Source of the DNA: a virus
Lineage: Duplodnaviria; Caudoviricetes
Strand: one strand, 5' to 3'
Length of the DNA stretch: 30,348 nucleotides
Virus record (IMG/VR): IMGVR_UViG_3300025151_000183
Coordinates: 1 to 30,348 of that record
Under the pieces are notes generated by a model, which was not told the origin of the DNA, made no database searches, and worked only from the letters and a program-made list of their open reading frames with translations. This document shows, in pieces, positions 1 to 30,348 of the stretch; position 1 is the stretch's first letter; each line of letters starts with the position of its first letter. The translations under genes and the position numbers were made by a program.

Positions 1-2
1 TT

Positions 3-1439
3 CATCAAATGACTACCTCAATTTCGATGCGTGGATCAGCCGAACGGCTGCAAAAACGTCGCATCTCAGAGAAAGTTTGCAAGCAATACCACATCCACAA
101 GGACGGTCAGGTGTTGCGCTTCTATTACTTCAGTGAGTCTGGAGTACTAGAGGGATGCAAAAGCAAAACAAAAGACAAACTATTCACCTACGAAGGCAAT
201 GTCCCAGGTACCCTGTTCGGTCAACACCTCTTTCCTGCCACTGGAAAGCGAGTTGTTATCACCGAAGGCGAACTCGATGCCGCTAGTTGCCAAGAGGCAA
301 TGCCTGGGTGGCCGATGGTCTCTCTTCCCAGCGGAGCAGCTTCAGCAAAGAAAGCTATACAACGAGTTATTCCATGGCTCCAGGGCTATGAGGAGATTGT
401 CTTGTTCTTCGACAATGACGCTCCTGGCCGTAAAGCGGCGGAGGAAGCGGCAAGCGTTTTACCACCCGGAAAGGTAAAAATTGCGTCGTTAAACGATGAC
501 TACAAAGACGCGTCTGATGCGCTTAGCAATAATGATAGTGATGCGATCCGCCGTGCTATTTGGGATTCACGTGAGTACAGACCTGATGGTATTGTTGATG
601 GCAAGTCTCTTTTAGAATTAGTTACCACACCTACACCCCCAGCTGATCATGAGTACCCGTTTAGAGGAATTCAAAACAAATTGCACGGGATCCGATATGG
701 AGAGCTTGTCACGATTACTGCAGGATCTGGTATCGGAAAATCCTCATTCTGTCGTGAACTTGCGACTGACCTTCTCAACAAAGGAGAACGGGTCGGTTAC
801 CTGGCTCTTGAGGAGTCCAATCGACGTACTGCACTTGGACTGATGTCTGCTGCTGTAGGTAAGTCACTACACATCGGTGAACATGACCGAAAGACACTGA
901 CAGATGCCTACGAAAAGACTCTTGCTGATTGGAATCTCTACCTCTTTGATGGTTTTGGTTCTTTTGATCCTGATCTTATTTACAACAGGATCGAGTATCT
1001 GGCTACAGGACTTGACGCAAGAGTCATTTTTCTAGATCACCTTTCTATTCTGCTATCCGGTTTGGATGGTGATGAGAGACGTATGATCGACACGACCATG
1101 ACCCGCCTGCGTTCACTAGTTGAGCGTACAGGTGTCGCCATGTTCCTAGTGTCTCACTTACGGAGAACATCAAATGACACACCACATGAGGAAGGAGCTA
1201 GGGTCACTTTGGGGCAGCTCAGGGGAAGCGCAGCTATTGCTCAGCTCTCTGACGGAGTTATCGCGCTCGAAAGAGATCAACAGGCCACTTCTAAACGAGG
1301 TGATACAACAGTGCGAATCCTTAAAAATCGCTATTCAGGCGAAGTTGGTGTAGCCTGTAACCTGAGTTATGACCTAGCCTCCTGTAAATTCAATGAAACT
1401 GAACCCCAACCAGAGTTCGATGCAACCACTGACTTCTGA
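3..1439 (+). CDS. T7 gp4-like DNA primase/helicase (probably 5'-truncated by the window edge)
   Basis: TOPRIM motifs ITEGELDA and FFDND, Walker A AGSGIGKS, Walker B IFLDHL, DnaB-type LRGS..IAQLSD and KNRYSG. The frame is open upstream of ATG 9 and no N-terminal Cys zinc ribbon is present, so the true start likely lies before the window. Confidence 0.96.
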   Translation, partial: HQMTTSISMRGSAERLQKRRISEKVCKQYHIHKDGQVLRFYYFSESGVLEGCKSKTKDKLFTYEGNVPGTLFGQHLFPATGKRVVITEGELDAASCQEAMPGWPMVSLPSGAASAKKAIQRVIPWLQGYEEIVLFFDNDAPGRKAAEEAASVLPPGKVKIASLNDDYKDASDALSNNDSDAIRRAIWDSREYRPDGIVDGKSLLELVTTPTPPADHEYPFRGIQNKLHGIRYGELVTITAGSGIGKSSFCRELATDLLNKGERVGYLALEESNRRTALGLMSAAVGKSLHIGEHDRKTLTDAYEKTLADWNLYLFDGFGSFDPDLIYNRIEYLATGLDARVIFLDHLSILLSGLDGDERRMIDTTMTRLRSLVERTGVAMFLVSHLRRTSNDTPHEEGARVTLGQLRGSAAIAQLSDGVIALERDQQATSKRGDTTVRILKNRYSGEVGVACNLSYDLASCKFNETEPQPEFDATTDF

Positions 1440-1560
1440 ATTGAAACGACCTAACCCTCCTACTCCTGAAGCCGTTGCGAAAGCGCAGTTCATCGACAAA
1501 ACGTATCAATGGAAGGGAACTGCAGCGAATAAAGCTGCTAACGTACAACCTTCTGTTTAA
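1393..1560 (+). CDS. Small hypothetical protein, 55 aa (alternative ATG at 1420)
   Basis: Hand translation: MKLNPNQSSMQPLTSELKRPNPPTPEAVAKAQFIDKTYQWKGTAANKAANVQPSV*. Fills the primase-polymerase gap and overlaps the primase 3' end. Confidence 0.55.
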   Translation: MKLNPNQSSMQPLTSELKRPNPPTPEAVAKAQFIDKTYQWKGTAANKAANVQPSV

Positions 1561-1636
1561 TGGACTTATATTTGTGACAAACTTATTTATTGTAGCTGGT
1601 GTAATTAGGCACTGGAATGACAACCCTAATCTTTGA
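1475..1636 (+). CDS. Small putative membrane protein, about 53 aa (TTG start uncertain)
   Basis: Hand translation ends ...IKLLTYNLLFNGLIFVTNLFIVAGVIRHWNDNPNL*: basic N-terminus and one hydrophobic segment. The TNxFIVAGVIRHW ending resembles a small cyanophage protein family as I recall it. Confidence 0.45.
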   Translation: MRKRSSSTKRINGRELQRIKLLTYNLLFNGLIFVTNLFIVAGVIRHWNDNPNL

Positions 1637-2138
1637 CATAGAAACAAACGGTCTACTCTATGATCTTACCTGCATCCACTGTCTTGTCATCTATGATGTC
1701 GAAGCTGACCAAACCCTTTGTTATAACGACGAGGGAGATCAGGAACCGATTGTCCGTGGTATCTCAAGACTTGAAGAAGCGGATAAAATAGTCGGGCACA
1801 ACATCATAGGTTATGACATCCCAGCAATCAAGAAACTTTACCCGTGGTTTGCACCACAAGGTGAGATTGTTGATACACTTGTTCTGTCTCGCCAGTATCA
1901 TGCTGACCTTTACACACTTGACAGCAGACGAAACTGGAAAGGAATGCCTATGCAACTCTATGGGCGACACAGCCTTGAAGCATACGGTTACAGACTGAAT
2001 GAAGCTAAGGGTGTCTTTGGCAAGGACACAGATTGGAAAGAATGGTCACAAGAGATGCAGGACTATTGTGTCCAAGACGTTAAAGTGACTACAAAATTAT
2101 GCGACCACTTCCATCCCTACCTGACTGGCTCACGTTAG
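1617..2138 (+). CDS. DNA polymerase family A, 3'-5' exonuclease part (T7 gp5 N-terminal domain)
   Basis: ExoI FDIETNG, ExoII GHNIIGYD, HSLEAYGYRL, ExoIII YCVQDV; stops at TAG 2136-2138. Confidence 0.93.
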   Translation: MTTLIFDIETNGLLYDLTCIHCLVIYDVEADQTLCYNDEGDQEPIVRGISRLEEADKIVGHNIIGYDIPAIKKLYPWFAPQGEIVDTLVLSRQYHADLYTLDSRRNWKGMPMQLYGRHSLEAYGYRLNEAKGVFGKDTDWKEWSQEMQDYCVQDVKVTTKLCDHFHPYLTGSR

Positions 2139-3361
2139 AGCATCGGGTAGCACAAATACTTACTGAACAGGAGATCCATGGATGGTACTTTGATGAGCCT
2201 GCTGCATGGGAACTTACATCTACTCTCCAAAGAGAGCTTGAACAAACTTGTGAGTTACTACGAAACAGGTATGCTTTCGTCAAAGGCGCGGAGTTTACTC
2301 CTAAGCGACCTAACAAAACACAGGGATATATAGCAGGTGCCACATTCACGCGCCTTAAAGAACTCAATCCCTCATCACGTGACCACATTGCGTGGATCCT
2401 ACAGACACATCACGGTTGGAAACCTACCCAACTGACTGCAACAGGCAAGCCTATCATTGACGAACCTATCCTCAAGGACATAGGTACTGAAGCGTCGGAC
2501 ATGTTTCTACGTGTGCTGACTATCACCAAGATGCTGGGTATGCTCAGCGAGGGTGACAATGCATGGCTCAAGCTTGTACGAAACAACCGAATACATCATC
2601 ATTGTTCAGTCGCAACTAACACATTTCGTTGCGCCCATCGTAAACCAAATCTCGGACAGGTTCCCAGTGACTCAGAATTCAGAAAACTCTTCCGGGCAAC
2701 ACCAGGGCAAACCATGGTGGGTGCCGACCTTAGTGGGATTGAGCTGCGGTGCCTTGCTCACTATCTTGCTCGCTTTGATGGCGGGCGGTATGCAGAAATT
2801 CTTCTTAATGGAGACATTCACCAAGTCAATGCCGACAAAATTGGTATCTCCAGACGTGCCGTTAAAACAGTTACCTACGCCTTCCTCTATGGTGCCGGCG
2901 ATGCCAAACTAGGAAAGAGTTACGATGCTCAACTTACTGAATCCCAGGCAAAGAAGAAGGGCAAAGAAATCCGCCAAGCTTACATGGATGCGGTACCAGG
3001 ACTTGAGAAACTGGTTACTGCGGTTAAGTCCAAGGCGGAATCTGGTTACATCAGCCTATGTGACGGTCGCCGCTGCTCTGTTGATGGTGCCCACAAGGCC
3101 CTTAACTACCTCCTCCAAGGATCTGCCGGAGTATTAGCGAAACGTTGGTTACTAATTAACCACGACAACACACGTGAGCTATGTTGCTCACAACTAGCAT
3201 TTGTTCATGACGAAATCCAATTCGAGTGTGATCCCCGAGATGTGGACGCACTACGAACATCCCTGGTACGTTCAGCTGAAGAAGCTGGACGCTACTACAA
3301 TTTTAGAATCCCAATCGCAGCTGAAGCCCAGCAAGGCGATAACTGGAGTGAAGTACACTAA
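2099..3361 (+). CDS. DNA polymerase family A, polymerase part (T7 gp5-like)
   Basis: NPSSRDHI, motif A GADLSGIELR, motif B KTVTYAFLYG, ALNYLLQGS, motif C VHDE. Lies in the -1 frame relative to the exonuclease ORF with a 40-nt overlap. Confidence 0.96.
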   Translation: MRPLPSLPDWLTLEHRVAQILTEQEIHGWYFDEPAAWELTSTLQRELEQTCELLRNRYAFVKGAEFTPKRPNKTQGYIAGATFTRLKELNPSSRDHIAWILQTHHGWKPTQLTATGKPIIDEPILKDIGTEASDMFLRVLTITKMLGMLSEGDNAWLKLVRNNRIHHHCSVATNTFRCAHRKPNLGQVPSDSEFRKLFRATPGQTMVGADLSGIELRCLAHYLARFDGGRYAEILLNGDIHQVNADKIGISRRAVKTVTYAFLYGAGDAKLGKSYDAQLTESQAKKKGKEIRQAYMDAVPGLEKLVTAVKSKAESGYISLCDGRRCSVDGAHKALNYLLQGSAGVLAKRWLLINHDNTRELCCSQLAFVHDEIQFECDPRDVDALRTSLVRSAEEAGRYYNFRIPIAAEAQQGDNWSEVH

Positions 3362-3498
3362 TGGCAATGAGATCTAAAACTGCACTGGGACGTGAAGACT
3401 TTCAGTCCCGTGCTAAATATAAACACACCCGCCAAGGCAACGGCAAGCGCAGTAAGCCATCGCACGGGCGTAAGCTCAGGCGAGGGCAGGGTAAATGA
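3361..3498 (+). CDS. Small highly basic protein, 45 aa
   Basis: MAMRSKTALGREDFQSRAKYKHTRQGNGKRSKPSHGRKLRRGQGK*. Its start overlaps the polymerase stop (TAATG) and its stop overlaps the exonuclease start (ATGA), so it is coupled at both ends. Confidence 0.85.
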   Translation: MAMRSKTALGREDFQSRAKYKHTRQGNGKRSKPSHGRKLRRGQGK

Positions 3499-4223
3499 GT
3501 GCATTAATTGACTGCGACTACATCGTTTACAAAGCCTGCGCCGCTTGTGAAATGGACATTGACTGGGGAAACGACGTTATCCTCGTACAGTCTCGTTTCA
3601 ACGAAGCCTACGCCATGGTCGAAAGAGAACTATTCAAGGTTTCAAATGATCTTGGATGTTTCGACGATACTATTTTGTTTTTTACTGATAGCGTCAATTT
3701 TCGTAAACGAATTGACCCGGCGTATAAAGGACATCGAAACCGCAAGAAACCCTGCGGATACAGACGGGTCATCAATAAGCTCAAGGAAGAGTACGACGTT
3801 GTTGTAATGCCTGAGCTAGAAGCAGACGATGCGATGGGCATTTATGCCACCAAGTATAAAGGTCACATTATCTGCTCACCTGATAAAGACATGCGACAGA
3901 TACCTGGAGACCTGTATGATTTTTCTAATGCCGTTGTCACCATCACCGAAGAAGAAGGTGAGCGTTGGCACTACATTCAGACGCTGGCTGGTGACCAGAC
4001 TGATGGATATAGCGGAGTTCCTGGATTCGGGATCAAACGTGCAGAAGCCTTCTTTGAAGAGAACGGTTACACGTGGGAGACCGTCGTTCAAGCATTTGAG
4101 TCAAAGGGACTTGACGAATCTACTGCTCTTAGAAATGCGCAGCTTGCAAAGATCCTCCAACACACAGATTATGACTTCGACACCGAGTCCGTCAAGCTTT
4201 GGTCCCCCACCACCAGTAACTGA
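3495..4223 (+). CDS. T7 gp6-like 5'-3' exonuclease
   Basis: LIDCDYIVY, YKGHR, LEADDAMG, SPDKDMRQIPG, GDQTDGYSGVPGFG (H3TH). Confidence 0.95.
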   Translation: MSALIDCDYIVYKACAACEMDIDWGNDVILVQSRFNEAYAMVERELFKVSNDLGCFDDTILFFTDSVNFRKRIDPAYKGHRNRKKPCGYRRVINKLKEEYDVVVMPELEADDAMGIYATKYKGHIICSPDKDMRQIPGDLYDFSNAVVTITEEEGERWHYIQTLAGDQTDGYSGVPGFGIKRAEAFFEENGYTWETVVQAFESKGLDESTALRNAQLAKILQHTDYDFDTESVKLWSPTTSN

Positions 4224-4458
4224 GCTCACCTTTGAGCAAGACTTTAAGATGCGTCAAATCGAAGACGCTCTTAACAAACCGACTACAGCCAAGGAAGATA
4301 TCATTACTGTCTTCCTTGCGTTGCAACGTCAGAACTTTGTCCTATCCAATTCACTCACTAACTTAGTAAAAAAGTGGCCGACTCCAACTCAACTGGACCC
4401 AACTACTATCGACGAGGTTCTATCCAGGTTTGGGACTTCATCCGAGACCAAGGACTGA
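4171..4458 (+). CDS. nblA: NblA-like phycobilisome degradation adaptor (start uncertain; frame open from 3829)
   Basis: ELTFEQDFKMRQIEDAL...KEDIITVFLALQRQNFVLSNSLTNLVKKW matches the NblA helix-loop-helix pattern (LxLEQxF...L.xQ....xN....L...W). Overlaps both neighbours. Confidence 0.75.
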   Translation: MTSTPSPSSFGPPPPVTELTFEQDFKMRQIEDALNKPTTAKEDIITVFLALQRQNFVLSNSLTNLVKKWPTPTQLDPTTIDEVLSRFGTSSETKD

Positions 4459-4673
4459 GTTTTCACTTAGGCAATGCCATTAAATATATCTGCCGTGCTG
4501 GTTACAAAGATGATCGGGTGGCAGACCTGCGCAAAGCTATCCACTACCTACAGAACGAACTAGAAAATGAAATCCTTTCTGACTGCCCAAGCGATAGAGT
4601 TTCGCCATGGCTATCAAGTGACGAACGATACTGGGCCAGCTTCACGGGAGATGCAGAAGCGTTTGATCGTTGA
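4374..4673 (+). CDS. DUF3310 / T7 gp1.7-like putative nucleotide kinase
   Basis: PNYY..GSIQVWDFI...FHLGNAIKYICRAGYK...DLRKAIHYL; GTG start. Confidence 0.85.
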   Translation: MADSNSTGPNYYRRGSIQVWDFIRDQGLSFHLGNAIKYICRAGYKDDRVADLRKAIHYLQNELENEILSDCPSDRVSPWLSSDERYWASFTGDAEAFDR

Positions 4674-4944
4674 GGAATTCAAAGAGTTTCTTGAAGCTGA
4701 GCAGCAGTTGATCTACGGCTACACACGTAACGCTGAGGACTGCTTGAAAGAGCTTGCAGATCTTGTCTACGTCTGCTATCAATATGCTACCAATCTCAAC
4801 TGGGATTTGGATGAAGCAATGGATCGTGTACACCAAAGCAACATGAGTAAGCTTGGTGAAAACGGTCAACCCATCCGCCGTGAAGACGGCAAGGTCCTGA
4901 AGGGACCAAACTATCAACCCCCTAACCTTACTGATCTCGTTTAA
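4567..4944 (+). CDS. MazG-like all-alpha NTP pyrophosphohydrolase
   Basis: LIVEEFKEFLEA, KELADLVYV, VHQSNMSK, REDGKVLKGPNY. Confidence 0.88.
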   Translation: MKSFLTAQAIEFRHGYQVTNDTGPASREMQKRLIVEEFKEFLEAEQQLIYGYTRNAEDCLKELADLVYVCYQYATNLNWDLDEAMDRVHQSNMSKLGENGQPIRREDGKVLKGPNYQPPNLTDLV

Positions 4945-4946
4945 TA

Positions 4947-6341
4947 ATGACCGCCGCTACAAAAGAACTCGTCGCTCGCACTGGGCGCGTACAGTCATGG
5001 ATTGACGATCCCACCTCCCGCCTTCCCGTTTCCTGCACTGTCTTCGTAGTGGAGGATTCTATGGAAGGACCTAATGGAATCGAAGCCAGTTGGAGATTCG
5101 TCTCACACGCCTTACGATTTGGAGCAGGCGTTGCAGTCCATCTATCAAAGCTCCGACCCAAAGGAAGTGAAAATGGCAAGGGTCTTACAGCTTCTGGACC
5201 TGTATCATTCGCACAAATCTACTCCACCTTGAATCAAACCCTCCGACGGGGTGGGCATTATAAGAACGGTGCTGTGGTGTGCCACCTTGACCTCTGTCAC
5301 CCTGATGTGCTAGAGTTCATCCAAGCACCACGTGCTGAACTGCCTTGGGTCAAGCGATGTGTTAACATCAACGACTACTGGTGGGAAGAAGCTACACCTA
5401 ATGTCCGCCAGGCACTGCTGCAAGGCATCCGCCAGGGTGACATCTGGCTAAACAAAACTAAAGTTGATGCATATGGAAACCGAATCCGTGGTAACGTCTG
5501 CCTTGAAGTTTACCTGCCGTCACGAGGAACTTGCCTGCTACAACATATCAATCTTGCTGCCTGCTACGTTGAGGACATCGCCCCGGCTTTCGTTAAAGGT
5601 ATGTCCGAGTTGTGCAGTCTCCATGGCCGGACAGGTGTTGGAGAATCTGGAGAGTACCTGCCACCAGAAACAGACCGACAAGTCGGACTGGGAATGCTTG
5701 GACTTGCCAACCTCCTACGAAGGTACAACGTAAGCTACAAAGAATTTGGTGAGGCTCTTGCTCTTGTCAACAGTGGTGATAAGATTATAGAGTACACCCC
5801 GGCAATCACCCTTGCTTCTGAATTTAAACACGGTATCAATCAAGCAGCAATGATTGCGTCGGTCAACAACATGGACCGTGCCTTTGCCATTGCTCCTACT
5901 GCTTCGTGCAGCTACCGTTATACTGACCCGGATGGCTACACTGCCACTCCGGAAATTGCACCTCCCATTGCCCGTCAGGTGGACCGTGATAGCGGTACCT
6001 TTGGTGTCCAGAGCTACGATTACGGTCCTGTTGAGATCGCATCGGAAGTTGGCTGGGATGCATATATGAGTGTTGCTAACGGTATCCTTCGGATGCTGGA
6101 CAACACGGGACTTCTTCACGGTTATAGCTTCAATAGTTGGTCTGATGTGATCACCTATGATGAAGCGTTTATCGAAGAGTGGCTGGCATCTGACCAGACC
6201 TCCCTTTATTATTCGCTTCAGGTAATGGGTGACACGCAAGACAAGACCAGTGCATACGCTGCATTGGATGAGTCTGAGGTCGATGATTACCTGGAGTCAC
6301 TTCTTAATGATCCTGCTCCTGATTGTAATTGCGGCGAATGA
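4947..6341 (+). CDS. nrdA: Ribonucleotide reductase alpha subunit, class I, compact cyanopodovirus type
   Basis: PVSCTV, catalytic GNVCLE, GTCLL, IAPTASCS, class I tyrosine pair SLYY, C-terminal CNC; no ATP cone. Confidence 0.92.
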   Translation: MTAATKELVARTGRVQSWIDDPTSRLPVSCTVFVVEDSMEGPNGIEASWRFVSHALRFGAGVAVHLSKLRPKGSENGKGLTASGPVSFAQIYSTLNQTLRRGGHYKNGAVVCHLDLCHPDVLEFIQAPRAELPWVKRCVNINDYWWEEATPNVRQALLQGIRQGDIWLNKTKVDAYGNRIRGNVCLEVYLPSRGTCLLQHINLAACYVEDIAPAFVKGMSELCSLHGRTGVGESGEYLPPETDRQVGLGMLGLANLLRRYNVSYKEFGEALALVNSGDKIIEYTPAITLASEFKHGINQAAMIASVNNMDRAFAIAPTASCSYRYTDPDGYTATPEIAPPIARQVDRDSGTFGVQSYDYGPVEIASEVGWDAYMSVANGILRMLDNTGLLHGYSFNSWSDVITYDEAFIEEWLASDQTSLYYSLQVMGDTQDKTSAYAALDESEVDDYLESLLNDPAPDCNCGE

Positions 6342-7054
6342 ACCCATACGATAAACTACTCTCTCGCAAGAGAACCTGGACACCTGTCCAAACAACTGCC
6401 AGTCAAGTGATGGAAGGTGCGGAAGAGGCAATCTACCGTGCCTTGGCTATCCGTCATATGGAACTGCCAGTTGGTGATTTTATTTCTGATGCTCTAAACA
6501 ATGATGTACCAGAGCTGGCGCGGCCACTCCTTCAATCCAACGTCCAAGACGAGATTAAGCACGACCTTGCACTGGGTTATATTACCAACTCCATGGGCGT
6601 TGATGAGAAAGCTGAGGAAGAAGGTAAGCGCCTCCGGGACGCCTGGATTGCTCATCCGGATCACACGATCCTCAAGGCGTTGGTTGCCGAGCGTGCGATT
6701 TTCTTTGTGCTCCTACCCTTTTTCCGTTTTACGGGAGATGCGGCGCTAAGAACTGTATCCGCTGATATTAGTAGAGATGAACAAGTCCATGTGGCTACGA
6801 ATAGTTTGGTATGTCGTGAGCTTGGTCTCGATAGCAGTCCTTCTCTCGATAAACTCCGCAAGGCAACCATTAATTGGGTGATGCAGCCTCTCAAGGCAAA
6901 CAACCCTCATAAATATCTGAACAAAAAATTTTGGCTCGATTCTAGTGACCGCTTAATGTATGAGGGTAAGGCACCAGAACTTGTCGAAACTAAGAGAGCC
7001 AGAATGCCTGCTTTTTTCGAACATGCAAACCCCAACCTCCCTCAATACGCTTGA
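6338..7054 (+). CDS. nrdB: Ribonucleotide reductase beta subunit (ferritin-like dimetal protein)
   Basis: Ligand pattern HMELP / DEIKH / AERAIFF / RDEQVH, C-terminal Tyr; ATG 6338 overlaps the alpha stop (ATGA). Confidence 0.88.
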   Translation: MNPYDKLLSRKRTWTPVQTTASQVMEGAEEAIYRALAIRHMELPVGDFISDALNNDVPELARPLLQSNVQDEIKHDLALGYITNSMGVDEKAEEEGKRLRDAWIAHPDHTILKALVAERAIFFVLLPFFRFTGDAALRTVSADISRDEQVHVATNSLVCRELGLDSSPSLDKLRKATINWVMQPLKANNPHKYLNKKFWLDSSDRLMYEGKAPELVETKRARMPAFFEHANPNLPQYA

Positions 7055-7220
7055 TCTTTTAGATGTAAGGGGCATGACTGCTAACGCCATGCTTGCGAAA
7101 CTAGAAGAAACGTTTCCGCCCACCAACCCTACACCTGAAGATACAATGGAAAAAATTATGTACCGATCTGGTCAGCGTAGTGTCGTTGAGTGGGTCATCC
7201 AATATATGGAGGAGAACTAG
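7023..7220 (+). CDS. Conserved-looking hypothetical phage protein, about 65 aa
   Basis: KLEETFPP..PTPEDTMEKIMYRSGQRSVVEW; fills the gap ahead of the structural module. Start chosen at ATG 7023. Confidence 0.75.
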   Translation: MQTPTSLNTLDLLDVRGMTANAMLAKLEETFPPTNPTPEDTMEKIMYRSGQRSVVEWVIQYMEEN

Positions 7221-7510
7221 TGCCTCAACTTACAGAAGAAGCTTTGGGTTACAGAGCTGAAGCTGAGACTACGTTGACAGCTGCTGATAAATTACTTGCT
7301 GAACTGCAAGACAAAGAGAAGCAAGCAGCGAAAGCAAAAGCTTTGCAAGAACGTCTTCGTATTATATCCTCTGCTAACCTTGCACGGAGCAAGATGGCAC
7401 CTAAGCTACAGATTGCTCCTGCTACTCAACTACCAACCATTGGTGGTACTCAACAGTTCAAGCGTAGGCAACAGTCTACGCAACAAATGTCTAATATGCT
7501 GAACATCTAA
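7220..7510 (+). CDS. Hypothetical protein upstream of portal (positional analogue of T7 gp6.7/7.3)
   Basis: GTG 7220 preceded by GGAGGAG and overlapping the upstream stop; its stop overlaps the portal ATG (TAATG). Confidence 0.7.
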   Translation: MPQLTEEALGYRAEAETTLTAADKLLAELQDKEKQAAKAKALQERLRIISSANLARSKMAPKLQIAPATQLPTIGGTQQFKRRQQSTQQMSNMLNI

Positions 7511-9096
7511 TGTCTGCTAAATCTCGTTATGACAGACTGTCTTCGGATCGTTCACAGTTTCTCAACAGTGCTAGACAAGCATCAGATCTGACTCTTCCGT
7601 ATCTTATCCGAGAGGATGAGAACTTCACTAAAGGTGCACGTAAACTAACTACTCCGTGGCAATCAGTTGGAGCTAAGGGTGTGGTGACGCTTGCAAGTAA
7701 ACTTATGCTTGCATTGCTACCTCCACAAACTAGCTTCTTCAAGCTACAAGTTAATGACATCAACCTTCCTGAAGAACTCGGACCAGAGATCAGAGCAGAA
7801 CTTGACTTGTCGTTTGCTAAGATTGAACGCACCATCATGGAATCTATTGCAGCTTCCAGTGATCGTGTTGTCGTTCACCAAGCACTCAAGCATCTTGTTG
7901 TAGCTGGAAATGCTCTTATCTACATGGGTAAGGATGGGCTCAAGCTTTATCCTTTGAACCGCTACGTGGTAGATAGAGATGGTAACGGTAATGTTATTGA
8001 AATTGTAACAAAGGAAACAGTCTCGAAAAAATTACTGAAAAAATCTTATCCAGATTACAAGATTGAACAACCCAATTCACCATCTGATAACACGACTCAC
8101 CAAGATGATGAATGTGATATCTATACTCACGTCAAACTAGACAACAATCGTTGGCTGTGGCACCAGGAAGTGTACGATCAAATCCTTCCTAAGTCTGCAG
8201 GCAAGGCACCTCTTGACGCCAACCCCTGGCTTGTGCTACGATTCAACCACGTAGACGGTGAGGTCTACGGACGTGGACGAGTGGAAGAATTCATCGGTGA
8301 CCTGAAGTCACTTGAATCTCTGTCACAAGCACTCGTCGAAGGCAGCGCTGCAGCTGCTAAGGTAGTGTTTACTGTCAGCCCGAGCAGTACCACCAAACCA
8401 CAGACCCTTGCCAAAGCAGGCAACGGTGCTATCATCCAGGGACGCCCTGATGACATTGGTGTGGTACAGGTTGGCAAGACAGCTGACTTCCAAACGGCTT
8501 ACCAGATGGTAGGCACGTTGTCGCAGCGGTTGAGTGAAGCGTTCCTTGTGCTTAACGTGCGGGACTCTGAGCGCACCACTGCTGAAGAAGTTAGGATGAC
8601 TCAGCTTGAACTTGAACAGCAACTAGGCGGACTCTTCTCCTTGCTGACTGTTGAGTTCCTTGTGCCTTACCTCAATCGTAAACTGAACGTTGCCCAAAAG
8701 ACTGGTGAGATTCCTCGCCTTCCCAAGGGTGGTATTGTCAGTCCTACTATTGTGGCTGGTATCAATGCCTTGGGTCGTGGGCAAGACCGAGAAAGCCTTG
8801 GTCAATTCCTCATGACTATCGCCCAGACTATGGGTCCTGAAGCTCTTCAAACTTACATCAACCCTGAAGAAGTGGTCAAGCGTTTGGCTGCATCGTCTGG
8901 TATTGATGTACTGAATCTTGTTAAGAGTATGCAAGAGGTTCAGCAAGAACAACAGATGGCTGCACAACAGCAGCAAGATCTGGCATTGGCTCAGCAGACT
9001 GGTCAACTCGCTTCTGTCGATCAGAAACGTGAGCAGGCTATGATGCAGCAAATGCAGCAAGAACAGCCCACCGAAACTCCCCCACCAATTGAATGA
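7510..9096 (+). CDS. Portal (head-tail connector), T7 gp8-like
   Basis: PWQSVGAKGVVTLASKLMLALLPP..SFF, GEVYGRGRVEE, RDSERTTAEEVR, ALGRGQD. Confidence 0.97.
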   Translation: MSAKSRYDRLSSDRSQFLNSARQASDLTLPYLIREDENFTKGARKLTTPWQSVGAKGVVTLASKLMLALLPPQTSFFKLQVNDINLPEELGPEIRAELDLSFAKIERTIMESIAASSDRVVVHQALKHLVVAGNALIYMGKDGLKLYPLNRYVVDRDGNGNVIEIVTKETVSKKLLKKSYPDYKIEQPNSPSDNTTHQDDECDIYTHVKLDNNRWLWHQEVYDQILPKSAGKAPLDANPWLVLRFNHVDGEVYGRGRVEEFIGDLKSLESLSQALVEGSAAAAKVVFTVSPSSTTKPQTLAKAGNGAIIQGRPDDIGVVQVGKTADFQTAYQMVGTLSQRLSEAFLVLNVRDSERTTAEEVRMTQLELEQQLGGLFSLLTVEFLVPYLNRKLNVAQKTGEIPRLPKGGIVSPTIVAGINALGRGQDRESLGQFLMTIAQTMGPEALQTYINPEEVVKRLAASSGIDVLNLVKSMQEVQQEQQMAAQQQQDLALAQQTGQLASVDQKREQAMMQQMQQEQPTETPPPIE

Positions 9097-9743
9097 GCGA
9101 ACAACTTACAATGGTAGACGCTGCTCCAGAAGTCAATGACGCTGGACTGAACGCTGCCGAACAAGAATCCTTGCAAGTAGCTGAAAGCTTGGAGCAAGGT
9201 GATGAGCCACTACTGGCTGGTAAATTCAAAGATGCCACTGCTCTTGAGTCAGCGTATCTTGAACTACAAAAGAAACTAGGAGAACCTAAAGAAGATGTAC
9301 GGGACGAAGAAGGGGAGCAAGAAACCGAAGCCCCCGAAGAAGTAGAAGAAGAATCTACCGAAGAGCCTAAAGGCGAACAGCTGACTGAAGCACAAGCTAA
9401 CGAGCTGTTCAAAATGGTTGGAGGTGAGAAAGCTTACCAGTCCATGATTAACTGGGCTGGACAAAACCTTTCCCAAGAGGAGATAGGCATGTACGATAAC
9501 GTCATGGCTAGTGGTAATCCCGACGCTATCTTCTTTGCGGTCCAAGCACTCTCCAGCAAATACTCTGATTCTGTCGGTTCTGATGGTGAACTGTTGACTG
9601 GTCGTGGTACCAAAAATGAAGACAGCAGTTTCCGCAGTCAAGCAGAGTTGGTGCAAGCTATGTCCGATCCTCGTTACGACCGTGATCCTGCGTATCGTCG
9701 GGACGTACTAGATAAACTTGCTAACTCTGACGTAGAGTTCTAA
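9093..9743 (+). CDS. Capsid scaffolding protein, T7 gp9-like
   Basis: Acidic; LAGKFK..LE.AY.EL, VGGE..Y..M..WA, AMSDPRY..DPAYR; follows the portal. Confidence 0.93.
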   Translation: MSEQLTMVDAAPEVNDAGLNAAEQESLQVAESLEQGDEPLLAGKFKDATALESAYLELQKKLGEPKEDVRDEEGEQETEAPEEVEEESTEEPKGEQLTEAQANELFKMVGGEKAYQSMINWAGQNLSQEEIGMYDNVMASGNPDAIFFAVQALSSKYSDSVGSDGELLTGRGTKNEDSSFRSQAELVQAMSDPRYDRDPAYRRDVLDKLANSDVEF

Positions 9744-9919
9744 TGAACGACACTAACATCTGGGCTAAAGAGCCACCCCTCATTATGACTGATCATCCCT
9801 ATGGTGTTCCACACAACGAACGCGCTGAGAAACTGAATGGCCGTGTGGCTATGATGGGTATCATGGCTGCGTTCGGTGCTTATGCTTTCACTGGACAACT
9901 TATTCCTGGTATCTGGTAA
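9743..9919 (+). CDS. hli: High-light-inducible protein, 58 aa
   Basis: Hand translation MNDTNIWAKEPPLIMTDHPYGVPHNERAEKLNGRVAMMGIMAAFGAYAFTGQLIPGIW*: AExxNGRxAMxG chlorophyll-binding motif and TGQxIPG tail; TAATG overlaps at both ends. Confidence 0.95.
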   Translation: MNDTNIWAKEPPLIMTDHPYGVPHNERAEKLNGRVAMMGIMAAFGAYAFTGQLIPGIW

Positions 9920-10068
9920 TGACCAAATCTGGTCTCTATGCAAACATCCACGCCAAGCGTATGCGAATCGCTAAAGGCAGTGGTGAAAAAATGAGAAAGC
10001 CTGGGTCCAAAGGCGCACCCACGGCTGCTAACTTTAAACGCGCCGCTAAAACTGCTAAAAAAGCTTAA
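9919..10068 (+). CDS. Small basic protein, 49 aa
   Basis: MTKSGLYANIHAKRMRIAKGSGEKMRKPGSKGAPTAANFKRAAKTAKKA*; coupled to the hli stop. Confidence 0.85.
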   Translation: MTKSGLYANIHAKRMRIAKGSGEKMRKPGSKGAPTAANFKRAAKTAKKA

Positions 10069-10078
10069 CTCTAAACAC

Positions 10079-10429
10079 ATGAAATTCCTTGCTATCCTCC
10101 CCGCAACCCTGTTCGCCGCTGCTCCCGCACTGGCTGGTCCTTATGCTAACATCGAAGCTAACAGTGGCTTCACCGGTTCTGACTACACTGGCACTGCTAC
10201 CGATTTCCACCTGGGTGTGGAAGGTGCATCTGGTGTTGCCTCCTATGGCATCCAAGCTGGTCCTACTGTTGTCTCCCCTGACGGCGGTGAATCCGAAACC
10301 ATCCTGACTGGTAAGGTCTTCGGCTCTGTTGCTGCTAGTGATAAGCTCTCCGTCTACGGTGAAATCTCTGCTGCCTTTGACGACACCAACTCCTACGGTA
10401 CCAAGGCTGGCGTGAAGTACGCTTTCTGA
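10079..10429 (+). CDS. Secreted small outer-membrane beta-strand protein
   Basis: Signal peptide MKFLAILPATLFAAAPALA, alternating amphipathic strands, C-terminal GVKYAF (BAM beta-signal-like). Confidence 0.8.
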   Translation: MKFLAILPATLFAAAPALAGPYANIEANSGFTGSDYTGTATDFHLGVEGASGVASYGIQAGPTVVSPDGGESETILTGKVFGSVAASDKLSVYGEISAAFDDTNSYGTKAGVKYAF

Positions 10430-10432
10430 TAA

Positions 10433-10513
10433 AGTATAGGGCTGGACTGGACAAGCGCCTTGCCAGCCCTTACTAAAGTGCGCTCATACTTACCCTCACA
10501 TAACAACGCACTT
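10433..10513 (+). promoter_or_regulatory. Structured psbA 5' leader (PhotoRC-like candidate)
   Basis: AGGGCTGG 10438-45 pairs with CCAGCCCT 10463-70; loop AGCGC 10454-58 can pair with GCGCT 10480-84; AAGTGCG 10476-82 pairs with CGCACTT 10507-13. Confidence 0.5.
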
Positions 10514-10518
10514 AATTA

Positions 10519-11598
10519 ATGACTGCTACTATCGCCTTGAAAAAACAGTCGGGTGCCTGGGAACAATTTTGTGACTGGGTAACTTCGACTAATAATCGCC
10601 TTTACGTTGGTTGGTTTGGAACACTGATGATTCCGTGTCTCCTTGCTGCCACCACTTGTTTCATCGTAGCGTTCATCGCTGCGCCACCCGTAGACATTGA
10701 TGGAATCCGAGAACCAGTCGCAGGCTCCCTCCTCTATGGAAACAACATCATATCGGGAGCCGTCGTTCCGAGCAGCAATGCCATCGGACTACACTTCTAC
10801 CCAATTTGGGAAGCTAGTTCACTTGATGAATGGCTCTACAACGGGGGACCGTTCCAACTCGTCGTCTTCCACTTCCTCATTGGTATCTATGCTTACATGG
10901 GACGAGAGTGGGAACTTAGCTATCGATTAGGGATGCGTCCCTGGATCTTTGTTGCCTACTCTGCTCCTGTCGCTGCAGCCTCTGCAGTGTTCCTCATCTA
11001 CCCCTTCGGTCAAGGATCTTTCTCTGATGCAATGCCACTCGGTATCTCCGGTACGTTTAACTACATGCTGGTCTTCCAAGCTGAACACAATATTCTCATG
11101 CATCCGTTCCACATGCTTGGAGTCGCTGGTGTATTTGGGGGTAGCCTGTTTAGCGCTATGCACGGTAGTCTTGTCACGTCTTCTCTTGTTCGTGAAACGA
11201 CAGAGGACATGTCTCTTAATTATGGCTACAAGTTTGGTCAAGAGGAAGAGACGTATAACATTGTAGCTGCACATGGATACTTCGGACGACTTATTTTCCA
11301 GTACGCATCCTTTAACAATAGCCGTAGCCTTCACTTTTTTCTGGCTGCTTGGCCTGTCGTTGGCATTTGGTTCACTAGTTTGGGCGTGTCTACGATGGCC
11401 TTTAATCTTAACGGTTTTAATTTTAACCAGTCCCTACTGGATAGCCAGGGACGTGTTGTGCGGACTTGGGCTGATGTGCTCAACCAAGCGAACCTTGGAT
11501 TCGAAGTCATGCATGAACGTAATGCTCACAACTTTCCACTAGACCTCGCTGCTGCAGACGTAACTCCTGTTGCTCTTACTGCACCTGCTGTAGGCTAA
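10519..11598 (+). CDS. psbA: Photosystem II D1 protein
   Basis: [47 protein letters not shown]; full length and uninterrupted. Confidence 0.99.
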
Positions 11599-11605
11599 TC
11601 TCCGT

Positions 11606-11658
11606 CCGTTCATCCCCACAAGGGACGCATGAAGCTTGATCATGGAACGGGGGTCAAG
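11606..11658 (+). ncRNA. Glutamine riboswitch-like RNA (Downstream-peptide / glutamine-II type)
   Basis: P1 CCGTTC 11606-11 / GAACGG 11645-50; hairpin TCCC 11613-16 / GGGA 11622-25; CATG 11628-31 / CATG 11641-44; pseudoknot CTTGAT 11635-40 / GTCAAG 11653-58; directly upstream of a YRG-motif peptide. Confidence 0.82.
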
Positions 11659-11673
11659 TACTTGGAGATTATC

Positions 11674-11736
11674 ATGGCTATTCAAGTCACCTACAAGTAT
11701 CGCGGCGTTTCTTACACCAAACAGGTAGTCCGTTAA
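11674..11736 (+). CDS. 20-aa YRG-motif peptide (DUF4278-like)
   Basis: MAIQVTYKYRGVSYTKQVVR*; GGAG at 11664-67; YRGxxY is typical of ORFs behind Downstream-peptide RNAs. Confidence 0.8.
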   Translation: MAIQVTYKYRGVSYTKQVVR

Positions 11737-11885
11737 AGCGGCATAGGGAGGTGCAAACCCTCCCTTACCTATTGGCATTGGCCCTTACGAGGACACCCTT
11801 TGCCGTCTAGACGGTGGGATAGACCACAATAAAACTAAATAACTCTGAACGTTCAGAGAGTTGCTAATAACTACTCTCTTTAAAA

Positions 11886-13058
11886 ATGGCTTTTCAATCT
11901 TCTGTCAACCCTGCGCAGCTAACCCGGCAAGGCCAAAACAATGGTACCGGTGACGCTCGCGCTCTTTACCTGAAGTTGTTTTCAGGTGAAATGTTCAAAG
12001 GCTTCCAAAACAACACGATCGCGCGTGATCTTGTGATGCGTCGTGTACTCAAAGGTGGTAAGAGTCTCCAGTTTATCTACACTGGACGTACTACCGCTGA
12101 GTACCATACTCCTGGTAACAGCATCCTTGGTGATTCGGATGGTCGTCCCCCGGTGGCTGAGAAGACGATCACCTGTGATGATCTTCTGATCTCCAGTGCA
12201 TTCGTGTACGAATTGGATGAAGTTCTGTCGCATTACGACCTGCGTAGCGAAATCTCTCGCAAGATTGGTTATGCTCTCGCAGAAAAGTATGACCGTTTGA
12301 TCTTCCGTGCTATCGCCAAAGGTGCACGTCAAGCTTCTCCTGTCCAATCCGTTGGTACCGGTGGTAGCCTGGTGAGCATGGAAGAGCCTGGTGGTACCCA
12401 GATCCAAGTTGGTACTGGTACCGGTGCTCTGTCTGATGCTTATGATGCCGCTAAGCTGGTGTCCGCATTCTATGATGCAGCTGCTGCTCTTGACGAAAAG
12501 GGCGTCAGCCAAGACGGTCGTGTTGCCGTCCTGAACCCCCGTCAGTACTACGCTCTGATTCAAGCTACTGGTGACAGTGGTCTGATCAACCGCGATGTCC
12601 AAGGTGCTGCGCTGCAAAGCGGCCAGGGCCTGGTTGAGATCGCTGGTATCAAGATCTACCGTAGCATGAATATTCCTTTCATGGGTAACTACGGTGTCAA
12701 GTACGGCGGTACCACTGGTGTTGGTGCTCCTGGTAACACTGGCGACTTCGTTGGTAGCGATACCGAACTCGAAGACGGCGGCGGTGTCACCGGCATGAAC
12801 AACAACTACGGTGAGCAAAATGCTTTCGATACTTCCTGTGGTCTGATCTTCCAACGTGAAGCAGCCGGTTGTGTTGAAGCTATCGCTCCTCAAGTTCAGG
12901 TCACCAGCGGTGACGTGTCCGTGATTTATCAGGGTGACGTTATCCTGGGTCGTCTCGCCATGGGCGCTGACTTCCTGAACCCCGCTGCTTGTGTGGAACT
13001 CCACGCTACCAGCACTGCAGGTTCTGCCTTCGGCACGACTTATCCTGCTAACGCCTGA
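11886..13058 (+). CDS. Major capsid protein, T7 gp10-like
   Basis: ALYLKLFSGEMF, GGKSLQF, DDLLISS, YDLRSEIS..IGYALA, GRLAMGA..LNPA. Confidence 0.97.
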   Translation: MAFQSSVNPAQLTRQGQNNGTGDARALYLKLFSGEMFKGFQNNTIARDLVMRRVLKGGKSLQFIYTGRTTAEYHTPGNSILGDSDGRPPVAEKTITCDDLLISSAFVYELDEVLSHYDLRSEISRKIGYALAEKYDRLIFRAIAKGARQASPVQSVGTGGSLVSMEEPGGTQIQVGTGTGALSDAYDAAKLVSAFYDAAAALDEKGVSQDGRVAVLNPRQYYALIQATGDSGLINRDVQGAALQSGQGLVEIAGIKIYRSMNIPFMGNYGVKYGGTTGVGAPGNTGDFVGSDTELEDGGGVTGMNNNYGEQNAFDTSCGLIFQREAAGCVEAIAPQVQVTSGDVSVIYQGDVILGRLAMGADFLNPAACVELHATSTAGSAFGTTYPANA

Positions 13059-13077
13059 TAATTTTATATCGTTTTAT

Positions 13078-13106
13078 GGGAGCTCCTTCGGGGGCTCCTT
13101 TTTTTT
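13078..13106 (+). terminator. Intrinsic terminator after the capsid gene (T-phi position)
   Basis: GGGAGCTCC-TTCG-GGGGCTCCT followed by a T run; C(UUCG)G tetraloop. Confidence 0.93.
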
Positions 13107-13132
13107 AATTCCTTATTGAGAATAAGAATCAA

Positions 13133-14017
13133 ATGCCTTACTCGACTACTGGCTCCAACACTGAGCTACAAGCTGTTAATCAGATCCTGGCGTCAGTTGG
13201 TCAGGCTCCTGTAAATTCTCTTGAGACTGAAGAAACTTTTGTACTAGAAAAGACTGATAGTTTTACGGGGTCAATTAGTGGCACCACTTTGACTACGGAA
13301 ACTTCTGGTATTGCAGTCGGTACCTATATCTCTGGTACTGGTGTAACAACTAATACTTCTATTGCTACTGCAGGTGTTGCCCAAGGCACCACTCCTGAGA
13401 CGTATAACTACACGGTTAATATCTCTCAGACTGTAGGTAGCACTACGATGCTCAAGTCTATTGTTTCTTACAAAGTTGAAAACCAAACCAACCCGGAAGT
13501 TGCGATTGCATACAACACACTTCAGGAGGTTTGTCGGGAAGTCCAATCGGAAGGATGGTCTTTCAATAGGGAACGTAACTACACTGCTATTCAGCCAGAC
13601 AGCAGCAACAAAGTACAGATTCCCAACAACGTTATCCAGATTGATCTTAGTCAGGATTACGTAGCTAACTTGGGACGCAATGCAGTTAACCGTGGTGGTT
13701 ACCTGTACGATACTATCAAGCACACTGATGTGTGGGATACTGGGGAAACTCTTTACCTGGATGTGGTGTGGGAGTATGACTATACTTATCTTCCTCAACC
13801 TGTCCAAGCTTATATCGTAGCACGTGCTGCAGCTATTGTCTCTAGCCGAGTCGTTGGTGATCCTAACCAATACCAAATGCTGCAACAGAAGGAAGCGTAT
13901 GCAAGGGCTATGGCTCTTGAGTACGAATGCAATCAAAATGATCTAACTTATTTCGGTGATCCTCAAGAAGGTAACTACTATAAGAGCTACAATCCATTTA
14001 ATGCACTGATTCGATAA
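13133..14017 (+). CDS. Tail tubular protein A (gp11-like) with an internal insertion
   Basis: TELQAVNQILASVGQAPV, EVQSEGWSFNRE, LPQPVQAYI.ARAA. Confidence 0.93.
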   Translation: MPYSTTGSNTELQAVNQILASVGQAPVNSLETEETFVLEKTDSFTGSISGTTLTTETSGIAVGTYISGTGVTTNTSIATAGVAQGTTPETYNYTVNISQTVGSTTMLKSIVSYKVENQTNPEVAIAYNTLQEVCREVQSEGWSFNRERNYTAIQPDSSNKVQIPNNVIQIDLSQDYVANLGRNAVNRGGYLYDTIKHTDVWDTGETLYLDVVWEYDYTYLPQPVQAYIVARAAAIVSSRVVGDPNQYQMLQQKEAYARAMALEYECNQNDLTYFGDPQEGNYYKSYNPFNALIR

Positions 14018-16542
14018 TGCCCGCAGTAACTCAACTGACACCTAATTTTCTTGGTGGTGTCTCAAAACAAAATGACGACAAGAAACTAGAAGGTCAGGTA
14101 TCTGAGTGTATTAACGGGTATCCTGATCCCACCTACGGTCTACTGAAAAGACCGGGAATGAAGTTTATCGAACAACTTAAGGACTCTGGCGGTACACCGT
14201 TTAACAAGGCTGCTCTTGACGGTGCCGTCTGGTTCTCAATCGATAGAGGTGAAGCCACGTCTTATGTTGGTGCTATTAAAGGTACTAACATCTACATTTG
14301 GAAAAAAGATGGTACGTGGTGTACAGTTACCAACACTGGTACAAGCTATCTAACTGGTACTACTGCTAACGACTATCATTTCCGCAGTATCCAAGACGTT
14401 ACTGTTATTACTAACCGTACTGTCACCACTGCTATGCAAGCAGCTGGTACTTATGTAGCTGACTCTGTGGCTACTCTTAAGCTATTGACTCTTGTATCTA
14501 CGTATGACTACACTGTAACTATTCAAGGGATTGCTACTACTGTTACCGCACAGAATACGTCAACGTTTGATGATATGTTGCTGTACAACTCATCACATGT
14601 CAACACAAGCCATGATCTAGTAGACGCTATCAAAGCCACTATTGATGCACAGCACTCAGCTAGTAACGCTGACTTTGCAGGTACGTGGTGTCTTGAAGGT
14701 TACACTAACAGCCTTGTTATCAAACGGTTCAGTGGTACTAATCAGGTACTGACTGACTACCAAAACACTAACGGTACGTTTACTGGTACTCCTGTAGCAT
14801 TTACTATTGAAGCTAAAGGTGGTTTGAATAACGACTCTTTGGAAGTGTTTGAGGATGAAGTAACTGACGTTGCTAAACTACCTCTTGAATCCTTCCATGG
14901 TCATCACGTCACCATCCTTAACAGTGATTCTGCTGCTGATGATTACTACGTAGAGTATGTAGCTTACAACACTCAAAAGGGTAGGGGCTACTGGAAAGAG
15001 ACTAGGGCACGTGATGTGTCTCCTGGTATTAACGCAGCCACCATGCCGCATGAACTGGCGAACACTGGTGCAACTACGTTTACCTTTGGTCCACTTACTA
15101 CTGCACAACTCAAGGGTAGGGAAGCAGGTGATACTGTTACCAACCCTGACCCCTCATTTATTGGGAAAAAAATTACATCGACTTTCTTCTACAACAACCG
15201 TTTTGGTGTGTTGGCTGAAGACAATATCATCTTTGGTGTAGCTAACGACTCGTATAACTTCTTCTCGCGTTCAGCGTTGACTCAGGTTGACTCTGATCCT
15301 ATTGACTTGAACGTGTCTAGTGTGCGTCCTGTTAAACTGATTGACGTTCTGCCTTCACCCCAAGGTCTTACCTTGTTTAGTGAGCGCCAACAGTTCCAGG
15401 TGTTCTCCACTGACACCAGTATCCTGACTCCCAGCAGTTCGGTGGTACGTTCTATCTCTAACTATGAGATGGATCCTAACATCTCTCCTGTGGATGTTGG
15501 TACTAGTGCTATGTTCCTTAGCCAGGTGTCTAGCTACAGTAAGGTGTTCTCCATTCAACTACAAGACGTTGAACAGAACCCTGTTGTGGTTGACATCAGT
15601 AAGGCAGTGTTGGAGTGGATTCCTAACACTATTGATAACATTGTTGTTAGTCCTCAAAACTCTTTGGTCGTCCTTGTAGACCGTGGTTCATCGTACTTGT
15701 ACCTGTTCCGTTTCTACAACAATGGTCAAGAAAATCTATTCCAAGCATGGACGAAGTGGAAGCTGACTGGTACAATCCAAGACGCTACCATTCTAAACGA
15801 TGAAGTAGTGATCATTTCTCAACACGAGGATGAGTACACTATCCAAACCATTACACTCGATGAGCTGCCCACAGGAGCCGTCACAGCAACGTCTACTAGC
15901 ACGGACGGTAGTACATGCCTAGACTACGTTGCAAGGCCCACCAAGCCGCACTCAAGTGTCGATGCGGTGGTGTATGATGCTAACAATGACATCACTAAAA
16001 TCTATACACCCTACACTCCTATCTCTGCTACAGAAGCTACTGTGTTGCTAGTCAGTCCTGCTACGGATGAAGGTTACACTGTACAAGCTACTCCTAAAAT
16101 AGAGAGTGGCACTAACTATAAATACCTAGAAGCTCAAGGTGATCTTACCTCTTTTGCTAGCGGTATTGTTATTGGGTACAAGTATGAGTTTGAAGTGACT
16201 CTACCTACTTTCTACTTCAGAAGGAATGAGGCCACTACTGACTTTACCGCTAACCTCACTATCTCCAGGGTCAAAGTGTCAGCCGGTAGAACCGGTGCAC
16301 TGACGTTTAAGAGTCGTTTAGGTAGCAGCAGAGAGTGGACTGAGATTAAAGAAGTCACTGCTATAAATGACTACGGTGCTAATGATGTACCTGTAGAGCC
16401 TAACTTCTTATTTATCGTACCTATTCATCAACGTAATACTAATTTTGAACTTAAAGTGACAAGTGATTTTCCATACCCTGTATCGTTGGTGTCGATGATG
16501 TGGGAGGGTAACTATTCACCACGATTCTATAGGAGGGCTTAA
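14017..16542 (+). CDS. Tail tubular protein B (gp12-like)
   Basis: NFLGGVSKQ.D, GLLKRPG, PSFIG..I...FFYNNR, DSDPID, QAWTKW, WEGNY. Confidence 0.95.
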   Translation: MPAVTQLTPNFLGGVSKQNDDKKLEGQVSECINGYPDPTYGLLKRPGMKFIEQLKDSGGTPFNKAALDGAVWFSIDRGEATSYVGAIKGTNIYIWKKDGTWCTVTNTGTSYLTGTTANDYHFRSIQDVTVITNRTVTTAMQAAGTYVADSVATLKLLTLVSTYDYTVTIQGIATTVTAQNTSTFDDMLLYNSSHVNTSHDLVDAIKATIDAQHSASNADFAGTWCLEGYTNSLVIKRFSGTNQVLTDYQNTNGTFTGTPVAFTIEAKGGLNNDSLEVFEDEVTDVAKLPLESFHGHHVTILNSDSAADDYYVEYVAYNTQKGRGYWKETRARDVSPGINAATMPHELANTGATTFTFGPLTTAQLKGREAGDTVTNPDPSFIGKKITSTFFYNNRFGVLAEDNIIFGVANDSYNFFSRSALTQVDSDPIDLNVSSVRPVKLIDVLPSPQGLTLFSERQQFQVFSTDTSILTPSSSVVRSISNYEMDPNISPVDVGTSAMFLSQVSSYSKVFSIQLQDVEQNPVVVDISKAVLEWIPNTIDNIVVSPQNSLVVLVDRGSSYLYLFRFYNNGQENLFQAWTKWKLTGTIQDATILNDEVVIISQHEDEYTIQTITLDELPTGAVTATSTSTDGSTCLDYVARPTKPHSSVDAVVYDANNDITKIYTPYTPISATEATVLLVSPATDEGYTVQATPKIESGTNYKYLEAQGDLTSFASGIVIGYKYEFEVTLPTFYFRRNEATTDFTANLTISRVKVSAGRTGALTFKSRLGSSREWTEIKEVTAINDYGANDVPVEPNFLFIVPIHQRNTNFELKVTSDFPYPVSLVSMMWEGNYSPRFYRRA

Positions 16543-16544
16543 GG

Positions 16545-17540
16545 ATGGCTGCTGCTATTTTTGCTGGTATCAGTGCAGTTACGGCTATTGCCGGTGGTAT
16601 AAAAGGCGCTTCTGATGCTAGCAAGCAAAACCAAAAGGCCAGGGATCATCAATCCCGACAACAAGACCTTCTGAACAAACAAGCTAAACTTCAAAACGAA
16701 TACAACGAGGAGAAGTTTGAAGCTGATAAAGAAAACTACCGGAAAATAGCTGAGTACAATTTCCAAACTGCTGTTAAAAAATGGCAGTATGATATGACAA
16801 TTCGGGCTTTGCAAGAGAAGTCTGATGCTCAGCAGTATTTGATGAACGTTGAGAACTCTCAGAAGCAACTCACGTTTAACGAAATTGCTGACCAACAAGG
16901 TAGGTCACGAGAGCAGCTTATTCTAAATGATGCTCGCGCTGAAGATGCTTTTGAAAGACAAGATCTTTTGGTAGCCCAGCTTCAAGCTCAAGGTAAAGCA
17001 CGTCTTGGACAAGCCGGTAGGTCTATGGCTAAACGTGTTCAATCTAACGAAGCACAGATTGGTCGTGACCTTGCAGTTCTAGATGCAAGCCTGACAGGTG
17101 AAGTTAAAGCTTCAAACCTAAGAATGTTTGATATTAGCATGGGTAAGTTTGCTGCAGATGCTAGGGTCGAAGCTGCACGTATGCTACGTCCCGGTCGTCT
17201 TCCTGACATCCCTGCTCCTACTAAACCACCTGAGCCTACTTGGGTTGAGCCTATGCAAATCATTCCTGGTATGGCTAAACCTGCTGCTACTCAAAGTGTT
17301 GCTATGCCTTTGATTCAAGGGTTTAGTAAAGCTGCTAATAGTTTGGCTAGTATTGATTTCGGTAGTCCAAGTGATGGTGGTAAATTTACCACAGATAACT
17401 TTGCTCAAGGTGGAGGCGGTAATACCGCTGGATATTTCAACTCACAAATTGCTCCGTCAGCTTTCTCTGGGGGAAGTACTTTTAACCAAAGAGGTTTATT
17501 TGAACCTGTACGCACACCAGCTTTCCCAGGATTATCATAA
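16545..17540 (+). CDS. Internal virion protein (gp14-like)
   Basis: Position after gp12; hydrophobic Ala/Gly N-terminus followed by a Gln-rich helical region. Confidence 0.7.
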   Translation: MAAAIFAGISAVTAIAGGIKGASDASKQNQKARDHQSRQQDLLNKQAKLQNEYNEEKFEADKENYRKIAEYNFQTAVKKWQYDMTIRALQEKSDAQQYLMNVENSQKQLTFNEIADQQGRSREQLILNDARAEDAFERQDLLVAQLQAQGKARLGQAGRSMAKRVQSNEAQIGRDLAVLDASLTGEVKASNLRMFDISMGKFAADARVEAARMLRPGRLPDIPAPTKPPEPTWVEPMQIIPGMAKPAATQSVAMPLIQGFSKAANSLASIDFGSPSDGGKFTTDNFAQGGGGNTAGYFNSQIAPSAFSGGSTFNQRGLFEPVRTPAFPGLS

Positions 17541-20173
17541 TGGCAAAATTTAAAAGATCAATTCAGCCAGCTGGGTTCCGTCCTGAACAGGTATCTGAAA
17601 GGAATGTAAGTCAGCTTCAGGCATATTCAGATAGGCTTACTAATGCGTTGAGACAAGAGCGTGATGCTGTTGTATCTAACCGCAATGAAATTGCCAACTC
17701 GATGCAGACTAATGCCAAAATTGAGGCAGAGCAGGCATCGATTAATAAAAATGTTCAACAACAGAATTTAGATACTAAGTTAAAAGAACAGCAAGATTTG
17801 TCTGAACGTGCTCTAGAAGAGTACGATAATAAGACAAAGGTCAGTAAACAGCTGTTTACTACCGTTTCTGATCTTAGCCTGACTGCAGCTAAAAAACTAC
17901 GTAAGATTGAACTAGAACGTTTAAAAGAGCAAGATAAGGCTACGGCAGCTGAGATCATGATTATGGGTGACAACCACCCTGCAGTCAAAGCTCTCCGTGC
18001 TATTAAAACTGAAGTTAACGTAGAAGAACTTACTAGTAAAGTAAAGCTTGCTCAGGCACGTGCTCAAGGTGCTGACGATATTGATGTTGACCAGGCTATC
18101 TCTCAACTTAATGAGTTAGGTTATCAAAGTAAATCAGCTCTACTTAAATATATTGGTGGTAAGTGGGGTGGTCACCTCACTACTGCAATGAGTGACAAAA
18201 CTAAGAAATACACAAACCCTGAAACTGGTGAACAGTTCTCGGGTTTGGATGCTATGGGTAATCGTCAGTTAACACAGATTGTTGGTGCTGAAGAGTACGC
18301 TAACTTTGAAGCAATCAACGGTATTTCTGGTCAACTAGCTGCTCTTAAACAGGAGACAGGGTATCTTGATAGTATCTTTAATGTCACCCAGAATGCTGTT
18401 AACACTGCTGGTAGAAAACAGCATGAAAACTTTATTCAAGATGAACTGAGTAACATTGGGTTTAAGCTAGCTCAAGCTGGTGACAACCCTGAAGAAACTC
18501 GTACTATTATTGAGACAAACTTCCCAACTGTCCAAAGCTTAGTCGGCAATAAAGCTGCACAAGAGTGGATGCAGAAGATTGCTGAACAAAGCGATTCTGA
18601 TGGAAGACCTGTCTACAACACCGCTGGTATTTTCTCCGCACGTCTTGGTCCTAAAGGTGAGACGTGGGGTGAGTATTGGGAACCACGTAAAGAAGAAGCT
18701 GAAAAAGCTTTGGGTTCTGCTTTTACTACTGCTTATAGGCAACAAGAAAATATTAAGGACATCAATATTGAGAGATCCTATACTGAAAGTTTCCATTCTG
18801 GATTGCTACAGCAGCTTGCAGCTGGATCAGCTCAAGATGATTTGAGTATTTTAGCAACAGCTAAAACTGAACTTGTTAAAAAATATAATGGTGTTCTTCC
18901 ACGTAAATTTGTGGAACTTGAAAGGCGCATACTTGCTGAAGGCAAGGAAGAATCTCAACGTAGGTACGATATAATTACCGAAAAGATTCGGGTTGGTACT
19001 TCTACTCGTGGAGAGGTGTTGTCTATTGCTGATCCAGAACTCAGGGCCAAGGCACTTGAAGCCCATACTCAAGCTACTAAAGTGAGGAAGTATGGTGAAA
19101 ATTACGAAGCAACTTTTAAAAAGATTGATACGGCAGCAAAACAAGTAATGGGTGATTCACTTGAAGGCTCAGCTAGTTTTGAAGCATTCCGTCTCGGTCT
19201 TGTAATGAAAAGGCATTTTGCTGAAGATTACGAAACTGCTTTAAACGAAACTAATGATCCTGCAGCCGCTCTGCAAATAGCATCTGACAGATTAGAGGAG
19301 GAGAAAAAAGCCGCTATTCTTAATGAGGACAAGAATGCACGTTATCACAGCACCTCTGGTCCTAATAACGAAAAAGTATTTACACACATTGAAAACTTTA
19401 AAGTAAATACTGCTGCCCAAAAGGAGCAATCTATGAATACACTTATTGCTACGGTTGGTGCTCTCCAAGCAAGCGCTCTAGATTCACCTGGATTACTTGC
19501 TACAGACGATCAACTTAGAAAACTTTCTGAAGCAAATCGAGCGGGGTCAGTTCTTGTCTTTACTCCTGAGATCGATAAAACAGCAGAAATGCTGGGCATT
19601 ACTAAACTTGAAGCGGCTAATGCAGCTATCCTAGCTCGCAACAAAGTTAATGCAGATCAAATCCCTCCATTGATGCTTGATCCTGCACTTCAGGCTCTTA
19701 ATAATGCACGTCCTGAGACTCAAAAACTTTTCTTTGATAACCCTACTCCAACCACTGTGATGCGGGGTGCAGCTGAAATTGCCGGTGTCTCTGTTCTTAC
19801 AGATCCTCAATATATGAGATCTGCATATAAAATTAATACAGACGTAACTGGTGAAGGCTACACTATACAAGGTTTGAATGACGAGCAAGGTAGACCTGTT
19901 GTTATGAGTCAACCTGCAATCGCTGCGTTTGCACAAATGATTGAAGATTCTAACGGTGTTGTCAGAGCATCTGATATTACTAGTTCTCAGCGTAGTCAAG
20001 CACACAACACCCGTGTCGGTGGATCACCTACTAGTGCTCACATGACTGGAAATGCTGTGGATATTCACGGAAAGTCTAGGTTGTGGATGATTGAAAACGG
20101 TGCTAAATATGGCTGGGTTTTGATTGACTATAAGGGATCTCACGGCGGCCACTTTGAATACAGACCTAACTAA
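17540..20173 (+). CDS. Internal virion protein (gp15-like) with C-terminal M15-type zinc peptidase
   Basis: Position and size; C-terminus ITSSQRS..HN..VGG...SAHMTGNAVDI...WMIENGAKYGW...GHFEY. Confidence 0.8.
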   Translation: MAKFKRSIQPAGFRPEQVSERNVSQLQAYSDRLTNALRQERDAVVSNRNEIANSMQTNAKIEAEQASINKNVQQQNLDTKLKEQQDLSERALEEYDNKTKVSKQLFTTVSDLSLTAAKKLRKIELERLKEQDKATAAEIMIMGDNHPAVKALRAIKTEVNVEELTSKVKLAQARAQGADDIDVDQAISQLNELGYQSKSALLKYIGGKWGGHLTTAMSDKTKKYTNPETGEQFSGLDAMGNRQLTQIVGAEEYANFEAINGISGQLAALKQETGYLDSIFNVTQNAVNTAGRKQHENFIQDELSNIGFKLAQAGDNPEETRTIIETNFPTVQSLVGNKAAQEWMQKIAEQSDSDGRPVYNTAGIFSARLGPKGETWGEYWEPRKEEAEKALGSAFTTAYRQQENIKDINIERSYTESFHSGLLQQLAAGSAQDDLSILATAKTELVKKYNGVLPRKFVELERRILAEGKEESQRRYDIITEKIRVGTSTRGEVLSIADPELRAKALEAHTQATKVRKYGENYEATFKKIDTAAKQVMGDSLEGSASFEAFRLGLVMKRHFAEDYETALNETNDPAAALQIASDRLEEEKKAAILNEDKNARYHSTSGPNNEKVFTHIENFKVNTAAQKEQSMNTLIATVGALQASALDSPGLLATDDQLRKLSEANRAGSVLVFTPEIDKTAEMLGITKLEAANAAILARNKVNADQIPPLMLDPALQALNNARPETQKLFFDNPTPTTVMRGAAEIAGVSVLTDPQYMRSAYKINTDVTGEGYTIQGLNDEQGRPVVMSQPAIAAFAQMIEDSNGVVRASDITSSQRSQAHNTRVGGSPTSAHMTGNAVDIHGKSRLWMIENGAKYGWVLIDYKGSHGGHFEYRPN

Positions 20174-20181
20174 TTAAACTA

Positions 20182-23100
20182 ATGAGTAATTTGAGCTTCG
20201 GAGATCTTGAAGCGGATTACGTTCTAACTGATGAGGAAAAAGCTAACCTTCGTTCTGAAGAGTCTGTACAAGAGATTCAGGCAAAAGTTAAGGAAGAGCA
20301 AGCGGAGCGGCTAGCGCGTGATGCACAGCAACAAGCTGTGGAACAGGCTGAAGCAGCTCCCACACCTCAAGGGGAACAGCCTTCTACGGAAGGACAACAA
20401 CCGCAACAACAAGCTCCTGCTACTTCTACGGAAGAGCCTTTTGATCCTAGTAAAGATTACTCCTACTATGCCGCACGTGGTATGAGTAGGAAAGAGTGGA
20501 ACCGCCTACAACTTAGTGGTGGTGTTGACAGTGAGATGAAAGGATTCTCTGAAGATCCTCGCAGTGCTTTTGAATTAGCTACTGCAGTTCCTACAGGTTT
20601 ACTTGATTTTGGTGCTGATCTGGCTAACAGATTCTTACCTAAGAGTGCTTTCCAAATACCTAAACTTACTAAATACGAAAACGGTATTGCCCAAACAGTA
20701 CGTGATATTGCAGCAGTTGTAGGTCCTACGATGGGTCTGCAAAGCTTGGGTATGCGTGCTGGAGCTGCATTACAGACTCGTGTTGGTTGGCGTTTAGGTA
20801 ACACCGCTTTTATGCGGTTTCTTGGAGCCCGTGGTGTAGAAGCTGGAAGCAGTGTAGCCGTTGGTTCTGTTAGCGCCAACTATGAAGAAGGCGACAACTT
20901 AATGGGTAGTATTAAAAAAGCACTGCCTGCTCAATGGGACTATATTCCTGATAATTGGGCAACGCTTGATAGTAACAGCCCTGACGAAAACCGTCAAAAG
21001 ATGATTAATGAAGACCTGGCTTTAGGTTTCATTATTCCTTTTGTTAGGTTTGCTGGTAAGTTTGGGGAAAGTATTGGTGAAGTCCGTGATGTCTTTTCCA
21101 ACCCTCCTAAGCTTGTAGGTAAAACTAAAAAAGCTCAAGCCTACCTAGATGCTGCTGCTCCAGCTGCAGATGATGTAGATGACTTGACTAAATATGCTTT
21201 GGGACAGGAAGATGCACTAGATGAAATTGGTGCTTACAACCTCTCTCAAAATCCTAACATGGACGTAGCACTGAAAGGTGTTCACGATCTTTATGATTGG
21301 AATGAGATTGGTATGCGTACCGTTGATGATTTTGGTATCATCGGTGCTAGTGTGGATGCTGTCCGTATTGCTAAGAACTACGACACTGTCTATGGTCGCT
21401 TGCGCTCAGTTGCTAGTCCTCCGGCTATTAAATACGCTGGTACTAACCCAATGGGTGCTGAAGAAGTTACCTTAGGTCTGACTCAACAGCTTAAGGAGGC
21501 TGATGAGTATGGTATGCAAGCTAAGAACTGGTCTATCAGTTTTGATGATGTTGTCAAACAGGGTGATAATCTAGCCGTTGAGTTGTTTGACCCTTCGATG
21601 AGTGTTAAAGAACTGCGTGAAACGCTAGAGCCATTTATTGTTAAAACAAAGGATGGTGTAGAGTACGTTGCTGAAGATGGTTACGCTAAACTGTTTGAAG
21701 CAGTGGGGACTATGAGAAAAGAGTTTACTAGCATGGATATTGCTAGAACTCAAGGTTACCTTGCAACCTCTTTGGCTGGTGGTGTATCTGACCTTGCAGA
21801 AGGTATTCGTATCAATGCAGGTTCTAAGTCAATTGCTAATGCTCAAGAGCGTCTAAAAGAGAACTTGATGTTCTTGATGAAGCTGCAAGGTGTTAGCCGT
21901 TACTACGCTAATAAAAAGAAATCTACTAGAAATCTTTTCAAAAAACTTATTAGTAAAGGACAATCACCTAATAAGATAGAAGCTATTCAAGATGAACTTC
22001 CAGGAGTTCTTAATCAGGTTCAACGAGATGTCAACCTATTTGGGGATAGTCTCGACTACCTGATGAACGAGCATCCTAAAGTTGCTGATGCTTTGTTAGA
22101 ATTGTATGAGTTGACTGATGGACGTGTTAATAGCATCTCTCGTCTTAACGAAGAGGTGTTGAATGCCTTTACTCGCTGGCGTCCTTTGATTGATCGCAAT
22201 CCCGAAGCGCCAAACATTTTGGCACAGGCTGTTAAAGGCAATTATTATAACTCTATGTTGTCTTCTATTGACACTGGTCTGTCAGCCTTCTTTGGTAACA
22301 TCGGTGGTACTATTGCAGAACCAGTGGCTTATTTTGCCGGTGCTGTACTCCGCCGTGATTTAGATTCAATTCAACGTGGTTGGATGGCATACAGTGCTAT
22401 CAGTGATACTCAGCGTAAAGCCTTGCCTTATGCTGGAAAGATGTTTATGAAAGCATCCCAGAATCCCAACTCTGTTCAAAGCCAAACTCGTCTTGATCTG
22501 ATTGTTCAACAAGAGCAGAAAATTAATGCTTACAAAAAACTAGCTGAAGATGCAGCAGCTCAAGATAAGCATGGTTTGACTTACGTGATCAATTTCTATG
22601 AGGCTCAAAAGCACATGGAAGCTGATCCTGTATTCCGTTTCATTCCCAATACCTTTACTGGTATGGATGGATGGTCTAATGCAAGCCTGGCTAACGCTCA
22701 TGCTCGTTTCCGTGCTATGAGTGAGCTTAAGCGTCTTGGTAAAGAAGCTAAACGTGGTGACATCAAAAAGATTGCTGATGCAAATTACAACAGCATGTTT
22801 GATGAGAACGGACTTATTGCAGACGAAGCTGTTAAATATAATAACGCTGAAATTGCACTTAACCTTGACACTGAAATGGTTAAGGCATTGGATGAGTTTT
22901 TGCGGCACGTTCCAGCAGCTAGGATGTTCTTCCTGTTCCCCACTACAATGGCAAACGTTGTCAAATTGACTGACGACTATATGCCCTTGCCGTTTAAGAG
23001 TTTCCAAAAGGATATTCAAGATCTTGCATTTACCTCTGTTGATGATCTAGTGGCTAATCCTGAGTTGATGGATAGCCTACTAACTAATCGTGGGTTCAGT

Positions 23101-24231
23101 CCAAGTCAAATGGATGAAGGTCTCAAACTTGATACCATCATTGATTTGAAAAATAAAACTCTTGGTAAAAAAGCTATCGGCACATTCATCACTAGTACGC
23201 TTCTAACTGGCATGGTTATGGGTGCTATTAAAATGACTGGTGATGGTTTGTACGACAGGTCTGCTCAACGTTCTCGTGAACAAAATAGCGATTGGGAACG
23301 GCGAGTTTGGGAAGTTGGTGGTATACGTATTGGTTATGAAAAGATTCTCGGACCTGGACTTTCTAACTGGGTAGCTATGCTTGCTAACACAGCAGATAAC
23401 TTTGACATGCTGGGTGAAGCAATGACTGAGAATATGTTTGAAAAACTTGCATTTATTCTTGGTGGCTCCCTTACTGACCAAGCTTTGCTATCTAGTTTGA
23501 CACCTTTGGTTGAGCTAGCATCTGGTAATAGGTTTGCTGCTGAACGTTTTGCAGCTGGTCATATCAATGCACTTGGTCCTTTGGCTGGTCTTCGTAACCA
23601 AATGGGACGTACTTTGGATGGTGGTTTGAGAATTGTAGAGGAAGGTATCCTTTCTCACATTGCTAACCGTAACCAACTGGTTGGCATGTTTGATCCAGTT
23701 AACCGTTTGCCTGAACTTTACAACCCAGTTACAGGTAAAATCCCTAATAAGTACACTCTTCTTCAACGTCTTTACAACGCTGTTTCCCCCATCAAGATCT
23801 ACCCAGGACAAACAAAAGAAGAGAAATTCTTGCAAGACATCGAATTTGACATCTCCTCTTCGTTTAAAAAACGTGATGGTGTTGAACTTGAAAGCCCAGA
23901 GCGTTCTGAGTTGTTCCGATTAATGGGTGAACAAGAGTACTTTAAAAAACGTATCCGTTCCATCATGGGTACAGCAAAAGCACGTAACACTATTAATGAG
24001 TTGCGTGAAGCACGTCTACGTGGTGTTACGTCAGAGCAAACGTCTTTGGACCACTATGATCAGATTCATTATCTGCTCAGTGTTGCTTTACGTGAAGCAG
24101 AGCGTCAAGCCTATAATGAACTTAACGCTGACATGAAGAATGCTATTGAAGCACGAATTCTGGCAGCTAAACTGTCCAAAACTAAAGCTGAAATGGGCGT
24201 CATCCCTGAAGTTACTTCCATCCGTAAGTAA
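20182..24231 (+). CDS. Large internal virion protein (gp16-like)
   Basis: 1349 aa, helical, located between the gp15-like gene and the tail fibre. Confidence 0.8.
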   Translation: MSNLSFGDLEADYVLTDEEKANLRSEESVQEIQAKVKEEQAERLARDAQQQAVEQAEAAPTPQGEQPSTEGQQPQQQAPATSTEEPFDPSKDYSYYAARGMSRKEWNRLQLSGGVDSEMKGFSEDPRSAFELATAVPTGLLDFGADLANRFLPKSAFQIPKLTKYENGIAQTVRDIAAVVGPTMGLQSLGMRAGAALQTRVGWRLGNTAFMRFLGARGVEAGSSVAVGSVSANYEEGDNLMGSIKKALPAQWDYIPDNWATLDSNSPDENRQKMINEDLALGFIIPFVRFAGKFGESIGEVRDVFSNPPKLVGKTKKAQAYLDAAAPAADDVDDLTKYALGQEDALDEIGAYNLSQNPNMDVALKGVHDLYDWNEIGMRTVDDFGIIGASVDAVRIAKNYDTVYGRLRSVASPPAIKYAGTNPMGAEEVTLGLTQQLKEADEYGMQAKNWSISFDDVVKQGDNLAVELFDPSMSVKELRETLEPFIVKTKDGVEYVAEDGYAKLFEAVGTMRKEFTSMDIARTQGYLATSLAGGVSDLAEGIRINAGSKSIANAQERLKENLMFLMKLQGVSRYYANKKKSTRNLFKKLISKGQSPNKIEAIQDELPGVLNQVQRDVNLFGDSLDYLMNEHPKVADALLELYELTDGRVNSISRLNEEVLNAFTRWRPLIDRNPEAPNILAQAVKGNYYNSMLSSIDTGLSAFFGNIGGTIAEPVAYFAGAVLRRDLDSIQRGWMAYSAISDTQRKALPYAGKMFMKASQNPNSVQSQTRLDLIVQQEQKINAYKKLAEDAAAQDKHGLTYVINFYEAQKHMEADPVFRFIPNTFTGMDGWSNASLANAHARFRAMSELKRLGKEAKRGDIKKIADANYNSMFDENGLIADEAVKYNNAEIALNLDTEMVKALDEFLRHVPAARMFFLFPTTMANVVKLTDDYMPLPFKSFQKDIQDLAFTSVDDLVANPELMDSLLTNRGFSPSQMDEGLKLDTIIDLKNKTLGKKAIGTFITSTLLTGMVMGAIKMTGDGLYDRSAQRSREQNSDWERRVWEVGGIRIGYEKILGPGLSNWVAMLANTADNFDMLGEAMTENMFEKLAFILGGSLTDQALLSSLTPLVELASGNRFAAERFAAGHINALGPLAGLRNQMGRTLDGGLRIVEEGILSHIANRNQLVGMFDPVNRLPELYNPVTGKIPNKYTLLQRLYNAVSPIKIYPGQTKEEKFLQDIEFDISSSFKKRDGVELESPERSELFRLMGEQEYFKKRIRSIMGTAKARNTINELREARLRGVTSEQTSLDHYDQIHYLLSVALREAERQAYNELNADMKNAIEARILAAKLSKTKAEMGVIPEVTSIRK

Positions 24232-24250
24232 ACCTTAACAACCATAAACC

Positions 24251-25471
24251 ATGGCAACAACTGAAATTGAATACGTAGGGGTAGCCGATGGAGTCAATGG
24301 AACTAATACTGACTTCTCTTTTCCCTTTCCCTATCTAAAAATTGAACACGTTAAAGCTAGTATTAACGCTGTAGGTACTACTGCATTTACAATTGATCCT
24401 GCTAATCCTACTGTTGTAAGTTTTACTGTAGCACCTACTTCAGGAGCTACTGTACGGATTTTCCGTCAAACTCCTACTACATCAACACCTTCTGTTTTCT
24501 TCTCAGGTTCAGCTATTCGTTCAAGTGATTTGAATGATAACTTTGACCAAATCTTGTATATTATGCAAGAGAAGGAACAGGGTCTACAAGACATTATCCA
24601 AGGTGGTATTGCTGATGGTAGTGTCGGTACTGCTAAACTAGCTGATGATTCTGTTACGTCAGACAAACTGCGTGATGACGCCAGTACTGACGGTAACCGT
24701 GCAGTAACGACTAATCACATCCGTGATGGCGCAGTTACTACGTTGAAGATTGCAGCTGATGCAGTCACTATGGATAAACTCGGTGCTGGTGCACTTCCTA
24801 CTGACATTACTGTTGCAAGTGCAAACATTGTCGATGGTACCATTGTTAATGCTGATGTCAACGCTAGTGCTGCTATTGCTGGTACCAAAGTCTCTCCTGA
24901 TTTTGGTAGTCAGAACATTACTACAACAGGTACACTTACTGCAAAAGGTCTCAGCTATCCTACGACTGATGGAGCTGCAGACTCTGTATTGAAAACAGAT
25001 GGTTCCGGTAACCTAAGTTTTGGTACCCTTGGTGGTGTGCCAGCCGGTGCTGTGTTCTATTTCGCTGCTAACTCTGCTCCTAGTGGATACCTAGAAGCCA
25101 ACGGTGCTGCTATCAGCCGTACTACCTACTCTGCTCTGTTTGCTGTTGTAGGTACGACCTTTGGTGCTGGTGATGGTTCTAGTACCTTTAACTTGCCTGA
25201 CCTGCGTGGTGAATTCCTGCGTGGTTGGGATAACGGTAAAGGCACTGATAGTGGTCGTACCTTTGGTTCGTTCCAAGATCACCAACTGCAGCGGCACACT
25301 CATGGAGAGAAATACAACACACCCAGCACAGGTCAAGACGAAGCAGGTACTGGCTCAGGAGATAACGACTTTACCAGTGATAGACAAACGTCTGATTCTG
25401 GAACAACAGGTAACTTCGGTACTGAAACCCGTCCCCGCAACATCGCGTTGCTTCCTTGCATTAAAACCTAA
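24251..25471 (+). CDS. Tail fibre protein (gp17-like N-terminus, C-terminal tail-collar domain)
   Basis: FSFPFPYL...V, VRIFRQT, FFSGSAIRSSDLNDNFDQ; collar motif PAGAVFYFA...PSGYLEANG...YSALFAVVGTTFGAGDGSSTFNLPDLRGEFLRG; ETRPRNIALL. Confidence 0.92.
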   Translation: MATTEIEYVGVADGVNGTNTDFSFPFPYLKIEHVKASINAVGTTAFTIDPANPTVVSFTVAPTSGATVRIFRQTPTTSTPSVFFSGSAIRSSDLNDNFDQILYIMQEKEQGLQDIIQGGIADGSVGTAKLADDSVTSDKLRDDASTDGNRAVTTNHIRDGAVTTLKIAADAVTMDKLGAGALPTDITVASANIVDGTIVNADVNASAAIAGTKVSPDFGSQNITTTGTLTAKGLSYPTTDGAADSVLKTDGSGNLSFGTLGGVPAGAVFYFAANSAPSGYLEANGAAISRTTYSALFAVVGTTFGAGDGSSTFNLPDLRGEFLRGWDNGKGTDSGRTFGSFQDHQLQRHTHGEKYNTPSTGQDEAGTGSGDNDFTSDRQTSDSGTTGNFGTETRPRNIALLPCIKT

Positions 25472-25488
25472 CTCTTATTATTTGAACA

Positions 25489-25686
25489 ATGCTTGTACAA
25501 GATATTGCGGGTCTTTACATCCCGTCTCATGACTACGTGGCTCTTACCTACGTTTCTTCTGGAAACGGTGCTGGTGAGATCCAAACAATTACATATAAAG
25601 ATGGTGGTTCCAGTGGTACTACCGTAGCTGTGCTCACCCTCGCTTATGACAGCAACAACAAACTGACCAGCGTTACTAAAGCCTGA
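25489..25686 (+). CDS. Small beta-rich protein in the tail fibre cluster
   Basis: 65 aa filling the gap; HDYVALTY...ITYKDGG..GTTVAVLTLAYD. Confidence 0.75.
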   Translation: MLVQDIAGLYIPSHDYVALTYVSSGNGAGEIQTITYKDGGSSGTTVAVLTLAYDSNNKLTSVTKA

Positions 25687-25694
25687 GGTACATT

Positions 25695-26426
25695 ATGTCG
25701 TATAAATTTAACCCATTTACTGGTAAACTTGATAAGGATACGACTGCAGCAGCTGGCTCACTGACTGACGGCGACAAAGGTGACATTACCGTTGCTAGTT
25801 CAGGTGCATCTTGGACTATTGACGCTGGTGTTGTCACTACCACAAAGATGGGTGGTGACGTTACTACTGCTGGTAAAGCATTGCTTGACGATGCTGACGC
25901 TGCTGCTCAACGTACAACCCTTGGTCTTGGCACTGCTGCTACTTCTGCATCCGGTGATTTCTTTGCTGCTTCTGGTGTTAGCACTTTTGGTGCAACCCTG
26001 ATTGATGACGCAGATGCTGCTGCATCTCGGACCACTCTTGGTCTCGGTACTGCTGCTGTTGCTGTTGGTCCTAGTGGAACGATTGTTGGTACTACTGACT
26101 CTCAAACCCTTACCAACAAAACTCTTGGTGATATTACCGAAACTGTTTTCACCATTAGTGATGGTGCCAGTGTAGACCTTAACCCTGCCAATGGACCTAT
26201 TCAACTGTGGACTCTTGGCGCTAGTCGTACTGCTACTGCTTCTAGTTTTGCAGCTGGGGAGTCTATGACTATTGGTGTTACCGCTGGTAGTAACACACTT
26301 ACTTGGCCGACCATTACTTGGGTCGGTGGTTCCGCTCCTACTCTTTCGACTTCTGGCACTACTTACATTGTGCTGTGGAAAGTCAGTTCAACGCTGTATG
26401 GAGCTAACGTTGGAGATGTTGCATGA
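25695..26426 (+). CDS. Tail fibre-associated protein
   Basis: GAGG upstream; Ala/Thr/Gly-rich; TTDSQTLTNKTL fibre motif; C-terminal TLTWPTITWVGGSAPTL; internal repeat. Confidence 0.8.
   Translation: MSYKFNPFTGKLDKDTTAAAGSLTDGDKGDITVASSGASWTIDAGVVTTTKMGGDVTTAGKALLDDADAAAQRTTLGLGTAATSASGDFFAASGVSTFGATLIDDADAAASRTTLGLGTAAVAVGPSGTIVGTTDSQTLTNKTLGDITETVFTISDGASVDLNPANGPIQLWTLGASRTATASSFAAGESMTIGVTAGSNTLTWPTITWVGGSAPTLSTSGTTYIVLWKVSSTLYGANVGDVA
25872..26057 (+). repeat. Two copies of a 23-aa fibre repeat, period 39 aa
   Basis: GKALLDDADAAAQRTTLGLGTAA (25872-25940) and GATLIDDADAAASRTTLGLGTAA (25989-26057). Confidence 0.85.
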
Positions 26427-29400
26427 GGAAGACTTTTTCTTTGCCGGTGGCTGCTACTGCAGCTGCTGGCGGCGGAGGGGGTACTCCCCCACCGGCTGAT
26501 ACTGTTGACAACATTGAACATTCGGTACGGTTTAACTCGGCTGATTCGGCGTACCTTAGTCGCACCTTCTCATCGGCGGGTAACAGAAAGACGTGGACCT
26601 GGAGTGGGTGGGTAAAACTATCCTCAACAGGTGATGCTGCGCTATTTAGCGCTCCTAATACTGAGGCTTATATTTATGGCAACGTTTTAAGAATCTATCA
26701 AAGTGTTGCTAGCAATAATGAGATTAGAACAGATGCTGTATTTAGAGACTGCTCTGCTTGGTATCATATTGTCATCGCTTACGATACTACACAATCGACT
26801 GGACCAGATCGAGTCAAAATTTATGTAAACGGTGTTGAACAAAGTTTAAATGGTTCTTATCCCGCCCAGGATCAAAACGTTGGAATTAACGCTAGCTCCG
26901 AACACAGAATTGGAAGGACATACTACAGCAACCCTTATTTAGATGCCTACCTTGCTAACGTCCACTTCATTGACGGTCAAGCACTAAATTCATCTTATTT
27001 CGGTTTCACCGATTCCAACAACGTATGGCAACCCAAAGCCTTCAGCGGTTCATACGGTACTAACGGTTTCCACCTTGACTTCGCTGACACCTCCTCTGCT
27101 ACTGCACTTGGCAACGATGTAAGCGGTAATAACAACGACTGGACTGCTAGTGGTCTTGTCGCTGGACCGGCTTACACGGCTAATAGCTGGAGTACGGAGT
27201 TTGACGGTACTGGGGATTACCTTACTATTCCTGACAACACTGCGTTTGCTCTTGGTACAGATGACTTTACCATCGAGTTTTGGGCATATTTCCAAGGTTC
27301 TGGATCGTACGAAACCCTTTTTGACATCAGACCCTCAAATGGAAATTATCCAGCAATATTTAGAGATGCCGTAGATGGTGATCTTTACTATTATGTGAAT
27401 AACAGTAGGTTAATAGATAACGTTTCTGTTTCTAATAACCAATGGTATCATATTGCTATAGCTAGAGAAGGTACTACAACAAAGTTCTTCTTAAATGGGG
27501 CGGTAGCAGGATCTGCAACTGATTCCACAAACTACCTTAGTAGCGATGTAAAAGTAGGTTCATACACTGGTGGTGGTAATTACTTTACAGGTAAGATCTC
27601 TAACTTCCGCATCATCAAAGGTCGTGCACTTTATACCGCTGCCTTTACCCCGCCTTCAACTGCTCTAACTGCTACTGACGACACTGTTCTACTTACCTGT
27701 CAAGATCAGACTGTCCGTGATAACAGCAACCTTGGTCACAGTGTTACCGTTACCGGTGATACAACTTTTGTTAACGAAGGTCCGTTTAACGGGTACTCAG
27801 GCAACTTTGACGGAACTGGGGATTACCTGACTATTCCTAATAGTGCTGACCACAACTTTGGAACAGGTGATTTCACCATTGAAGGTTGGTTTAAGACTTC
27901 TGCAACTGTATCGTACCAAACGATTATGCATAAGTACGGTTCACCTACAAGTTATAATGGCTGGTATATTTCCTTAAATTCAGGTGGAACAGGATTTTAC
28001 TTCAGTATTGTTGATGGTAGCGGTTCAAGCAAAGTCCTAGCTGGTGGCAGTAATCTCAATAATGGTGCATGGCATCACTTCGCTGTTTCCCGGTCAGGCA
28101 CTTCGTTAAAGCTGTTTATAGATGGTACCTCAGTCGATACTGCTACTAACAGCTGGAACATTACATCTACTGCTGATCTACGAATAAGCGGTATTGCAGG
28201 CAATCCTAGAGATTGGAATGGTCAGCTGTCGAACATCCGTATCGTCAAAGGTCAGGCTCTCTACACTGCTAACTTCACGCCTCCTACCGCAGATCTAACC
28301 ACCACAAGCCAAGGTGCTACTGCGTCTAACGTCAAACTTCTGACGTGTCAAGACAGCACGTTTGCGGATAAGAGTGGCGTTGGTGAAGCTATTACTGCTA
28401 ATGGTAACGCTGCAGTTTCTACGTCTGCACCGTTTGCTAATCATCACTCTGTTGAATTTGACGGAACTGGTGATTATTTGAGCATTGCTGATAGCACTGG
28501 TTTTGATCTTGGTTTAAGTAGTGAACCCTTTACACTCGAAGCGTGGGTATACCCTAATACTTTGGGGACAAATTCAGTACTTGGTAGAGGTGGTGGTGCT
28601 GCTGGATGGAATACTTCAAATGGTCATCAATATATTTTATTTTACAGTGGTGGTACTGACTTATATTTCCAGTGGTGGAATGGTAGCAGCATATCAAGTA
28701 TCAACTCTACTAATGCACTAACAACCAATGTTTGGACACATTTGGCAGTTGTCTACGATGGTACTGATGTAAAGGTGTATAAGAATGGTACGCTACTATT
28801 GACTGGTGGTAGTGCTACTTTTGCAAAACCATCTGCTAGTAACATTACTCGAATAGGTAATCTTGCATCTGGTGGTGCTGAGTGGGACGGTAAGATTTCT
28901 AACGTCCGTCTAACCAAAGGTCAAGCACTCTATACCGCTGCGTTCACTCCTTCTACCACACCTCTAACCACAACTAGCCAAGGTGCAAAGGCAGGTAATG
29001 TCAAGCTCCTTACTTGTAACGGCAGCACGATTGTCGATACAAGCGGTAAGAACATTACGGCGAACGGTGATGCCAGCACTATTGCTGTCAACCCTCACAC
29101 CGACAAGTATTCGGTGACGTTTGATGGGACGGGTGATTACCTAGATATTGCGTCTAATACTGATTTTGCTTTCGGTACTGGTGACTTCACTATTGAAGCA
29201 TGGGTATACCCAGATGCGACTAACCTTGGCGTTATCTACAGCAATGAAGTCGCCAATAGCTTGTTTTTGTACTTTGACAATAATGTTTTTAGAGTTAGAA
29301 ATTACGCGACAGCTGACCTAATTACTACAGCAGCACCGAGTACTAGCGCTTGGACTCATATCGCAGTAACTCGGTCAGGTACTGACCTACGTTTGTTTTA

Positions 29401-30348
29401 CAACGGAGTGCAGCAAGGAAGTACAGTTACTAACTCAACAAACTTTACTCAAAATGGTGTAGAGATTGGTGCATTTGGAAATGGTCAACAGTCGTTGGAC
29501 GGCAAAATTTCCAACCTGCGTGTTACCAAAGGTCAAGCTCTCTATACCTCCGATTTCCTACCCAGCAAAGAAGACCTTACCACTACTTCCCAAGGTGCAA
29601 CGGCTTCTAACGTTAAACTGCTGACTTGTCAGTCGTACAAGATCCAAGATAACTCCGCTAGCGCTCATACGATCACTGTTAATGGTGACGCTGCTCCTTC
29701 TACTGACGCACCGTTTGTGACCAGTGGAGCGGGTAGTTTTGACGGGACTGGTGATATGTTGTCACTAGCCTCCACAGACGATTTTAACTTCGGCACTAAT
29801 CCGTTTACTATTGAGTTTTGGCTGAGACCTACAGTAGCTCAGGCACAATATGCAGGTGTAGTTGTACAAGGTATAGATGGTGGTTATTCATGGTTTGTCC
29901 AGTACGATGGAGCCGGTAGCAAGCTTAGGCTTACTGATTGGGGTACTAATTTTCTGATAACGACTAATTCACCTCCTGTAAACACTTGGACGCATTATGC
30001 GTATGTAAGAGAAGGTACTGGAACCGATGAAGCTAAAGTATATGTAAATGGTGTATTAGATGTATCTGGAACAATGCCCACTGCATTTGGTCAAACTTCT
30101 GAACTATTTATAGGTGGGGGTTATTCAGGTGGGGGTAGACCTAGGTTCCAAGGCAATATTTCTAACCTCCGTATCTCCAAAGGTCTCGCCCGTTACACCG
30201 CTAACTTCACACCTCCTACCGAAGACTTCGATCCAGCTGATCAAAACACTACCTTCCTTGCTCTCCAAGGTAACACCATTGACGACCTTTCTGGTAATGA
30301 CCACGCTGTAAGCGCTCTTGGTAACGCAGCTACAACTACCGTTAGTCC
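26423..30348 (+). CDS. Giant LamG/concanavalin-A-like repeat protein, probable receptor-binding fibre (>1300 aa, 3'-truncated)
   Basis: ATG overlaps the upstream stop (ATGA); begins MRKTFSLPVAATAAAGGGGG...SVRFNSADSAYLSRT...RKTWTWSGWVK; the same frame is kept at all repeat motifs checked and at the window end. Its absence from the ORF track is consistent with no stop being reached. Confidence 0.9.
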   Translation, partial: MRKTFSLPVAATAAAGGGGGTPPPADTVDNIEHSVRFNSADSAYLSRTFSSAGNRKTWTWSGWVKLSSTGDAALFSAPNTEAYIYGNVLRIYQSVASNNEIRTDAVFRDCSAWYHIVIAYDTTQSTGPDRVKIYVNGVEQSLNGSYPAQDQNVGINASSEHRIGRTYYSNPYLDAYLANVHFIDGQALNSSYFGFTDSNNVWQPKAFSGSYGTNGFHLDFADTSSATALGNDVSGNNNDWTASGLVAGPAYTANSWSTEFDGTGDYLTIPDNTAFALGTDDFTIEFWAYFQGSGSYETLFDIRPSNGNYPAIFRDAVDGDLYYYVNNSRLIDNVSVSNNQWYHIAIAREGTTTKFFLNGAVAGSATDSTNYLSSDVKVGSYTGGGNYFTGKISNFRIIKGRALYTAAFTPPSTALTATDDTVLLTCQDQTVRDNSNLGHSVTVTGDTTFVNEGPFNGYSGNFDGTGDYLTIPNSADHNFGTGDFTIEGWFKTSATVSYQTIMHKYGSPTSYNGWYISLNSGGTGFYFSIVDGSGSSKVLAGGSNLNNGAWHHFAVSRSGTSLKLFIDGTSVDTATNSWNITSTADLRISGIAGNPRDWNGQLSNIRIVKGQALYTANFTPPTADLTTTSQGATASNVKLLTCQDSTFADKSGVGEAITANGNAAVSTSAPFANHHSVEFDGTGDYLSIADSTGFDLGLSSEPFTLEAWVYPNTLGTNSVLGRGGGAAGWNTSNGHQYILFYSGGTDLYFQWWNGSSISSINSTNALTTNVWTHLAVVYDGTDVKVYKNGTLLLTGGSATFAKPSASNITRIGNLASGGAEWDGKISNVRLTKGQALYTAAFTPSTTPLTTTSQGAKAGNVKLLTCNGSTIVDTSGKNITANGDASTIAVNPHTDKYSVTFDGTGDYLDIASNTDFAFGTGDFTIEAWVYPDATNLGVIYSNEVANSLFLYFDNNVFRVRNYATADLITTAAPSTSAWTHIAVTRSGTDLRLFYNGVQQGSTVTNSTNFTQNGVEIGAFGNGQQSLDGKISNLRVTKGQALYTSDFLPSKEDLTTTSQGATASNVKLLTCQSYKIQDNSASAHTITVNGDAAPSTDAPFVTSGAGSFDGTGDMLSLASTDDFNFGTNPFTIEFWLRPTVAQAQYAGVVVQGIDGGYSWFVQYDGAGSKLRLTDWGTNFLITTNSPPVNTWTHYAYVREGTGTDEAKVYVNGVLDVSGTMPTAFGQTSELFIGGGYSGGGRPRFQGNISNLRISKGLARYTANFTPPTEDFDPADQNTTFLALQGNTIDDLSGNDHAVSALGNAATTTVS
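27200..30348 (+). repeat. Five tandem LamG-like modules of about 200-220 aa
   Basis: FDGTGD(Y/M)L starts at 27200, 27806, 28457, 29120, 29738 (spacings 606, 651, 663, 618 nt); each module has FT(I/L)E.W and SNxRxxKGxAxYT. Confidence 0.92.

Follow-up and report, generated by a model that had tools for sequence, protein, structure and literature searches.

Genomic setting and parts of the locus

The window, i.e. the whole 30,348-nucleotide stretch of DNA analyzed here, belongs to a T7-like cyanophage and encodes a primase/helicase, a split family-A polymerase, an exonuclease, RNR, a portal, a scaffold, an OMP-like protein, psbA, the major capsid protein and tail genes. The riboswitch described below occupies the spacer between psbA and the capsid gene, inside the phage head operon. 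The following features were assigned:

10519..11598, + strand: psbA (D1, 359 aa; PF00124, E 5e-87), whose TAA begins the 5' strand of the closing helix P0
11590..11594, + strand: GTAGG in the last psbA codons, predicted to form a second helix with CCTAC at 11690-11694 in the peptide ORF
11596..11604, + strand: 5' strand of P0, the anti-Shine-Dalgarno (anti-SD) strand in the window phage
11605..11606, + strand: UC linker, whose predicted partners in the ligand-free (MFE) fold are G11651/G11650, in competition with the aptamer pairs A33:G42 and C19:G41
11607..11659, + strand: Glutamine-II aptamer (C1-A6, 11607-12; P1, 11613-16/11622-25; linker CGCA, 11626-29; P2, 11634-41/11652-59; loop A33-G42, 11642-51)
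11663..11671, + strand: 3' strand of P0 with the SD-like GGAG at 11664-11667
11674..11736, + strand: ORF of the 20-aa YRG peptide, YRG codons at 11698-11706
11723..11827, + strand: capsid-leader structured RNA, separate from the riboswitch, with a tRNA-like domain (11723-11770) overlapping the peptide stop and a covarying domain (11773-11827)
11886..13058, + strand: T7-like major capsid gene

Scanning the interval between psbA and the capsid gene predicted neither a sigma70 promoter nor a terminator, and the sole plus-strand terminator-like site 3' of psbA is found at 13078-99, after the major capsid gene. Contigs of relatives in RNA libraries span the psbA end and the peptide (X2 11334-11711, X4 11421-11671); such contigs carry no strand, start or level and cannot prove a transcript. 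They stem from 7 different sequencing runs, out of 24 that all had small shares.

Two observations concern other parts of the window. The psbA 5' leader (10438-10512) is predicted to form a GC hairpin and a GTGCG/CGCAC helix (z -4.3, 0/200 shuffles) and has no Rfam match, PhotoRC motifs included. Further, the roughly 4 kb at 26430-30348 hold only four ORFs of at least 60 aa, all of them short.

The structure of the capsid-leader RNA is conserved. It gave no Rfam match at E<=10 and no tRNA or tmRNA was called by ARAGORN. Domain A is tRNA-like in 27 of 55 distinct copies, with an acceptor-like stem, a D-arm-like hairpin holding the peptide stop, a T-arm and no anticodon arm; in 25 of the 55, an alternative hairpin with a CACCTCA..TCGGA loop is found. 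In domain B, both the outer and the inner helices covary (33 different outer helices; own strands -5.1 vs -3.7 when swapped, 0/5000), and a GTC-(TA/AT/none)-GAC palindrome is present. The structure accompanies the capsid gene even where other genes intervene. We regard it as a candidate processing or control element.

Identity of the aptamer and the YRG peptide

The sole Rfam match in the window is to RF01704 (Glutamine-II) at 11604-11659, scoring 53.4 bits against a gathering threshold of 33 and covering the full model (1-60). P1, P2 and the CGUUC/GAACG pseudoknot were all found. Compared with the available crystal-structure text of PMC6698751, whose base numbering is used throughout, the ligand-contact bases C1, G18, C19, C39, G40 and G41 and the A33:G42 pair are all present. 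Judged by its sequence, the element is a member of the type-2 Glutamine-II/Downstream-peptide aptamer family, the motif defined in PMC2864571, and would by this membership be a glutamine-sensing RNA switch of a known family. The initial annotation had placed a Downstream-peptide-type glutamine RNA in front of a YRG ORF, which is borne out by this above-threshold match and by the 20-aa ORF. It had also named the glnA (type-1) model for the search; RF01739 gave no match at E<=10 within 10200-12100, and the same holds for all Rfam families other than RF01704 in this interval.

In the available text of the respective papers, MED4's type-2 element acts as an ON switch when placed in a reporter (PMC6212724), and a competing RBS-occluding structure is called 'likely' with none being named (PMC6698751). 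The latter also recounts that P1 and P2 were formed even without ligand in earlier in-line probing. The parts seen of other reports describe glnA-like riboswitches in myoviruses (PMC9004378, PMC9964418) and a host copy that lies in a deletion (PMC12379486). In the full text that was searched, neither a closing helix nor upstream coupling was found described for the Glutamine-II class; Ames and Breaker 2011 and a passage of Additional File 1 of PMC2864571, which concerns a 'possible regulatory mechanism' of the peptide motif, were outside this scope and may bear on novelty.

The ATG at 11674 starts MAIQVTYKYRGVSYTKQVVR (20 aa) and the stop codon ends at 11736. YRG was found in 199 of 199 distinct phage copies, a count to be read with the start codon choice, which favoured such a motif. 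An in-frame ATG at 11629 gives a 35-aa reading and has no SD. For both readings, Pfam returned no match at E<=10, PF14105 (DUF4278) included, with sensitivity limited by the short length. The 38-aa homologue of phage S-TIP37 matched DUF4278 weakly (E 0.065, 14.1 bits vs a cut-off of 25.3). Inhibition of glutamine synthetase (GS) is, in the available text of PMC6212724, a guess for the host IF17-like homologues and itself undemonstrated.

A predicted helix between the psbA stop codon and the Shine-Dalgarno sequence

TAATCTCCG at 11596-11604 starts with the psbA TAA, and TGGAGATTA at 11663-11671 contains GGAG (11664-67). The 9-bp helix TAATCTCCG:TGGAGATTA reported in the initial annotation, with eight Watson-Crick pairs and one G-U pair, was confirmed, and the aptamer fold was found to lie wholly within it as claimed: everything from C1 (11607) to the end of P2 (11659) is enclosed and G11604 alone is shared with the unconserved first position of the Rfam model. 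The predicted probability of this stop/SD helix is 0.99; the whole 81-nt fold is unremarkable vs shuffles (z -1.5). On the plus strand of the window, an 8-bp Watson-Crick complement of GGAGATTA occurs once, at 11596. If G-U pairs are allowed, 9/9 pairing is possible at six places in the window, and 55 of 5000 random window 20-mers (ca. 1%) pair equally well.

Conservation in relatives, which the initial annotation had named as a check, was observed within the clade of the window phage. The 5' strand of P0 is invariant in all 27 distinct close relatives, in which 16 of 20 neighbouring psbA third positions vary. Among 45 clade loci, selected by inner aptamer sequence with a pattern that also fixed the first three bases of the 3' strand, the SD helix has a perfect 8 bp in 37 and 7 bp in two. 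The GTAGG:CCTAC pairing is maintained (C or U, giving G-C or G-U) in 25 of the 27 distinct copies. Across 199 phage copies, the UC linker shows U at -2 in 98% and C at -1 in 78%.

Several other readings of these sequences were tried and rejected. The five clade loci without an SD helix could be taken to mean that the helix is dispensable, but in each of the five the flank has the YRG codons as its partner. A pairing between the conserved CGTC and an aptamer-internal GACG was dropped, as no covariation was seen. GTAGG at 11590-11594 can also be read as part of a -10-like hexamer, TAGGCT (11591-96), which would belong to an internal sigma70 promoter whose transcript omits the anti-SD strand. The scan found no promoter there, a rejection that is less firm for the window's own clade. 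In relatives, TAnnnT peaks are small (13 and 11 of 137 copies) and confounded with stop codons, and P-SSP7 and S-TIP37 are without a TAGGCT-like box.

The predicted closing helix P0 in phage and host copies

Four scans of viral contigs returned 120, 119, 45 and 120 loci, and the first gave an estimate of about 1300 matching IMG/VR stretches for one strict pattern. Filtering for P2 and the ORF left the 199 distinct phage copies. An unbiased set was formed by 137 of these, taken from two scans that required only the aptamer and were blind to the helix. The host set was obtained from 120 bacterial-genome loci, 36 of which passed the structure filter and 30 of which had a YRG peptide. Host copies mostly carry a GTA-N8-TAC or TATAAT motif immediately 5' of the aptamer and no upstream stop; the part seen of PMC6212724 reports a like promoter arrangement for the MED4 riboswitch. 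One phage-like copy (L340), a phage-type riboswitch with a 16-aa peptide in a Dehalococcoidia-binned contig, is probably a misbinned cyanophage and was left out of the host set. By BLAST, the region is present in 29 phage records including P-SSP7 and S-TIP37, 28 of them without an annotated feature.

We called a helix present if the 5' flank paired at <=-8 kcal/mol. Of the 137 unbiased copies, 88 pair the flank with the YRG codons, 17 with the RBS and two with both. The two forms are nearly exclusive (2 both, 15 SD only, 86 YRG only, 34 neither; p 3e-6), and nine of the 34 copies with neither helix are TTCGTAC types at -7.4/-7.5. None of the 30 host copies shows the YRG helix. All 45 clade loci carry one form or the other (39 SD, 5 YRG, 1 both). 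The five lacking the SD helix have YRG helices of -11 to -15. Four of them have a small ORF inserted after psbA and branch as sisters to SD-type loci in a capsid tree of low resolution (84 loci). RBS-type P0 helices with differing sequences on both strands were found as GTAGACTCCA:TGGAGTCTAC (L440), AATCCATAG:TTATGGATT (L117) and AAACTCC:GGAGTTT (L277), and also in L419, L503 and L208. In the S-TIP37-type group, P0 is TTCGTAC:GTACGAA and includes aptamer base C1, while in the P-SSP7 fold the flank pairs with the Y-R-G-V codons.

Flanks match their own partners better than those of other copies. Pairing of own flank with own RBS linker averaged -4.6 vs -3.3 kcal/mol after swapping (0/5000 permutations, 29 clusters, lax clustering), with the same result under stricter clustering and 17-20/5000 once three strong groups were removed. 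For the YRG codons, the values were -8.4 vs -6.3 swapped and -5.1 shuffled (0/5000, 77 representatives). Either helix was present in 40 of 60 representatives vs 21.1+/-2.8 when swapped and 12 in the upstream control. The paired flank/YRG columns show exchange between A-U and G-C (-5, 58/6; -8, 33 G-C and 16 A-U). Tree-aware covariation is significant in one of four columns (-5:Arg3; 3 changes on the same branch where 0.4 are expected, p 0.004); co-change on the tree is not above expectation in the three others. These comparisons of sequence mark the stop/SD pairing as one version of a closing helix peculiar to phages, P0, which is real and selected, and probably regulatory.

Other arrangements occur as well. 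In long-peptide copies, the YRG codons lie ca. 75 nt past the AUG, and 27 of 46 such copies still pair there. The flank is paired with an upstream GACG segment in seven copies, five of them behind a TATAAT.

Some individual copies are of separate interest. In P-SSP7 (L285 2008-2128; NC_006882.2 ~20525-20645), the riboswitch with an unannotated short YRG ORF is found 9 nt after PSSP7_028, and the SD is predicted to pair with the first codons of this ORF, stacked on a YRG-type P0. Five copies (L002, L016, L038, L045, L089) have a TATAAT ca. 30 nt upstream and no P0, the flank being part of a local GACGG/CCGTC hairpin. The 57-aa Prochlorococcus host copy (L287, L291, L300, L311 and similar) has a TTTCG over aptamer bases C1-G2 that is complementary to CGAAA just 5' of the ATG, a possible counterpart of the S-TIP37 type.

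Predicted OFF state and response to glutamine

On balance, we consider it somewhat probable that the locus is a type-2 glutamine riboswitch in a T7-like cyanophage head operon in which the stop/SD helix, as one form of the phage-specific P0, serves as the likely OFF-state expression platform for the YRG peptide. The fold predicted without ligand has P0 stacked on UCCGUUC:GAACGGG, a helix that engages G41 and G42, with CAUGA:UCAUG in place of P2. Without glutamine, this extended helix of 5' strand and loop would hide the RBS. Glutamine would then lock C1:G40 and C19:G41, freeing the UC linker, for which we infer a switching function from the modelled pairs. In the bound aptamer the two ends would be separated by the length of P2, with the 5' end at the top and the 3' end at the base, and only 2+3 unpaired bases would be left to join P0, so that strain would favour opening.

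The folding models limit how far this can be taken. In two dimensions, P0 of the window stays closed when the aptamer alone is locked (P 1.00; pseudoknot and 3D strain lie outside the model), and the link from glutamine to the helix is for this reason only an inferred one. In 2D, the fold with the locked aptamer is costlier by 3.6 kcal/mol, a figure that leaves pseudoknot and ligand energy out of account. The predicted OFF fold also differs from the P1 and P2 that formed ligand-free in earlier in-line probing, according to the available text of PMC6698751.

Possible coupling to upstream translation

The initial annotation went further and proposed a two-input gate, in which the helix is selected so that the peptide needs both psbA termination and glutamine and thereby reports D1 translation. 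We consider this reading unlikely, although part of it stands. A ribosome protects ca. 10 nt past its A site (PMC4824070, part seen), and the 5' strand of the window's P0, consisting of the stop codon plus 6 nt, falls inside this footprint of a terminating ribosome. Since psbA stops at the helix edge, terminating ribosomes would melt P0, and blocking the 5' strand in folding models lowers the RBS opening cost by ca. 3-4 kcal/mol. Of the 137 copies in the unbiased set, 75 have a stop codon whose end lies 8-11 nt 5' of C1 (2.7% at shifted anchors), and only six have one nearer than 8 nt. Among the 75 helices found in the 97 copies with a near stop, at least half of the 5' strand lies within stop+6 in 63, and 45 include stop bases. 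Within the clade, the SD form tracks psbA adjacency (39/40 vs 1/5), and the lack of a predicted sigma70 promoter or terminator between psbA and the capsid gene also fits the gate.

The comparative data speak against a D1-specific reading. The upstream gene is interchangeable: ORFs ending 8-11 nt before the aptamer have 54 different C-terminal hexapeptides and include OMP-like, scaffold and small basic ORFs besides many psbA variants. Only 36 of 137 copies are psbA-adjacent and 17 have the SD form. P0 is about as frequent without a nearby stop of a 30-codon ORF (28/40) as with one (75/97; p=0.39), and at least 11 copies whose flanks are non-coding also carry it. The P0 strand is itself as long as the 8-11 nt spacing, which is therefore accounted for by packing. 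Further, the ribosome alone opened the RBS in only 3 of 51 modelled YRG-short copies.

The glutamine input met with a similarly divided result. In the window, the modelled RBS opening cost (kcal/mol) is 11.1 for the free RNA, 12.3 with the aptamer, 8.3 with the ribosome and 6.1 with both, the lowest value. An added, AND-like glutamine effect of this kind was obtained for 25 of 27 window-type copies when the context reached to the YRG codons and for 2 of 27 when it reached to ATG+15, i.e. the term is gone in the shorter model. For the S-TIP37 type both inputs are additive in both models (8.7, 6.9, 4.6 and 2.6), because P0 overlaps C1. The mean opening cost is lowest with ribosome plus locked aptamer in five of six phage groups.

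Such coupling likely follows from genes being packed tightly against the element; it may have been exploited, but is likely no sensor dedicated to D1. If the transcript is continuous, psbA termination at the helix edge would melt P0 from time to time and probably raise output. A D1-specific two-input gate retains a small but appreciable probability, with the comparative data pointing elsewhere.

Closure, stability or chance as alternatives

P0 could instead be a closure or stability helix that joins riboswitch and ORF in a single domain and protects the 5' end once the late transcript has been processed, RBS repression being secondary. This, too, we regard as improbable, though some copies fit it better. 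The partner is interchangeable and extends to the far YRG codons and, in seven copies, to the upstream GACG segment. The long-peptide copies, in which the YRG codons are too far past the AUG for a direct block of initiation, and the seven upstream-paired ones are better accommodated here. Host copies, which have their own NtcA-type promoter, are without P0 (YRG helix 0/30), and the tRNA-like element overlaps the end of the peptide ORF. The part seen of PMC3113571 adds that the RNase E transcript goes up in P-SSP7 infection and that the enzyme cuts single-stranded A/U-rich RNA. However, P0 of the window clade, L440, L117, L419 and L503 pairs with the RBS itself, and translation requires the RBS to be opened.

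Finally, a chance complementarity inherited within one clade, with which the ca. 1% of equally well pairing 20-mers and the presence of the SD form in only 17 of 137 copies would agree, is very unlikely and largely refuted by the invariant strand beside variable wobble positions, the partner switch in all five clade loci without the SD helix (four of them sister to SD-type loci on the capsid tree) and the permutation tests (0/5000 flank/RBS, 0/5000 flank/YRG, 40/60 vs 21.1+/-2.8).

Discussion

We return to the preferred reading of P0 as the likely OFF-state expression platform. With known type-2 glutamine riboswitches (RF01704; PMC2864571, PMC6212724 and PMC6698751, as far as their available text goes), the window copy shares the aptamer, its invariant bases and the position before a short YRG/DUF4278-like ORF. 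In contrast to them, it is located right after a stop codon in a phage head operon and not behind an NtcA-type promoter, its peptide has only 20 aa, and it is enclosed by a 5'-flank helix which the 30 host copies examined are without. For the type-1 element (glnA, RF01739) of Synechocystis gifB, an ON switch has likewise been proposed, with glutamine melting a helix that blocks the RBS (PMC6212724, available text). The anti-RBS of that element belongs to the aptamer itself, as a 3' segment from C68 onward, whereas that of the window is the 5' flank outside the aptamer and that of the S-TIP37 type overlaps C1.

The window also resembles classical translational coupling, where a ribosome melts an RBS-sequestering helix, in that the upstream stop codon is part of the 5' strand of a helix hiding the downstream RBS. 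It differs from such systems as the loop of the helix holds a 53-nt ligand-binding domain and most relatives pair with another partner; coupling here is a prediction. More speculatively, and with rather low confidence, T7-like cyanophages may have turned a promoter-proximal host riboswitch into an operon-internal two-input device. Terminating ribosomes would open a stop-anchored helix, with RBS or YRG codons as partner, and the glutamine-bound aptamer would keep it open. Synthesis of a GS-directed peptide would then require high late-operon (here D1) translation together with high host nitrogen.

What is probably new here is that a known riboswitch class has, in its phage copies, a candidate expression platform, P0, as suggested by fold models. 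The phage copies offer a concrete candidate for the RBS-occluding structure inferred in the available text of PMC6698751, and they include natural compensatory variants as well as a switch of partner. The forms differ between two phages in culture: P-SSP7 has the YRG type, with its ORF unannotated, and S-TIP37 has the RBS type in which P0 overlaps C1. Mutants of S-TIP37 can be made (PMC12695635, part seen). As the element is very common (ca. 1300 IMG/VR stretches), it is relevant to how abundant marine viruses sense the nitrogen status of the host while virions are being produced, and to whether upstream translation can gate a natural riboswitch.
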